Shown here: piece after piece, positions 1-64,000 of the stretch
Layout of the letters: every line of letters begins with the position of its first letter
Numbering within the stretch: the first letter of the stretch is position 1
Notes under the pieces: model-generated
What the model was told of the DNA's origin: nothing
The model's database searches: none
What the model saw: only the letters and a program-made list of their open reading frames with translations
Made by a program: the position numbers and the translations under genes
DNA from: an uncultured Acidimicrobiia bacterium
Lineage (GTDB): Bacteria; Actinomycetota; Acidimicrobiia; IMCC26256; JAENVU01
Direction: 5' to 3'
Assembly (NCBI GenBank): GCA_963765075.1
Contig: CAVXVA010000001.1
Location: forward strand, 66,051-130,050
DNA: 64,000 nucleotides

Positions 1-760
1 TGCGCACTTGTCCGTGCTGGGACGCGGGGAAGAAGTCGAGGATGCGGTTGACCGTCTCGGTCGCAGTGACCGTATGCAGCGTCGCGAGCACGAGGTGACC
101 GGTCTCGGCGGCGGTGATCGCGGCCCAGACGGTCTCGGCGTCGCGCATCTCACCGATGAGGATCACGTCCGGGTCCTGGCGCAGCACCATCTTCAGCGCG
201 GTCCGGAAGTTCTCGGTGTCGGCACCGATCTCGCGCTGGCTCACGAAGCACCGGTTGTCCACGTGACGGATCTCGACCGGGTCTTCGATCGTGACGATAT
301 GGGCGTCTCGGGTCGCGTTGATGTGGTCGATCATCGCGGCGAGGGTCGTTGTCTTGCCCGATCCGGTCGCGCCGGTGACGAGGATCAACCCATCCTTCTC
401 ATCGGCGAGCCGCTGCGCGATCGGTGGCATCCCCAGTTCGGCGAGCGACGGGACCTTGGGCAGCACGTACCGAATCGCGAGCGCGATCGTGCCCTGCTGG
501 CGATACACGTTGATCCGGAATCGACCCAGGCCATCGGCCTCGTAGGCAAAGTCGACTTCGCCCTTCGACGCAAACGATTCCCGCCGCCAGGCCGGCATCA
601 CTCCTTCGGCGAAGGCCGCGACGCTGTCTTCGGTCATCGCCGGTTCGGGCAGCACTTCGAGTTGACCGTCGACACGCACGGTCGGCGGCCGACCCTCCTT
701 CAGGTGCAGATCCGACGCGCCCATCTCGATGGTCCGGGCGAGCAGTTCGTTGACGTTCAC
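1..760 (-). CDS. pilT: Type IV pilus retraction (twitching motility) ATPase PilT; first 253 codons, 3' end runs off the window
   Basis: Absent from the ORF track because its stop lies outside the window. My minus-strand translation from GTG 760 reads VNVNELLARTIEMGASDLHLKEGRPPTVRVDGQLEVL...VTGATGSGKTTTLAAMIDHIN (Walker A)...ILIGEMRD...AETGHLVLATLHT (His box), with the frame open to position 1. GAGAGGAG lies just upstream. The gene starts 15 nt after the pilB stop. Confidence 0.85.
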   Translation of the reverse strand, partial: MNVNELLARTIEMGASDLHLKEGRPPTVRVDGQLEVLPEPAMTEDSVAAFAEGVMPAWRRESFASKGEVDFAYEADGLGRFRINVYRQQGTIALAIRYVLPKVPSLAELGMPPIAQRLADEKDGLILVTGATGSGKTTTLAAMIDHINATRDAHIVTIEDPVEIRHVDNRCFVSQREIGADTENFRTALKMVLRQDPDVILIGEMRDAETVWAAITAAETGHLVLATLHTVTATETVNRILDFFPASQHGQVR

Positions 761-775
761 CAGTGCTCCTCTCGG

Positions 776-2455
776 TCAGGCCACGACCCGGAAGACTTCT
801 TCCAAGCTCGTGAGCCCCGCCGCTACCTTTCGAAATCCGTCGCCGCGCAGCGGAACCATCCCCTGCATGACCGCGGCCTTCTTGACATCTTCGGTCGATC
901 GGTGCTCGATGATGAGCCGTTCCACCTCTTCGGTGATGGTCATCACTTCATGCAGGGCGAATCGACCTTTGTATCCGGTTTTTCCGCAGTGGCCGCAGCC
1001 CACCGGGCGGTTCAGCGTCGGCCACTCGGAGGTCGTGTCCATCGGCCAGCCGGCCTCGACCAGTTCGGCCTCGCTCGGCTGGTACGCCTCGGCACAGTGC
1101 TTGCACAGCCGCCGGGCGAGCCGTTGTGCCAGCACGCTCGTCAGCGCGCTGGTGACGAGAAACGGTTCGACGCCCATCTCCACGAGGCGTTGCGGAGTCG
1201 AGGCCGCATCGTTCGTGTGCAGGGTGGTGAGCACGAGGTGACCGGTCAACGCAGCCTCGATGGCAATCGTCGCGGTCTCCTGGTCGCGAATCTCACCGAC
1301 GAGGATGATGTCCGGGTCACACCGCAGGATGGATCGGAGCGCAGCCGCAAAACTCAGACCCGCCTTCGAATGAATCTGCACCTGATTGATCCCGGCGAGT
1401 CGGTACTCAACCGGGTCTTCGACGGTGATGATGTTGCGGTCCACCTGGTTGAGAATGTTGAGCGTCGCGTAGAGCGTGGTCGACTTTCCCGAACCGGTCG
1501 GGCCGGTCACCATGATCGTGCCGTAGGGCTTCTTGTACGACGCTTCGAAACGGGACAACACGTCGGGGAGGAACCCCTGATCGTCAAGGGTCAGCAATGC
1601 CTGGCTCTTGTCGAGGATTCGCATGACGACCTTCTCGCCGTACACGGTCGGCAGGGTCGCGACGCGAAGGTCGACCGGCTGACCGCCGACTCGGGCCGAG
1701 ATGCGACCGTCTTGCGGGATGCGCCGCTCCGCGATGTTGATGTCGGCCATGACCTTGAGCCGACTGATGACCCCGGCCTGAATGGCCTTGGGCGAATGCA
1801 TCGCCTCGTGCAACACGCCGTCGATACGGAACCGGATGCGCAAGTCGGTCTCGGTGGGCTCGACGTGGATATCCGACGCGCGGTCCGCCACCGCCTGGGT
1901 GATCACCAAGTTGACGAACTTGACGATCGGGGCATCTTCGATCAGCTCGTCGATCCGAGCGCTGTCCTCGGGGGCCCCGAGTTCGGTCACCGCCTCCTGG
2001 GCCATCGTGTCGACTTCACCGTCGAGCCGGTGCACCTTGTCGATCAGTTGTTGCACCTGGCTCGGCGGCGACACCACCGTGACGACCTCGGCGCCCGTCA
2101 TCGCCCGGATGTCGTCCGCGGCGAACACGTTCGACGGGTCGGCCATCGTGACGACGAGGCGGCCGCGCTCGTCCCATTGGATCGGGATCGCCTGATAGCG
2201 GCGGACCAGTGACTCGGGCACCAGCATCGACACCGACGGGTCGATGGTGATGTCGTCGAGATCGACGAAGCCGAGACCCACCTGGTGGGCGAGTATGCGC
2301 ACCAGGTCGGATTCGGTGATCCGACCGTGTTCGATCAGGATCCGACTGACGGGCTTGCCGTTCGACTCACTCGCCGCGAGGGCCGCGTCGAGGTCGGCCT
2401 GGGTGATCAGGCCCTGTTGAAGCAGCAAGGTGCCGAGTTGGGCACCATTCGACAC
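776..2455 (-). CDS. pilB: Type IV pilus assembly / type II secretion ATPase (PilB/GspE family)
   Basis: 559-aa ORF. It has two N-terminal T2SSE_N-like repeats (LITQADLDAALA, ITESDLVRILA), Walker A GPTGSGKSTT, IILVGEIRD, His box LTGHLVLTTLHTND and a tetracysteine motif CKHC...CGHCGKTGYKGR. Confidence 0.9.
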   Translation of the reverse strand: MSNGAQLGTLLLQQGLITQADLDAALAASESNGKPVSRILIEHGRITESDLVRILAHQVGLGFVDLDDITIDPSVSMLVPESLVRRYQAIPIQWDERGRLVVTMADPSNVFAADDIRAMTGAEVVTVVSPPSQVQQLIDKVHRLDGEVDTMAQEAVTELGAPEDSARIDELIEDAPIVKFVNLVITQAVADRASDIHVEPTETDLRIRFRIDGVLHEAMHSPKAIQAGVISRLKVMADINIAERRIPQDGRISARVGGQPVDLRVATLPTVYGEKVVMRILDKSQALLTLDDQGFLPDVLSRFEASYKKPYGTIMVTGPTGSGKSTTLYATLNILNQVDRNIITVEDPVEYRLAGINQVQIHSKAGLSFAAALRSILRCDPDIILVGEIRDQETATIAIEAALTGHLVLTTLHTNDAASTPQRLVEMGVEPFLVTSALTSVLAQRLARRLCKHCAEAYQPSEAELVEAGWPMDTTSEWPTLNRPVGCGHCGKTGYKGRFALHEVMTITEEVERLIIEHRSTEDVKKAAVMQGMVPLRGDGFRKVAAGLTSLEEVFRVVA

Positions 2456-2530
2456 GCGGCCTCCTCCACCACTTGCTCGCCGAGTTGCGAGATAACTGCG
2501 TATCGGCTGGGAAGGGGCGCTGCTGAAGGG

Positions 2531-3511
2531 TCAGTCGTCCTTGAGCCCGGAGAACATGCGCAGGAGTTCACTGCGGTCCACGACGATCTCCGAGCGCTCG
2601 ACCACGGGCGAGTCCGAGATGCCCGGCGGCGCCGGATCCATGACCTCGGGAACGGGCGGGCTCGAGAGGCCTGCCCGGGCAGCCAGATCGGCCCGTTCCC
2701 GGGCCAGGGACTCGGCGTCGGTCGGCGCCGGCGCCGCGGCGACCGGAGCCGGCTCGGGCGCAGGTGGAGCCGGCGCGGGAGCCGTTGCGGGCGCAACCGG
2801 GGCAGCCAACGCGGAGTTCGGATCAGTGCGGACATCGGCGCCCCAGTCGGTCACGTCGAGCACGTCGCCGACCTCACCGACACTCGTCGGCGCGACCATC
2901 CGCTCGACATCGGCGCGGGCCGACGACAACGCCCGCTCCGCGCCCACCAGCACTCGCACGGCGCCGGCCAGCACCAGTGCTCGCACTTCGGGCCCGATCA
3001 CGATCAGGCTGGCATCGGCGGTCCGGGCCAACTCCCGGATCGTGCGCTCCCCGTCGACGAGTTCGAGCACGCGAAAGCCGATACGGCTCAGCGTGATCGA
3101 GTCTTCGGTGAGCACCCCCGTCCGCTCGAGAATCGAATCGAAACTCTCGACCGTCGTCATGATCGAAGGCCACTCTCGAGCGATCGCCGTCGAACGTTCC
3201 AACACCGGACCGACCGGGAGCGCGAGCGGCGCCGGCCATGGCGGGGTCACATCGGCCCGGAACTCGAATTCGGCGTCTCGGCTTCGCAACAACGACACGC
3301 AGACTTCGAGGAGACGAACTTCCAACGCCGCGATATCGGGTACCGGCCCCGACAGGTCCGAGACCTCTCCCCCGCACAGCTCCCCGCCGGCGAAGTACAA
3401 GGACCCGTCGACCTCGCGGCCCTGAACGATCAGGGCACCGCTCGCGACTGACCGCTCGACGAGTCCGAGGACTTCGGCGAGGGGGAAGACTGAGAATGTC
3501 CCGGATAACAC
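2531..3511 (-). CDS. DUF4388 (PATAN-like) domain protein with a Pro/Ala-rich linker; function unknown
   Basis: ORF 2531..3760 trimmed to GTG 3511, with GGAGG 7 nt upstream. The N-terminus VLSGTFSVFPLAEVLGLVERSVASGALIVQG fits the DUF4388 signature. The 5' extension in the ORF track is Arg-rich and overlaps aroE. Confidence 0.6.
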   Translation of the reverse strand: MLSGTFSVFPLAEVLGLVERSVASGALIVQGREVDGSLYFAGGELCGGEVSDLSGPVPDIAALEVRLLEVCVSLLRSRDAEFEFRADVTPPWPAPLALPVGPVLERSTAIAREWPSIMTTVESFDSILERTGVLTEDSITLSRIGFRVLELVDGERTIRELARTADASLIVIGPEVRALVLAGAVRVLVGAERALSSARADVERMVAPTSVGEVGDVLDVTDWGADVRTDPNSALAAPVAPATAPAPAPPAPEPAPVAAAPAPTDAESLARERADLAARAGLSSPPVPEVMDPAPPGISDSPVVERSEIVVDRSELLRMFSGLKDD

Positions 3512-3561
3512 TGAACGGCCTCCACGGTGTGTCCGTGAAGGTGTCGGCAGCTTGCCGAGAC

Positions 3562-4384
3562 TTATTGAGCCCCCGGCTCGGCATCTCCGGCCGCGTCCCG
3601 CATGGCCGACAGTGGCGCCGGGATGCCGGTCCAGAGCTCGAAGGCCAGCGCGGCCTGGTGCACGAGCATTCCCAACCCGCCGATCGGCCGGGCGCCGGTT
3701 TCGGCGGCGGTGCGGAGCAGGCCCGTTTCGAGCGGGTGATACACCAAATCGACGATCCACTGCCCGGCAACGGGTTCGATCGGGATCCCGACGTCGTCGC
3801 CCATCCCGATGGGTGTGGCGTTCACCACGATTTCCGCGTCTCCGGCCGGCGCCGACGGCCAGGCAGTCACCTCGACCCCCGCCACCGCGGCCGCGACGGC
3901 CCGAGCCGCCTCGGGACGCCGTGATGCCACGGCTACCCGCGCCCCGACCCGAATCAACGCATCGGCCACCGCCCGGGCTGCACCTCCGGCGCCGAGCACC
4001 AGCACCGACCGACCCGCCGGGTCCAACCCCTCATCGGTCAAGGACCGCAGGAACCCCTCGCCATCCGTCGACGTCGCCGAGACACGATCCGTCGTCCCGC
4101 ACGACGACGGTGTTCACCGAACCCAACGCCTGGGCGACGGTCGTGAGCTCGTCACACGCCCGCGCCGCATCGACCTTGTGCGGCATCGTCACATTGATGC
4201 CCCCGATGCCCAGGGTGGGCAGGGACCGAACGGCATCTGCGCCTCGACCGGGCGGAACGTCGAACGCCACGTACACCCAGTCGAGGCCCGCAGCTGCGAA
4301 CGCGGCGTTGTGAATTGCCGGCGACCGAGAATGACGGACCGGTGAGCCGATGACCCCGGCCAGGCGCGTGTGCCCCGTGATCAT
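3562..4384 (-). pseudogene. aroE: Shikimate 5-dehydrogenase AroE; frame broken by one apparent 1-nt insertion near 4070
   Basis: The N-terminal ORF 4031..4384 (GVIGSPVRHSRSPAIHNAAF, NVTMPHK, NTVV) and the C-terminal ORF 3562..4041 (VLVLGAGGAARAV, NATPIGM) are the two halves of AroE. Around GGCGAC-GTCGACGGATGGC the second frame reads TDGEGFLRSLTDEGLD, which restores the conserved G-D-x-TDG motif. The ATG overlaps the mltG stop (ATGA). Confidence 0.85.
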
Positions 4385-5439
4385 TTCAAGACCCCGCGTC
4401 GGCGGGCGTCGGCGATGTTGGCTTCATGCTCGGACAGCGTCACCGCAAACGCGTGCCGGCCGCTCGCGTCGGTGAGTACGTAGAACTTGAAAGGCGCATC
4501 GGCCGGGTGCAACGCCGCGTCCAGGGCAGCCCGGGTCACCGTCGAGATCGGGGTCGGCGGCAACCCCGCCACCCGGTAGGTGTTGTAGGGCGATTCACGG
4601 GCGAAGTCGGCGTTCGTCAACGGATTCGTCCCGCCGCCGCGCGCGTAGATCACCGTCGCGTCGATCTGGAGCGGCATCGAGTCTCGTATCCGGTTGGCGA
4701 TCACCGCGCTGATGAGTGGCCGATCACTGGGGACCCCGGCCTCGCGCTGGATCAACGAAGCAACGATCACCGATCGGTACGGATCCGGGGCGGCGGCCAA
4801 CCCCACCTCGTCGCCGTGCTGATCGAAGCTGCTGACAATGGTGGCCAGGATGTCGAGCTCGTTCTCGTGGTCCTCGACGAGGTAGGTGTCGGGCCAGGTC
4901 AACCCCTCGAGCGACTGGACGGTCGGGGGTTGGAACTTCGACCGGACGGTCCCCGCGTCCAACGCCTCGCGAAAGCGCTGCGCCGATCGACCCGGCAAGG
5001 CGCCGACCCGGGTCGTGATCTCTTCGAGGGTCAGTCCCGGCGGCAACGCGAGCTTCTCGTAGTGCTGCCGCGGACCCCGTTCCAATACCCGGATCGACTC
5101 TCGGGAACCGAGATCCCGACGCATTCGGTAGGTCCCGGCCTGAAACGAGGACGATCCACTGAACCGTGAGTACACCCGGAACGCGAGCGACGAGCCGATC
5201 ACGCCCCGCGATTCGAGACGGTCGGCGATACCACTCACGCCGACACCGCGCGGGACCACCACGGTGACGGCCCGGCCCGGATCTCCCGGAGGACTCACCT
5301 GGTACCAGAACCATCCGATCGCCACGAGGAACGGCAACGCCAGCAACGTCAACACTCCGGCGACCCACCAACCTCGACGCGGTCCCGGACGCGACCGGCG
5401 ACGCGACCGGCGCGAATCGATCGCATCCTCGTCGGTCAT
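4381..5439 (-). CDS. mltG: Endolytic murein transglycosylase MltG (YceG family)
   Basis: 352-aa ORF with an N-terminal TM helix and YceG motifs (QIDATVIYA, NTYRVAGLPPTPIS). Conserved position between ruvX and aroE. Confidence 0.9.
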   Translation of the reverse strand: MTDEDAIDSRRSRRRSRPGPRRGWWVAGVLTLLALPFLVAIGWFWYQVSPPGDPGRAVTVVVPRGVGVSGIADRLESRGVIGSSLAFRVYSRFSGSSSFQAGTYRMRRDLGSRESIRVLERGPRQHYEKLALPPGLTLEEITTRVGALPGRSAQRFREALDAGTVRSKFQPPTVQSLEGLTWPDTYLVEDHENELDILATIVSSFDQHGDEVGLAAAPDPYRSVIVASLIQREAGVPSDRPLISAVIANRIRDSMPLQIDATVIYARGGGTNPLTNADFARESPYNTYRVAGLPPTPISTVTRAALDAALHPADAPFKFYVLTDASGRHAFAVTLSEHEANIADARRRGVLK

Positions 5440-5860
5440 GACCGCGACTCCAAGTACGACTGCAGGATCACGGCCGCCGCGACCTGATCGATCTTCTGGC
5501 GCCGTTCCTTCCGTTTCGCCCCGGCTCCGATCATCGACCGATCGGCGATCACCGTGGTCAATCGTTCGTCCATCAACGCGAACTCGATGTCGGACGCCAG
5601 CACCTCCAACGCCTCGACCTCGGCCCGCGCGGCCTTGGCCGCGGGACCCAGTCGACCCGACATCTCTCGGGGGAGGCCGACGACCACGGTCCGCGCCTCC
5701 TGCTCGACGGCCATCGACACGATGGCCCGCCGATCACGCTCGGCATCGCCGCTGCGTTCGATCGTGGCCAGCGGACTCGCGATCACGCCACCGGGATCCG
5801 ACACGGCGACGCCGATACGCCGGCTTCCCAGATCCACCCCGAGAATGCGGCCCATTCGGA

Positions 5861-5864
<4 letters not shown>
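5436..5864 (-). CDS. ruvX: Holliday-junction resolvase-like nuclease RuvX (YqgF)
   Basis: 142-aa ORF; GRILGVDLGSRRIGVAVSD is the YqgF signature. Its start overlaps the alaS stop and its stop overlaps the mltG start. Confidence 0.9.
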
Positions 5865-8490
<2,626 letters not shown>

Positions 8491-8494
8491 GACA

Positions 8495-8719
8495 TCAGGT
8501 CTTGAGGCCGGCACGAAGCTCCATCTCACGGCGTCGCATCGCCGCTCGGCCCTCGATCGCAGCGGCTTTGACCGTCTCGACTCCGCCACTGACCCGCTCG
8601 CCGAGGCCGTCCGGGGTGTAGCGACGGGCGGCGGCGCGCACCTTGCGGGTCGTGTACCAGGAGGAGCCGAGACCCGCGCCGTACCCGACGGTCAACCAGA
8701 ACACGCGCTTCGGGATCAT
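8495..8719 (-). CDS. Small hypothetical membrane protein (74 aa)
   Basis: Distal part of ORF 8495..9073, starting at ATG 8719, which overlaps the DUF948 stop (ATGA). It reads MIPKRVFWLTVGYGAGLGSSWY (hydrophobic N-terminus). No family recognised. Confidence 0.4.
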   Translation of the reverse strand: MIPKRVFWLTVGYGAGLGSSWYTTRKVRAAARRYTPDGLGERVSGGVETVKAAAIEGRAAMRRREMELRAGLKT

Positions 8720-9087
8720 CGGGCCGCTCGCCGCTCGCCGGTGCGGATGCGCCGGACCGCCTGCTTGGTTCCGGTCCCGATTGCCAGGACCTTCACCACC
8801 GGATTCGTGACCGTCCTGGTGACCAACCGCGAGGCCCCGTCGATCCGTCCGCCGACCCCTTCGGCCGCGGTGAGCAGCGCATCGACGCGGTCGACCTCGT
8901 GCTCGGCGTCGAGGAGTGCGTCCTGCATCGCCCGGGTGACCGCCAGGGTCTCCTCCTGGAGTCGTTCGACGGTCGTGCGCAACCGACGCACCGTCGCCAC
9001 CAGTGAGACCAGCGCGAACAGCAGGCCGCCGAGCACGACTGCGATCAATACTGCACCCGTGGCTGCGAGCCACTCACCGATACTCAC
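8716..9087 (-). CDS. DUF948 domain-containing membrane protein
   Basis: 123-aa ORF with an N-terminal TM helix (AATGAVLIAVVLGGLLFALVSLV) followed by a coiled segment (RRLRTTVERLQEETLAVTRAMQDALLDAEHEVDRVD), typical of DUF948. A GTGA overlap joins it to the rarA stop. Confidence 0.7.
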   Translation of the reverse strand: MSIGEWLAATGAVLIAVVLGGLLFALVSLVATVRRLRTTVERLQEETLAVTRAMQDALLDAEHEVDRVDALLTAAEGVGGRIDGASRLVTRTVTNPVVKVLAIGTGTKQAVRRIRTGERRAAR

Positions 9088-10412
9088 TGTTCTCGCTCCC
9101 GCGTCGCCTCGTAGGTTCGGGCTCCGGCGGGACGCCGATCCCGGTCGTCGCCATTGCCACTCGGTCGCCAGTAGACCTGGTCGGCAACCTCGGCCGGTCG
9201 GTACTCCTGAGGAGCCCAGCCGCCCGGCACGTCGTGAGGATAGACGTAGCCCTTCCCGTGTCCCAATGCGCCGGCACTGCGGTAGCTCGCATCCCGCAAG
9301 TGCATCGGGACATCACCCGCCGGCCGGTCACGGACATCGGCGAGCGCCGCCATCAGCGCGACTTTGGCACCGTTCGATTTCGGGGCATTCGCCAGGTAGA
9401 TCACCGCGTGGGCCAGGTTGTGCATTGCTTCGGGGAGCCCCACGAACTCCACGGCATGGGCGGCCGCGGCGGCAATGGGCAACGCGTGCGGATCCGCGAG
9501 TCCGATGTCTTCGGAGGCCGAGATCACCAACCGGCGGGCGATGAAGCGGGCATCCTCTCCGGCTTCGAGCATCCGGGCCAACCAGTAGAGCGCGGCGTCG
9601 ACGTCGGATCCGCGGATCGATTTGATGAACGCCGAGATGATGTCGTAGTGCTCGTCGTCGCCGTACCGCAGCGCCCGCATGGCCAACGCGGTCTCCATGT
9701 GCGAGAGCCCGATCGAGTCGGCACCGGCCTCGGAGGCAAGCGCGGCGGCAACATCCAGACTGGTCAGGGTGTGGCGGGCGTCGCCTTCGGCTCGATCGAC
9801 GAGGTGTTCCAACGCGTCGGCGTCGATCGCGAGTCGGGACTCGCCGAGCCCCCGCTCGACGTCGGTCAACGCCCGATCGACGAGCACGCGCAGCTCGTCG
9901 GGCGCGACCGATTCCAACCGGAACAACGTCGACCGGCTGAGCAGCGGTGCGGTCAGCGAGAAGTAGGGATTCTCGGTCGTGGCGCCCACGAGCACGATGA
10001 GTCCCTCTTCGACGTGGGGCAGGAGAGCGTCCTGTTGGGTCTTGGAGAAGCGGTGGATCTCGTCGAGGAACAGGATCGTGCCCTGGCCCCGTTCGCCGAG
10101 CCGCTGCCGGGCCCGCTCCGCGATCTCGCGTACGTCCTTGACCCCCGCACTGACCGCCGACAGCGGCTCGAAGGCCTTCCGGGTCGCGCCGGCGATCAAC
10201 CGGGCGATCGTGGTCTTGCCGGTGCCGGGCGGACCCCACAACACCACCGATGTCAGACGATCCGACTCGATGAGGAGCCGGAGCGGGCGCCCGGCCCCGA
10301 GCAGGTCGTCTTGACCGACCACCTCGTCGAGGGAGCGGGGACGCAGACGCGCGGCCAGCGGCGCGCGCGCCGTGAGTCGAGCTTCGGCGGCCGCCCCGAA
10401 TAGATCCGTCAC
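9084..10412 (-). CDS. rarA: Replication-associated recombination protein A (RarA/MgsA AAA+ ATPase)
   Basis: 442-aa ORF with Walker [16 protein letters not shown], Walker B ILFLDEIHRF and the C-terminal MgsA domain (YDIISAFIKSIRGSDVDAALYWLARM, YVYPHD). Confidence 0.9.
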   Translation of the reverse strand: MTDLFGAAAEARLTARAPLAARLRPRSLDEVVGQDDLLGAGRPLRLLIESDRLTSVVLWGPPGTGKTTIARLIAGATRKAFEPLSAVSAGVKDVREIAERARQRLGERGQGTILFLDEIHRFSKTQQDALLPHVEEGLIVLVGATTENPYFSLTAPLLSRSTLFRLESVAPDELRVLVDRALTDVERGLGESRLAIDADALEHLVDRAEGDARHTLTSLDVAAALASEAGADSIGLSHMETALAMRALRYGDDEHYDIISAFIKSIRGSDVDAALYWLARMLEAGEDARFIARRLVISASEDIGLADPHALPIAAAAAHAVEFVGLPEAMHNLAHAVIYLANAPKSNGAKVALMAALADVRDRPAGDVPMHLRDASYRSAGALGHGKGYVYPHDVPGGWAPQEYRPAEVADQVYWRPSGNGDDRDRRPAGARTYEATREREQ

Positions 10413-10430
10413 GGCTCCCCTCCCGCCGAA

Positions 10431-12182
10431 CTATTTCTTGGGCGGGACGGTAATCCCGAGCTCGCGGAGCTGCAGCGGATCGAGGCGACTGGGCGCGCCG
10501 GTCAGAGGGTCGGCACCCGATTGCGTCTTCGGGAAGGCGATGACTTCGCGGATGCTCTCCTCGCCCGCCAGCACGGCGACGAGTCGGTCGACACCAAATG
10601 CGAATCCGGCGTGGGGCGGTGCGCCGTACTTGAACGCATCGAGCAGGAATCCGAAACGAGCGTGCGCCTCGGCTTCGGCGATGCCCAGCAGCGTGAACAC
10701 GCGCTGCTGCATCACGGGGTCGTGAATACGCACGCTGCCCGAGCCGAGTTCCCAGCCGTTGAGCACGAGGTCATAGGCCTGGGACCGGATGTCGAGGAAG
10801 GCCTCGCCCGTCGCGGTGTCGAGGAACCCGACATCGTCGGGGTGAGGTTGGGTGAACGGGTGATGCGCAGGGATCGGCTGTCCGGCATCGGTCAGCGCCT
10901 CGAACAGCGGGAAGTCGACGACCCACAGCGGCACCAAACCCCCCTCGGCGATCGGCGGCCGTCCGAGGTCGAGCCGCAATGCGCCCAGCACCTCGTTGGT
11001 CCGGCGCCGAGCACCGGCGACGATCAACACGAGATCACCCGGGACCGCGCCCAATGCCCCGACGATCGCAGCCTGCTCGGATGCGGTGAGGAACTTCGCC
11101 ACCGGTGACTCGAGCGTCGATCCGGCTTGCACCCGCATCCACACCAGCCCGGCCGCGCCGAGCCCCTTCGCCCGATCGACCAGACCGTCGAGCACCGAAC
11201 GGGATGCGTCACCTCGACCGGGGACACAGATGCCCTTGACCGCGTCGGCATGGAACGCCTTGAACTCGGTGCCGGCCACCGCATCGCCGAGATCGGTCAG
11301 CTCCATCCCGAACCGGATGTCGGGCTTGTCCGAGCCGTAGCGGTCCATCGCCTCGGCCCAGGTCAGGGTGGGAATGGGACCGAGCGGCGAGCCCGTGATG
11401 GCCTCGACCGCGGCACTCACCGCCGTCGTCACCACGGCCTGAACATCCGCCTGGTCGGCGAAGCTCATCTCCATGTCGTACTGCATGAACTCGAACTGCC
11501 GATTGCCGCGCAGATCCTCGTCGCGCAGGCACCGCGCGATCTGGAAGTAACGGTCGAGCCCGCCGACCATCAAGAGCTGTTTGAAGAGCTGAGGGCTCTG
11601 CGGGAGGGCATAGAACTCGCCCGGACTGAACCGTGATGGCACGACGAAGTCGCGGGCCCCTTCGGGAGTCGACGCGATGAGCATCGGCGTCTCGACCTCG
11701 ACGAAGTCCTGATCGGTCATCGCCGAGCGCAACGCGGCGTTGACCCGCGACCGGATTCGGAGGTTGCGCTGCATCGAGTTCCGGCGCAGGTCGAGATACC
11801 GGTGTTTGAGGCGCAGCACTTCGTCGACGTCGTCGCCGCGGTCGGTGAGCGGGAACGGCGGGGGCTCGGCCCGGTTCAGCACGACCAGGGACCGGGCACC
11901 GACCTCGACCGCGCCGGTCGGCAGATCGGGGTTGACCGTGCCCTCGGGCCGTGGGCGGACGTCGCCCACGATCTGGATCACCCACTCCCGACCGAGGTGA
12001 TGGACGTCGTCGTCGGTGATCCGCTCCGGGTCGACGACCACCTGCACGACGCCCGACGAATCCCGCAGATCGAAGAACACCACGCCACCGTGGTCGCGCC
12101 GGGCCGCCACCCACCCCGCGACCGTGACCTCCTGGCCGGCGTGCTCCGGTCGGAGCGTTCCGACCTCGTGCGTGCGCATCAT
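10431..12182 (-). CDS. aspS: Aspartate--tRNA ligase
   Basis: ORF 10431..12353 trimmed to ATG 12182, which overlaps the hisS stop. It has the OB-fold N-terminus (VTVAGWVAARRDHGGVVFFDLRDSSG) and class II motifs (GGLDRYFQIARCLRDEDLR, GAPPHAGFAFGVDRL). Confidence 0.95.
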   Translation of the reverse strand: MMRTHEVGTLRPEHAGQEVTVAGWVAARRDHGGVVFFDLRDSSGVVQVVVDPERITDDDVHHLGREWVIQIVGDVRPRPEGTVNPDLPTGAVEVGARSLVVLNRAEPPPFPLTDRGDDVDEVLRLKHRYLDLRRNSMQRNLRIRSRVNAALRSAMTDQDFVEVETPMLIASTPEGARDFVVPSRFSPGEFYALPQSPQLFKQLLMVGGLDRYFQIARCLRDEDLRGNRQFEFMQYDMEMSFADQADVQAVVTTAVSAAVEAITGSPLGPIPTLTWAEAMDRYGSDKPDIRFGMELTDLGDAVAGTEFKAFHADAVKGICVPGRGDASRSVLDGLVDRAKGLGAAGLVWMRVQAGSTLESPVAKFLTASEQAAIVGALGAVPGDLVLIVAGARRRTNEVLGALRLDLGRPPIAEGGLVPLWVVDFPLFEALTDAGQPIPAHHPFTQPHPDDVGFLDTATGEAFLDIRSQAYDLVLNGWELGSGSVRIHDPVMQQRVFTLLGIAEAEAHARFGFLLDAFKYGAPPHAGFAFGVDRLVAVLAGEESIREVIAFPKTQSGADPLTGAPSRLDPLQLRELGITVPPKK

Positions 12183-13459
12183 CGTCCGATCACCCGTTCC
12201 CGGCGGGCCGTCAGCCACGCCACTAGATCCGTTCGTGACACTTCTTCTTGCGCACCGGACGCCAGGTCTTTCACCGCGACCGCGTCCCGTGCGAGTTCGT
12301 CGCGACCCACCATGACGGCGACCGCCGCGCCCGATCGGTCCGCGCCTTTCCACTGCGCCTTGACCGACCGACCACCGAACGCTCGGTCCACGGCGAACCC
12401 ATCGGCTCGGAGCGCCTCGACCAGGCCGCCCACCGTGGTTCCACCCTCGGGGCCGAGCCCATCGACGACGAACACCTCGATCCCCCGGCCGACGCTCGGC
12501 ACGCCCAGGGCATCGAGCGCCAGCACGATCCGCTCGAGACCGGACCCGAAACCGATCCCGGGCGTGGGCGGGCCCCCGAACTCCTCGGCGAGGCGGTCGT
12601 ACCGACCGCCACCACCCACTGCGTTCTGGGCGGCGTCGAGCGCATCACTCTGGAACTCGAACGTGGTGCCGGTGTAGTAGTCGAAACCGCGGACGAGCCG
12701 GGGATCGAGTTCGACGTCGATTCCCACCGATGCCAAGCCGGCCTGGACTCGTTCGAACTTGTCGGTGGCGTCGGCACTCAAGAACTCGGGCAGTTGCGGT
12801 GCCGACGCGATGACGTCCTGCCAATCCTCGACCTTGGCGTCGAGCACACGCATCGGATTGGCCTCGACCCGCGCCACGAAGTCGTCACCCAGGGCCGCGC
12901 CGTGTCGGAGGAAGTGGTCGCGGAGGGCGGCGACGAACGGAACCCGTGAGGCAGCGTCGCCCATGGAGTTCAGTAACAGGCGAACATCGGTGAGTCCGAT
13001 CTCTCGGTAGAAACCGTTGAGGAGCGCAATCACCTCGACGTCGATGTCGGGATCGTCGACCCCGAGGGCCTCGACGCCGAGTTGCCAGTGCTGGCGGTAG
13101 CGGCCCTTTTGGGCCCGCTCGTACCGGAAGTTGGGCGCGACGTACCAGACCTTCCAGGGCGGAGTCGGCCGGTGCTGGACGTAGGCGCGCACGACCGACG
13201 CGGTGCCTTCGGGTCGGAGTGCGAGTCGCCGCCCGCCCTTGTCGGTCAGTTCGTACATCTCCTTCGCCACCACGTCGGTGTGTTCGCCGACCCGATGGAA
13301 CACCTCGACGTGTTCGAAGATCGGCGTGATCGCCAGTCCGTAGCCGTAGCGAGCCGCTCGCTCTGCAAAGCACGCGACGATCTCGGCCCACCGCCCCGAT
13401 TCCGGGGGGAGGACGTCGTGGACCCCCTTGGGGGCGCGAAAAACATCGTCTCGGGACAC
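12179..13459 (-). CDS. hisS: Histidine--tRNA ligase
   Basis: 426-aa ORF (GTG start). Class II HisRS motifs are present: KGVHDVLP, LRPEGTASVVRAY, YVAPNFRYERAQKGRYRQHWQLGVE, GGGRYD. Confidence 0.95.
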   Translation of the reverse strand: MSRDDVFRAPKGVHDVLPPESGRWAEIVACFAERAARYGYGLAITPIFEHVEVFHRVGEHTDVVAKEMYELTDKGGRRLALRPEGTASVVRAYVQHRPTPPWKVWYVAPNFRYERAQKGRYRQHWQLGVEALGVDDPDIDVEVIALLNGFYREIGLTDVRLLLNSMGDAASRVPFVAALRDHFLRHGAALGDDFVARVEANPMRVLDAKVEDWQDVIASAPQLPEFLSADATDKFERVQAGLASVGIDVELDPRLVRGFDYYTGTTFEFQSDALDAAQNAVGGGGRYDRLAEEFGGPPTPGIGFGSGLERIVLALDALGVPSVGRGIEVFVVDGLGPEGGTTVGGLVEALRADGFAVDRAFGGRSVKAQWKGADRSGAAVAVMVGRDELARDAVAVKDLASGAQEEVSRTDLVAWLTARRERVIGR

Positions 13460-13544
13460 GAACTGGCGATGCTACCGGCGCGACCCGTGATCCCCCGGTT
13501 TGTTCCGGCTTCCCACTGGCGACCCTACGGGCCGGGCCGCCGGG

Positions 13545-15791
13545 TCAGCCCGAGTGACCGGTGCCGGGGAGCACGCGGGCGGCGGCGAAGACCGAATCGA
13601 CGCGCTTGAGCGCGGCGAGGAGTGACTCGAGGTGGCCGGGCTCGGCCAACTCGAACTCGAACTGGAATCGAGCAACCCGATCCGGAGTGGTCTGGCTCTG
13701 GCAGGAGAGGATGTTCACGTGATGCTCGGCCAGCGTGCTGGCCACGTCGCGGAGCAGCCGTGACCGGTCGAGCGCCTCCACCTCCACGGCCACGACGAAC
13801 GCACCCGACGCGTCGTGATCCCACTCGACCTCGACGAGGCGCTCGCTCTGGCCCACGAGCCCGCTCGCGTTCGCGCAATCGGAGCGGTGGACCGAGACGC
13901 CTCGGCCGCGGGTGATGAACCCGATGATCTCGTCGCCCGGCACCGGCGTGCAGCACCGAGAAAGGCGCACGATCATGTCGTCGAGGCCTTCGGCGTGGAC
14001 CCCCGCGGCGCGCCGCCGGGCGCTGCTACGCGACGGCCGCCGCGCGGTCACCGGCATCTGTTCGACGCCGCCGGAGAGGCGTTGCCTCACTCGTTGCGCG
14101 ACTTGGAGCGCGGTGACGTGATGTTCACCGATGGCGGCATAGAACGTGTCGAGGTCCGCATAGTGCATCTCGGCGGCGATCTCGGCCAGTAATTGCGAAC
14201 CCATGAGCTTCTGCACCGGAAGATCGGCCCGCCGCAGTTCGAGTACCAGATCGTCGCGGCCGCCGTCGATGGCATCGACCCGCCGCGCGCGGGAGAACCG
14301 CTGCCGGATCTTCTCCCGTGCGCGCGGAGTCGTGGCGAACTCCAGCCAGTCCTCGGTGGGCCCCTGGCTCTCGACTTTGCTGGTGACGATCTCGACCGTG
14401 TCACCCGAGGTGAGCAGCGCGTCGAGGGGCACCAACCGACCATTGGACCGGGCGCCGATACACCGGTGACCTACCTCGGTGTGGATCGCGTAGGCGAAGT
14501 CGACCGGGGTCGCGCCCGTGGGCAACGTGATGACCTTCCCCTTGGGCGTGAAGACGAAGACCTCGTCCTGTTCGAGATCGCCCTTCAACGTCTGCATGAA
14601 CTGTTCGGGGTCGTCGGTCTCCTGCTGCCAATCGACGAGCCGCTGCAACCACACGAGGTCGGCCGTGTTGTTCGGGACCGCCGATTCTTTGTAGCCCCAG
14701 TGCGCGGCCACGCCGAACTCCGCCCGCCGATGCATGTCTCGCGTGCGGATCTGCACTTCGACCGGCCGCCCGCTCGGACCCACCACGGTGGTGTGGAGAG
14801 ATTGGTACAGGTTGAACTTGGGCATCGCGATGTAGTCCTTGAACCGCCCCTGCACCGGGCGCCACCACGCGTGGATCGAACCCAGCGCGCCGTAGCAATC
14901 CTTCACCGTCTCGACCACGACCCGGACACCGATGAGGTCCTGCACCTCGTCGAACGCCCTCTCCCGCACGACCATCTTCTCGTAGATCGACCAGAAGTGT
15001 TTCGGGCGGCCGCTCACCTCGGCATCGATGTGCAGCTCCGACAACCGTTCCTCCAACTCGGCCACCACCTGCTGGAGATACTCGTCGCGGGCGGGCGATT
15101 CGGTGGCGACCATCTGCTCGATCTCGGCGTAACGCTTGGGATAGAGCACCGCGAACGCCAGGTCTTCGAGCTGCCATTTGATCTCGCCGATGCCCATGCG
15201 ATGCGCGAGCGGCGCGTAGATGTCCATGGTCTCGTGCGCGATGCGGAGCTGCTTGCCCTCGGGGAGGGACGCGATCGTCCGCATGTTGTGGAGCCGGTCG
15301 GCGAGCTTGATGAGCAGCACGCGGATGTCCTTCGCGATCGCGACGAGCATCTTGCGCATGCTCGCGGCTTGCTGGGCCTCTTTCGACGCGAACTGCAGCC
15401 GGTCCAACTTGGTGACCCCATCGACGATCGCGCCGACCTCGGCACCGAACTCCGCCTCGACGGTTTCTTTCGTGAGCTCGGTGTCTTCGACCGCGTCGTG
15501 CAACAGCGCGGCGGCGATCGTGACGTCGTCCAGGCCGAGATCGGCCAGGATCAGCGCGACGCCCAACGGGTGGACGATGTACGGCTCACCGGATCGGCGG
15601 ACTTGATCCGAGTGCGCCCGGTGGGCCGCGGCATACGCCCGCCTGATCAGGTTGGTATCGGCCTTGCGATGATGTTCGAGAAACGAATTCAGCACCGGGG
15701 CGATCGCGACATCGACCTGCTGGCGACGCCACGGGAGGACCGACCGACGTTCGTTGCGGACCTCAGTCCGGGGCAATTCCGAGAGACTCAC
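13545..15791 (-). CDS. relA: Bifunctional (p)ppGpp synthetase/hydrolase (RelA/SpoT homologue)
   Basis: 748-aa ORF. It has the HD hydrolase domain (GEPYIVHPLGVALILADL, HDAVEDT), synthetase domain (RPKHFWSIYEKM, DLIGVRVVV), TGS domain and C-terminal ACT-like domain. Confidence 0.95.
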   Translation of the reverse strand: MSLSELPRTEVRNERRSVLPWRRQQVDVAIAPVLNSFLEHHRKADTNLIRRAYAAAHRAHSDQVRRSGEPYIVHPLGVALILADLGLDDVTIAAALLHDAVEDTELTKETVEAEFGAEVGAIVDGVTKLDRLQFASKEAQQAASMRKMLVAIAKDIRVLLIKLADRLHNMRTIASLPEGKQLRIAHETMDIYAPLAHRMGIGEIKWQLEDLAFAVLYPKRYAEIEQMVATESPARDEYLQQVVAELEERLSELHIDAEVSGRPKHFWSIYEKMVVRERAFDEVQDLIGVRVVVETVKDCYGALGSIHAWWRPVQGRFKDYIAMPKFNLYQSLHTTVVGPSGRPVEVQIRTRDMHRRAEFGVAAHWGYKESAVPNNTADLVWLQRLVDWQQETDDPEQFMQTLKGDLEQDEVFVFTPKGKVITLPTGATPVDFAYAIHTEVGHRCIGARSNGRLVPLDALLTSGDTVEIVTSKVESQGPTEDWLEFATTPRAREKIRQRFSRARRVDAIDGGRDDLVLELRRADLPVQKLMGSQLLAEIAAEMHYADLDTFYAAIGEHHVTALQVAQRVRQRLSGGVEQMPVTARRPSRSSARRRAAGVHAEGLDDMIVRLSRCCTPVPGDEIIGFITRGRGVSVHRSDCANASGLVGQSERLVEVEWDHDASGAFVVAVEVEALDRSRLLRDVASTLAEHHVNILSCQSQTTPDRVARFQFEFELAEPGHLESLLAALKRVDSVFAAARVLPGTGHSG

Positions 15792-15826
15792 TCGTTCCAG
15801 TCTCCCACGCCGAGGCGCGGGTGCTG

Positions 15827-16948
15827 CTACTTCTTCTTCTTGCCCTTGTTCTGTCGGGCACGCGGCGCGATGACCACGCCGCGGTCACTCACGCTCGGCG
15901 GCCGGCTGGCGACCGGTTCCGATCCCGAATCGTCGGTCGGACCACCCACGGGGATCATCACCGGGTCGCGCTTGGAGCGCTGCGCGCTGCGCTCGGCCAA
16001 GGCCCGATATCGAGGTTCGCGTTCCTTCCACGCCGCCAGGATCGGAGTCGCGACGAACAACGACGAGTACCCGCCGATGATCAACCCGATGAACAAGGCG
16101 AGGCCGAACTCCCGGAGCGCCAAGGCACCCTCGAGCCAGACGCCCACGACGAGCAAGGACGTCACCGGGAGCAGCGCGACGAAGGTGGTGTTCAACGAGC
16201 GCATCAACACTTGGTTGAGCGACTGGTTCGCCATATCGGTGTAGGTGAGACCCTTCACCGTGTTGAGGTGCGGTTCGTTCTCCCGGATCTTGTCGAACAC
16301 CACCACGGTGTCGTACAGGGAGAAGCCGAGAATGGTGAGGAAGGCGATCACGGTGGCCGGTGTGACCTCGATGCCGGTCACGGCATACACCCCGACGGTG
16401 ATCGCGATGTCGTGGATCACCGCGATGATCGCGGCCACGGCCATCTTGAACTCGAAGCGCAACGACAGGTACAGCGCGATCGCGACGAAGAACATCAACA
16501 GCGCGATGAGTGCCTCGCGGCTGACCTTCTCGCCCCAGCTCGGGCCGACCTCCGAAACGCTGACGTTCGCGACCTTGACGTTGCCGTACTTCGCGAGCGC
16601 CTCGGTGACGGCTTGCTCTCGCGCCGATGACGCGGTCACGGTCTCGACCCGGATCCCGCCGGTCCCGAGCAAGACGATCTTCGGTTCCGTCACCCCTTGT
16701 TCGACGAGCAGGGCCCGGATGTCGGCGGTCGACGTGGACTGGCCCTCGGCGACCGTCAGCTGCCACGACGTCCCGCCGGTGAAGTCGAGTCCGAGGTTCA
16801 GCCCATCGCGCAGGACGAAACCGAGGACCGAAACCAAGAGCAGCAGCCCGGAGAACAGCGCCCACCGCCAGCGGCGGTGCAGAAAGTCGTAGGCCGTGTT
16901 CTCGTGGTACAGGTCCTTCAGTGTGTGGCGGGTCCCGTCGGGCTTCAT
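15827..16948 (-). CDS. secF: Protein translocase subunit SecF
   Basis: 373-aa ORF with SecF membrane-domain motifs (LGLDFTGGTSWQL, IHDIAITVGVYA, SLYDTVVVFDKIREN). An ATGA overlap joins it to the secD stop. Confidence 0.95.
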   Translation of the reverse strand: MKPDGTRHTLKDLYHENTAYDFLHRRWRWALFSGLLLLVSVLGFVLRDGLNLGLDFTGGTSWQLTVAEGQSTSTADIRALLVEQGVTEPKIVLLGTGGIRVETVTASSAREQAVTEALAKYGNVKVANVSVSEVGPSWGEKVSREALIALLMFFVAIALYLSLRFEFKMAVAAIIAVIHDIAITVGVYAVTGIEVTPATVIAFLTILGFSLYDTVVVFDKIRENEPHLNTVKGLTYTDMANQSLNQVLMRSLNTTFVALLPVTSLLVVGVWLEGALALREFGLALFIGLIIGGYSSLFVATPILAAWKEREPRYRALAERSAQRSKRDPVMIPVGGPTDDSGSEPVASRPPSVSDRGVVIAPRARQNKGKKKK

Positions 16949-18411
16949 ACCGTTGCCTCCGGCGTGTCGAGTCCGGCCGCCATACCGACCTTCTTCGTCG
17001 CGATCAGCGCCCGACTCCGCGCCATCTGTTGGACCAACGGATGCATGAAGAAGTACGAGATCAGCAGGTCGAGCACCGTCGAGAGACCCAGCAGGAACGC
17101 GAACTGGGCGACGGATCCGACGGCCCGCCAGTAGAGGATCGCCGCCGCGATCAGTGACACGAGGTCGGCGGCGAGGATGGTCCTGAACGAACGTGCGAAG
17201 CCCCGATCCACGGAACTGCGCACCGTCCGTCCGGTCCGGATCTCGTCCTTGAGCCGTTCGAAGTAGACGACGTACGAGTCGACGGTGATACCCACCGAGA
17301 CGATCAGACCGACCACACCGGCGAGGGTCAGCGTGAGCCCGATGCTCTGGCCGAGATAGGTGATCATCGTGTAGATGGCGGCGCCAGCCAGGAACAGACC
17401 GGCGACGACCACCAGGCCGAGGATTCGGTAGAACACGAGCATGTACAGCGCGACCAGCGCGAGGCCGATCGCGCCCGCGAGGAGGCCGGCATCGAGCTGG
17501 TCACGACCGAGGGTCGGCGAGATGCTCGTCGTCGTGAGTTCCTTGAGCTGCACCGGCAGCGAACCGAACTTCAGCACCGTGGCGAGATCCTCGGCATCAC
17601 CTTGACTGAAGTCTCCCGAGATCGACACACCGCTCGGGTACGAGGCCACTTCGAAGGTGGGCGCCGACTGCACGACCCCGTCGAGCACGATCGCCACCGC
17701 ATTCTGCGGGGCCGGCTTCGAGATCGACGCCGCCGCGAGGGCGTCGAACTTCTGGTGGCCGACGTCGTTGAAGTTGACCGAGACCGCCCATTGTCCGGAA
17801 CCGCTGTCGTAGCGAGCCGCGGCGCTGTTGACGGTTCGACCCGTCAAGGCCGTCGGGCCGAGCTGATAGAGCACCTGACCATCGCGGCTCGGAAGGAACA
17901 CCTCGGCGTTGCGCTTGTCCTCGGCGGCGGGGGTCACCGTCGGCAGTTCCGGCGCGACGGTCGTGGTGGTCGTGGTCGGGTCGGCCACCGAGGCGGATGG
18001 CGTCGAAGTTGAAGAGGTTGACGACGTCGAAGAGGTTGACGTTGACGCGGTGGTCTTGGGACCCGGGCCCACTGCGAGGACCGGACGGAACCGCAACTCG
18101 GCGGTCTTGCCGACCAGGCGACGCGCCTTGTCGCGGTCCTTCACTCCCGGGAGGTCGACCACGATCTGATTGCCATCGCGCTTGACCTCGGTCTCGGCCA
18201 CGCCCAGGCCGTTGACTCGATTCCGGATGATGTCGACGACCTTGTCGAGCACCACATTGCCCTTGGCCTTGCCGACCGGTTGGAGCCGGACCTCGATCCC
18301 ACCCTGGAGGTCGAGACCGAGCACCGGCGTGTTCCCACTCGCGAGGGTCGCGAAAAACGTGCCCATGATGAGCACCACCGACGTGATCAAGTACCAGAGA
18401 TTGCGCTTCAC
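16945..18411 (-). CDS. secD: Protein translocase subunit SecD
   Basis: 488-aa ORF (LGLDLQGGIEVRL, GITVDSYVVYFERLKDE). The periplasmic domain carries a Ser/Thr-rich insert (TTASTSTSSTSSTSSTSTPSAS...TTTTTT). Confidence 0.95.
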   Translation of the reverse strand: MKRNLWYLITSVVLIMGTFFATLASGNTPVLGLDLQGGIEVRLQPVGKAKGNVVLDKVVDIIRNRVNGLGVAETEVKRDGNQIVVDLPGVKDRDKARRLVGKTAELRFRPVLAVGPGPKTTASTSTSSTSSTSSTSTPSASVADPTTTTTTVAPELPTVTPAAEDKRNAEVFLPSRDGQVLYQLGPTALTGRTVNSAAARYDSGSGQWAVSVNFNDVGHQKFDALAAASISKPAPQNAVAIVLDGVVQSAPTFEVASYPSGVSISGDFSQGDAEDLATVLKFGSLPVQLKELTTTSISPTLGRDQLDAGLLAGAIGLALVALYMLVFYRILGLVVVAGLFLAGAAIYTMITYLGQSIGLTLTLAGVVGLIVSVGITVDSYVVYFERLKDEIRTGRTVRSSVDRGFARSFRTILAADLVSLIAAAILYWRAVGSVAQFAFLLGLSTVLDLLISYFFMHPLVQQMARSRALIATKKVGMAAGLDTPEATV

Positions 18412-18765
18412 TTAGTCCTCCGCCACCGGGGTGTCGCCCGTGATGGCCTGCTCAGGATCCGCGTGCTCAGGTGCCTCGAGTTCAGGTGCCTCAGGCTCAG
18501 GTGCCGAGTTGGGGGCGTCATCGCGTCGGCGGGCGATCGCCTCGCGCGCCAATGTGAGCACGACACCGGGTGCGACCTCGATCTCCAGGGACTCTTCGGC
18601 CGCGCTGATCACGACGCCGTAGATCCCGCCGGCGGTGATGATCTCGTCGCCGACCTCAATTGCCGCGACCAGCGCACGGCGAGCGGCGAGCTGGCGGCGC
18701 TGGGGCCTCACGATCAGAAAGAAGAACGCGACGGCGAGAAGGAGGAAGTAGACGATGACGATCAT
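18412..18765 (-). CDS. yajC: Preprotein translocase subunit YajC
   Basis: 117-aa ORF with a single TM helix and the YajC core (RPQRRQ...VGDEIITAGGIYGVV). Confidence 0.9.
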   Translation of the reverse strand: MIVIVYFLLLAVAFFFLIVRPQRRQLAARRALVAAIEVGDEIITAGGIYGVVISAAEESLEIEVAPGVVLTLAREAIARRRDDAPNSAPEPEAPELEAPEHADPEQAITGDTPVAED

Positions 18766-18807
18766 GTCGAGCCGGGGACCTTAGTGCCCCGAACCCCAAA
18801 TGACTGA

Positions 18808-19842
18808 TCAATCGGTCGACGGATCGCCGAACAGATTGGGCGCCCCGGGTGGCATCGCGTGTCCGAGATGGGCGAATCCGGCGGCAGTGGCGATCCGACC
18901 TCTCGGTGTGCGCTGTAACAGGCCCTGCTTCAGCAGGAACGGCTCGTAGACGTCTTCGACGGTGTCGGGTTCCTCCCCGACGGCCACGGCCAAGGTCCCC
19001 AGGCCGACCGGTTGGCCGGCGAAGGTCACGCAGAGGGCGTGCAGCACCGCGCGGTCGGTCCGGTCGAGTCCTCGTTCGTCGACCTCGAAGACTTCGAGGG
19101 CCGCCCGGGCGACATCGCCGTCGATGGCGCCGTCGGCCCGCACCTCGGCGTAGTCCCGGACCCGCTTCAGGAGCCGGTTGGCGATTCTCGGTGTGCCCCG
19201 GGCTCGCCCGGCAAGCTCGTGGGCGCCGGCCGCATCCATGGTGACGCCGAGGATGCGGGCGGCCCGCGCGACGATCACCTCGAGATCCTCGGGTTCGTAG
19301 TACTCCAACCGGGCGACGAAGCCGAAGCGGTCTCGGAGCGGCCCGGTGATCAGTCCCGCTCGCGTGGTGGCGCCGACCAACGTGAACCGAGGGAGGTCGA
19401 GCCGAATCGATCGAGCCGAAGGTCCCCGACCGATCACGATGTCGAGTTGGAAGTCCTCCATCGCCGGGTAGAGCACCTCTTCGACCGCACGGGGCAGGCG
19501 GTGAATCTCGTCGACGAAGAGCACATCGCCGTCTTCGAGGTTGGTGAGGATCGCCGCCAGGTCACCGGCGCGTTCGAGGGCCGGCCCGCTGGTGATCCGC
19601 AGGTGCGCCTCCATCTCCGCCGCAACGATCGCGGCCAGCGATGTCTTGCCCGTACCCGGCGGCCCGGCGAACAGCAGATGGTCGACGGCTTGGCCCCGAC
19701 CCCGCGCCGCCTCCAACACGATCTCGAGGTGTTCGGTGAGCCGGGGTTGGCCCACGAACTCCTCGAGTCGACGCGGGCGCAAGGTCGTCTCTTCGGCGGC
19801 CTCGACCGGATCCGCGCTCGGGTGCAACAACTCTTCCCTCAT
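18808..19842 (-). CDS. ruvB: Holliday junction branch-migration helicase RuvB
   Basis: ORF 18808..19935 trimmed to ATG 19842 (GGGGAG upstream). It has [12 protein letters not shown], Walker [12 protein letters not shown], Walker [11 protein letters not shown] and the RuvB C-terminal winged helix. Confidence 0.95.
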
Positions 19843-19858
19843 GATCTCCCCGACCGGG

Positions 19859-20443
19859 TCACGACGAACCGGCCAACGAACGCAGCGCGTCGCGCAGGAG
19901 ATCTTCGACCGCGCCTTCGGCCGGGAGCAGCGCAATCGCGGCGCGCACTTCGTCGGGCGCGTAGCCGAGTTCGGTGAGCGCCGCCCGCACCTCCGCTCGG
20001 GCCGGCGTCGGTCCGGTCTCCTCGCGGAGGTCCAGGTCCGGCAGATCGAGGCGAGCCTTCAGCTCGATCATCAGTTTCTGGGCCGTGCGCTTCCCGACGC
20101 CGGGAACGGTGCACAGAGCATCGAGATCGTCGTCGGCCACGGCCCGACGCAAGCCGGATGGGGGCAAGGCGGTGAGGATGGCCAACGCCAACTTGGGACC
20201 GACGCCATTTGCGGTGAGCAGGATCTCGAACGTGTCGCGTTCCTCGCGCGTCGGAAACCCGTACAACGTCATCGCGTCTTCCCGAACGTGGAGATGGGTC
20301 ATCAAGAACGCCGGACCGCCGGGCGCGAGGTTCGCCAGTGCGCTGATCGGCACGAGACAGCGATACCCGACGCCTCCGACCTCGATGAGCACCTCCCCGA
20401 GCGGCGTGCGTTCCAGCACCGTGCCGCGAACCGAGCCGATCAT
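19859..20443 (-). CDS. ruvA: Holliday junction DNA-binding subunit RuvA
   Basis: Distal 194 codons of ORF 19859..21316 from ATG 20443. It reads [32 protein letters not shown], and the HhH motifs [11 protein letters not shown] and [12 protein letters not shown] are present. Confidence 0.9.
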
Positions 20444-20992
20444 CGGGCGTCCCTGGCCAACGCGGCGGCAACGGCGCGCTCGTAGCCGCCCGTCGGGGCG
20501 GTGTCGGCGGCATCGGCGCGGCGAATGCATCGGCGCGGCCCATTGGTGGCACAGCGCCAGGGCGAGCGCGTCGGCCGCATCGGGCGGTTGCGGCACTGCG
20601 TCGAGCTTCAGCAGGCGCGTGACCATCAGCTGGACCTGTTCCTTGTCGGCGCCACCGTGGCCGGCCACGGCCAGCTTCACTTCGTTCGGGCTGTACTGGG
20701 TGACGGGGATTCCGGCCCGGGCGGCGGCCACCAACGCGAGGCCGCTGGCTTGACCCACCGAGATCGCGGTACGAGCGTTGTTCTGGAACAGGACCCGCTC
20801 CACCGCGACTGCACGAGGAGAAAGTTCACGCACGAGGTCTTCGAGTTCCCCGGCCAACTCGGCCAGCCGTTGGGGCAGCGGATCCGCGGGGTCGGTGCGG
20901 ATCACGCCATAACTGACCGCCACCGAATCGGCTCCCCGACCGGCGACGGCGCCGTACCCGCAGCGAGAGACTCCCGGGTCGATCCCGAGCAC
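20440..20992 (-). pseudogene. ruvC: Crossover junction endodeoxyribonuclease RuvC; as sequenced its 3' end runs in frame into ruvA (likely indel between about 20443 and 20545)
   Basis: From GTG 20992 it reads VLGIDPGVSRCGYGAV...AVERVLFQNNARTA...ADKEQV...PPDAADALALALCH. After CHQW the as-sequenced frame gives an Arg-rich string and fuses to ruvA. The +1 frame gives ...[30 protein letters not shown], with a canonical ATGA overlap on the ruvA start. Confidence 0.8.
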
Positions 20993-21005
20993 CGGGCCAG
21001 CATCA

Positions 21006-21021
21006 TCGAACACGAGTTCGT
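21006..21021. promoter_or_regulatory. Candidate LexA (SOS) box upstream of ruvC
   Basis: TCGAAC-ACGA-GTTCGT matches the actinobacterial/Gram-positive SOS box TCGAAC-N4-GTTCGA at 11 of 12 positions. It lies in the 49-nt coxG-ruvC spacer, 14 nt upstream of GTG 20992. Confidence 0.5.
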
Positions 21022-21041
21022 ACTCTAGGTGGCGAGGGTCA

Positions 21042-21809
21042 TCAACGCGCGGACCGCCGTCGACGCCAGAGCCACAGCAGGGCGAGTACCACGGCGATCC
21101 CCACGATCGGCACGAGCCGCTTGACGATCGGGCTCCCGCCCATCTCGAGGAGATCGACCGGAACGGCCTCCGGAGCATCGATGGTTCGCACCGTGATCGA
21201 GTCGGTGCCACTCGACCCGTTCGTCGCCGGTGACCCGCCCGGTGCCCGATCGGCCACGGCCGCGCCCGTCTTCCCCGCGGCGGTCTCCCCCACCACCACA
21301 TCTGCGGTGACGCCAACCGCCGCGACCTCGACGACCTCCGCTTCCGCCACCAGGTCGACCGTCGGACCCGACAGCACGTCGCGTTCGAGGTTCTCGACGA
21401 ACTGGTTCAACAACTTGGCCGAGACGTCCGCCATCACACCCCGACCGAACTGGGCGACCTTGCCCGTGATCGAGAGGTCCGTCGCGACCCGCACGTGTGT
21501 GCCCTCGCCGTCGGGCGCCAACGACATCGTGATGGTCGCACTCGCGTTTCCTTGACCGCGGGTATCGCGCCCGGTCCCCACGATGACCGCGGTGTGGGTC
21601 GTGTCGTTGCGCTCGACGAAATGCGCCGAGCCCTTGTACTGGGCGGTGATCGGACCGACCTTCACCTTCACGATGCCCCGATATTCCTCACCCGCGATTT
21701 CTTGCAGTTGCGCGCCGGGCAGGCACGGCGCGATCCGCTCGATGTCGAGCAGCACGCGCCAGGTCTCCTCGACCGGCAGTTCCACGCGGAAGGAATCCTC
21801 GATCTCCAC
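21042..21809 (-). CDS. CoxG-like SRPBCC protein (carbon monoxide dehydrogenase subunit G family) with a C-terminal membrane anchor
   Basis: 255-aa ORF. The N-terminal 145 aa match the CoxG fold signature (FRVELPVEETWRVLLDIERIAPCLPGAQL...GPITAQYKGSAHF...GKVAQFGRGVMADVSAKLLNQF). A low-complexity linker and a TM helix (LVPIVGIAVVLALLWLW) follow. Confidence 0.8.
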   Translation of the reverse strand: MEIEDSFRVELPVEETWRVLLDIERIAPCLPGAQLQEIAGEEYRGIVKVKVGPITAQYKGSAHFVERNDTTHTAVIVGTGRDTRGQGNASATITMSLAPDGEGTHVRVATDLSITGKVAQFGRGVMADVSAKLLNQFVENLERDVLSGPTVDLVAEAEVVEVAAVGVTADVVVGETAAGKTGAAVADRAPGGSPATNGSSGTDSITVRTIDAPEAVPVDLLEMGGSPIVKRLVPIVGIAVVLALLWLWRRRRSAR

Positions 21810-22390
21810 TAGTGCTCCGTTTCTCGTTCGATCCGGTTCAGGTCATCCGGGGTGTCAATGTCGTCGGGGCGCCCGGTGCCGTCACATGGCACGTCCAGGG
21901 GAACCACCGATTCCATGAGTGCCCGGGCTCCGACATCTCCACGCAGCGTACGCACTTGCGGCCAGAGATCTCGGCCGATGAGCACCGGGTGCTGGCGTTC
22001 GCCGCCGTAGGTGGCGACGGCGAAGTCGGCGCCGGCCGCGTACGCGGCGGCCAGCCGCCGGTACGCGTCGGGGCCGATGAGCGGTTGATCCGCCAGTCCG
22101 ACGCACACGGCACCGACCTGCCGCCATCCCTCGAGCGCTTGTACCAGGGCCCGCAGACTGTGCGCGATTCCCAGGCGAGCCGCGGGCGCCCGCACGACGT
22201 CGACTCCGGCCGGGAGCACCGACTCGATCTTCAAAGCGAACTGGGCCACCACGACCACGATCGGTCGGAGCTCCGATGCGAGGGCCGCGTCGACCGCATG
22301 GCGCACGAGAGGCGTACCACCGAGCGGGGCCACCACCTTGCCCCCACCGAACCGGCGCGCGCGGCCGGCCGCGAGTATTCCGACGGCCAC
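21809..22390 (-). CDS. MocA/YgfJ-like nucleotidyltransferase (molybdenum cofactor cytidylyltransferase family)
   Basis: 193-aa ORF (GTG start). ILAAGRARRFGGGKVVAPLGG is the NTP_transf_3 glycine-rich loop, followed by LADQPLI and a C-terminal DIDTPDDL. Confidence 0.75.
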   Translation of the reverse strand: MAVGILAAGRARRFGGGKVVAPLGGTPLVRHAVDAALASELRPIVVVVAQFALKIESVLPAGVDVVRAPAARLGIAHSLRALVQALEGWRQVGAVCVGLADQPLIGPDAYRRLAAAYAAGADFAVATYGGERQHPVLIGRDLWPQVRTLRGDVGARALMESVVPLDVPCDGTGRPDDIDTPDDLNRIERETEH

Positions 22391-22410
22391 CTCGCCGCGG
22401 TGATCGGAAC

Positions 22411-23232
22411 TCAGCCGATTGCCTCGAGGGCGCGCCGGGTCAGCACCCGGGCCAGATGGGCGCGGTACTCGGAGGTGGCGTTGATGTCGGCCGACGGATC
22501 GGTCCCCTCGGCCGCGGCCTGGGCCGCGTCAGCGGGACTCGCGCCATTGGTCAACGCCGCCTCGACCGCTCGCGCTCGCAACGGGATCGACCCCATGTTG
22601 ACCAACCCCACGCGCGTCGTCCCACCGGCGCGCACTGCGACGGATCCGACGATCGCCCAGTCCTGGGCCCGGCGGTTGAACTTTTCGTAAGCGAACCCGT
22701 TCGGTCCCGACTTGGGGACGCGGATCTCGCTCAGCAGCTCATCGGGCGCGAGCGCGGTCTCGAGGAATCCCCGGAAGAACTCGGTCGCCGGCACCACCCG
22801 CTCACCCGCCGAACCCCGGATGACGAAATCGGCATCGAGCGCGAGCAGCACGGCGGGCAGATCGCTGGCCGCGTCGCCGTGCGCAACCGAGCCCCCGATC
22901 GTGCCGCGGTGGCGTACCTGGTTGTCGCCGACCTCGGCCGCGACCGCCCGCACGACGCCGCACTCGGCACCAAGCAGGTCGTTGGTCTCGAGGTCCCGAT
23001 GGCGCGTGAGCGCGCCGATCGCGAGGTGATCGCCAGCGTCGCGCACGTACCGCAACTCATCGAGCCGACCGGCATCGACCAGCACGCTCGGCACCGCCAG
23101 TCGCAACTTCATCAGCGGGAGGAGCGACATCCCGCCGGCGAGAATCTTCGCCTCGTCGCCGTGCTCGGTCAGGGTGGCGAGCAACGCGTCGATCGAATCG
23201 GCGCGCACGTAGTCGAACGCCGCGGGGATCAT
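22411..23232 (-). CDS. Molybdenum hydroxylase FAD-binding medium subunit (CoxM / xanthine dehydrogenase subunit M family)
   Basis: ORF 22411..23424 trimmed to ATG 23232 (ATGA overlap with the coxS-like stop). It has [48 protein letters not shown] and the CO_deh_flav_C tail. Confidence 0.85.
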
Positions 23233-23714
23233 TGGGCCGCCTTCGTGGTCCCCGTCTTCATGGTCTCGGCGGCACCGAGCACCGCGGCCACGATGTTCTG
23301 GTAGCCGGTGCAACGGCACAGGTTGCCTTCGAGCCCGAGCCGCACTTCCCGATCGGTGGGGTCCGGGTTCTCGTCGAGGAATCCGACCGCGGCCATGATC
23401 ATCCCCGCGGTGCAGTAGCCACACTGCAGGCCGTGGTGCTCATGAAACGCCTGTTGCACGGCATGCCAGTTCGGTCCATCAGCGAGGCCTTCGATCGTCG
23501 TGACCGTCGAGCCGTCGGCCTGCGCGGCCAGCATCGTGCACGACTTCACCGACTCACCATCGACCAAGACCGTGCACGCGCCACAACTCGAGGTGTCGCA
23601 CCCCACTTTCGTGCCGGTCAGACCGGCCGACTCTCGCAGGTACTGCACGAGCAACATGCGGGGTTCGACATCGTGGCTCTGCGCGGCTCCGTTGACCGTC
23701 ATCGCGATCTGCAT
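23229..23714 (-). CDS. Molybdenum hydroxylase [2Fe-2S] small subunit (CoxS family)
   Basis: 161-aa ORF with both cluster motifs: [12 protein letters not shown] and [11 protein letters not shown]...[11 protein letters not shown]. Confidence 0.9.
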
Positions 23715-23750
23715 CCCGGGATACTGTCAGATCGCGTGGGGGTGCACGGT

Positions 23751-24215
23751 TTACAACTCGGCCAACACCTTTGCCAGCGCCTTCGGCTTCTTGAAGATGG
23801 CTTTGACCGTGCCTTGGTAGCGATACCGAACGATGCCGGTTTCGTCCACGATGAAGACCGATCGCTTGACCGGCATCGCCTTGTTGCCTTTCACGCCGAA
23901 CGAATCGGCGACGGCGAGGTCGACGTCGGCCAGCAAAGCGAAGGGGAACTCCTCTTTGGCGATCCACTTCTCGTGGGAGTCCACGTCTTGGGGTGAGATG
24001 CCGAGCACGACCGCGCCGGCTTGCTCGAACTCCGCGATGTCATCACGGTACGAGCGCAGTTGGATTGTTCAGCCGGGGGTGAAGTCACCCGGATAGAAGG
24101 CGATGACCACCTTCCGGCCCCGGAACTCGGACAACGTGTAGTCCCGTCGCGTCTGCCCTTCGACTCCGGGGAGGGTGAAGTCAGGGGCGGCGTCGCCGAC
24201 CTCGGGTCCACTCAT
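23751..24215 (-). CDS. bcp: Bcp/PrxQ-type peroxiredoxin with an in-frame TGA (24071..24069) at the peroxidatic Cys position; candidate selenoprotein or nonsense-disrupted gene
   Basis: The ORF track shows only the last 85 codons. Translating from ATG 24215 (GGAAGGA 7 nt upstream) gives [48 protein letters not shown]-[TGA][35 protein letters not shown]... in one frame. This is colinear with E. coli Bcp (FYPKAMTPGCTVQACGLRD). Confidence 0.75.
24023..24055 (-). other. SECIS-like stem-loop 13 nt downstream of the bcp TGA
   Basis: In mRNA sense the fold is GCUCG-UA-CCGUGAU-GAC-AUCGCGG-AGUU-CGAGC. That is a 5-bp lower stem, an internal loop and a 7-bp upper stem with one G.U, capped by a G-containing apical loop about 28 nt after the UGA. 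The G.U pair becomes a C.A mismatch on the opposite strand. Folded by eye only. Confidence 0.35.
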
Positions 24216-24243
24216 ATTGATGTCCTTCCGGTGAGGTCGTCGA

Positions 24244-24996
24244 TCACGACATTGCGGCTTCGAGCACAGACTCGGAGATGTCGAAGTTGGCGTAGACGTT
24301 CTGCACGTCGTCGTGTTCCTCCAGCGTGTCGATCACCCGCAGCACCGACTTCGCCGTCGACGCGTCCTCGAGCGGGACGGTCTGTTGCGGGAGCCGGGTC
24401 ACGTCGCAGCTCAAGAACGCGATGCCCGCGTCTTCGAGCGCGGCGCGCACGGCCGTGAGGTCGGCCGCCGCCGTAACGACCGTCCACGTTTCGCCGTGGT
24501 CCTCGACGTCTTCGGCGCCGGCATCGAGCACTGCGAGCATGAGGTCGTCTTCATCGGCCGCCGACTTCTCGATGAGCACGAGGCCCTTGCGCTCGAACTG
24601 CCACGCCACTGCGCCCGGCTCCGAGAGCGACCCGCCATTGCGAGTGAAGATGTTCTTGACCTCGGATCCCGTGCGATTCCGGTTGTCGGTCAGCGTCTCG
24701 ACCAGCACCGCCACGCCGTGGGGCGCGTAGCCCTCGTAGTTGACCTCTTCGTAGCTGACGCCCTCGAGTTCACCGATCCCCCGCTTGATCGCGCGTTCGA
24801 TGTTGTCCTTGGGCATCGAGGCGTCGCGCGCCTTCTGCACCATGGTCCGCAGCGTGGGGTTCCCCTCGATGTCGCCACCACCCTGGCGGGCGGCAACTTC
24901 AATCTGTCGGGCGAGGCGGGCGAAGACCTTGCCCCGGGCGGCATCGGCCGCACCCTTCGCGTGCTTGATCGAATGCCACTTGGAATGGCCAGACAT
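24244..24996 (-). CDS. yebC: YebC/PmpR family DNA-binding transcriptional regulator
   Basis: 250-aa ORF starting [23 protein letters not shown], the invariant YebC N-terminus. Confidence 0.95.
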
Positions 24997-25569
24997 CTAG
25001 GCAACCTCCTGCAGGAACCGTTCGTGAACTCGGAAGTCTCCGGCGAGCTCGGGATGGAATGCGCTGACCCACACGTGGCCTTCTCGGGCGAACACCGGAC
25101 GCCCATTGTGCTCTGCCAGCACCTCGACCGCACCTCCGACCGATTCGATGGCCGGTGCCCGGATGAAGACCCCGCGAAACGGGCCGCCCGCCAGGGCCGA
25201 GATCTCCAGGTCGACCTCGAACGAATCGCGCTGGCGACCGTAGGCATTGCGCCGGGCGACGATGTCGATCGCGTCGAGGGGCACCTGATCGGCCCGCCCG
25301 TCGACGACCTCGTGGGCCAAGACGATGAGACCGGCACAGGTGCCCAACACCGGGAGACCGTCGGCGATCGCGGCGGTGAGTGGCTCGCGGAGCTCGGCCG
25401 AAGCCAACAGGTGCGAGATGGTCGTCGACTCGCCGCCGGGGATCACCAAGAGATCGATCGCACCAAGATGTTCGGGGGTGCGGACGTCGACGGTCTCCGC
25501 GCCCAACGTTGCCAGGATTTCGCGATGTTCTCGAAACGCACCCTGGAGTGCGAGGACCCCGGCCTTCAC
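24997..25569 (-). CDS. pdxT: Pyridoxal 5'-phosphate synthase glutaminase subunit PdxT
   Basis: 190-aa ORF with [18 protein letters not shown], the catalytic Cys in GTCAGLI and FHPE. Confidence 0.95.
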
Positions 25570-26459
25570 CAGCCGCGGTCGGCAAACGTCACGTCGAGCT
25601 GGCCGATCTCGGCACCGGGCATCGCCGCACCGAGGCCGCGCGAGACCTTGGTGACGATCGACGCGTCGGCAAAGTGGGTGGTGGCCTCGACGATCGCCTT
25701 CGCCATGATCTCGGGCTGCTCGCTCTTGAAGATCCCCGAGCCCACGAACACCGCCTGCGCGCCCAGTTGCATCACGAGTGCGGCATCGGCCGGGGTCGCA
25801 ATCCCGCCGGCACAGAACATCGGGACCGGGAGCTCGCCGCGCTGCGCGACCTCCTGGACCAGATCGAGCGGAGCCCGGAGTTCCTTGGCCCAGCCGAACA
25901 GTTCCTCCGGGCTCGCGGTGGTCATCGAGCGGATGTCACCGAGAATCGAACGCAGATGACGCACGGCCTCGACGATGTTGCCCGTACCCGCTTCACCCTT
26001 GGATCGGATCATGCATGCGCCTTCGCTGATCCGACGCAACGCCTCACCGAGGTTGGTCGCACCACAGACGAACGGCACGGTGAAGGCCCACTTGTCGACG
26101 TGATATGCCTCGTCGGCCGGCGTCAACACCTCGGACTCGTCGATGTAGTCGACTCCGAGCGACTGGAGGACCTGGGCTTCGGCGAAGTGGCCGATCCGAC
26201 ATTTGGCCATCACGGGAATCGTGACCGCGGCCTGGATTCCCTCGATCATCGCCGGGTCCGACATCCGCGCCACCCCGCCGTCGCGACGAATGTCCGACGG
26301 CACCCGCTCGAGCGCCATCACTGCGGTCGCGCCGGCGTCTTCGGCGATCCGGGCCTGCTCGGCGTCAACAACGTCCATGATGACGCCGCCGCGCAGCATC
26401 TCGGCCAGGCCCCGCTTGACCCGCGCCGTGCCGATGTCAGGAGTATCGGATCCGCTCAT
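25566..26459 (-). CDS. pdxS: Pyridoxal 5'-phosphate synthase lyase subunit PdxS
   Basis: 297-aa ORF with [24 protein letters not shown] and [15 protein letters not shown]. Confidence 0.95.
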
Positions 26460-26523
26460 TACTCACCTCGAAGTGAACCTGCGTGACCCGCCGATGCTAC
26501 CGGTGGGCGCGCCGAGGTCCCGA

Positions 26524-27555
26524 CTACTTGTTGGGTGGCGTGGCCGCAGGAGCCGGGATGACGGTGATCGCGTAACTCGGGTCGGGGAGTTCGACCCAGG
26601 TCGAACCGGGGGTGAGCCTGATCGGCACGCCATTGGGATCGACGAACTTCATCGGTTGTGCCTTGTCGGGCCGACTCCAGGTGCCATCGATGACGGCGCC
26701 GTTGGTGAAGATCTTCACGGGCCCTTCGCCGACGAGTTGGGCCTCGGCCCCGATTTGGCCGACGCCACCGGCGTAGGGAACCGGGAGCACGACGACGTTC
26801 TTCGGCGCGATCTGGGCTCCGGACTTCGTGAGGAATGGTCCGGCCGAGGTGGACCGCAGCCAGGTGCCCGAGGCTGGGTCCCAGGTGTAGGTCGGGGCGA
26901 ACTCGCGGTTGGAGAACGCGATGGTGACGCCGGCGACGGCGATTCCCTGGGTCGATACCTTCCGGACATAGTCGAACAGTGGCGGAGGCGGAACCGGCTG
27001 GCCGCCCTTCGTGAACAGTTCCGCCGGCCGGGCGTAGAGATTGTGCGGAGCTTGCCGGCTGGAATCACGGAACATCGCGCTCCCTGCCCGGCTCTCATCC
27101 ACGAGCGTGACCGGAGCCTGGGTGATCCCGTCGATCGCGTACTTGGCACCACCCGAGAACGCGAACACTCCTCCGACCGGCCACACGATGAGCGAATCGG
27201 TCAGCCGCACCGACCGCACCGGTCCGACCACGTCGGGGACCTGCGAGTGGAACATGGCGAGGAAGCGGGTGGCCTCGCCCTCCACGACCTCGTCCCACAC
27301 GATGTCGGCCTGTTCGATGCCCGTTTGGGGGCGCGCCTTGCTGGAGTCGTTGTCGATCTTGATGGAGACGACCGGGCGACCCTGCGCCCCGCCATCGAGA
27401 TCCGGAAGTCCGGTGAGCGGCGCGACCGGTGGTGGGGCCGTGGTGGTCGTGGTCGACGGCTTCGCCTTGGGCTTCGGCGTTGCCTTGCTCTCGCTCCCAC
27501 CACACCCGGCGACGGCAATCACCGCACCCACGACGACCGCGAGCGCCCTCTTCAC
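26524..27555 (-). CDS. DUF3048 domain-containing lipoprotein
   Basis: ORF 26524..28320 trimmed to GTG 27555 (GGAGG upstream; GTGA overlap with the htpX stop). It has a lipobox (VIAVAGCGG), a Thr/Pro linker and then PLTGLP...RPVVSIKIDN...GIEQADIVWDEVVEGEATRFLAMFHS, typical of DUF3048. Confidence 0.8.
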   Translation of the reverse strand: MKRALAVVVGAVIAVAGCGGSESKATPKPKAKPSTTTTTAPPPVAPLTGLPDLDGGAQGRPVVSIKIDNDSSKARPQTGIEQADIVWDEVVEGEATRFLAMFHSQVPDVVGPVRSVRLTDSLIVWPVGGVFAFSGGAKYAIDGITQAPVTLVDESRAGSAMFRDSSRQAPHNLYARPAELFTKGGQPVPPPPLFDYVRKVSTQGIAVAGVTIAFSNREFAPTYTWDPASGTWLRSTSAGPFLTKSGAQIAPKNVVVLPVPYAGGVGQIGAEAQLVGEGPVKIFTNGAVIDGTWSRPDKAQPMKFVDPNGVPIRLTPGSTWVELPDPSYAITVIPAPAATPPNK

Positions 27556-28481
27556 ATTGCCTCCAGGGCGGCGATCCGCTCGGCGAGCGGGGGGTGAGTA
27601 TCGAACTTGCGATTGAGCTTGTTGCCCCGTGCGGTCGCGCCCGGCGCCTTGTCGTTCTCGCGTTCGAGTGGACTCTCGATCCAAAGTTGGGCGGTGGCTC
27701 GAGTGGCGTGGTGGACCACGGTCTGATCCTCCTGCAGCTTCTTCAGCGCCGAAATCAGCCCCGGCGGGTAGCGAGTGAGCTGCACGCCCGACGCGTCGGC
27801 GAGGAGTTCGCGCCGCCGACTCACCGCGAACTGCATCAGCTGCGCCGCGAAGGGTGCCAGCACCAACAACGCCATCGCGAGAATCGCCAGGATCATGCCG
27901 GCGCCGCCGCTGTTGTTGTTGTCGTTGCGCTCGGAGCGGCCACCGAACCACATGAAGCGCAATCCCAGGTCGGCCATGAGCGCCACCGCGCCGACCGCCG
28001 TCACCGCGATCGTCGAGACCAGGATGTCGTAGTTGCGCACGTGGCTGAGCTCGTGAGCCAACACGCCCTCGAGTTCGACTCGGTTCATAATGGCCAGCAG
28101 ACCCGTGGTAACGGCCAGGGCCGCGTGTTCGGGGTTGCGACCGGTCGCGAACGCGTTCGGTGCCGGATCGTCGACCACGTAGAGCCGAGGTTTGGGCAGG
28201 CCCGCCGCGATGCACAGGCCTTCGACGAGGTTGTGATAGCGGGCGTACTCGGGACCGTCGGCCGGCGTGGCCCGGCTCGCGGCCAGCGCGATCTTGTCCG
28301 ACAGGAAGTACGAGGTCCACGCCATTCCGATCGCGATCGCGATCGCGATCGGCACGATGGCCACACCGGCCCGGAACAAGACGCCGAGCGCGACCGCGAC
28401 CGCCGCGATGAGGAACACGAAGGCGGCCAGCATCAAGAACGTGCGGCGCTTGTTGCGCGCGATTTGTTCGTACATTCCCAC
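27552..28481 (-). CDS. htpX: Zinc metalloprotease HtpX (peptidase M48)
   Basis: 309-aa ORF with TM helices, the HELSHVRNYD zinc motif and a C-terminal THPPLAERI. Confidence 0.9.
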   Translation of the reverse strand: MGMYEQIARNKRRTFLMLAAFVFLIAAVAVALGVLFRAGVAIVPIAIAIAIGMAWTSYFLSDKIALAASRATPADGPEYARYHNLVEGLCIAAGLPKPRLYVVDDPAPNAFATGRNPEHAALAVTTGLLAIMNRVELEGVLAHELSHVRNYDILVSTIAVTAVGAVALMADLGLRFMWFGGRSERNDNNNSGGAGMILAILAMALLVLAPFAAQLMQFAVSRRRELLADASGVQLTRYPPGLISALKKLQEDQTVVHHATRATAQLWIESPLERENDKAPGATARGNKLNRKFDTHPPLAERIAALEAM

Positions 28482-28502
28482 GAGGTCAGCTCTCAGCGAG
28501 GG

Positions 28503-29060
28503 TTAGAACTGGACCGAGACCGGGCCCTGCTCCGTCGGGTCACCCTCGAAGTACTCGCGGGCCGTGAAGTTGAACATTCCGGCCAACACGTTGGCCGGAA
28601 CCGCCTGGATCTTGTTGTTGTAGCCGAGCACGGAGTCGTTGTAGAACTGCCGTGAATAGGCGATCTTGTCCTCGGTCGAGGTGATCTCTTCCTGCAGCGA
28701 CAGGAAGTTCTGGTTCGCCTTCAGGTCCGGGTACGCCTCGGCGACGGCAAACAAGCTCTTCAGCGTGCCGCTCAGCGCGTTCTCCGCCTGCGCCTGGGCC
28801 CGGGGGGTCCCGTTTTCGGCGTTGATGGCGTTGGCCCGGGCCGCGGTGACGGCCTCGAACACGCCCTTCTCGTGGGCGGCGTAGCCCTTGACCGTCTCGA
28901 CCAGGTTCGGGATCAGATCGTGGCGGCGCTTGAGTTGCACCGCGATCTGGGAGAACGCGTTGTCGATGCGGTTGCGGGTCTTGACCAGGCCGTTGTACGT
29001 CACGACGACGAAAAGGACCAGCAAGACCACCACCACTGCGATGATGATCCAAATAGCCAT
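28503..29060 (-). CDS. LemA family protein
   Basis: 185-aa ORF with an N-terminal TM helix, then [35 protein letters not shown] and [10 protein letters not shown]. Confidence 0.9.
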
Positions 29061-29104
29061 TGAAGCTCCTCAGGGGACGATCGTGCCCACCATCGTAGAG
29101 GCGA

Positions 29105-30212
29105 TCAGGCCGGAACCGACGGCACCGCCGAGCCACCGATGGCAATCGCCTGCTCGTAGACCTCTACGTAGCGCTCGGCGAGTCGATGGAGCGAGAACTC
29201 CAGCACATGCTCGGACGCCGCAGTTTCCAGGCGGGTCCGGAGTCGGCTCGGAATCGAGCAACTGGGCCAACCCCACGCGGAGGGCGTCGGGATCGTCCGG
29301 GGCGACGAGGAGTGCATTGACGTCGTGGTGGGCCACGTTGCGATAGCCCGGGATGTCCGAGGCCAACACGGCCGTGCCGGCGGCCATCCCTTCGAGCAAG
29401 ACGATGCCGAAGGACTCCTGACCGAGCGCCGGGGCACAGAACACGGTCGCGCCGCCCAGGCGGGCGAGTTTCTCGGGTTCGGAGATGCGCCCGAGCCACT
29501 CGACGTTTGGCGTGTTTCGGGCCTGGAGCGACTCCGTCTCGGGGCCATCGGAGGCAACCCACAATGTCGCGTCCCGATCGAGTCCCGCCCAGGCGTCGAG
29601 GAGGACCTCGAGCCCTTTCCGCGGCTCGTGACGGCCGAGGAAGAGCACGCTCGGCCGCGGCGTGAGCCAGGGCTCGACCTTCACGAAGGCGTCGACATCG
29701 ACGCCGTTCGGAAGGATCACATAGGTGCCGCCGAGCGCGGCCTCGGCCATCGCCGCCGCGTCCGGGCTGACCGCCACCCGCACGGCCAGGCGCCGGGCGG
29801 CGCTCTCGGCAAGTTTGCGCAGTGCCTTGTATGCCGGCGATCCCGCCTCCCCCGCGGCGTGGAAGGTCCCGACCTTGGGGATTTCACTCCCGAGCAGCGC
29901 CGCACTCGTCGGGCCCGGGACCAATGGTTCGTGCAGGTGCAGCACGTCGGGCGCGAAGGCACGCAGCGCCTCGAGGGTGCGATCCGACGCCACCCGTTGC
30001 TCCTCGGCCATCGGTGAGATCGAACCGTTCGCCGAAAAGCCGACGGTGGCTCCGACCGTGGTGACCCCCGGCTCGGGCGGTGGGCCGTCGGTCGGGCCGA
30101 TCACCCGGGCATCGACACCGATCGCCCGCAAGGCCCGGGCGAGGCCCAGCACCTGGCCCTGCACGCCGCCGGGGACCGACAGCGAATAGGGGCACAGGAT
30201 CGAGACCCGCAT
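29105..30212 (-). pseudogene. pimA: GT4 glycosyltransferase, PimA-like phosphatidylinositol mannosyltransferase; one apparent 1-nt insertion near 29243
   Basis: ORF 29070..30215 carries the GT4 core (LCPYSLSVPGGVQGQV, LFLGRHEPRKG, ESFGIVLLEGMAAGTAVLASDIPGYR). After ...LAQLLDSEP the conserved tail LRTRLETAASEHVLEFSLHRLAERYVEVYEQA continues in ORF 29105..29557. Junction: GAG CCG [A] CTC CGG. Synteny with patA and pgsA supports the assignment. Confidence 0.8.
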
Positions 30213-31178
30213 CACACCGGCACCGACGGCTCATTCGGTGGACTCGGTGGACTCGGTGGACTCGGTGGACTCGGCGGACTCGGTGCGCCCGGTTGGTCGC
30301 TCGGCCAGTTCGGTTGCATGACGTGCCACTGTTCGGGGGCCATGCGAACCGCCTCTTCGAAGCGATGGGCAAGGAGTTGAGTGATCCGAGTCACGTCCTC
30401 GCGGAGCCGACCGCGCCGTTCGACCGGGAGCGGTGCTTCGATCTTCACGAAGTGATGCCCGTGGGGTCGGAAATACACCGCCGTCGGAATCAACGCGGCG
30501 CCGCTGCGAACGGCGAGGGTCGCCGGACCGGCGGGAAGCGTGGTCTCCTCACCGAAGAACTCGACCGGAACCCCGTCGCCCGCGAGATCCCGGTCGGCCA
30601 GCAGACACACCACTCGGTTCGCGCTGGAGTGCCCGGACGACTCCCGACGCGGCCGACGGGCCGAGCGGAATCACCTCCATTCCGATGGCGCGCCGCACGT
30701 CGGCGAACCATTCGAAGAGTTCCGGAGGCTCGACCGCCTCGACCACCACGGTGGGGGCAAGCCCTCGCCCGGCCAGCCAGGCCGCCGCAAAGTCGAAGCC
30801 GCCGACGTGGGGCAGTGCGAGAATCGCCCCGTTCCCGCGTTCGAGTGCCTCGGTGATGTGGTGGAACCCGACCGAGGTGACGCGCTCCTCCACCGAACCG
30901 CGCGCGTCGGCGGGGAGACGAAACAACTCCAACCAGTACCGCCCGTACGAGGCGAAGGTGTCCGAGACCGCCCGTTCGAGCGCGATCCCGTTCAGCGATC
31001 CGTCGGTCGCTCGTTGCAGATTGCGACGCACGATTCGACGTCGACCACTCAAGATCGGGGCGAGCGCCACCGCCCGACCGGTTGTCTCCGCGATCGGCGT
31101 GGCGACGGCCGATGGCAGCGCGTTGGCGACGATGGCGCCCAATCGGTACGCCAGATACGACGGGGAGGGCAGTGCCAC
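30212..31178 (-). pseudogene. patA: Lysophospholipid/PIM acyltransferase (HtrB/PatA family); one frame break near 30625
   Basis: The N-terminal ORF 30549..31178 (YGRYWLELFRLP, LALPHVGGFDFAAAWLA) and the C-terminal ORF 30212..30613 (RVVCLLADRDLAGDGVPVEFFGEETTLPAGPATLA) are halves of one LPLAT-type acyltransferase. The stop overlaps the pimA ATG (TGATG). Confidence 0.75.
30235..30288. repeat. 9-bp tandem repeat (TCGGTGGAC x4, then two degenerate units)
   Basis: Read directly: tcggtggac tcggtggac tcggtggac tcggtggac tcggcggac tcggtgcgc. It encodes the (PSP)n tail PSPPSPPSPPSPPSPP of the patA-like gene. Confidence 0.9.
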
Positions 31179-31182
31179 CGGG

Positions 31183-31902
31183 CTAGGGACGGCTCCGGCG
31201 CGTGGTCCGCACCGCCCGTCGTCCCGCCGGCCGGTCCATCGCGCGCCACCGGCTGACCGGAGCGTCGCCGTCTCCGGATCCGGGCCGACGATGCCGAGCT
31301 GCGGCCGATGGCGGGCGGGCCGGGAGATCGGCAGTGGCCTGTCTCCACACCAGGAAGAACCGCTGCACCGCGGTCACGGCCATGAGCGCGACCATGATCC
31401 ACAGCACCGGGACCAATACGTCGAACGCGAGGCCGATGCCGAGCATCACCATGCGTTCCGCGCGTTCCATGAGCCCACCGCGGGCGTTGTATCCCAGACC
31501 TTCCGCCTTGGCCCGCTCGTACGAGATCAACATCGCGAGTGCGACCGCGGCCAGCGCGAGAACCGGAAGTCGACCACTGTCGCGGCCGAGGTACCACGCG
31601 ACGCCGCCGAACACGACTGCATCCGAGGCGCGGTCGATGACCGAATCGAAGAACGCGCCGCGCGACGAGACCCGGCCCGAGGTGCGGGCGACGGACCCGT
31701 CGAGCAAGTCGACCAGGCCGCTCAACGTGAGGCCGATGACACCCCACACGAGGTGACCGGACGCGATGAACAGCGCGGTCGCGATCGAGAGCACCAAGCC
31801 CGTGATGGTCAGGACATCGGGGCCGATGCCCAGTGTGAGCAGGCCCCTGCCGATGGGGTTGAGTCCGCGGGTCACAGTGGCGCGCAGACGACCGTCGAGC
31901 AT
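31183..31902 (-). CDS. pgsA: CDP-alcohol phosphatidyltransferase (phosphatidylinositol phosphate synthase PgsA1-like)
   Basis: ORF 31183..31944 trimmed to ATG 31902. The CDP-OH_P_transf motif DLLDGSVAR...GAFFDSVIDRASD is present with multiple TM helices. The Arg-rich last 45 or so codons may not be genuine. Confidence 0.85.
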   Translation of the reverse strand: MLDGRLRATVTRGLNPIGRGLLTLGIGPDVLTITGLVLSIATALFIASGHLVWGVIGLTLSGLVDLLDGSVARTSGRVSSRGAFFDSVIDRASDAVVFGGVAWYLGRDSGRLPVLALAAVALAMLISYERAKAEGLGYNARGGLMERAERMVMLGIGLAFDVLVPVLWIMVALMAVTAVQRFFLVWRQATADLPARPPSAAARHRRPGSGDGDAPVSRWRAMDRPAGRRAVRTTRRSRP

Positions 31903-32248
31903 GTGCGTTCGCACTCCCTCAGATGGTGGCGACGAAGCCGCCACGGTACCACCGGGCCATCACCGAGCCCGGCATGACCACCGCCGCGTGGCCCGGCTCC
32001 GGTCACTCCGACGGTCCATCGGGTCAGGCGCCGAGGCCGCCGACACCGGACGGCGATCCAGAGATGCAGTACCTGACGCGCCGGCGGCCCGTCGATCGGC
32101 GAACACCTGCACGAAGTTGCGGCCCGTTGCGGAAGAAGCGGGGACCAAGGTCCCCCAGAACTCGGTGTGGTCCGAGCCGGGAGCCCGGTACGCTGAAGCT
32201 CAGCCCGGCGACGACACCGTTCACCGCGATGGCGAGCGGTCGCCCGGC

Positions 32249-34143
32249 CTACGCCAGCGTGGTCACGCCGTGGATCGCGGCGAACTGCGTCTTCGGCGTG
32301 GCCTGGTCCACCGCCAGGTACCGCAACGGGCTGTCGAGCGTGGCGGTCGACCGGTTCCGGCGGGCCGGATCCGGCCGGCGACGGGTGCCGAGCAGATCGT
32401 CGTCGACGCCCGACTGCGGAAGACGCGGAGGTCGGCGAACTCGTTCGGTGGCGCGGCGCGGGCGGCACGCACCTGGCGCCCGAAGCCGGCGGCACGCTTC
32501 AGACGAAGCCATGTTCGCCGGAACGCGGATCGGATGACGCTCCGCGACCACTCGAACATCGGGAACGTCTGGCCTCCCGGTACGGTCCTCGCCGGACCGG
32601 TCAGCGAGCGACCATCGACCTTCCACGGAATGGTGATGCCGAGGTGATCGGCCATCGTCGGGAGCACGTCGATGGACTCGGTCGGCGCGGTCGTCGGTGC
32701 CGCCGGTCGTCTGGTCCCGGCGCCTTGATGAAGAGCGGCGTCCAGGCAATATCCGGCATCGAGGCGTCGGTCACTCCCCGGATCGGGCCACCGCCGCGGA
32801 ACGACGACACCGTGATCGGCGGTGCACGACCAAGAGCGTGTCGTCGTAGACCCCCATCGCCGCGAGCTTCGCGACGACCTGACCGATGAACGTGTCGGTG
32901 GCCTGCACCTGCAGCAGATGACGCACACGGGCGAGAGGTCGGCCACCTGCTGGTTGGCCCAGTTCTGACCGTGCAGACCGTTGGTGTGCCCGGGCAGGGC
33001 CGCGTAGTCCTGACCCGTGGGCAGGTAGTGCCACGGGAAATGCGGGCAACAACACGTGGAGGAAGTCGAGTTGCGGTCCCGTGCTCGGGCGCAGCGAGTT
33101 GACGAATCCATTGGCAGTCAGCACCGCTTGCGTGTCTTCTCCGCCGAGTCCGCCGAACCCCGGCGCATCGCGGTTCGCCGGGTCGGCGAAGTCGCCCCAG
33201 ATCGACGGCGACGTCGCGCAACATGCCGCGCACGCCGGGATGTGCGCCGACCGACCGATCTGTGCGGCGGACAGCTGCGAGCGTCGGACACAGCCGGGTC
33301 ACCGATTCGTGAACGTTGAAGCGATAGGTCCGGCCCGAACAGCGTGAACAGGTTCTGTGGATGCTCCGCAGTCACCGGCACCTCTGTCTCCGGCTGCGGG
33401 AGTTGGCCGGTGAGGATCGCCGGCACGCGCGGCTTCGGTGTACGGCGCGACCGTGGTGTCGTTGCGGTACCAGGTGGACGTCGCGAGCCAAGCGCGGCGA
33501 AGTTGGGATAGAGCTGCGCATCGATCTCGCCGTGGCCGTCGAGCAGCGACGTCAGCGGGAACTCGTCCATCACGATCATGACGACGCGATGGGGCGAGCG
33601 CACCGTTACCGCCGCGGCGGCGGGCTGCGAGTCGAACACAACGGTCGACGCCGGTGACGCGAGCAGCAGCAGCGCGGCGAAACCGAACGGGTGCGATCGG
33701 CGAGGTAGCGCAACCACGTGTGGAGTGCAGGCGACCGCGCCAACAGCCCGAACGCACGAGCATGCCGACGGCGATCACCCCGAAGCACGACGAGCGGCAC
33801 CGGCCCGAGTTCGGTCGCGTGTTTCGGTCGCTTCGATCACGATGATCCCGATACCGAACGCGAGCAGCACCGGTGGACGCCGGTCCGCCGGCGCGGGGCC
33901 AGACCACCCACGATGAACTCCACCACGAAGGCCACGATCGCGGGCACCAGGATCACCGACGCTCACGAGCAGCAGGCCGCGGGGCACGGTGGTATTCCAC
34001 GCCACGAACAGGCCCGCGTTCTTGCCGAGCAGGTCGAACGTCGGTTGCGCGATCGCCAGGCCGAACACCCCGACCAACTCGAGGAAGCGGCGCACTTCGA
34101 GGCGCCACGGACCGATTCGAGGTGGCGCCTCAGCCCGCTGCAT
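32249..34143 (-). pseudogene. Membrane-anchored sulfatase / alkaline-phosphatase-superfamily (LtaS-like) gene, shattered by many frame changes
   Basis: Fragments of one protein alternate among all three minus frames. In order they are: MQRAEAPPRIGPWRLEVRRFLELVGVFGLAIAQPTFDLLGKNAGLFVAWNTTVPRGLLLVSV / ILVPAIVAFVVEFIVGGLAP / PPVLLAFGIGIIVIEA / FGFAALLLLASPAS...RVVMIVMDEFPLTSLLDGHGEIDAQLYPNFAAL / STWYRNDTTVAPYTEAA / VPAILTGQLPQPE...NLFTLFGP / LDFLHVLLP / HFPWHYLPTGQDYAALPGHTNGLHGQNWANQQVADLS / DTFIGQVVAKLAAMGVYDDTLLVV / TADHGV / SFRGGGPIRGVTDASMPDIAWTPLFIKAPG / ESIDVLPTMADHLGITIPWKVDGRSL. I count at least 8 frame switches. The ends are approximate. Confidence 0.65.
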
Positions 34144-34204
34144 GAGGCGAGAACGCTACCGGGTCGCCGAACCCCGTCGGCTCGCGACGCCGACGATTGC
34201 TTCG

Positions 34205-34691
34205 CTACGTCCTGCCCGGCATGGCGCCGAGGCCGAACTCGGACCAGTCCTCGGGGTTCGTCCTCGGTGTACTCCCCCATGACCCGACCGTCGACCGCAT
34301 CGCACTCCACCAAGCCGCGCAAGCTCGGCGGCTCGTCGGCGCTGTAGAGCAGGATGCGCCACGCCGGCCGGCTGCGGAGGCCGTACCACGCGAGCTGCGC
34401 CGACGCGTGACCAACCGGGAAGCCGACCGTCCGGCTCGCGATGGCGAGCGCCTCGGTCTCGTTGATGTTCGTCTTCCACCCGGCGATGAAGTGATACCCG
34501 CCGATCGCCGCCAGCAGGATTCCCACGGCCAACAGACCTTTGTTCCCGCTCTGCGCGAACTGGGCCAGGCATCCGGCGGCGATCACGAGATCAATCGTTC
34601 CCGTGATTCGGCGCTTCGAGTTGTCGGGGAAGACGGTGGGTCCGACGAAGTTGGTGACGTCGAGGTCGTCGGGCAGCGCATCACCGATCAT
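34205..34691 (-). pseudogene. Hypothetical two-TM membrane protein; one apparent extra C in a C-run near 34254
   Basis: From ATG 34691 it reads MIGDALPDDLDVTNFVGPTVFPDNSKRRITGTIDLVIAAGCLAQF...LLAVGILLAAIGGYHFIAGW...LLYSADEPPSLRGLVECDAVDGRVMGEYTEDEP. The plausible acidic end EDWSEFGLGAMPGRT-TAG then continues in ORF 34205..34414. No family recognised. Confidence 0.45.
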
Positions 34692-34726
34692 GGGTTCGGA
34701 CACGACACCGACGCTACCCACCGGAA

Positions 34727-35222
34727 TCACGCCAGAGCGGACCGGAGCTTGTCGTAGGACTGGCGGAGGCTCTCGGGCAGCACCCGAGCTTCGGCGACCG
34801 AGGTCATGAAGTTGGTATCGCCGCTCCAGCGCGGCAGCACGTGCACGTGAAGATGACCCGGCACTCCGGCACCGGCCGCTCGGCCGATGTTCGCCCCGAC
34901 GTTGAGCCCCTCCGGCCGGTACACCGCGTTGACCGCCGCGGCCGCCCGTTGCGTCGCGTGCATGAGCGCCGCCCCCTCGTCGGCGTCGAGATCGGTGATG
35001 GAGGCCGCGTGCCGCATCGGCGACACCATCACGTGACCCGAGGTGTACGGATAGGCGTTCATCAACGTGAACGTCGGCTCGGCCCGCTCGAGGATCAAGG
35101 CCTCGGCGTCGTCGCTCATCGCGAGCAATCCGCAGAAGAGGCACCCGTCGGGCCGCGATCGGCGCGTCGATGGTCTCGATGTAGTCCGAGCGCCATCCGG
35201 CCCACAGGCGCGCCAGGCTCAT
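34727..35222 (-). pseudogene. HIT family protein (Rv2613c-like nucleotide phosphorylase/hydrolase); one frame break near 35150
   Basis: ATG 35222 (ATGA overlap with the thrS stop) gives [24 protein letters not shown]. The next frame gives DGCLFCGLLAMSDDAEALILERAEPTFTLMNAYPYTSGHVMVSP...GAGVPGHLHVHVLPRW, which contains the HxHxHxx HIT motif. Junction: GCG GCC [C] GAC GGG. Confidence 0.8.
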
Positions 35223-37214
35223 ACTCGGCGCTCGCGCACCTCGTCGACCACGCGCGCCACGAAGTCTTCGAGCCCCACCCCCCGCTCGGGCGCGTCGGCA
35301 CCGCGCGCGTTGACGCCGACCGTGGTGGCCGCGGCGTCGTCGTCACCGACCACGAGCACCCAGGGAACCTTCTCGGTCTTGGCCCGACGGACCCGGTTGC
35401 CGAGCGTGTCGTTGTGGGCGTCGAGCACCTCGACGCGCAACGTCTCCGAGTGGAGCCGGGCCGCGACTCGCGCCGCGTAGTCGTGGTGACGATCCGCGAC
35501 GGGCAACACCGCCACCTGTATGGGCGCGAGCCAGGCGGGGAACGCACCCGCGTAGTGCTCGAGGAGCACCGCGAAGAATCGTTCGATCGACCCGAACAGC
35601 GCCCGGTGGATCATCACCGGCCGATGCCGTTCGTTGTCGGAGCCGACGTAGTGGAGGTCGAACCGCTGCGGGAGTTGGAAGTCGACCTGGATCGTCGACA
35701 TCTGCCAAGTCCGGCCGATCGCGTCGCGCGCCTGGACCGAGATCTTCGGCCCGTAGAACGCGCCACCGCCCGGGTCCATGACCAGCTCCAACCCGGCGTT
35801 CTCGGCCACGACCCGCAACGCCTCGGTGGCTTCGTCCCACTCCTCGTCGGAACCGACGGCCTTGGCCTCGGGCTTGGTCGAGAGTTCGAGGTAGAAGTCG
35901 GTGAGGCCGTAATCGCGCAGCAACCCGAGGACGAACTCCAGCAAGGACGCCAACTCTTCGGTCACGGCCTCCCTGGTGCAGAAGATGTGGGCGTCGTCCT
36001 GGGTGAATCCGCGTGCACGGGTGAGGCCGTGGACCACGCCGGACTTCTCGTATCGGTACACGGTGCCGAACTCGAAGAGGCGCAGCGGGAGCTCGCGGTA
36101 GGAACGGGTCCGGTTCCGGTAGATCAGGATGTGGAACGGACAGTTCATCGGCTTCAGGTAGTAGTCCGTGCCCGCGTCGAGCTCCATCGGCGGATACATG
36201 CCGTCGGCGAACCACTCGAGGTGGCCGCTCGTCTCGAACAGATGCGACTTCGTGATGTGCGGCGAGTAGACGAACTCGTACCCGCCGGCGACGTGCTGGG
36301 TCGCGGGAGTACTCCTCCATGATGCGCCGGACCGTGCCGCCCTTGGGGTGGAACACTGCGAGGCCGGATCCGACCTCCTCGGGGAACGAGAAGAGATCGA
36401 GTTCGACGCCGAGCTTGCGATGGTCACGCCGTTCGGCTTCTTCGAGCCGGTGGAGGTGCTCCGCGAGCATCTCCTTGCTCTCCCACGCGGTGCCGTAGAT
36501 CCGCTGCAGTTGCGGACGCTTCTCGTCGCCGCGCCAGTACGCGCCGGCGACGCGTGTGAGCTTGAACGCTCCGAGCTTGCCGGTGGCGGGCACGTGCGGA
36601 CCCCGACACAGGTCGACGTAGGCCGTGGAACCGTCGGCGCGAACATTGCGGTACACCCCGACCACACCCTCGCCGATGACTTCACCCGCATCCTCGTCGT
36701 CGGCGGCGCCGCTCGTGACATTCGTGATGATCTCGAGCTTGAACGGCTGGTCGGCGAAGAGTGCCGAACCCTCGGCCGCGGCATGTTCCTCGCGGACGAA
36801 CGACTGGTTCTCCTTGATCAGTTCCCGCATCCGGGCGTCGATCCGTTCGAGGTCCGAGTCGTGGAAGTGGGTGCCGCCGGGGAGTTCGAAGTCGTAGTAG
36901 AAGCCGTCGGCGATGGCCGGACCGATCGCGTACTTGGCTCCCGGAAACAGATCGAACACGGCCTGCGCGAGGAGGTGCGAGGTCGAGTGCCGCAGGATCT
37001 CCCGACCCTCGCCGGTTGCACCGGTGATGATCGCGACCGTGGCGTCCGCGTCGATCGGCCGGTTCAGATCGATCAGGTCGCCGTCGAGGGCGACCGCGAG
37101 TGCGGCCTTGGCGAGACCCCGGCCGATGCTCGCAGCAACCTCACCACCCGTGGTTCCGGCGGGATATTCGCGCTGAGAACCGTCGGGCAACGTGAGCGTG
37201 ATCGGGGTGGACAT
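35219..37214 (-). pseudogene. thrS: Threonine--tRNA ligase ThrS; one apparent 1-nt insertion near 36299
   Basis: ORF 35343..37214 carries the TGS domain, the editing motif HSTSHLLAQA and ...[13 protein letters not shown] 35219..36784 continues with [30 protein letters not shown]...[11 protein letters not shown]...FTQDDAHIF...GAFYGPKI and the anticodon-binding domain. Junction: CGC GAC [C] CAG CAC. Confidence 0.9.
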
Positions 37215-38869
37215 CGTCCCGAGGTTACCGGCGGCCCCTTCCCAGCCTGGGGACGATTCGCCGCCGTATGATCGGCGACCTTCCGACCTCGACTTTTGGA
37301 GATATCCCCATGGCGACCGCCACCGCAGAACTCACCATCACCGCGACCCCCGACGCCGTCTGGACGATCGTGCGCGACTTCCACGGCCTCGGTAGCTGGA
37401 TGCCCGGCATCGACAGCTCGGAGTCCGATGGCGACGACCGCGTGCTCTCGATGATGGGGATGAGCATCCGGGAGCGTCTGGTGAACCTCGACGAGGCGGG
37501 CAAGGCGATCACCTATTCCATCGTCGACGGCGTGCCGATCGAATCCCACGAGGCGACCATCACCGTCCACGACTCCGACGGCGGCTCCCGAGTCACCTGG
37601 GACGTCACCGCCGTTCCCGACGAGATGGCCGGGATGATGCAAGGCATCTACCAGGGCAGCCTCGACGCCCTCAAAGCCAAAGCCGAGGGCTGAAATTTCG
37701 CGGGTGGCGTCGACGCCGATGAGGGCGCAGAGGTCGGCGAGCACGGCGGGCGCCGTCTGATCCGAGCCGCCCGAGAGGATGGCATCGGCGAGTTCACCGA
37801 GGACGTCGATCGCCTTCGGCGCGTCGAGATCATCGTCGATCGCGGCGCGGACCCGCGTTGCGAACGGAACGGGGTCCGGACCGTTCCCACACTGCGCTGC
37901 GGCCACGAGGCGGTGCAAGAGCGCGGTGCCGTCCTGAATGTCGGTGTCGTGCCACTCGAACCCCGAGCGGTAGTGGTGATGCATCAACGCGAGCCGAATG
38001 GCGCGCGGGTCCGCGGTCTGGCGCAGATCGCTGATGAAGACGAGGTTTCCGAGCGACTTGCTCATCTTCTCGCCCTCGTAGGCCACCATCGCCGAGTGCA
38101 ACCAATGCCGCACGAACGGCTGACCGGTCAGGGCCTCGCTCTGGGCGATCTCGCACTCGTGGTGCGGGAAGATCAGGTCGGTGCCGCCGCCGTGCAGGTC
38201 GATCGTCGGGCCCAGTTCCTGCATCGACATCGCGGAACACTCCACGTGCCAACCCGGTCGGCCGACGCCGAACGGCGCTCGCCACGCGGGTTCGTCGGGT
38301 CCGCTCGGTTGCCAGAGCACGAAGTCGAGCGGGCTGCGCCGGTGCGGATCGTCGGGGTTGCCGCCGCGTGCCCGTGCGAGCCGGACCATCTGGTCTTCGG
38401 AGTATTGCGAGAGTTTGCCGAAGTTGGGGAAGCTCGACACGTCGAAGTACGCGGTGCCGTGGGTCAGGTACGCGTGCCCGGAATCCAGGAGGCGCCCGAC
38501 GATCGAGATGATCTCGTCGATGGTTTCGGTCGCTCGCGGTTCGGCGATCGGCGGACGCATTTCCAGCGCCTCCATGTCGGCCCGGAACCGGGTGAGCTCG
38601 GCTTCGGCGAGTTCGAGGTACGGGACCCCCAACTCGCGAGCCTTGGGGAGGATGGAATCGTCGACGTCGGTCACGTTGCGCACCATGTGCACCTCGTGAC
38701 CGAGCTCCTCCAGGCGCCGGATCAGCAGGTCGTAGGTGAGGTACGTGGCCGCGTGACCCAGGTGGGTCGAGTCGTACGGGGTGATCCCACAGACGTACAT
38801 CCGCACCAGGTGATCGGGCTCGAACGGGACCACCGCGCGACGGGCGGTGTCGTAGAGAGAAATCGTCAC
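37073..38869 (-). CDS. mshC: Cysteine:1D-myo-inosityl 2-amino-2-deoxy-alpha-D-glucopyranoside ligase (MshC, CysRS paralogue); no stop where homology ends (about 37705), so the ORF runs on antisense to the SRPBCC gene
   Basis: GTG 38869 lies 4 nt after the upstream stop. Motifs present: MYVCGITPYDSTHLGHAATY, GRPGWHVEC, IFPHHE, KMSKSLGN. Alignment from memory with M. tuberculosis MshC ends at ...ALIGVD (Mtb ...ALLGVDL-stop). The remaining 210 or so codons are the antisense of 37310..37693. Confidence 0.8.
   Translation of the reverse strand: MTISLYDTARRAVVPFEPDHLVRMYVCGITPYDSTHLGHAATYLTYDLLIRRLEELGHEVHMVRNVTDVDDSILPKARELGVPYLELAEAELTRFRADMEALEMRPPIAEPRATETIDEIISIVGRLLDSGHAYLTHGTAYFDVSSFPNFGKLSQYSEDQMVRLARARGGNPDDPHRRSPLDFVLWQPSGPDEPAWRAPFGVGRPGWHVECSAMSMQELGPTIDLHGGGTDLIFPHHECEIAQSEALTGQPFVRHWLHSAMVAYEGEKMSKSLGNLVFISDLRQTADPRAIRLALMHHHYRSGFEWHDTDIQDGTALLHRLVAAAQCGNGPDPVPFATRVRAAIDDDLDAPKAIDVLGELADAILSGGSDQTAPAVLADLCALIGVDATREISALGFGFEGVEAALVDALHHPGHLVGNGGDVPGDSGAAVGVVDGDGRLVGFDRHAVDDGIGDRLARLVEVHQTLPDAHPHHREHAVVAIGLRAVDAGHPATEAVEVAHDRPDGVGGRGDGEFCGGGRHGDISKSRGRKVADHTAANRPQAGKGPPVTSGRCPPRSRSRCPTVLSANIPPEPRVVRLLRASAGVSPRPHSRSPSTAT
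37310..37693 (+). CDS. SRPBCC (polyketide cyclase/START-like) family protein
   Basis: ORF 37268..37693 trimmed to ATG 37310 (GGAGA upstream). It reads ATPDAVWTIVRDFHGLGSWMPGIDSSE...ERLVNLDEAGKAITYSIVDG...HEATITV...GGSRVTW, a typical SRPBCC pattern. Confidence 0.8.
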   Translation: MATATAELTITATPDAVWTIVRDFHGLGSWMPGIDSSESDGDDRVLSMMGMSIRERLVNLDEAGKAITYSIVDGVPIESHEATITVHDSDGGSRVTWDVTAVPDEMAGMMQGIYQGSLDALKAKAEG

Positions 38870-38873
38870 GTGA

Positions 38874-39524
38874 TCAGATACCCGACAGTCGGAGGCCAGC
38901 ACGGACCTTGTGCCGGATGTTGATCGACAGCAACACCGCCGCGAAGGTCTCCATTCCGACCGCGTTCTCGAGCGAGCCCCCGTCGAACGCCCGAAGGTCG
39001 GGGATGGCGCGAATGATCTCCATCAGCGTCGACCGGGCGGTGTCGTCGTTGCCACAGGCGACGACGTCACTCTCCATCTTCTCGTCGAGATTGGCGAACT
39101 CGGCCGCCGGGACGAGGTGAAAGGCGGTCACGACCTCGGAGCGCCACAGCAGCGCCTGCATCTCCTTGGCGATCGAGCCGTGGGGTGGGAGCACCGCATT
39201 GAACTCGGTGCCATTGCGTACGAGGTGGTTCGCCATCGACACCACGATCTTGCCGGCCAACTGATCGGCGAAGTACTTCGCCGTCGCGAGCGCGGCGTCG
39301 GCATGCACCGCCAACACCACCACATCGGCGTCACACGCCGCCTGGTTGTTGGCCGGGGTGATCCGCTGGACACGATCCCCCCACTCCTCGGTGAGCTCGG
39401 TCACGACGTGTTCGGCCTTGACTCGCTCCCGGGAGCCCGCCAGGACGTCGTACCCGACGTCGCTCAACCGGGCTGCCAATCCTCGACCCGCGGGTCCTGT
39501 CGCTCCGAGCACTCCGATTTTCAC
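38874..39524 (-). CDS. npdG: NADPH-dependent F420 reductase
   Basis: 216-aa ORF with a Rossmann N-terminus (MKIGVLGATGPAGRGLAARL) and the NADP_oxidored_F420 pattern (VVVLAV...GKIVV...). Confidence 0.8.
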   Translation of the reverse strand: MKIGVLGATGPAGRGLAARLSDVGYDVLAGSRERVKAEHVVTELTEEWGDRVQRITPANNQAACDADVVVLAVHADAALATAKYFADQLAGKIVVSMANHLVRNGTEFNAVLPPHGSIAKEMQALLWRSEVVTAFHLVPAAEFANLDEKMESDVVACGNDDTARSTLMEIIRAIPDLRAFDGGSLENAVGMETFAAVLLSINIRHKVRAGLRLSGI

Positions 39525-39618
39525 CTGGCGACCCTATTCTCCGACGAGCAGTGCGGGCAGCTTGGCACGCGAACCCCGCCCTGCTGAAAACTGCCGGCTC
39601 ACCCACTCGGAGGCTCGA

Positions 39619-40470
39619 ATGAAGTTCGGAATGATCTTTGCCAACGTCGGACCGTTCGGCCGACCTGACGGCGCGGCCGAACTCGGGCGTATCTGCGAGG
39701 AGACCGGGATCGAGTCGGTCTGGACGGTCGAGCACGTGATCGTGCCGGGTGGCTACGCGTCCGAGTATCCGTACTCCAAGGACGGGAAGATGGCGGGCGG
39801 CGACGACTCCCCCATCCCGGACCCCCTCGTGTGGCTGACCTGGGTCGGCGCCCACACCACCACGTTGCGCCTCGCCACCGGCATCCTGATCCTGCCCCAG
39901 CGCAACCCCGTCGTCTTGGCCAAGGAAGTCGCGACGCTCGACCTCCTCACGGGTGGCCGGGTCACCCTCGGGATCGGCGTGGGCTGGCTCGAGGAGGAGT
40001 TCACCGCGTTGGGCATCCCCTTCGGCGAGCGGGCCGCCCGCACCGACGAACACGTGGCGGTGCTCCGCGCACTCTGGGCCGGTGAGGCGGTCGACTTCGA
40101 CGGCGAGTTCACCACCCTGCGCGCCGCCAACTCATTCCCTCACCCGACCCAGCCCTCGATCCCGATCGTGGTCGGCGGTCACACCAAGGCCGCGGCCCGC
40201 CGCGCCGGGCGGCTCGGCGACGGGTTCTTCCCGGGCAAAGGCGACTGGTCCGAGCTGCAGCCGGTCATGCGCGCGGCGGCCGAGGAAGCTGGTCGTGACC
40301 CCGACGCGATCGAGATCACCCGCGGCGGCGCGATGGACGTCGACGGCATCAAGCGCATGCAGGACGAGGGCTGCGACCGGATCGTCATCCCGCCGCTCGC
40401 GTTCAATCCGGATGGGCTTCGGGATTCGCTGTCTCGGTTTGCCGACGACGTGATCGGCAAGGTCGGGTAG
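39619..40470 (+). CDS. LLM-class F420-dependent oxidoreductase
   Basis: ORF 39346..40470 trimmed to ATG 39619 (GGAGG at 39609). It reads MKFGMIF...ESVWTVEHV...LATGILILPQRNPVVLAKEVATLDLLTGGRVTLGIGVGW, a luciferase-like monooxygenase fold of the F420 subclass. Confidence 0.85.
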   Translation: MKFGMIFANVGPFGRPDGAAELGRICEETGIESVWTVEHVIVPGGYASEYPYSKDGKMAGGDDSPIPDPLVWLTWVGAHTTTLRLATGILILPQRNPVVLAKEVATLDLLTGGRVTLGIGVGWLEEEFTALGIPFGERAARTDEHVAVLRALWAGEAVDFDGEFTTLRAANSFPHPTQPSIPIVVGGHTKAAARRAGRLGDGFFPGKGDWSELQPVMRAAAEEAGRDPDAIEITRGGAMDVDGIKRMQDEGCDRIVIPPLAFNPDGLRDSLSRFADDVIGKVG

Positions 40471-41205
40471 ATGGCTCATCCGCTGTACGACACCATCGGG
40501 ACGAGCTACGCGACCACCCGGCGCCCCGATGCACGCATTGCGGCCCGCATCCACGGGGCACTCGGCGACGCCCGCCGGGTCCTCAATGTCGGCGCGGGCG
40601 CCGGATCCTACGAGCCGACCGACCGCGAGGTCGTCGCGGTCGAACCCTCGGCGGTCATGCTCGCCCAACGCCCCGCCGGGAGTCCGCCGGCCGTACAGGC
40701 CTTCGCGGAGGAACTCCCGTTCGCCGATCGCAGCTTCGACGCGACCATGGCGATCCTGACGATGCACCACTGGCCCAACCAGCGCGCCGGAGTCGACGAG
40801 TTGCGTCGCGTGGCGCCGCGCACCGTCATGTTCACCTTCGACACGGATCTCGTCCCGTGGATCGCGAGCGACTACCTCCCGGCGATCATCGGCCAGGACC
40901 AGTTCATCTTCCCGCCCATCGACGAGGTCGCGTCGTGGCTCGATGCCGACATTCAGATCGCGCCGGTCCCGCGAGACTGCACCGACGGCTTCATGGGCGC
41001 GTACTGGGCTCGCCCCGAGCTGTACCTCGACCCGCAACGCCGCGCCGGCATGTCGGCCATGCGCAAGCTCGATCCCGAGCTGGTGGATGCCGGCATGGCC
41101 CAACTCGCCGCCGACCTCGCATCAGGCGCATGGGACGCCAAGTGGGGCCACCTGCGCGACCTCGACGAACTCGACCTCGGCTACCGACTTCTCGTCAGTC
41201 GCTAG
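40471..41205 (+). CDS. Class I SAM-dependent methyltransferase
   Basis: 244-aa ORF starting directly after the LLM stop. SAM motif I (VLNVGAGAGSY) and FDATMAILTMHHW are present. Confidence 0.85.
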   Translation: MAHPLYDTIGTSYATTRRPDARIAARIHGALGDARRVLNVGAGAGSYEPTDREVVAVEPSAVMLAQRPAGSPPAVQAFAEELPFADRSFDATMAILTMHHWPNQRAGVDELRRVAPRTVMFTFDTDLVPWIASDYLPAIIGQDQFIFPPIDEVASWLDADIQIAPVPRDCTDGFMGAYWARPELYLDPQRRAGMSAMRKLDPELVDAGMAQLAADLASGAWDAKWGHLRDLDELDLGYRLLVSR

Positions 41206-41513
41206 TTCGACGAATCGGGATCGGCCGGCGACGCGACGCGGTAGACGATGCGGGAGTTCTCCGGGTGTTCGATGTCGATCGAGACCTGGATCGGATCGTC
41301 GGGATCCGGTTCGGGCTCGCCCGCTTCCCGGATCTCCATGGTCTCCTCCTGCTCGTGGTGCATGCCCATGCCCTTGGCCAGGCCGAGCATCGCGGCGCCG
41401 GTCATCGCGCCGGGCAACGAACCCATGAGCCGGTCGACGGTGCGTTCCGTGTTCTCGTCGACGACGTTCAACGACTCGTCGATCGGCACCCCGTCACGAT
41501 CTTCTGCTGCCAT
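41202..41513 (-). CDS. Small acidic hypothetical protein (103 aa)
   Basis: Distal part of ORF 41202..41993 from ATG 41513. It reads MAAEDRDGVPIDESLNVVDENTERTVDRLMGSLPGAMTGAAMLGLAKGMGMHHEQEE.... Codon usage is coding-like, but no family was recognised. Confidence 0.45.
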   Translation of the reverse strand: MAAEDRDGVPIDESLNVVDENTERTVDRLMGSLPGAMTGAAMLGLAKGMGMHHEQEETMEIREAGEPEPDPDDPIQVSIDIEHPENSRIVYRVASPADPDSSN

Positions 41514-41530
41514 GACCCCAGGGTAGAGGC

Positions 41531-41674
41531 CGCCGCCCGTCAGCGTTTGGCGGCTGGTGATCGCCGGACGACCGTCACGTGCCAAACGCTCGTAGGTTGG
41601 TCGAACCGAACGCCGCGCTTGGCATCTGGTGGTCGTCAGCCGACCATCACGCGCCAAACGGTGGAAGGTGGGGT
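41531..41674. repeat. Two tandem copies of a 72-nt hairpin-forming element between the dnaE stop and the next gene
   Basis: Copy 1 has arms AGCGTTTGGC (41542..41551) and GCCAAACGCT (41581..41590). Copy 2 has arms CGCTTGGC (41616..41623) and GCCAAACG (41653..41660). The interiors are homologous (CTGGTGATCGCCGGACGACCGTCACG versus CTGGTGGTCGTCAGCCGACCATCACG), each with an inner stem. The period is 72 nt. Confidence 0.7.
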
Positions 41675-41677
41675 GGG

Positions 41678-44600
41678 TCAGGCGATGCAGTCGGGGCCGA
41701 GGAGGACGCGGAGTTCGCCGAAGAGGCCGTTGCGCTCCGAGACGCAGAACTCGTCGCCCAGTTGCAACACCGTCGTCTTGTCCTGGCTCTCCAGATGCAC
41801 GAACACCTGCGACTCCCCGGGGTGTTCGGCGAGGATCTCCTTCAGCCGCGTGGTCTTGGCGTCGGTGAGTTCGCCGGGGCGGATGCGCAACCGGACGGGC
41901 GGCGCGCCGTCGAGGATCAGCGCCGGTTGGGTGATCTCCATGGCAATGACCTTCGGCGCGTCGTCGCGCATGTCGAGCCGACCCTTGACGCACACGATCG
42001 CGTCTTCACTCAGCATCTCCCCGTACGAGGCCATCGTCTTCGGGAAGACCATCACCTCGACGGCGGCCGCGAGGTCTTCGAGGACGAACGTTGCCATGAG
42101 GTCGCCGCGCTTGGTGTACTTCTTCGCCAAGGCCGTGACCACTCCCCCGACGGTTCGCAGCTCACCTTCGCGGATCTCCTTGAGGTCCGACAGCGTCGCG
42201 TCGGTGTGCCGGCGCAGCGCGCGCTCGGCGCCCATCAAGGGGTGGTCGGACACGTAGAGCCCGAGCATCTCCTTCTCGAACGCGAGCCGCTGGGTCTTCC
42301 CGAACTCCTGATCGGGAATCGCCGTGCGCGTGTGATCGCGCTCGGACTCCATGATCTCGGCGCTGGTGGAGAAGAGGTCGAACTGGCCCTCGGCTTCCTT
42401 GTTCCGTCGCCGCAGCACTTCCTCGACGATGGACTCGAACACCAATGAAAGTCCTTGGCGCGGGTGACCGAGCGAGTCGAACCCTCCGGCCTTGACCAGC
42501 GACTCGATCGTGCGCTTGTTCAGCGCCGTGGTCTCGACCCGATCGCAGAAGTCGTAGAAATCGGTGAACGGTCCGCCCTCGTCGCGCGCGTCGAGAATCT
42601 TGCCGACGACACCCTCACCGACGTTGCGGACGGCGGAAAGGCCGAACCGGATCGCACCGGGCCCGGGCGTGCCGTCCTCGAGCAGCGGGTGCACGACCGC
42701 GAAGTCCATCACCGACTCGTTGACATCGGGGACGAGGACCGGGATCTCGAGTTGGCGACACTCGTTCAAGTACACCGCCGACTTGTCCTTGTCGCCCTTG
42801 ACGCTCGTGAGCAACGCGGCGAGGTATTCGCGCGGGTAGTTCGCCTTCAGGTACGCAGTTTGGTACGCGACGAACCCGTAGCCGACCGAGTGGGACTTGT
42901 TGAACGAGTAGTCGGCGAACGGCTCGATGATGTCGAACATCTTCTCGCCGAACGGTCGGCCGTAGCCCTGGGCCTCGCACCCGTCGACGAACTTGGCGCG
43001 CTCCTTCGCGATGAGCACCCGGTCCTTCTTGCCCGTCGCCTTCCGGAGGTTGTCGGCCTCCTCCAGTGAGTATCCCGCCAGCCGCTGACTGACTCGCATC
43101 AGCTGCTCTTGGTAGATCATCAGACCGAACGTCGGGCCGAGAATCTCCTCGAGGTCGGCGTGGTCGTACTCGACCGGCTTGCGACCGTTCTTGCGGTCGG
43201 CGTAGTCGGTGTGCATGTTGGCCGCCATCGGGCCGGGGCGGTACAACGCGACGAGCGCGGCGACGTCCTCGAAGGAACTCGGTTCGAGCGACCGGATCAG
43301 CGCCCGCATCGGACCGCCTTCGAGCTGGAACACCCCGATCGTGTCACCGAGGCGCAGCAGCTCGAACGTCTTGGCGTCGGTGAGGTCGACGTTGTCGATG
43401 TCGGGCCGCACCCCCGTGGCGCGCTCGACGAGATCGAGGGTGATCTCCATCACATCGAGGTTGCGCAGCCCGAGGAAGTCCATCTTGAGGAGGCCGAGAT
43501 CCTCGACGCCGTGCATCTCGTACTGGGTGACGACCGGCGCGTCCTCGATCGGCGAGCCGGGTTCGGGTTTGCGCTGGATCGGCAGGTACTCGGTGAGGGG
43601 CTCCCGGGTGATCACCACCGCGGCGGCGTGAATGCCGTCCTGCCGGCGCAGCCCTTCGAGCCCACGCGCGACGTCGATGACGTCCTTGGCTTCCTTGTCG
43701 GTCTCGTAGAGCTCGCGCAGTTCGGTGGCCATCTTGTAGCCGTCCTCGAACTTCGGGTGCGGATCGAGACACGCGTAGAGCGGGGTGTCGCGACCCATGA
43801 TCAGCGGCGGCATGAGCTTGGCGATCTTGTCGCCGACGATGTAGGGATAGTCGAGCACCCGCGCCGCGTCGCGCACGGCGGCCCGCGCCTTGATCGTCGA
43901 GAACGTGATGATCTGGGCAACGTGGTCCGAGCCGTAGCGCTGCGCCGCGTACTTGATCATGTCGCCGCGGTAGCGGGAGTCGAAGTCCATGTCGATGTCG
44001 GGCATCTGCTTGCGGCCCGGGTTCAGGAACCGCTCGAACAGCAGGTCGTAGCGAATCGGGTCGATGTCGACGATGCGGAGGCAATACGCCACACACGAAC
44101 CCGCAGCACTGCCCCGGCCCGGGCCGACGCGGATGTTCTGCGAGCGCGCGTAGGCGACGAGGTCCCACACGACGAGGAAGTACGCCGAAAAGCCCATCGA
44201 CTCGATGACGCCGAGTTCGTATTCGATGCGGTCGCGCACGTTCGGGGCGAGATCGACCCCGTAGCGCTGCGCGGCCCCTTCGTAGGTGAGTTGGTGGAGA
44301 TACTCGGTCTCGGTCATCCCCTCCGGGACGGGGAAGCTCGGCAGCACGGGTTGACCGAAGTCGATCTCGACGTTGGCCCGCTCGGCAACCCAGAGCGTGT
44401 TGTCGCACGCCTCCGGTACCTCCGAAAAGATCGACCGCATCTCGACGGCCGACTTCAGGTAATGGCCGGAACCCGAGAACTTGAACCGGTTGGTCTCGTG
44501 AATCTTGGCGTTGGTCTGCACACACAGCAACGCGTCGTGGGCGGCTGCGTCGGCTTCGTGCGTGTAGTGGCTGTCATTGGTGGCGAGGAGCGGCGCCTGC

Positions 44601-45235
44601 AGCTGGTGCGCGATCCGAATGAGCTGGGGATTCGTCTGGGCTTGCTCGGGGAGCCCTTGGTCCTGCAACTCGACGAAGAGGTTGTCCCGCCCGAAGATGT
44701 CCTGCAGCCGCGCCGCGGCAGCGAGCGCACCCGGTTCGTCACCGTGGAGCAACCGCTGCAGCACGTGTCCACCGAGACATCCGGTGGTGGCAATGACGCC
44801 GTCGTGGTGGTCGGCGAGGATCTCCCAGTCGACCTTGGGCTTCTGGTAGTAGCCCTCGAGGTACGCGCGACTCGAGAGCTGGATGAGGTTGCGGTACCCC
44901 TGCTGGGTCTCGGCCAGCGCGGTCAGGTGGTAGTACGCCTTGCGGCCGCCCTCGACTTCACCGCCGGAGTCGTCGACCTGGCTCCCCCGCCGCACCGGGC
45001 GCTCGGTGCGGTGTTCGTACGCCTGGTACAGCTCGGTGCCGATGATGGGGACGATCCCCTGCTTGCGCGCCTCCTGGTACATCGGCAGGACGCCGTACAT
45101 GTTGCCGTGGTCGGTGATCCCGATCGCGGGCTGGCCGTCGGCCGCCGCGGCCGCGACGACATCGCCGATGCGCGAGGCACCGTCGAGCATCGAGTACTCG
45201 GTGTGGACATGCAGGTGGGTGAACGACTTCGCCAC
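41678..45235 (-). CDS. dnaE: DNA polymerase III alpha subunit (DnaE1)
   Basis: 1185-aa uninterrupted ORF (GTG start, GGAG upstream). It has the PHP domain (FTHLHVHTEYSMLDG), the polymerase core (PDIDMDF, GLLKMDFLGLRNL), HhH and OB domains. Confidence 0.97.
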   Translation of the reverse strand: MAKSFTHLHVHTEYSMLDGASRIGDVVAAAAADGQPAIGITDHGNMYGVLPMYQEARKQGIVPIIGTELYQAYEHRTERPVRRGSQVDDSGGEVEGGRKAYYHLTALAETQQGYRNLIQLSSRAYLEGYYQKPKVDWEILADHHDGVIATTGCLGGHVLQRLLHGDEPGALAAAARLQDIFGRDNLFVELQDQGLPEQAQTNPQLIRIAHQLQAPLLATNDSHYTHEADAAAHDALLCVQTNAKIHETNRFKFSGSGHYLKSAVEMRSIFSEVPEACDNTLWVAERANVEIDFGQPVLPSFPVPEGMTETEYLHQLTYEGAAQRYGVDLAPNVRDRIEYELGVIESMGFSAYFLVVWDLVAYARSQNIRVGPGRGSAAGSCVAYCLRIVDIDPIRYDLLFERFLNPGRKQMPDIDMDFDSRYRGDMIKYAAQRYGSDHVAQIITFSTIKARAAVRDAARVLDYPYIVGDKIAKLMPPLIMGRDTPLYACLDPHPKFEDGYKMATELRELYETDKEAKDVIDVARGLEGLRRQDGIHAAAVVITREPLTEYLPIQRKPEPGSPIEDAPVVTQYEMHGVEDLGLLKMDFLGLRNLDVMEITLDLVERATGVRPDIDNVDLTDAKTFELLRLGDTIGVFQLEGGPMRALIRSLEPSSFEDVAALVALYRPGPMAANMHTDYADRKNGRKPVEYDHADLEEILGPTFGLMIYQEQLMRVSQRLAGYSLEEADNLRKATGKKDRVLIAKERAKFVDGCEAQGYGRPFGEKMFDIIEPFADYSFNKSHSVGYGFVAYQTAYLKANYPREYLAALLTSVKGDKDKSAVYLNECRQLEIPVLVPDVNESVMDFAVVHPLLEDGTPGPGAIRFGLSAVRNVGEGVVGKILDARDEGGPFTDFYDFCDRVETTALNKRTIESLVKAGGFDSLGHPRQGLSLVFESIVEEVLRRRNKEAEGQFDLFSTSAEIMESERDHTRTAIPDQEFGKTQRLAFEKEMLGLYVSDHPLMGAERALRRHTDATLSDLKEIREGELRTVGGVVTALAKKYTKRGDLMATFVLEDLAAAVEVMVFPKTMASYGEMLSEDAIVCVKGRLDMRDDAPKVIAMEITQPALILDGAPPVRLRIRPGELTDAKTTRLKEILAEHPGESQVFVHLESQDKTTVLQLGDEFCVSERNGLFGELRVLLGPDCIA

Positions 45236-45327
45236 CAGTTACTCCGCCAAGAGGTGTTCGGGGCTGCCACCGGGCCGAATGACACGCGTGGAATTCATGA
45301 CCCTACCCGCGCCCGTCGAATGACCGC

Positions 45328-46428
45328 TCACCCGCGCCCCCCGGCCGCGACCAGGGGGACATAGATCTCAGCGGCGGTCAGCGATCCGTGCGCGCCGACC
45401 AGCTGGGATTCTCTCGGCATGGCCGGATCGAGATATCCCAGCGGCCCCTTGGGGATCAGGGCGACGTCGCCCAAACGGCGAACGTTGACCGCCGGGGCCG
45501 GGCCCGGTCCGAGCCAGCCGCCCTCGACCACTTCGTCACGACTCATCACCCAGGCATCGGCCCCGTACGCCTCCGTCGCCGCCGCCAGGAGTTCCGGCGC
45601 TCGCCCCCGCATGGCCGTGAGCCACCGGAACCGACCCTCACCGCTGCAGCCGTTGAGCAGCGGTTGGACCGCCGTCAGTTCCTGCCAGTTATCCCCGACC
45701 TGCATCTGGCCGTGATCGGCGGTCACGAGCAGCGCGGCCTCGGCCGGGAGTGCGTCCCGGAGCTGCCCGACGAGGGCGTCGGCGAAGGCCAGTTCGGCGT
45801 CGAGATACGGCGGACCCAGGCCGAACTCGTGCGCCACGGTGTCGATGCCCGGGTAGTACGCGTAGACCAGCGGGTTGCCGGCGTGCGCCAGCGCCCGACA
45901 CTGCTCGACCAACACGGAGGTCGTACTCCAGCCGAAGAACGGTGCGTCGCGCAGATGGGTGGCGGTGAAGCCCGAGGTGCGGAACTCCCGGCGGGTGACG
46001 ACGGGCACCGTCCGCCCGAGAAACGGCTGATGCCGCTGGACCCGGAACGCATCCGGGGGGCGGCCGCCACCGTCGACGGCCCACCACAGGACGTTGAGCA
46101 CATCGCCGTCGAGGCGAATGCGAAAGCCGAGGACACCGTGGTGGATCGGTGACAGGCCGGTCGTGATCGACGTCAAGGCCGACGCCGTCGTCGACGGCGC
46201 GACCGTGGTGATCCGACCTCCGACGAACTGACTCAACTCCGGCATGCAGGCTCGGTGGGTCTCGAGCAGATCCCAGCCCAAGCCGTCGAGCACCAGCAAC
46301 ACCACCGTCTTCGCCTCGCGAGCCGGCTCGGGAAGCCACGCGTTGTCGACGCGCCCGACGAGCGCCGGGACGACCTGTTCCAGCGATGCGCGCCCGTAGT
46401 CGGGACGAACGGGCTCGGGCGACGACAT
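45328..46428 (-). CDS. Alkaline phosphatase / nucleotide pyrophosphatase superfamily protein
   Basis: 366-aa ORF with VVLLVLDGLGWDLL, TVAPSTTASALTSITTG and LLVTADHG, the metal-ligand pattern of the AP/NPP superfamily. Confidence 0.75.
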   Translation of the reverse strand: MSSPEPVRPDYGRASLEQVVPALVGRVDNAWLPEPAREAKTVVLLVLDGLGWDLLETHRACMPELSQFVGGRITTVAPSTTASALTSITTGLSPIHHGVLGFRIRLDGDVLNVLWWAVDGGGRPPDAFRVQRHQPFLGRTVPVVTRREFRTSGFTATHLRDAPFFGWSTTSVLVEQCRALAHAGNPLVYAYYPGIDTVAHEFGLGPPYLDAELAFADALVGQLRDALPAEAALLVTADHGQMQVGDNWQELTAVQPLLNGCSGEGRFRWLTAMRGRAPELLAAATEAYGADAWVMSRDEVVEGGWLGPGPAPAVNVRRLGDVALIPKGPLGYLDPAMPRESQLVGAHGSLTAAEIYVPLVAAGGRG

Positions 46429-46482
46429 CGATGCACCGTAGCGAACCGGCCATCATCAGTGTCGGTGTGCGAGCATGGCCCG

Positions 46483-46953
46483 GTGAAGGTCTCGACCCGG
46501 GGCGACTACGCCGCTCGCGCGCTGCTCTCCTTGGCGCTGCACGACTCGAACCGGCCGACCTCGGTCAAAGAGATCGCCGAACGCACCAACCTGCCCCAGC
46601 CCTATCTGGAGCAGATCCTGCTGGCAGTCAAGGGCGCCGGCCTCGTGCGATCCAAGCGTGGAGTCGGCGGCGGGTACGTGCTCGCACGCCCGCCGGACGA
46701 GATCAGCCTGGCCCAGATCCTGGCCGCGGTCGACGGGCCGCTGACCACGCTGCCCGACGAACACGACCACTGCGAAGGCCACTGTGTCCTGCAGGAGGTC
46801 TGGGTCGCGGTGTCCGACGAGATGGCCGGGTATCTCGCCGGCCACACCCTCGCCGACCTCGCCCGCCGGGCCCAGGTCGGACACCCCGACGCGGTGGCGA
46901 TACCAAGCGCACCGGCTGCACCGGCTGCACCATCCGGGACCGCCACCAACTGA
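46483..46953 (+). CDS. Rrf2 family transcriptional regulator
   Basis: ORF 46255..46953 trimmed to GTG 46483. It reads VKVSTRGDYAARALLSLA...TSVKEIAERTNLPQPYLEQILLAVKGAGLVRSKRGVGGGYVLARP, a winged HTH of the Rrf2 family, with a C-x5-C-like CEGHC segment. Confidence 0.85.
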   Translation: MKVSTRGDYAARALLSLALHDSNRPTSVKEIAERTNLPQPYLEQILLAVKGAGLVRSKRGVGGGYVLARPPDEISLAQILAAVDGPLTTLPDEHDHCEGHCVLQEVWVAVSDEMAGYLAGHTLADLARRAQVGHPDAVAIPSAPAAPAAPSGTATN

Positions 46954-46974
46954 CGAACCCGGCCCCCGCCGGGG

Positions 46975-48345
46975 TCAGGTGCGGCGCAACGCCACGACGG
47001 CCGCCAACCCGCCACTGGGCGACGCGTCCAGCGCCACTCGGCCACCGTCGGCCTCGACGAGCTGGCGCACGATCGCCAGCCCGAGGCCGGATCCGCCCCG
47101 ATTTCCCGACGCCCGCCAGAAGCGGTCGAAGGCCCGGGCCCGTTGTTCGGGCGACATTCCCGGCCCGTCGTCGGCGACCCGAACCAAGATCAGACCATCG
47201 CTGCGCGTGGCGTCGATGCGGATGGTTCCCCCGCGCGGAGAGACGTCAATCGCGTTGGCGACGAGGTTGTCGAGCACTTGTTCCAACCGGCCGGGAGTGG
47301 CGCGGACCGTGAGACCGGGCGCGATCCCGACCTCGAACCGCACCGCATGTTCAGCCGCGTACTCGGCCCACGCCTCGACACGACCGTCGACGATCGGAGC
47401 CAGTCGGGTGAGCGACGGGACCTCGGTCTCCTGCTCGGCGCGGGCGAGTTCGAGGAGTCCGTCGACCAGCCGGGACAGGCGGGCAACTTCGGTGAGGGAA
47501 CCGGCAACATCGGCGGCGGCCTCATCCGATTCGGCGAGATCGTTCTCGAGGTTCTCGAGGCGGAGCCGGAGCGCGGCCAGCGGAGTACGGAGTTGATGGG
47601 AGGCGTCGGCGACGAACTCGCGCTGTGAGTGCACCAAACCCTCGACGCGAGCGGCGGTCGCGTTGAACTGTTCGGCCAAGTCGCGAAGTTCCGGCGGACC
47701 CGCCGGAACGTCAGCGCGCGCGTCGAGCGCGCCGCCGCCGAAGCGGGCCGCCGCTTTCGCCAGCCGCTCGATGGGGATCGTGACCTGTCGGGCCAGCTGC
47801 AGGCTGACGAGGAACACGATGAGCAGCACGACGACGCCGATCCCGATCAGCACCCACCACCCCTCGCGGATTCGAGTGTCGACGTAGGACGTGGGGTAGG
47901 TCACCCGGAGCGCACCGACCAACTCGTTGCCGTGCACGATCGGCACCGCGAAGAACAGGATGTCGTGGCCGAGCGTCTTCGAGTGCCGCGATCCGATCGC
48001 CTCCCGTCGGTCGAGTGCGGTCTTGAACTCGGGCCGGTTGGCGAAGTTCTCGGCAGGCCCCTCCCCCGCTTCGGAGTCGGCGACCACCGACCCGTCCGGC
48101 TTGATGACCACGACTCGGCCGCCGGTATCGTTCTCGTAGTCCTTGGCGAGCGTCTGCAGTGCGGCGACTCCGTCGGATTCCAACCCCTCCTCGGCACGGA
48201 TGGACAAGGCAAGCGCGTCGCGCTCCACCGACGCCGTCAGCCGGCGGCGCTGCTCTCGTGCGTACACCAGACCGAGCGGGACCTCGAGCAGCAGCAACAC
48301 GACGAGCGTCAACGTGAGATAGCTGAGCAGCAGACGACGACGCAC
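46975..48345 (-). CDS. Two-component sensor histidine kinase
   Basis: 456-aa ORF with two TM helices flanking a sensor domain, a HAMP domain, the H-box FVADASHQLRTPLAAL, the N-box LDNLVANAI, and G-boxes DDGPGM and GGSGLGLAIV. Confidence 0.9.
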   Translation of the reverse strand: MRRRLLLSYLTLTLVVLLLLEVPLGLVYAREQRRRLTASVERDALALSIRAEEGLESDGVAALQTLAKDYENDTGGRVVVIKPDGSVVADSEAGEGPAENFANRPEFKTALDRREAIGSRHSKTLGHDILFFAVPIVHGNELVGALRVTYPTSYVDTRIREGWWVLIGIGVVVLLIVFLVSLQLARQVTIPIERLAKAAARFGGGALDARADVPAGPPELRDLAEQFNATAARVEGLVHSQREFVADASHQLRTPLAALRLRLENLENDLAESDEAAADVAGSLTEVARLSRLVDGLLELARAEQETEVPSLTRLAPIVDGRVEAWAEYAAEHAVRFEVGIAPGLTVRATPGRLEQVLDNLVANAIDVSPRGGTIRIDATRSDGLILVRVADDGPGMSPEQRARAFDRFWRASGNRGGSGLGLAIVRQLVEADGGRVALDASPSGGLAAVVALRRT

Positions 48346-48351
48346 CGTGGC

Positions 48352-49020
48352 TTACCCGGCACCCGGATCGACCAGCCGGAAACCGACCCCTCGCACCGTC
48401 TCGATCCACGCCGGGTTCCCGAGTTTCTTACGCAACGTCGCGACATGAACGTCCAGGGTCTTCGTCGGGCCGTACCAGTGCGGGTCCCACACACGCTCCA
48501 GAATGGTCGTGCGGGAGAACAACGCGCCCGGCTCTTCCGCCAACAGCGCCAGCAGATCGAACTCCTTCGGCGTCAAGGCCAGTTCCTCGTCGGCGATCGT
48601 CACTCGATGGGCGCGCACGTCGATCGTCAACGCTCCGAGGGTCCGCATATCGCCATCGTCCGAGCGGCGGTCGCCGGTACGGCGCGCGACCGCTCGAATA
48701 CGCGCGACCAACTCGCGGAACCCAAATGGCTTGACCAGATAGTCATCCGCACCGAGTTCGAGCCCGACCACGCGGTCCGCTTCATCGCCGCGCGCGGTGA
48801 CCACGATGATCGGGACATCGGATCGCGACCGGAGCTGGTGACAGATCGCGAACCCATCCATGTCCGGCATGCCCAGGTCGAGCAGGACGAGGTCATAGCC
48901 GGTGGCGGCGAGGGCGGCCTCACCGGTCTCGACCCGAGACACACGGAAACCCTCGCGTTCGAGTCCCCGAGCCATCGGGACCGCGATTGCGTCATCGTCT
49001 TCCACCATGAGGAGCCTCAT
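48352..49020 (-). CDS. OmpR-family response regulator
   Basis: ORF 48352..49431 trimmed to ATG 49020 (GGTGGAGG upstream). It has a receiver domain (MRLLMVEDDD, LVLLDLGMPDMDG, VKPF) and a winged helix (LTPKEFDLLALL, VRGVGFRL). Confidence 0.9.
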   Translation of the reverse strand: MRLLMVEDDDAIAVPMARGLEREGFRVSRVETGEAALAATGYDLVLLDLGMPDMDGFAICHQLRSRSDVPIIVVTARGDEADRVVGLELGADDYLVKPFGFRELVARIRAVARRTGDRRSDDGDMRTLGALTIDVRAHRVTIADEELALTPKEFDLLALLAEEPGALFSRTTILERVWDPHWYGPTKTLDVHVATLRKKLGNPAWIETVRGVGFRLVDPGAG

Positions 49021-49144
49021 GCCTCCACCATCGCGCACGTTGGTGGTGTTCGGCCGCACCCTTTGCCCTTTCCTTACGTTTCGCCGACCGACTGCTGGCC
49101 GGGGTGTCCGTACGGTGGAATCCAACCCACCGAAGGAGTTCCCC

Positions 49145-49522
49145 ATGAACCGACGAACCGCACTCGCCGGCGCCGCCGCCATCAGCCTGAGCCTCACCGG
49201 CATCGCAGTGGCCGCCGGCGCGACGATGCACGTCTTCCAGGCCGCGGACGCCAGCCCCAACATCGGCAAGGTCAGCCCGGTCAGCACGGCGACCCTGCCT
49301 CCCGAAGTGGAGCACCACGTCGTGGACGTCGTCGACCCCCCGGTCCCCGCTCCCTTGGTACCGGCCCCCGCATCGGCCGGCCCGAACATCCGGCCCCGCG
49401 GCGAGCACGTCGAGTCCGACGTCGAGGCCACTCCCGCGCCGGCCGCGATCGCCCCGGCCGCCGCTCCGCACCATGAGGTCGAAACCGAGCACGAGGACCA
49501 CAGCGAGCCGGGTGACGACTGA
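49145..49522 (+). CDS. Exported His/Glu/Pro-rich hypothetical protein (125 aa)
   Basis: ATG 49145 with GAAGGAG 7 nt upstream. It has a signal-like N-terminus (MNRRTALAGAAAISLSLTGIAVAAG) and a C-terminus HHEVETEHEDHSEPGDD. It is the first gene of a tightly coupled four-gene unit. Confidence 0.5.
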   Translation: MNRRTALAGAAAISLSLTGIAVAAGATMHVFQAADASPNIGKVSPVSTATLPPEVEHHVVDVVDPPVPAPLVPAPASAGPNIRPRGEHVESDVEATPAPAAIAPAAAPHHEVETEHEDHSEPGDD

Positions 49523-49523
49523 C

Positions 49524-49901
49524 ATGACCACGTCGTCCCGTCGCCGCCACCCGGCGACTGCCAGTCGAATCCTCGCCGCGGGCGTTGCGGTGGGCACGGT
49601 CGGCGCAGCGGTGGGCTTCATGGCCGCGAACGATCCGGCCGTCGCCATCAGAACCGTCACGGCACCGCCCGCCCCCGCGCCGCGCGGCAAGGTGATCGTC
49701 ATCGAGGTCCAACACCATCCGGCCCCGATTGCTGCGGTCGACGTCGCCGCGCCGGCCTCGGCGGGTCGATCGGTCACGGTGTCACGGACTGCGACCACAC
49801 CCGCGCCGGCATCGGTTCCCACCCCGGGTGCGAGCGCCGCACCGGCACCCGCACCCCCGCGGGTACCTGCTCCCGCAGTCACGACGACCGGTCCCTCCTG
49901 A
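49524..49901 (+). CDS. Membrane-anchored Pro/Ala/Thr-rich hypothetical protein (125 aa)
   Basis: ATG 49524 lies 1 nt after the upstream TGA. It has an RRR-containing N-terminus and a TM helix (ILAAGVAVGTVGAAVGFMAA). The stop overlaps the apbE ATG (TGATG). No domain recognised. Confidence 0.45.
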   Translation: MTTSSRRRHPATASRILAAGVAVGTVGAAVGFMAANDPAVAIRTVTAPPAPAPRGKVIVIEVQHHPAPIAAVDVAAPASAGRSVTVSRTATTPAPASVPTPGASAAPAPAPPRVPAPAVTTTGPS

Positions 49902-50806
49902 TGCACAGCGCGCGATTTCCGGCGATGGGCACCACCGCACATGTGGTGCTGCTCGGGGGCGCCGAGCCGTTGTTGGAGTTGGCGCGGACCCGCATCGGCG
50001 AACTCGAACGGCGATGGAGTCGGTTCCTCCCCGACTCCGAACTGTGCCGGCTCAACCAAGCTCGAGGCCGTCCGGTCCGGGTGAGTTCCGACACACTGCT
50101 CGCGGTGCGAGCTGCCATCGCGGCGTGGCATCTCCTCAACGGCGCCTTCGACCCGACCGTGCTCGATGCACTGGAACACGCCGGCTACAACCGAACCTTC
50201 GCCGAGATCACGTCCCGCGTCGAGGGACCTACTGATTCGACGATCCCGATCGTTCCCGGGTGCGCCGGCATCACCATCGACCCCCTCGTTCGTGCGGTCA
50301 CCCTCCCGCCCACGGTTCGACTCGACCTCGGCGGGATCGGGAAGGGCCTCGCGGCCGACTTGGTCGCAGAGTCGCTGCTCGCGGCCGGGGCGGCGGGCGC
50401 ATTGGTCAACATCGGCGGCGACCTGCGGGTTGCCGGCGCGTCGCCGCATCCGTTCGGGTGGACCATCGAGCTCGCGCACGTGCCCGGTGACCGGATCGCG
50501 CTCACCGAAGGTGGACTCGCCACCAGCGCCACCACCAAACGGAAATGGCAGGTCGGCGACGACGTCCGTCATCACGTGATCGATCCGGCCACTGGCATCC
50601 CCGCGCGAACCGGCGTGGCGTCGGCCACCGTCGTCGCCGCCCGCGCCGTCGACGCGGAGACACTCGCCACCGCCGCCCTCCTCGTCGGTATCGACGAGGG
50701 GATCGCCCTGCTCGCCACCCATCACGCATCCGGACTGATCATCGGCGACGACCACGAACGCCGCGCCACCGCCGACCTCGGTCAGTTGGTCGGTTCGATC
50801 GCATGA
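49901..50806 (+). CDS. apbE: FAD:protein FMN transferase (ApbE family)
   Basis: 301-aa ORF with FPAMGTTAHVVL, FDPTV, LDLGGIGKGLAADL, GALVNIGGDL and HHVIDPATG, all ApbE hallmarks. Confidence 0.9.
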   Translation: MHSARFPAMGTTAHVVLLGGAEPLLELARTRIGELERRWSRFLPDSELCRLNQARGRPVRVSSDTLLAVRAAIAAWHLLNGAFDPTVLDALEHAGYNRTFAEITSRVEGPTDSTIPIVPGCAGITIDPLVRAVTLPPTVRLDLGGIGKGLAADLVAESLLAAGAAGALVNIGGDLRVAGASPHPFGWTIELAHVPGDRIALTEGGLATSATTKRKWQVGDDVRHHVIDPATGIPARTGVASATVVAARAVDAETLATAALLVGIDEGIALLATHHASGLIIGDDHERRATADLGQLVGSIA

Positions 50807-51393
50807 ACCCCAAGTTCTGGTGGTACCTCGCCCGCGCGACGGGACTCGTGGCCTGGGGCGCCGCGGGCCTCTCGATCATCCTCGGCCTGACCTTGAGTGG
50901 GCGGCTCAGCCGCCGTCCCCGCCCGGCGTGGCAGCTCGACCTCCACCGCTTCCTCGGCGGGCTGAGTGTGGCGTTCCTCGCCGTACACCTGGCCGCATTG
51001 AGCCTCGATCCGACCGTGGACTTCGGGCCCGGCGCCCTGGCCATCCCGATGGCGGCACCCTGGCGACCCGGCGCGGTCGCCTGGGGGATCGTCGCGGCCG
51101 ACGCGCTCATCGCCGTCGAGGTCACCTCGTTACTCGCGACCCGCATCCCGAAGCGGGTGTGGCGGGCGGTGCACTTCGCCAGTTACGGCGTGTGGATCAG
51201 CGGAACCGTGCATGCCCTCCAAGCGGGCAGCGATGCCACGGTCGTCCGGGGGATCGCGCTCGTTGCGTCGATCCTGATCGTCAACCTGACGGTGGTACGG
51301 ATCGTGGGGCGCCGAATCCCTCGAGCACCGTCACGAGTTCCGGCGGCAGCGCCGATTCAAACTCCATCCGCGAGCCCGTCGCCGGATGGGTGA
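50803..51393 (+). CDS. Ferric-reductase-like transmembrane domain protein (MsrQ/YedZ-like)
   Basis: ORF 50545..51393 trimmed to ATG 50803 (ATGA overlap with the apbE stop). It has multiple TM helices with spaced His residues (LHRFLGG...VHLAALS; VHFASYGVWISGTVHAL). The last 110 or so nt overlap the convergent rluD end and may be overextended. Confidence 0.7.
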   Translation: MNPKFWWYLARATGLVAWGAAGLSIILGLTLSGRLSRRPRPAWQLDLHRFLGGLSVAFLAVHLAALSLDPTVDFGPGALAIPMAAPWRPGAVAWGIVAADALIAVEVTSLLATRIPKRVWRAVHFASYGVWISGTVHALQAGSDATVVRGIALVASILIVNLTVVRIVGRRIPRAPSRVPAAAPIQTPSASPSPDG

Positions 51394-52216
51394 AGGCCAA
51401 CCGAGCAGCGTGGAGGAACGGTCGGGCCAGACGAACGTCGGTGTTGCCGTAGACGGAGTCACCGAGCACGGGATGATCGATGGCCGCCAGGTGCACTCGG
51501 ATCTGGTGGGTCCGGCCGGTCTCGAGTTCGACGGCGAGTCGAGCCGTGTCATCGAACACGTCGACCACTTCGTAGTGGGTCCGGGCCTCACGTCCGCCGA
51601 CACGCACAGCCATCCGGGTCGGCCAGCGGGGCGACCGTCCGATCGGCGCGTCGACGGTCCCGCGCGTCGACGTCGGAATCCCGTGGACGACCGCCACATA
51701 CATCCGCTCCACGTCGTGGGCGGAGAGATCGCGGACCAGCGCGGTGTAGGCGGCGGGAGTCCGGGCGACCACGAGTAATCCGCTGGTGTCCCGATCGAGG
51801 CGGTGCACGATGCCGGGCCGGGCCGGATCACCGACCCCGGCGAGGTCGAACCGGGCGAGCAGACCACTCACCAGGGTGCCCGTCGCATGGCCCGCGCCCG
51901 GGTGCACCACCAGGCCTGCCGGTTTGTCGACCACGATCACGTCATCGTCGGCGTACACGACGGTGACCTCGACGTCGGGTTCCGGGCCCGGTGGCGGTGG
52001 CGGTGTGGGCTCGCCCCTCCACTCCAACGTGGTTCCGGCATCGAGCCGAGCACTGCGCGCCACGGCGACGCCATCGATGAGCACATCGCCTCGCTCCACC
52101 ATCTCCCGCACCGCGTTGCGCGACCACCCGGTGAGCAGCGCGACCGCACGATCGACGCGTTCGCCCGCGAGGGTCTCGGGCACGACGAGTGGACTCTCGT
52201 CATCAGTGGGGCTCAC
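51281..52216 (-). CDS. rluD: RluA-family 23S rRNA pseudouridine synthase (RluD-like)
   Basis: ORF 51281..52678 trimmed to GTG 52216 (GTGA overlap with the lspA stop). It has an S4 domain (ERVDRAVALLTGWSRNAVREMVERGDVLIDG) and catalytic motifs (VHRLDRDTSGLLVVA, GRTHQIRVHL). Confidence 0.9.
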   Translation of the reverse strand: MSPTDDESPLVVPETLAGERVDRAVALLTGWSRNAVREMVERGDVLIDGVAVARSARLDAGTTLEWRGEPTPPPPPGPEPDVEVTVVYADDDVIVVDKPAGLVVHPGAGHATGTLVSGLLARFDLAGVGDPARPGIVHRLDRDTSGLLVVARTPAAYTALVRDLSAHDVERMYVAVVHGIPTSTRGTVDAPIGRSPRWPTRMAVRVGGREARTHYEVVDVFDDTARLAVELETGRTHQIRVHLAAIDHPVLGDSVYGNTDVRLARPFLHAARLAFTHPATGSRMEFESALPPELVTVLEGFGAPRSVPPSG

Positions 52217-52674
52217 GGCGTCGACTCCATGTCGGTGGGCTTCGATCGGAAACTCAACAGGATCAGCAGGATCGCGCCACACGTGATCGCCGAATCGGCG
52301 ACATTGAACGACGGGAACGAGCCGACGCGCACGAAGTCGACCACATGACCGCGCAGCACCCCGGGCGAGCGAAGGAACCGATCGATCAGGTTCCCGATCG
52401 CACCCCCCAAGACGAGCGACAGCCCCACGATCGTCCATCGATCCGTGGACGACCGAATGGTGTGCACCAACCAGGCACTCAGGCCGATCGCCAGAATCGC
52501 GAGCACCACGGTCGCGTTCGTGAACGAACTGAACGCGCCGCCCGAGTTCCGGACAACGCGAAACTCGATCGTGTCTCCGACGATCGACAGCGGCGAATCC
52601 GAATACCTCGCCACCACCCACAATTTGGTCAGCTGATCGACCACCGCCACCACGCCGACAATGACGGGCGGCAC
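52213..52674 (-). CDS. lspA: Lipoprotein signal peptidase II
   Basis: ORF 52213..52845 trimmed to GTG 52674 (start uncertain). Motifs present: DQLTKLWV, VRNSGGAFS, GGAIGNLIDR, VVDFV and FNVADSAITCG. Confidence 0.85.
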   Translation of the reverse strand: MPPVIVGVVAVVDQLTKLWVVARYSDSPLSIVGDTIEFRVVRNSGGAFSSFTNATVVLAILAIGLSAWLVHTIRSSTDRWTIVGLSLVLGGAIGNLIDRFLRSPGVLRGHVVDFVRVGSFPSFNVADSAITCGAILLILLSFRSKPTDMESTP

Positions 52675-52690
52675 CCACCGCGGTGTGGAT

Positions 52691-53569
52691 TTAACGACGG
52701 CGCTCGACACGCTGTTTGCAGTCGACGCACGTGTCGGCCCACGGAATCGCTTCGAGGCGCGCCACCGGAATCCGTCGACCGGCGGGCGTGCACAGACCGT
52801 AGGTACCACTCGCCATCCGCTCGAGCGCCCGGTCGATGTCGTCAACCGCCAATCGGGCCGTCGCCGACAACATCAGGTCCCGCTCGCGTTCGACGCTGAT
52901 CGTGTCGCCCTCGCCCGACTCCTCGTCGAACTGCGTGTCGCCCTGTTCCCGCTCGTTGACGAGCGCTTCCGCGTCGGCTTGGAGTTCTTCGGCCTGGCGG
53001 ACGTGGCGAGCGCGTTCTTCGATCAGCATCTCGTGCAGCTTCTCGATGGTCTTCGGCGTGATGTTCGGCGCCTGCTTGGGAACGAAGATCCCCGAGAGCG
53101 GACAGGTCGCGCCCGCCGGCGCCTTCTTCACCGGGGCCGCCTTGGCCGGTGCGACCTTCTTCACTGCGGCTTGCTTGGCCGGCGCGACCTTGACCGGTGC
53201 AGCCTTCTTCGCCGCGGCCTTCTTCACTGCGGCCTGCTTCGCCGCGGCCTTCTTTACCGGTGCGGCCTTCTTCGCCACGGCCTGCTTCGACGCGGCCTGC
53301 TTCGCCGCGGCCTTCTTTACCGGTGCGGCCTTCTTCGCAACGGCCTGCTTCGCCGCGGCCTTCTTCACCGGTGCGGCGTGCTTCGCCACAGCCTTTGCGG
53401 GGGCCTGTTTGGCTGCCGTCTTCGTCGCCGCCGGCTTCGACGGCACCTTCTTCGCGGCGGCTTTCTTCGCCACGGCCTTCTTCGCGATGACCGACTTCTT
53501 TGCCGCAGTCTTCTTCGTCGCGGACGACTTCGACGCGCTGGGGGCCTTCCGGCCGGTGGCCTGAGCCAT
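52691..53569 (-). CDS. DksA/TraR C4 zinc-finger protein with a roughly 170-aa Lys/Ala/Pro-rich histone-H1-like N-terminal domain
   Basis: ORF 52691..53719 trimmed to ATG 53569 (AGAGGA upstream). The N-terminus is MAQATGRKAPSASKSSATKKTAAKKSVIAKKAVAKKAAAKK...(VAKKAAPVKKAAAKQA)n. The C-terminus has a DksA coiled coil and zinc finger (GTYGLCTPAGRRIPVARLEAIPWADTCVDCKQ). Confidence 0.85.
   Translation of the reverse strand: MAQATGRKAPSASKSSATKKTAAKKSVIAKKAVAKKAAAKKVPSKPAATKTAAKQAPAKAVAKHAAPVKKAAAKQAVAKKAAPVKKAAAKQAASKQAVAKKAAPVKKAAAKQAAVKKAAAKKAAPVKVAPAKQAAVKKVAPAKAAPVKKAPAGATCPLSGIFVPKQAPNITPKTIEKLHEMLIEERARHVRQAEELQADAEALVNEREQGDTQFDEESGEGDTISVERERDLMLSATARLAVDDIDRALERMASGTYGLCTPAGRRIPVARLEAIPWADTCVDCKQRVERRR
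53231..53389. repeat. 48-bp tandem repeat (three near-identical units plus one 15-bp partial) inside the dksA-like gene
   Basis: GGCCTGCTTCGCCGCGGCCTTCTTTACCGGTGCGGCCTTCTTCGC(C/A)AC occurs at 53231, 53294 and 53342. It lies within a broader AAG/GCC low-complexity tract of about 53110..53530. Confidence 0.85.
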
Positions 53570-53663
53570 CGGAAATCCTCTGGGTGGGAACGGGAAGCGG
53601 CGGATGATAGTGCAGGCGGCATTGAGACCGGGGGTAGTGGGGGTCGCCGAATAGGCTCCGGCC

Positions 53664-56600
53664 GTGCCATTCGACCCTGTCGACCCCCGATTGGACCTCG
53701 TCGCGCTCGAGGATCGCATCCTCGCCGGCTGGCGCGCCGATGACGTTTTCGCCGAGTCGCTCCGCCAGCGAGCCGACGCGCCCGAGTGGGTCTTCTACGA
53801 GGGCCCGCCGACCGCCAACGGCCGTCCCGGCATCCATCACGTGTGGGCGCGCCTGTTCAAGGACATCTACCCCCGGTTCCACACGATGCGGGGCAAATAC
53901 GTGGCCCGAAAAGCCGGCTGGGACTGTCACGGCCTCCCCGTCGAGGTCGAAGTCGAGAAGGAACTCGGCTTCTCGGGCAAGCCCCAGATCGAGGACTACG
54001 GCATCGAGGCGTTCAACCGCCGGTGTCGGGAGTCGGTCCAGCGCTACGTCGAGGACTGGTCGGCGATGACCAGTCGCATCGGCATGTGGCTCGATCTCTC
54101 CGACGCTTACACCACGATGAGCAATCCATTCATCGAGAGCGTCTGGTGGCTCTTCCACGAGATGTGGACCAAAGGCCTGATCTACGAGGGCGCCAAAGTC
54201 GTCCCCTACTGCGGCCGCTGCGGCACGGCGTTGTCGAGCCATGAACTGGGCCAACCCGGCGCGTACCGCGACATCACCGAGGATTCGGTCTACGTCCGCT
54301 TCCCGGTCGTCGACTCGGACTTCGACCTCCTGGTCTGGACCACGACTCCGTGGACGCTCGTGAGCAATGTCGGTGCGGCCGTCGGGCCCGACGTCACCTA
54401 CGCCCGGGTCGAGATGACCGGGGCGCGCGACCTCGTGCTCGCCGCCGACCGCGTGGAGATCGTGCTCGGGTCGGACGCACGGATCGTCGCCACGCTGCGG
54501 GCCGACGATCTCGTCGGGCTCCGCTACGAGCGCCCCTTCGACGCGCTACCGGCCGTCGGCGACGGTTGGCGCGTGGTGAGCGCGGAGTTCGTCACGGTCG
54601 ACGACGGCTCCGGGATCGTGCACTTGGCCCCGGCCTTCGGTGAGATCGACCGCGAGGTCGGCGTCGCCGAGGGTCTCCCGATGCTGAACCCGGTCAACGC
54701 CCAGGCCCGGTTCGACGACACCGTGCCGTTCCTCACCGGCCAGTTCGTCAAGGATGCGGACCCCGCCCTGATCGAGGACCTGCGCGCGCGCGGACTCCTC
54801 GTCCTCGCGGTTCCCTACGAACACTCCTATCCCCATTGCTGGCGGTGCAGCACCCCATTGATCTACTGGGCCAAGCCCACCTGGTTCGCGCGCACCAGCG
54901 AACGCAAGGCCGACCTCCTGGCCGAGAACGAGCGGATCGGCTGGCACCCCGAACACATTCGCCATGGCCGATTCGGCGACTGGCTGAGCAACAACGTCGA
55001 TTGGGCGCTCTCGCGCGACCGGTTCTGGGGGACGCCGATCCCCGTCTGGCGCTGCGACGACTGTCATGGCGACACCTGCGTCGGCTCGGTGGCCGAACTC
55101 GGCGAACGCGCCGATTGCGACCTGAGCGACCTCGACCTGCATCGACCGTTCGTCGACGACATCACGATCCGATGCGAGCACTGCAACGGTCGCGCCCAGC
55201 GGGTCGAACCCGTGCTGGACGCCTGGTTCGATTCCGGATCGATGCCCGCGGCGCAGCTGCACTACCCGTTCGAGAACCAGGACCTCTTCGAACGTCGATT
55301 CCCGGCCGACTTCATCTGTGAGGCGATCGACCAGACCCGCGGCTGGTTCTACTCGCTCCTTGCGGTCAACACCCTGGTGTTCGACCGCGCCCCGTACCGA
55401 GATGTTGTCTGCCTTGCGCTCCTGCTCGATCAGGACGGCCAGAAGATGTCGAAGACTCGCGGGAACGTCGTCGACCCCTGGAGCGTGCTGACCACCCGCG
55501 GCGCGGACGCCCTCCGGTGGAACTTCGCGTTCGCCAGTTCGCCCTGGACTCCGAAACGGGTCTACCTCGAAAACATCGACGAGACGACGAACCGGTTCCT
55601 CGTGACCCTCTGGAACACCTACGTCTTCTTGATCACCTACGCCAACCTGGACGGGTGGGAACCGAGTTCCACGCCCACCGCGGCGGCCGATTCCGATCAC
55701 GTGATGGACCGCTGGATCCGATCCCGCACCCACAGCACGGTCCGCTCGGTGACCGATCACCTGGAGGGTTTCGACGCACTCGGTGCGACCCAGGCGCTGG
55801 ACGCGCTCGTCGATGACCTCTCCAACTGGTACGTGCGCCGCAGTCGGCCCCGCTTCTGGAAAGCCTCCGACGGCTCGGCCCACGCGGTCCTCCACGAATG
55901 CCTGACCCTCGTGGCCACGATGCTCGCGCCGATCTGTCCGTTCACGGCCGACGCGATGTACATGAACCTGACCGGCACCACGCGATCGGTTCATCTCGCG
56001 GACTGGCCGGTCGCCGACCTCGACGCCATCGACCGCGATCTCGAGTCCGCGATGCACCTCGCCCGCGAACTCGTGTCACTCGGGCTCGCGGCGCGGGCAG
56101 AGGCGAAGTTGCGCGTCCGTCAACCGCTCCCCCGGGCCATCGCACTCGTCGGCCCCGGCGCCGGGCTCGACCCGACCGTGGCCGCGGAGATCGCCGACGC
56201 GCTCAACGTGAAGACACTCGAGACCGTGACCACCCTCGATGGCCTCCTCGACTACACCGTCGTCCCCAACTTCCGGGCCTTGGGTCCGAAGGTCGGCAAG
56301 CTCTTGCCCCAGGTCAAGACGGTGCTCGCAGCAGCCGACGGCGCCGCGGTTCGGGCCGCGTTCGAAATCAGCGGTGAGTGGCAGGTCACCGTCGACGGCA
56401 CCCAGCTCACCTTGGGCCCCGACGACGTGCAGATTCGGGCCGCATCCCACGAACAGTTCGCCCTGGCCCAGGACGGACCATTGGCCGTCGCCCTCGACAC
56501 CCGACTCACCGACGCGCTGCGCCGGGAGGGTCTGGCACGCGAAATCGTCCGCAGCCTCAACGACCTCCGGAAGTCCGCCGGATTCGAGATTGCCGACCGC

Positions 56601-56774
56601 GTGCGCATCACTCTCGCCGGCGACGACGCCCTCGCTTCAGCCGTGGGCGAACACCACGCCTGGATCGCCGCCGAGGTGCTCGCGACTCAGCTCGAGATCG
56701 GGGCCCCGGAGGGCGACGTTCACGATCTGGAGATCGACGGCGTGCCCTGGCGCGTCGCGATCAGTCGTTCGTAG
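53664..56774 (+). CDS. ileS: Isoleucine--tRNA ligase
   Basis: 1036-aa uninterrupted ORF (GTG start) with PPTANGRPGIHHVWAR (HIGH region), a CP1 editing domain, the KMSKTRGN (KMSKS) motif, and zinc-binding CWRC and CDDCHG motifs. Confidence 0.97.
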   Translation: MPFDPVDPRLDLVALEDRILAGWRADDVFAESLRQRADAPEWVFYEGPPTANGRPGIHHVWARLFKDIYPRFHTMRGKYVARKAGWDCHGLPVEVEVEKELGFSGKPQIEDYGIEAFNRRCRESVQRYVEDWSAMTSRIGMWLDLSDAYTTMSNPFIESVWWLFHEMWTKGLIYEGAKVVPYCGRCGTALSSHELGQPGAYRDITEDSVYVRFPVVDSDFDLLVWTTTPWTLVSNVGAAVGPDVTYARVEMTGARDLVLAADRVEIVLGSDARIVATLRADDLVGLRYERPFDALPAVGDGWRVVSAEFVTVDDGSGIVHLAPAFGEIDREVGVAEGLPMLNPVNAQARFDDTVPFLTGQFVKDADPALIEDLRARGLLVLAVPYEHSYPHCWRCSTPLIYWAKPTWFARTSERKADLLAENERIGWHPEHIRHGRFGDWLSNNVDWALSRDRFWGTPIPVWRCDDCHGDTCVGSVAELGERADCDLSDLDLHRPFVDDITIRCEHCNGRAQRVEPVLDAWFDSGSMPAAQLHYPFENQDLFERRFPADFICEAIDQTRGWFYSLLAVNTLVFDRAPYRDVVCLALLLDQDGQKMSKTRGNVVDPWSVLTTRGADALRWNFAFASSPWTPKRVYLENIDETTNRFLVTLWNTYVFLITYANLDGWEPSSTPTAAADSDHVMDRWIRSRTHSTVRSVTDHLEGFDALGATQALDALVDDLSNWYVRRSRPRFWKASDGSAHAVLHECLTLVATMLAPICPFTADAMYMNLTGTTRSVHLADWPVADLDAIDRDLESAMHLARELVSLGLAARAEAKLRVRQPLPRAIALVGPGAGLDPTVAAEIADALNVKTLETVTTLDGLLDYTVVPNFRALGPKVGKLLPQVKTVLAAADGAAVRAAFEISGEWQVTVDGTQLTLGPDDVQIRAASHEQFALAQDGPLAVALDTRLTDALRREGLAREIVRSLNDLRKSAGFEIADRVRITLAGDDALASAVGEHHAWIAAEVLATQLEIGAPEGDVHDLEIDGVPWRVAISRS

Positions 56775-56779
56775 CGGAT

Positions 56780-57791
56780 TCAGCGCCCGCGTCGACGGAA
56801 CAGCCCGCCGCGCTGGTCGTCGGGATCGAAGTCGCCGGTTCCCATGGAGTCGCGGGGACCGAGCGGGGTCTCGTCGGTGACGGCTTCACGCAGGCTGGCA
56901 AAGAACGCGTCGTCGTCGAGGTGTTCGGCATCCGGCTCGGTGTCGAAGAGCGGCGGGCGCGTCACGGGCGGCGTCGATGACTCCTCCCATGGCGTCGCAC
57001 TTTCATTCGCCGGTGCCGGTGCCGGTGCCGGTGAGGATGCAGCCACCCCGAACGCGGGCGGCGGGACCGCGCCGCACCGACGGTGGGCTCGCGACCGGTG
57101 GCGCGGCAACCGCCGATGGTGGCATGACCGGCGGTGGCGTCGCGGCCGCGGGCGCTTCGGGAGTCACCACGGGAAGCGGCGGCGTCGGAGCGCTCGTCGG
57201 TGACGGCGTGGCGTCGCCCGCGACGCGAGGCATCACGACATCGTGGGTCGTGGGACGGGGCGACGGCGCGACCGATCCCTTGCTCGACAACATCTCGAGG
57301 TCGGACTCGACCGCACGGCGCAACCGGACGCGGTAATCGGCCTCGAATCGTTCCAGTGCATCGATGTCGGCCACGAGCGCGTCGCGCTTGGCGCCGAGTT
57401 CGAGCACTTCGCCTTCGAGACGCCGCCGCTCGGTCTCGGCCTGCCGGCGGGCGTTGGTCTCCGCCTCCATGACCATCGTGCGCGACTTCGTTTCGGCGTC
57501 ATCGAGAATCTGCCGGGCCTTGCTCTGCGCTTCGGCCACCGCCTCGTCTGCGGCCCGCTGCGCCAACAAGAGCGTGCGGTGCAACATGTCCTCGGTCTCG
57601 CGCGTCTTGCCGGCATCGGCCGCACCGGAGTCGACCTGGGCCTGTACGGCCCGCAGTTGGCCGTCGAGGGCCTCAATGCGGCTGGCGGCACGTTCCAGCA
57701 AATCGTCGACATCGTCACGGTTGTACAAACCGAACCGTTCACGAATATCAATGTCACGGAGTTCTCGAGGCGTTACATCCATGGTCGGCAT
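56780..57791 (-). pseudogene. divIVA: DivIVA domain protein (Wag31-like); frame break within 57003..57109
   Basis: ORF 57003..57791 carries the DivIVA N-terminus (DVTPRELRDIDIRERFGLYNRDDVDDLLE) and a coiled coil. The conserved-looking tail (PLFDTEPDAEHLDDDAFFASLREAVTDETPLGPRD...GGLFRRRGR) lies in ORF 56780..57109. A (GCCGGT)4 tract lies at 57009..57032. Confidence 0.8.
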
Positions 57792-57851
57792 CGTAGCGAT
57801 GCACGCGGGTCAGAATCGAGACTGGTCCGCGAACCGGACATCAGCGACGTG

Positions 57852-58094
57852 TCACTGACACGCGATGTTGCGGGCAACTCCCAGCACCACGATGATCACG
57901 AAGAACGAAAGATCGAACGGCCCGGCCGGGGGAATCACTCGCCGGGCCGGCGCGGCCAGGGGCTCGGTCAGGTCGGCGAGCACGCGGTTCACCGACGCCA
58001 TTGCCCCACCAGATGGTGGCAACCACGACAAAATGGCCCGGGCGAAGAAGACCAGCAGATAGGCAGTGAGGAGCGCGCAGATCAGTTCTTGCAC
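57852..58094 (-). CDS. yggT: YggT family membrane protein
   Basis: 80-aa ORF with two TM helices and the pattern LLVFFARAILSWLPP. Conserved position between sepF and divIVA. Confidence 0.85.
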   Translation of the reverse strand: MQELICALLTAYLLVFFARAILSWLPPSGGAMASVNRVLADLTEPLAAPARRVIPPAGPFDLSFFVIIVVLGVARNIACQ

Positions 58095-58106
58095 AGGCGG
58101 TGGCGG

Positions 58107-58667
58107 TCAGGCGCCGTAGAGGCCACGGGCCTGGAGGCGGTCCTTCTCCTCTTGGGAGACCTCGACGTTCGACGGCGTCAGGAGGAAGACCTGGTCGGAC
58201 ACCCGGGCCATCGAACCGCCGATCGCATACGTCAGGCCGCTCGAGAAGTCGATCAATCGCCGTTGGAGATCTCGTCCGAGTCCCTGGAGGTTGATGATGA
58301 CGGGCTGATCACTCTTGAGCCGGTCACCGACCTCTTGGGCGTCGTTGAAGCCTTGGGGCTCCACGACGTGCACCCGTGCCGCCGAGGACGGTAGCGGCCG
58401 AATCAGCGGCGTCACCGTCGGTTCGGGATCTCCGAGCGGTACGGCCCGCACTCGGGGTGTCACCCGGGTAACCGGCGCGGGCGCCGGCGGCTCCCGACGG
58501 GACGACGGCTCGCGACGAGGCTTCACGGGACGTTCGATCGCGACCGCAGGCGCGGCCTCGACGAACTCCTCCTCGGCGAGATCCAACTCGTCGTAGTCGT
58601 ACTCATAGCCCTCGTCGTCATCCTTGAGACCGAGGTACACCATCGTTTTCTGCCACATGCCCGGCAT
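58107..58667 (-). CDS. sepF: Cell division protein SepF
   Basis: 186-aa ORF with an N-terminal membrane-targeting MWQKTMVYLGL and a C-terminal SepF core (VHVVEPQGFNDAQEVGDRLKSDQPVIINL...LIDFSSGLTYAIGGSMARV). Confidence 0.9.
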   Translation of the reverse strand: MPGMWQKTMVYLGLKDDDEGYEYDYDELDLAEEEFVEAAPAVAIERPVKPRREPSSRREPPAPAPVTRVTPRVRAVPLGDPEPTVTPLIRPLPSSAARVHVVEPQGFNDAQEVGDRLKSDQPVIINLQGLGRDLQRRLIDFSSGLTYAIGGSMARVSDQVFLLTPSNVEVSQEEKDRLQARGLYGA

Positions 58668-58689
58668 GTCCTCTCCCTCCGGAAGGTCG

Positions 58690-59355
58690 TCAGGTTACCG
58701 CCCCGGGGCGCGATTTTGGGGGAATGTCGGCCCGGTGGCCGAAGAGTCCGGTTCCGACCCGCACGATCGTGGCTCCTTCTTCGATGGCGGCCTCGAAATC
58801 ACCGCTCATTCCCATCGACAACTCGGCCAGCTCCAACGCCTCGGCCAGGGCCCGCAGCGACGCAAAGATCGGCCGGGGGTCGCCGACGGCGGGCGCGACC
58901 GTCATCAGACCCACCACTTCCGCTCCCCCGGCCCGAAGCCGTTCCGCAATCCCCCCCGCCTCCGACGGGTCACAGCCACCCTTGAGATCCTCGCCGGCGA
59001 CGTTGACTTCGATCAGGACCCGGGCGTGCTCGACCCGGCGCGTCAGTGCCTCGGCGGTCGCGAGGTCGTCGATCGAGTGCCACCAGGAAACCCAGGGGCG
59101 TAGCTGGTTGATCTTGTTGCGTTGCAAACGGCCGATGAAGTGCCACGCGGGATCCTGGGCCACGAGGTCCGGAGCCTTGGCGACGAGTTCCTGCGCTCGA
59201 TTCTCCCCCAGGTCGACGACGCCGGCCCGAATGACCGCGGCGATCTCTGCCGCCGTGCGGGTCTTCGTCGCGGCGACCAAGCGCACGGCCTCGGGCGGAC
59301 GACCGGACCGGGCCGCCGCCGCCGCCATCCGTTCGCGCACCTCGCGTACGCGCAT
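58690..59355 (-). CDS. YggS family pyridoxal-phosphate homeostasis protein
   Basis: ORF 58690..60285 trimmed to ATG 59355 (alternative GTG 59376). Motifs present: LVAATKTRT, DLGENRAQEL, WHFIGRLQRNK, LSMGMSGDFEAAIEEGATIVRVGTGLFG. Confidence 0.9.
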   Translation of the reverse strand: MRVREVRERMAAAAARSGRPPEAVRLVAATKTRTAAEIAAVIRAGVVDLGENRAQELVAKAPDLVAQDPAWHFIGRLQRNKINQLRPWVSWWHSIDDLATAEALTRRVEHARVLIEVNVAGEDLKGGCDPSEAGGIAERLRAGGAEVVGLMTVAPAVGDPRPIFASLRALAEALELAELSMGMSGDFEAAIEEGATIVRVGTGLFGHRADIPPKSRPGAVT

Positions 59356-59365
59356 CGTGATGGCC

Positions 59366-60095
59366 TCAGCCGTCACCCGGATGGCCCTCCCGCTTGACGA
59401 CGAGCACACCGTGGCGTCCGGTCCGGCCGTCACGACGGTGCGAGAAGTAGTCGGGCGATTCCACCGTGCAGACGTCGAGGACTTCGATGTCGTCGACCGC
59501 CAGCGCCTCCAGGGCCGCCACGATGGTCGCCGCGCAGATCGAACGCCGGGTTCCCGTCGGCAGTGCGCGCCGCCACCTGGGGACCGACCCGATCCGCGAG
59601 TTCGGCGAGAAGTTCGGCTCCGAACTCGTAGTGCGCCGGACACACGCACGGTCCGATGACCGCTCGGATCGGTCCGGCGCCACGCGCGCGCAAGCCCGTC
59701 ACCGCGGCGGGAATGACGCCGTCGACCGCACCCCGCCACCCCGCGTGGACGGCGGCGCAGGCCGTGTCGTTGGCCAACGCGATCGGGGCGCAGTCGGCGC
59801 CGATCGCCAGCAGCCCGAGGCCGACGCGATCGGTCACGACCCCGTCGGCGTCGACGCCATCGACTTCGGTCCCGCTCGCGTCCAGGACCGTCGTGCCATG
59901 GACATGATGCGGCATCACGAGGAGTTCGGGCTCGACCCCGGCGATCGCCGCGAACTCGGCGTGGTTCGCCCTGACCGCCACGGGATCGTCGCCGACGTGG
60001 CGACCGAGGTTGGCGGAATCGAACGGTGCGACCGAACACCCGAACCGCCGGTCGCTGAAGTACGCGTCGGCGGTGCCGATCCGACGATGGATCAC
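59366..60095 (-). pseudogene. pgeF: Peptidoglycan editing factor PgeF (YfiH/DUF152 laccase-domain protein); one frame break near 59535
   Basis: ORF 59430..60095 carries VMPHHVHGT, DADGVVTD, IGADCAPIAL and VHAGWRG. After ...GNPAFDL the conserved end AATIVAALEALAVDDIEVLDVCTVESPDYFSHRRDGRTGRHGVLV continues in ORF 59366..59683. Junction: GAT CTG [C] GCG GCG ACC. Confidence 0.85.
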
Positions 60096-60112
60096 CGCGG
60101 AACGCGCGTTCC

Positions 60113-61186
60113 CTACCGAAGGAAGTCGGGAACGTCGAAGTCGTCGTCGCCGAGTTCGAGATCGGTGTCGTCGTCGGTGCCCCCGAGGGCACGCTCTTCC
60201 TCACGCAACCCGAGGGACGCATCGCGCCGTTCGCCCTCGAAACGATCGAAGCCGGCTGCGATGACCGTGATCCGGACCTCGTCACCGAGTGCGTCGTCGA
60301 TGACGGCGCCGAAGATGATGTTGGCGTCGGGATGCCCGGCCTCGGCGATGATCTCGGCCGCCTCGTTGACCTCGAAGAGTCCGAGATCCGACGGACCCGA
60401 GATGTTGAGCAGAATCCCGCGGGCGCCTTCGATACTCGCTTCGAGGAGTGGGCTCGAGATCGCGGACCGCGCCGCGGCGACGGCGCGGCCGTCGCCAGAG
60501 GAGTATCCGATACCCATCAACGCCGAACCGGCGTTCGTCATGATCATCTTCACGTCGGCGAAGTCGGTGTTGATCAGGCCGGGTGTGGTGATGAGGTCGG
60601 TGATGCCCTGCACCCCTTGGAGCAGCACTTCGTCGGCCATCTTGAACGCGTTGAGCATCGACGTCTTGTCGTCCGAAACCTGGAGCAGGCGGTCGTTCGG
60701 AATGATGATCAGCGTGTCGACCTTTTCCTTCAAGGTCTGGATCCCCTGCTCGGCCTGGACCGAACGGCGACGACCTTCGAAGGTGAACGGTCGGGTCACG
60801 ACACCGATGGTGAGCGCGCCCAACGACTTGGCGACCTCCGCGATGATCGGCGCGCCGCCGGTGCCGGTGCCGCCGCCCTTGCCCGCGGTGATGAACACCA
60901 TGTCGGCGCCGCGCAGCACTTCTTCGATCTCTTCGCGATGGTCCTCGGCGGCCTGCCGACCGACTTCGGGATCCGAGCCGGCGCCGAGCCCCCGCGTCAG
61001 TTCCCGACCGAGGTCGAGTTTGACGTCGGCGTCGCTCATGAGCAGTGCCTGCGCGTCAGTGTTGACCGCAATGAACTCCACGCCCTTGAGCCCGGCGTCG
61101 ATCATGCGGTTGACGGCGTTTCCGCCGCCGCCACCAACGCCGACGACTTTGATGACGGCGAGATAGTTCTGCGGTGCACCCAACAT
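60113..61186 (-). CDS. ftsZ: Cell division GTPase FtsZ
   Basis: ORF 60113..61219 trimmed to ATG 61186 (GGGAG 10 nt upstream). [28 protein letters not shown] matches the actinobacterial FtsZ N-terminus. The tubulin signature [10 protein letters not shown] and the C-terminal [10 protein letters not shown] peptide are present. Confidence 0.95.
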
Positions 61187-61341
61187 CGTGGTGAGACTCC
61201 CTACGGTGGGCCCGTGCACGGGCCTGAACTCTTGACCTCCAGTGGAGGTGCAGAGTTATGTCAACCTCTGGTAATGGTCGAGACCCTACTCGACCGACCC
61301 TATTGCGGCAATCACCGTCGCCAACTCATCAGGCGACGGGC

Positions 61342-62166
61342 TCAGCGGGTGACGGGCGCGTTCGGGACCGACACATCGACCGACTCCACTCGGACACCAC
61401 GATTTCGGAGGTCTTCGAGGATGGCGGCCGCCACCCTTCCCTTCTCGGCGGCGGCCTCGAGCGTCCCCAGCCGAATCCGGGTGGCCTCCGGAGGCGACCC
61501 ACGCAACCGAATCGAGGCGTCGCCGTTCACGATCTCGAGCGTCTCGGCGCGGAGCTGGAGCGAACGGGGCAGCGCCGCCAGGGCGGCCATCGCCCGGGGA
61601 GCAGTTCGCCGGCCGGGTTCCACCGGCACGCCCGCGCCGACCACCTGAGTCAGCACCGGTGCCCCGGTGACGGTGCGCAGCACCCGGCCCGTACCGTCGA
61701 CCACCGCGATCGGCCCAGCCGGATCGGCCTGCACCCAGCCGAGCGGCCGGCGTTCGGTCACCGTGACGGTCACCGTGTTCGGGAGCTCGGTGTCGACCCG
61801 GGCCGTCCCGATCTCGGGAATCGCCTCGATCCGGCGCGCCACGGCATCGGTATCGAGAAAGAGCAACGGTTCGCCGGGTTCGATCCGCGCCGCATCGGTC
61901 ACGGTGACGACCGGCACCCCGCGTGCCCCACGCACCGTCACCTGATCGACGCCGAGCAACGACGAGTTCGCGACGACGTATCCAATTCCGAGCAGCGACA
62001 ACCCAATGACGCAACCGACAAAGATCCGCAGTCGCTTCCGACCCTCCGCGCGCCGGGCCGAAATCCACCGATCGCGCATCCGGGGATCAACCGTGCCGTC
62101 GACCTCCATCGCGTCCGGCGCAGGCACGGCGTCGAGATCGGCGTCGAGATCATCGCGAGTGTCCAT
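61342..62166 (-). CDS. ftsQ: Cell division protein FtsQ (POTRA domain)
   Basis: ORF 61342..62187 trimmed to ATG 62166 (1-nt overlap with the murB stop). It has a TM helix (IFVGCVIGLSLLGIGYVV) and a POTRA domain (VDQVTVRGARGVPVVTVTDAARIEPGEPLLFLDTDAVARRIEAIPEI). Confidence 0.85.
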   Translation of the reverse strand: MDTRDDLDADLDAVPAPDAMEVDGTVDPRMRDRWISARRAEGRKRLRIFVGCVIGLSLLGIGYVVANSSLLGVDQVTVRGARGVPVVTVTDAARIEPGEPLLFLDTDAVARRIEAIPEIGTARVDTELPNTVTVTVTERRPLGWVQADPAGPIAVVDGTGRVLRTVTGAPVLTQVVGAGVPVEPGRRTAPRAMAALAALPRSLQLRAETLEIVNGDASIRLRGSPPEATRIRLGTLEAAAEKGRVAAAILEDLRNRGVRVESVDVSVPNAPVTR

Positions 62167-63113
62167 CAGCGGTCGAACCCCACACACTTGACCTCGACGT
62201 CGAGCACGACGCCGGTCGTGGTGGCGACGGTGTCACGCACGAGATCGATCAACCCGCGGACATCCGCGGCCGTCGCCCCTTCGACGGCCTGAATGAAGTT
62301 GGCGTGCTTCTCCGAGACGACCGCACCGCCGAGTCGCGTGCCCGCCAGTCCACAGACCTGGTCGATCAGCCGGCCCGCGGCGTCACCGGGCGGATTCCGG
62401 AACACCGAACCCGCATTGGCGCCACCCGGCTGGTGGATCGACCGCCACTGCACGACATCACGAAGTTCGGCCCGCAACCCTTCGGCCGCATCGCCGGTGA
62501 CGGGTTCCACCCGGAAGGTGGCCTCGAGTACCACCTGCGCCGGCCCGAGCGCCGAGTGCCGGTACCCGAGGCCCAGTTCGTCGACGGTCCACGCTCGGGC
62601 GGTGCCGCCGCGATCGAGGTCGGCGATGGTCGCGCCCGTGATGACGTCCACCGTCTCACATCCGTGCCCGCCCGCATTCATCCGCACCGCGCCACCCACC
62701 GACCCGGGAATGCCGACGAAGAAACCGAGGCCCGACCGGGCGGACGCTGCACACTGGCGCGCCAGCACCGGAAGCGCGGTGGCACCACCCGCCGTGACAT
62801 CGTGTTCGCGCACGTTGATGGTTCCGAACGCGGGGCCGAGGACCATCACCACTCCCGGGAAGCCGGCATCGGCCACCAGGAGATTGGACCCGCGTCCGAG
62901 AACGAGACGACCGACCCCGGGCGGCACGGTGGCCGCGATGACCTCGAGATCGGTCGGCCGCTCGACCCGCACCAAGGCCGCGGCGGGACCGCCGACCCGC
63001 CACGTGGTCAGCGCGCCGAGCGGTGCATCTCGCTGGACCTGGCTGGGCAAGCGGCGCTCCAGTTCGACCCAGACCTCGTCTGCGGGGCTCGCATCGTCGG
63101 ACATCCGGCTCAC
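62166..63113 (-). CDS. murB: UDP-N-acetylenolpyruvoylglucosamine reductase
   Basis: 315-aa ORF with an FAD-binding domain (TTWRVGGPA, LVLGRGSNLLV, GIPGSVGGAVRMNAGGHG) and a C-terminal MurB domain (GSVFRNP, SEKHANFI). Confidence 0.9.
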   Translation of the reverse strand: MSRMSDDASPADEVWVELERRLPSQVQRDAPLGALTTWRVGGPAAALVRVERPTDLEVIAATVPPGVGRLVLGRGSNLLVADAGFPGVVMVLGPAFGTINVREHDVTAGGATALPVLARQCAASARSGLGFFVGIPGSVGGAVRMNAGGHGCETVDVITGATIADLDRGGTARAWTVDELGLGYRHSALGPAQVVLEATFRVEPVTGDAAEGLRAELRDVVQWRSIHQPGGANAGSVFRNPPGDAAGRLIDQVCGLAGTRLGGAVVSEKHANFIQAVEGATAADVRGLIDLVRDTVATTTGVVLDVEVKCVGFDR

Positions 63114-64000
63114 GCCTCCCGAACCGCTCGGGCCAACAGTTCATCGCCCAGGGTGGTGATGTCGCCGCCGCCGAGGGTGAGGATGACGTCACCGGGTCGG
63201 GCGTACGCGGGCACCAGGTCGACCAGTTCCGCTCGGTGCGGAAAGTACGAGAGCGACTGGTCCGGATGCGCGTCGAGGACGCAGCGCACCAGGAGTTCGC
63301 CGGTGACACCCGGGATCGGCGCCTCGTGGAATCCGCACACGTCGGTCAGGATGACGTGGTCGGCACCCACGAACGCGTCGGCGAACTCGGACCACATCAC
63401 CGCGGTCCGGGAATACCGGAACGGCTGGAACACCGCAATCACCCGTCGGTATCCCGCCTCGCGAGCGGCACCGATCGTGCCGCGCACCTCGGGGGGAAGC
63501 AACGCATAATCATCGACGATGGCGACGCCATCGAACTCACCGCGGTGTTGGAACCGGCGGGCGACGCCACCGAAGCGGGCGAGCGCGCGCCGAACGGACT
63601 CGAAGTCACAGCCGAGTTCCATGGTCATCGCCGCGGCGCCGGCGGCGTTCTGCGCGTGGTGACGCCCGATGATCGGCAGTTGCACTTCACCGAGTTCGAC
63701 GCCATCGACGGCCAGGACGAATCGCGAGCCGGTCGGCCCGCCCGAATAGTCGAGCACGCGGTACCGCGCCGACGGATCCTCGCCGTAGGTGACGACCTCG
63801 GGACGGGCTCGCGCCAGACTGGCGAGCATCGGATCATCGACACAGAGCACGACCGGTGCCTGCACTCCGGCGATGAAGGCGACGAAGGCCTCGCGGAGTC
63901 GCTCCATGCTCTCCCAGTACCAGAGATGGTCGTTGTCGACATTGGTGACCAGTGCGCCCTCGAGCGGGAGTTCGAGGAAGGTCCCATCACTCTCGTCCGC
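63110..64000 (-). CDS. murC: UDP-N-acetylmuramate--L-alanine ligase, C-terminal two thirds (5' end beyond the window)
   Basis: The frame is open to the window edge. My translation of 64000..63908 gives ADESDGTFLELPLEGALVTNVDNDHLWYWES, preceding the track ORF (GRHHAQNAAGAAAM, RRFQHRG, VDDYA). Confidence 0.9.
   Translation of the reverse strand, partial: ADESDGTFLELPLEGALVTNVDNDHLWYWESMERLREAFVAFIAGVQAPVVLCVDDPMLASLARARPEVVTYGEDPSARYRVLDYSGGPTGSRFVLAVDGVELGEVQLPIIGRHHAQNAAGAAAMTMELGCDFESVRRALARFGGVARRFQHRGEFDGVAIVDDYALLPPEVRGTIGAAREAGYRRVIAVFQPFRYSRTAVMWSEFADAFVGADHVILTDVCGFHEAPIPGVTGELLVRCVLDAHPDQSLSYFPHRAELVDLVPAYARPGDVILTLGGGDITTLGDELLARAVREA

Follow-up and report, generated by a model that had tools for sequence, protein, structure and literature searches.

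A peroxiredoxin gene of the Bcp/PrxQ type, encoded on the minus strand of the 64,000-nucleotide stretch of Acidimicrobiia DNA analysed here (hereafter the window), is very probably a genuine selenoprotein gene, in which an in-frame UGA at codon 49 would specify selenocysteine (Sec49) as the peroxidatic (CP) residue; we assign this reading a probability of about 0.88. It is supported by Cys/Sec pairs at the UGA column amongst relatives, by purifying selection before and after this codon, and by a covarying RNA region found only in the TGA forms, which together support the proposal, made in a sequence-only reading of this DNA, that the TGA is a Sec codon. The gene comprises 154 residues in one frame (153 standard residues plus the proposed Sec49), running from an ATG at 24215..24213 to a TAA at 23753..23751, both read from the sequence. 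The description of a single 154-codon frame from ATG 24215, preceded by a good Shine-Dalgarno sequence and containing only TGA 24071..24069 as an in-frame interruption, matches the sequence (Table 1). A mechanical ORF listing splits the gene at this codon into a 48-aa N-terminal and an 85-aa C-terminal piece; the sequence-only reading had reported the second of these from its ORF track, and the first is listed too.

Table 1. Coordinates of the peroxiredoxin gene, its proposed functional elements and its upstream neighbour in the window.
Feature	Position	Strand	Basis or remark
Sec-peroxiredoxin CDS (candidate Sec49)	23751..24215	(-)	Sequence and translation; full-length Pfam match; dN/dS
Shine-Dalgarno-like GGAAGGA	24223..24229	(-)	7-nt spacer before ATG 24215; read from sequence
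UGA codon 49, proposed Sec codon at peroxidatic (CP) position	24069..24071	(-)	Sequence; relatives
Active-site motif P42-G-D-F-T46-P-G-U49 (PxxxTxxC/U)	24069..24092	(-)	Invariant columns in relatives
Arg54, +5 site of the resolving Cys in 2-Cys Bcp/PrxQ	24054..24056	(-)	Aligned relatives
Arg118, conserved catalytic Arg (VKRSVF)	23862..23864	(-)	Invariant in 94 relatives
Hairpin 1 of candidate SECIS	24023..24055	(-)	About -16.4 kcal/mol; covariation; low dS
Hairpin 2 of candidate SECIS	24000..24020	(-)	Folding, covariation; 8-bp stem, GGUC tetraloop 24012..24009
yebC/TACO1-family gene, upstream neighbour	24244..24996	(-)	PF01709, PF20772

The upstream yebC gene terminates with TGA, and 28 nt separate its end from the peroxiredoxin ATG; co-transcription of the two genes is possible. 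The peroxiredoxin gene lies within a conserved actinobacterial block (pdxS-pdxT-yebC ... ruvC-ruvA-ruvB), with coxS-like, coxM-like and MobA-like genes and coxG located between it and ruvC; a coxS-like gene directly downstream of the peroxiredoxin gene is also present in the related loci L001-L003. Compared with L001 and L003, the ruvC gene of the window contains one extra C at about 20521, which fuses ruvC to the ruvA frame. This 1-nt indel shows that the assembly or genome has flaws elsewhere in the window, bearing out an earlier remark on such indels; nonetheless, the Sec-codon reading is independent of this one assembly, as the TGA is present in 48 others. A scan of the window for a second selenoprotein gene, which looked for split ORFs linked across a TGA and showing coding-like GC3 in both parts, revealed no other credible case.

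With Cys placed at the UGA, residues 6-131 of the predicted protein match profile positions 1-123 of 124 of the Pfam AhpC-TSA family (PF00578; 130.4 bits against a cut-off of 26, E=4.7e-38), i.e. a full-length peroxiredoxin domain. The top PDB matches are Bcp proteins (E 2e-24 to 1e-17; solved relatives 5enu, 2ywn/4g2e, 3hjp, 3drn and Xanthomonas Bcp 3gkk), whose peroxidatic Cys aligns with the UGA. Both the PxxxTxxC(U) motif and the catalytic Arg characteristic of peroxiredoxins are present; an alignment of 94 Sec and Cys relatives shows no variation at P42, T46, the CP column or R118, and the counterpart of Arg118 in the Bcp structures 5enu and 2ywn is the Arg of their xERSTF/xKRAVF segment. 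The top NCBIfam matches are Bcp (NF006960, 98.1 bits) and PrxQ (NF053650, 81.3 bits), each below its equivalog cut-off (140 and 260, respectively), and Cys relatives are named 'peroxiredoxin Q/BCP' by JGI. These matches point to the Bcp/PrxQ branch of the peroxiredoxins, and we refer to the predicted protein as Bcp/PrxQ-type. The Pfam match and the alignments with solved Bcp proteins uphold the claim of a complete enzyme of this type with TGA at the position of the peroxidatic Cys.

The argument against an accident of this one sequence is the recurrence of the TGA. Scanning GTDB with one genome per species gave 64 loci and a metagenome scan a further 80, making 144 related loci overall. The 16 closest loci from the genome scan, all from Acidimicrobiia MAGs with 64-95% identity, carry TGA at the same column without exception (16/16); three of these MAGs are recorded as Bifidobacteriaceae or Bifidobacterium, probably wrongly. 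In genome-scan loci with 51% identity or less, from Solirubrobacterales amongst others, the CP residue is Cys and TKQFC comes after it. Amongst the metagenome loci, the CP codon is TGA in 32/80 and TGC or TGT in 48/80. In total, TGA is found in 49 loci (the window and 48 other independent assemblies), which represent 46 distinct sequences over the 93 nt from the TGA, and the frame is identical on both sides of it in 49/49. The TGA forms span about 57-95% protein identity, with TGC or TGT occurring in relatives below about 65% identity. The search for Cys/Sec pairs amongst aligned orthologues, proposed as a check in the sequence-only reading, has thus been answered: the column holds TGA in 49 loci and TGC/TGT in 48. 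Chance is excluded by this recurrence across loci, rather than by statistics on a single sequence.

A neighbour-joining tree places the Sec forms in one large clade and two smaller ones. A group of Cys forms (L071, L077, L086, L092 and L097) is nested within the large Sec clade, for which the simplest reading would be a reversion from Sec to Cys.

Translation beyond the TGA is indicated by the pattern of selection. Before the UGA (codons 9-48), dN/dS amongst the 19 closest Sec-form genes is 0.13, and after it (codons 73-152) 0.11, with dS at 0.94-1.0, which is near saturation; dN/dS is 0.03 in codons 50-53 and 0.10 in codons 54-72. Over all 35 same-length Sec forms the downstream value is 0.74, which is inflated, probably by unaligned internal indels in divergent clades. 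Low dN/dS on both sides at a dS of about 1 implies that the whole frame is translated and under purifying selection; the conservation that orthologues had been expected to show downstream of the TGA is present. Conservation of the UGA together with protein-level conservation downstream of it is the pattern looked for in selenoproteins. TGA otherwise behaves as an ordinary stop, ending 26/36 long ORFs in the window and serving as the peroxiredoxin gene's own terminator in 7/16 orthologues. Reassignment of TGA was considered and rejected, since it is the predominant stop codon of the window; read-through at codon 49 would therefore be local and context-dependent.

Directly past the UGA, the Sec-form mRNAs can fold into two hairpins (Table 1). 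Hairpin 1 begins 13 nt past the UGA and consists of a lower stem (GCUCG/CGAGC), an upper stem (CCGUGA(U)/(A)UCGCGG) and a loop, (Y)GAC(A), in which the variable first position is U in the window; the loop lies 26-30 nt past the UGA, and G31 is invariant. Hairpin 2 presents its GGUC loop 56 nt past the UGA; the central GU of this loop is invariant in 46/46 distinct Sec-form sequences, whilst its flanks, which are synonymous third positions, are G and C in 44/46. Across the 46 distinct sequences, standard pairs are formed in 90% of cells over both hairpins (94% for helix 1 and 90% for helix 2, which together form hairpin 1). Changes on both sides are seen at 8/19 pairs, five in hairpin 1 (helices 1 and 2) and three in hairpin 2 (helix 3). 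None of 500 column shuffles matched the observed pairing values (0/500), and slid registers pair at 30-49%. In hairpin 2 the changes run from C-G through U-G to U-A (columns 57/66), from C-G to U-A (53/70) and from G-C to C-G (54/69), the last apparently in three separate lineages (L009, L085 and L120/121); in hairpin 1, the two smaller Sec clades have different complementary pairs in place of the lower stem GCUCG/CGAGC.

The same region is constrained at synonymous sites. Synonymous divergence is four-fold lower in codons 54-72 than elsewhere (dS 0.25 versus about 0.9-1.0), and synonymous diversity drops sharply at codons 54-71; the encoded peptide, YRDD..AEFE.AGAVVLG, is itself very conserved, which explains some of the nucleotide conservation in codons 54-72. 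No consensus structure emerges from the 47 distinct Cys-form sequences (alifold 0.0 versus -7.7 for the Sec forms), and in the nested revertant Cys clade the stems are progressively broken. Folding of single sequences is not clearly better than that of shuffles (z -0.55 to -2.25, on a GC-rich background), so the structural case rests on the covariation and the synonymous constraint. We regard the two hairpins as a candidate SECIS; the pattern is as would be expected of such an element.

Criteria of the bSECISearch type ask for a stable hairpin with an apical loop about 16-37 nt past the UGA and a G in the loop. When checked manually, hairpin 1 has each of these features, whereas the loop of hairpin 2, at 56 nt, falls outside the 16-37 nt range. 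The SECIS elements of E. coli fdhF and Moorella thermoacetica fdhA have GGUC-type loop sequences, which the GGUC loop of hairpin 2 resembles, and, like the element in the window, they are coding-region hairpins directly 3′ of the UGA; the 13-nt spacing of hairpin 1 is close to the 11 nt of the minimal E. coli SECIS. The fdhF and fdhA elements each have one hairpin, whilst the window gene has two that are conserved. Both are candidates for the SelB site, hairpin 1 by its canonical spacing and hairpin 2 by its canonical GGUC-type loop. A bipartite SECIS, in which the distal GGUC hairpin binds SelB and the proximal hairpin acts as a structured spacer to the mRNA entrance of the ribosome, is a tentative proposal that we consider rather doubtful; if true, searches for bacterial SECIS elements at a fixed spacing would systematically miss such elements. 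The Rfam SECIS models gave no match at gathering thresholds in the 64-kb window, and a search with the 171-nt region 23940..24110 at E<=10 returned no SECIS or tRNA-Sec, only chance matches (SAH, snoRNAs). Rfam SECIS models fail on bacterial coding-region SECIS elements according to a 2026 preprint on Actinomarina.

Sec machinery was sought alongside the gene. ARAGORN found no tRNA-Sec in the 64-kb window or the related loci, and tblastn with E. coli SelA, SelB and SelD found no selA, selB or selD in the window and the 144 related loci; the only two SelB matches are weak, cover the N-terminal GTPase region (residues 2-122), and fall in unrelated loci (L058 and L060). Within the class, the Sec trait is well documented: Ilumatobacter coccineus, I. 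nonamiensis and Ca. Microthrix parvicella are SelD+/SelA+/SelB+ (Peng et al. 2016, PMC5029168, Tables S1 and S2), with 15, 10 and 7 known selenoproteins, respectively (PMC5029168), whilst Acidimicrobium ferrooxidans is without the trait (PMC5029168). All of 84/84 complete Actinomarina genomes carry selA, selC, selD and a divergent selB (2026 preprint). The suggestion that Sec decoding in Actinobacteria is mainly tied to formate dehydrogenase does not hold for Acidimicrobiia, given the 7-15 selenoproteins reported (PMC5029168), and the expectation that a Sec-Bcp would be new for the lineage was overstated, as the TxxU peroxiredoxin family is common and Acidimicrobiia were already known as Sec users.

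A nonsense mutation, leaving a pseudogene, or a miscalled TGC/TGT in this assembly was the alternative named in the sequence-only reading. TGC to TGA is a single substitution, and at least one indel-type defect is present elsewhere in the window (in ruvC); nevertheless, we judge this explanation to be extremely improbable, because the same TGA stands in 48 other assemblies over about 57-95% protein identity, dN/dS is about 0.1 on both sides at a dS of about 1, and only the TGA forms have the covarying hairpin region. A pseudogene would not hold 105 downstream codons intact over such divergence, and the purifying selection seen before and after the codon, in the same frame and in many independent genomes, excludes both pseudogene and base-call error. 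Hardly any more credible is the idea that the locus makes two separate products without recoding, namely a 48-residue peptide and a C-terminal fragment with its own start (e.g. GTG 24008). ORF callers do give exactly those pieces, and public protein collections hold the Sec forms as fragments only (e.g. P0114, 104 aa). However, neither fragment would contain a complete thioredoxin-fold domain, and the PxxxTxxU motif would run only as far as the stop; all 49 loci keep one frame across the TGA, and purifying selection is strong (dN/dS 0.03-0.10) on codons 50-69, which separate the TGA from the GTG. This low dN/dS ahead of the first internal start makes two independent products implausible.

A more serious competitor, which we still consider improbable, is that UGA49 is recoded, but not to Sec: Cys might be delivered by a SelB-like factor on a Sec-like tRNA, or Trp or Cys by near-cognate read-through. 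Insertion of Cys by a SelB-like factor with a Cys-charged Sec-like tRNA has been described for some bacteria. The comparative data on their own show RNA-assisted read-through of the UGA and do not identify the inserted amino acid, and no Sec machinery was located in the window or the related loci, both of which leave room for this explanation. Set against it, the site is the catalytic Cys/Sec position of a redox enzyme, a classical position for exchange of the two residues, and Trp at residue 49 would inactivate the enzyme. Retaining a UGA and an RNA element merely to insert Cys would be unparsimonious, as TGC is one substitution away and the nested clade has reverted to TGC; furthermore, cultured Acidimicrobiia are reported with standard SelA/SelB/SelD (PMC5029168). 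Incorporation of Sec at codon 49 is the reading that we prefer.

Besides the proposed Sec, the enzyme differs from most of its Cys relatives in a second respect. At the +5 position, the site of the resolving Cys, the Sec forms in the alignment of 94 have Arg (44/48) or Ser (4/48) and never Cys (0/48), whilst the resolving Cys is present in 41/46 Cys forms, the five exceptions being the nested revertants. No other Cys occurs in 46/48 Sec forms, and the window protein is without any Cys; the CxxxxC arrangement of the atypical 2-Cys Bcp/PrxQ enzymes is consequently missing from it. The residue at +5 had been given as Leu, which is wrong; Arg54 is at +5, and Leu is at +4. Absence of Cys at +5 in all Sec forms suggests a '1-Sec' peroxiredoxin, and the window enzyme is predicted to work like a 1-Cys-type Bcp. 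A related reading would be that Bcp-type peroxiredoxins can gain Sec only by losing the resolving Cys, which none of the 48 Sec forms keeps.

By analogy with the standard bacterial mechanism, the mRNA would fold into the two-hairpin SECIS region directly past UGA49, and a complex of SelB, GTP and Sec-tRNA(Sec) would dock on an apical loop there and, competing with RF2, bring Sec to the UGA. Translation would then run on to the TAA at 23751, giving a product of about 17 kDa. In the active site, the selenolate would be expected to reduce H2O2 or organic hydroperoxides and to be converted to a selenenic acid in the process. With no resolving Cys and no other Cys in the protein, the selenenic acid would have to be resolved by an external thiol via a selenenylsulfide; thioredoxin, a mycoredoxin-like protein or a low-molecular-weight thiol may each fulfil this role.

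The gene is new and unannotated; current concepts are unchanged by it, given that Sec-peroxiredoxins and the use of Sec in Acidimicrobiia are both documented. Searched against 5.8 billion clustered proteins, the window protein has Cys forms with 66% identity or less as its best full-length matches, and the Sec forms appear there as fragments only, including the 104-aa fragment P0114 at 86% identity. That Sec forms are missing as full-length proteins indicates that their genes are routinely mis-called, and with such split or truncated calls the proteomes of Acidimicrobiia understate both peroxide defence and selenium dependence. What is added is a widespread freshwater/soil clade of putative Bcp-type 1-Sec peroxiredoxins, together with an apparent nested reversion from Sec to Cys; the clade offers a natural series for studying what Sec provides in peroxiredoxins and why the resolving Cys was dropped. 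The candidate two-hairpin SECIS could be used to test the spacing rules of bacterial SECIS predictors. Worth pursuing further are why every Sec form has lost the resolving Cys, the revertant clade with its decaying RNA element, and the distal GGUC hairpin as a possible SelB site unusually far from the UGA.

Compared with the Cys-type Bcp/PrxQ enzymes, the window protein is of the same length, with CP, Thr and Arg aligned, and its closest metagenome Cys relatives are 57-66% identical to it; the Cys-type enzymes carry Cys at CP and, in most cases, a resolving Cys at CP+5, whereas the window protein has the proposed Sec and Arg54 at these positions. PrxU of Eubacterium acidaminophilum is an experimentally shown Sec-peroxiredoxin. 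PrxU and the window protein share Sec at the peroxidatic position (proposed for the latter) and the AhpC/TSA fold (predicted for the window protein from its sequence), but PrxU belongs to a different subfamily (NF040737, peroxi_PrxU). Orthology with PrxU was rejected, as the window protein scores 68.8 bits against the equivalog cut-off of 270 for this model; at 154 residues, it is about 80 shorter than the 233-position model.

Peroxiredoxins with a T-x-x-U site are an established prokaryotic selenoprotein family, for which the PxxxTxxU motif has been described (PMC13188914, a 2026 AEM review). Twelve TxxU peroxiredoxins with five Cys-to-Sec conversions were reported by Zhang et al. 2006, and 91, from 78 organisms, by Peng et al. 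2016 (PMC5029168), in which the family ranked as the seventh most common. The generic TxxU definition covers the window protein, which shares with this family the PF00578 domain, the PxxxTxxU motif, Sec (as proposed) in place of the peroxidatic Cys, and a coding-region hairpin past the UGA. Our literature search found no description of a Sec form from the Bcp/PrxQ subfamily or of a Sec-peroxiredoxin from Acidimicrobiia. The TxxU peroxiredoxins catalogued in the literature consulted come mostly from Deltaproteobacteria, Clostridia and similar groups, whereas the window gene is from Acidimicrobiia; and, unlike those catalogued, the Sec forms of the window type constitute a large clade (49 loci), all of which are without the resolving Cys.

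The family of the Sec-peroxiredoxin, the Bcp/PrxQ-type gene with an in-frame TGA at its peroxidatic Cys codon, is cut off at the UGA by public gene calls. No full-length Sec-form protein is present among the matches P0001-P0120 from the large clustered-protein collection; the best full-length matches there are Cys forms of at most 66% identity, and P0114, a C-terminal fragment of 104 aa, is 86% identical. Three of the related loci (L003, L010 and L013) come from MAGs labelled 'uncultured Bifidobacteriaceae bacterium' or 'Bifidobacterium breve'. Their Sec-peroxiredoxin genes, which are 79-91% identical, cluster with the Acidimicrobiia loci, and for this reason the labels are probably wrong.

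Four minus-strand genes (window 21042..23714) separate the Sec-peroxiredoxin from ruvC; the start of the coxS-like gene (MQIAMTV) lies directly 3′ of the peroxiredoxin, an arrangement common to the close relatives L001-L003. None of the scanned ORFs was recognised as a molybdopterin large subunit. Within the window, ruvC and ruvA are joined in one ORF of 485 aa, whilst in L001 and L003 the TGA terminator of ruvC overlaps the ATG of ruvA (CGATGATCGG). DNA alignment with these two loci places a single extra C in the window at about 20521, and the last ~27 ruvC codons are therefore frameshifted, which reflects an indel of the assembly or else a genuine mutation.

Genes downstream of the Sec-peroxiredoxin in the window, up to and including ruvA
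Feature	Coordinates	Strand	Remark
coxS-like [2Fe-2S] gene	23229..23714	minus	
coxM-like FAD-binding gene	22411..~23232	minus	
MobA-like nucleotidyltransferase	21809..22390	minus	
coxG	21042..21809	minus	
ruvC + ruvA, single ORF	19859..21316	minus	indel at about 20521

The 64-kb window has a GC content of 0.66-0.70 over its whole length, and 26 of its 36 long ORFs end in TGA. Neither tRNA genes nor Rfam families at gathering thresholds were found in it.

The most divergent versions of the candidate SECIS element, which comprises two hairpins 3′ of the UGA, are those of two Sec forms (L120:1022-1114 and L121:518-610). In both, the hairpin-2 loop is AGUU rather than GGUC, with the central GU retained, the upper stem of hairpin 1 is in a shifted register (CCGUG/CACGG), and the residue following Sec is Asn instead of Thr.

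Nested within the main Sec clade is a Cys clade (L071, L077, L086, L092 and L097), in which TGC is followed by S-[ILM]-Q-L-[RK]-S-Y-R-D-D and the resolving Cys is also absent. Both hairpins are disrupted to an extent that varies by locus, from L071, where hairpin 2 is still intact, to L097, where both are gone. This clade looks like a Sec-to-Cys reversion accompanied by a decaying SECIS.
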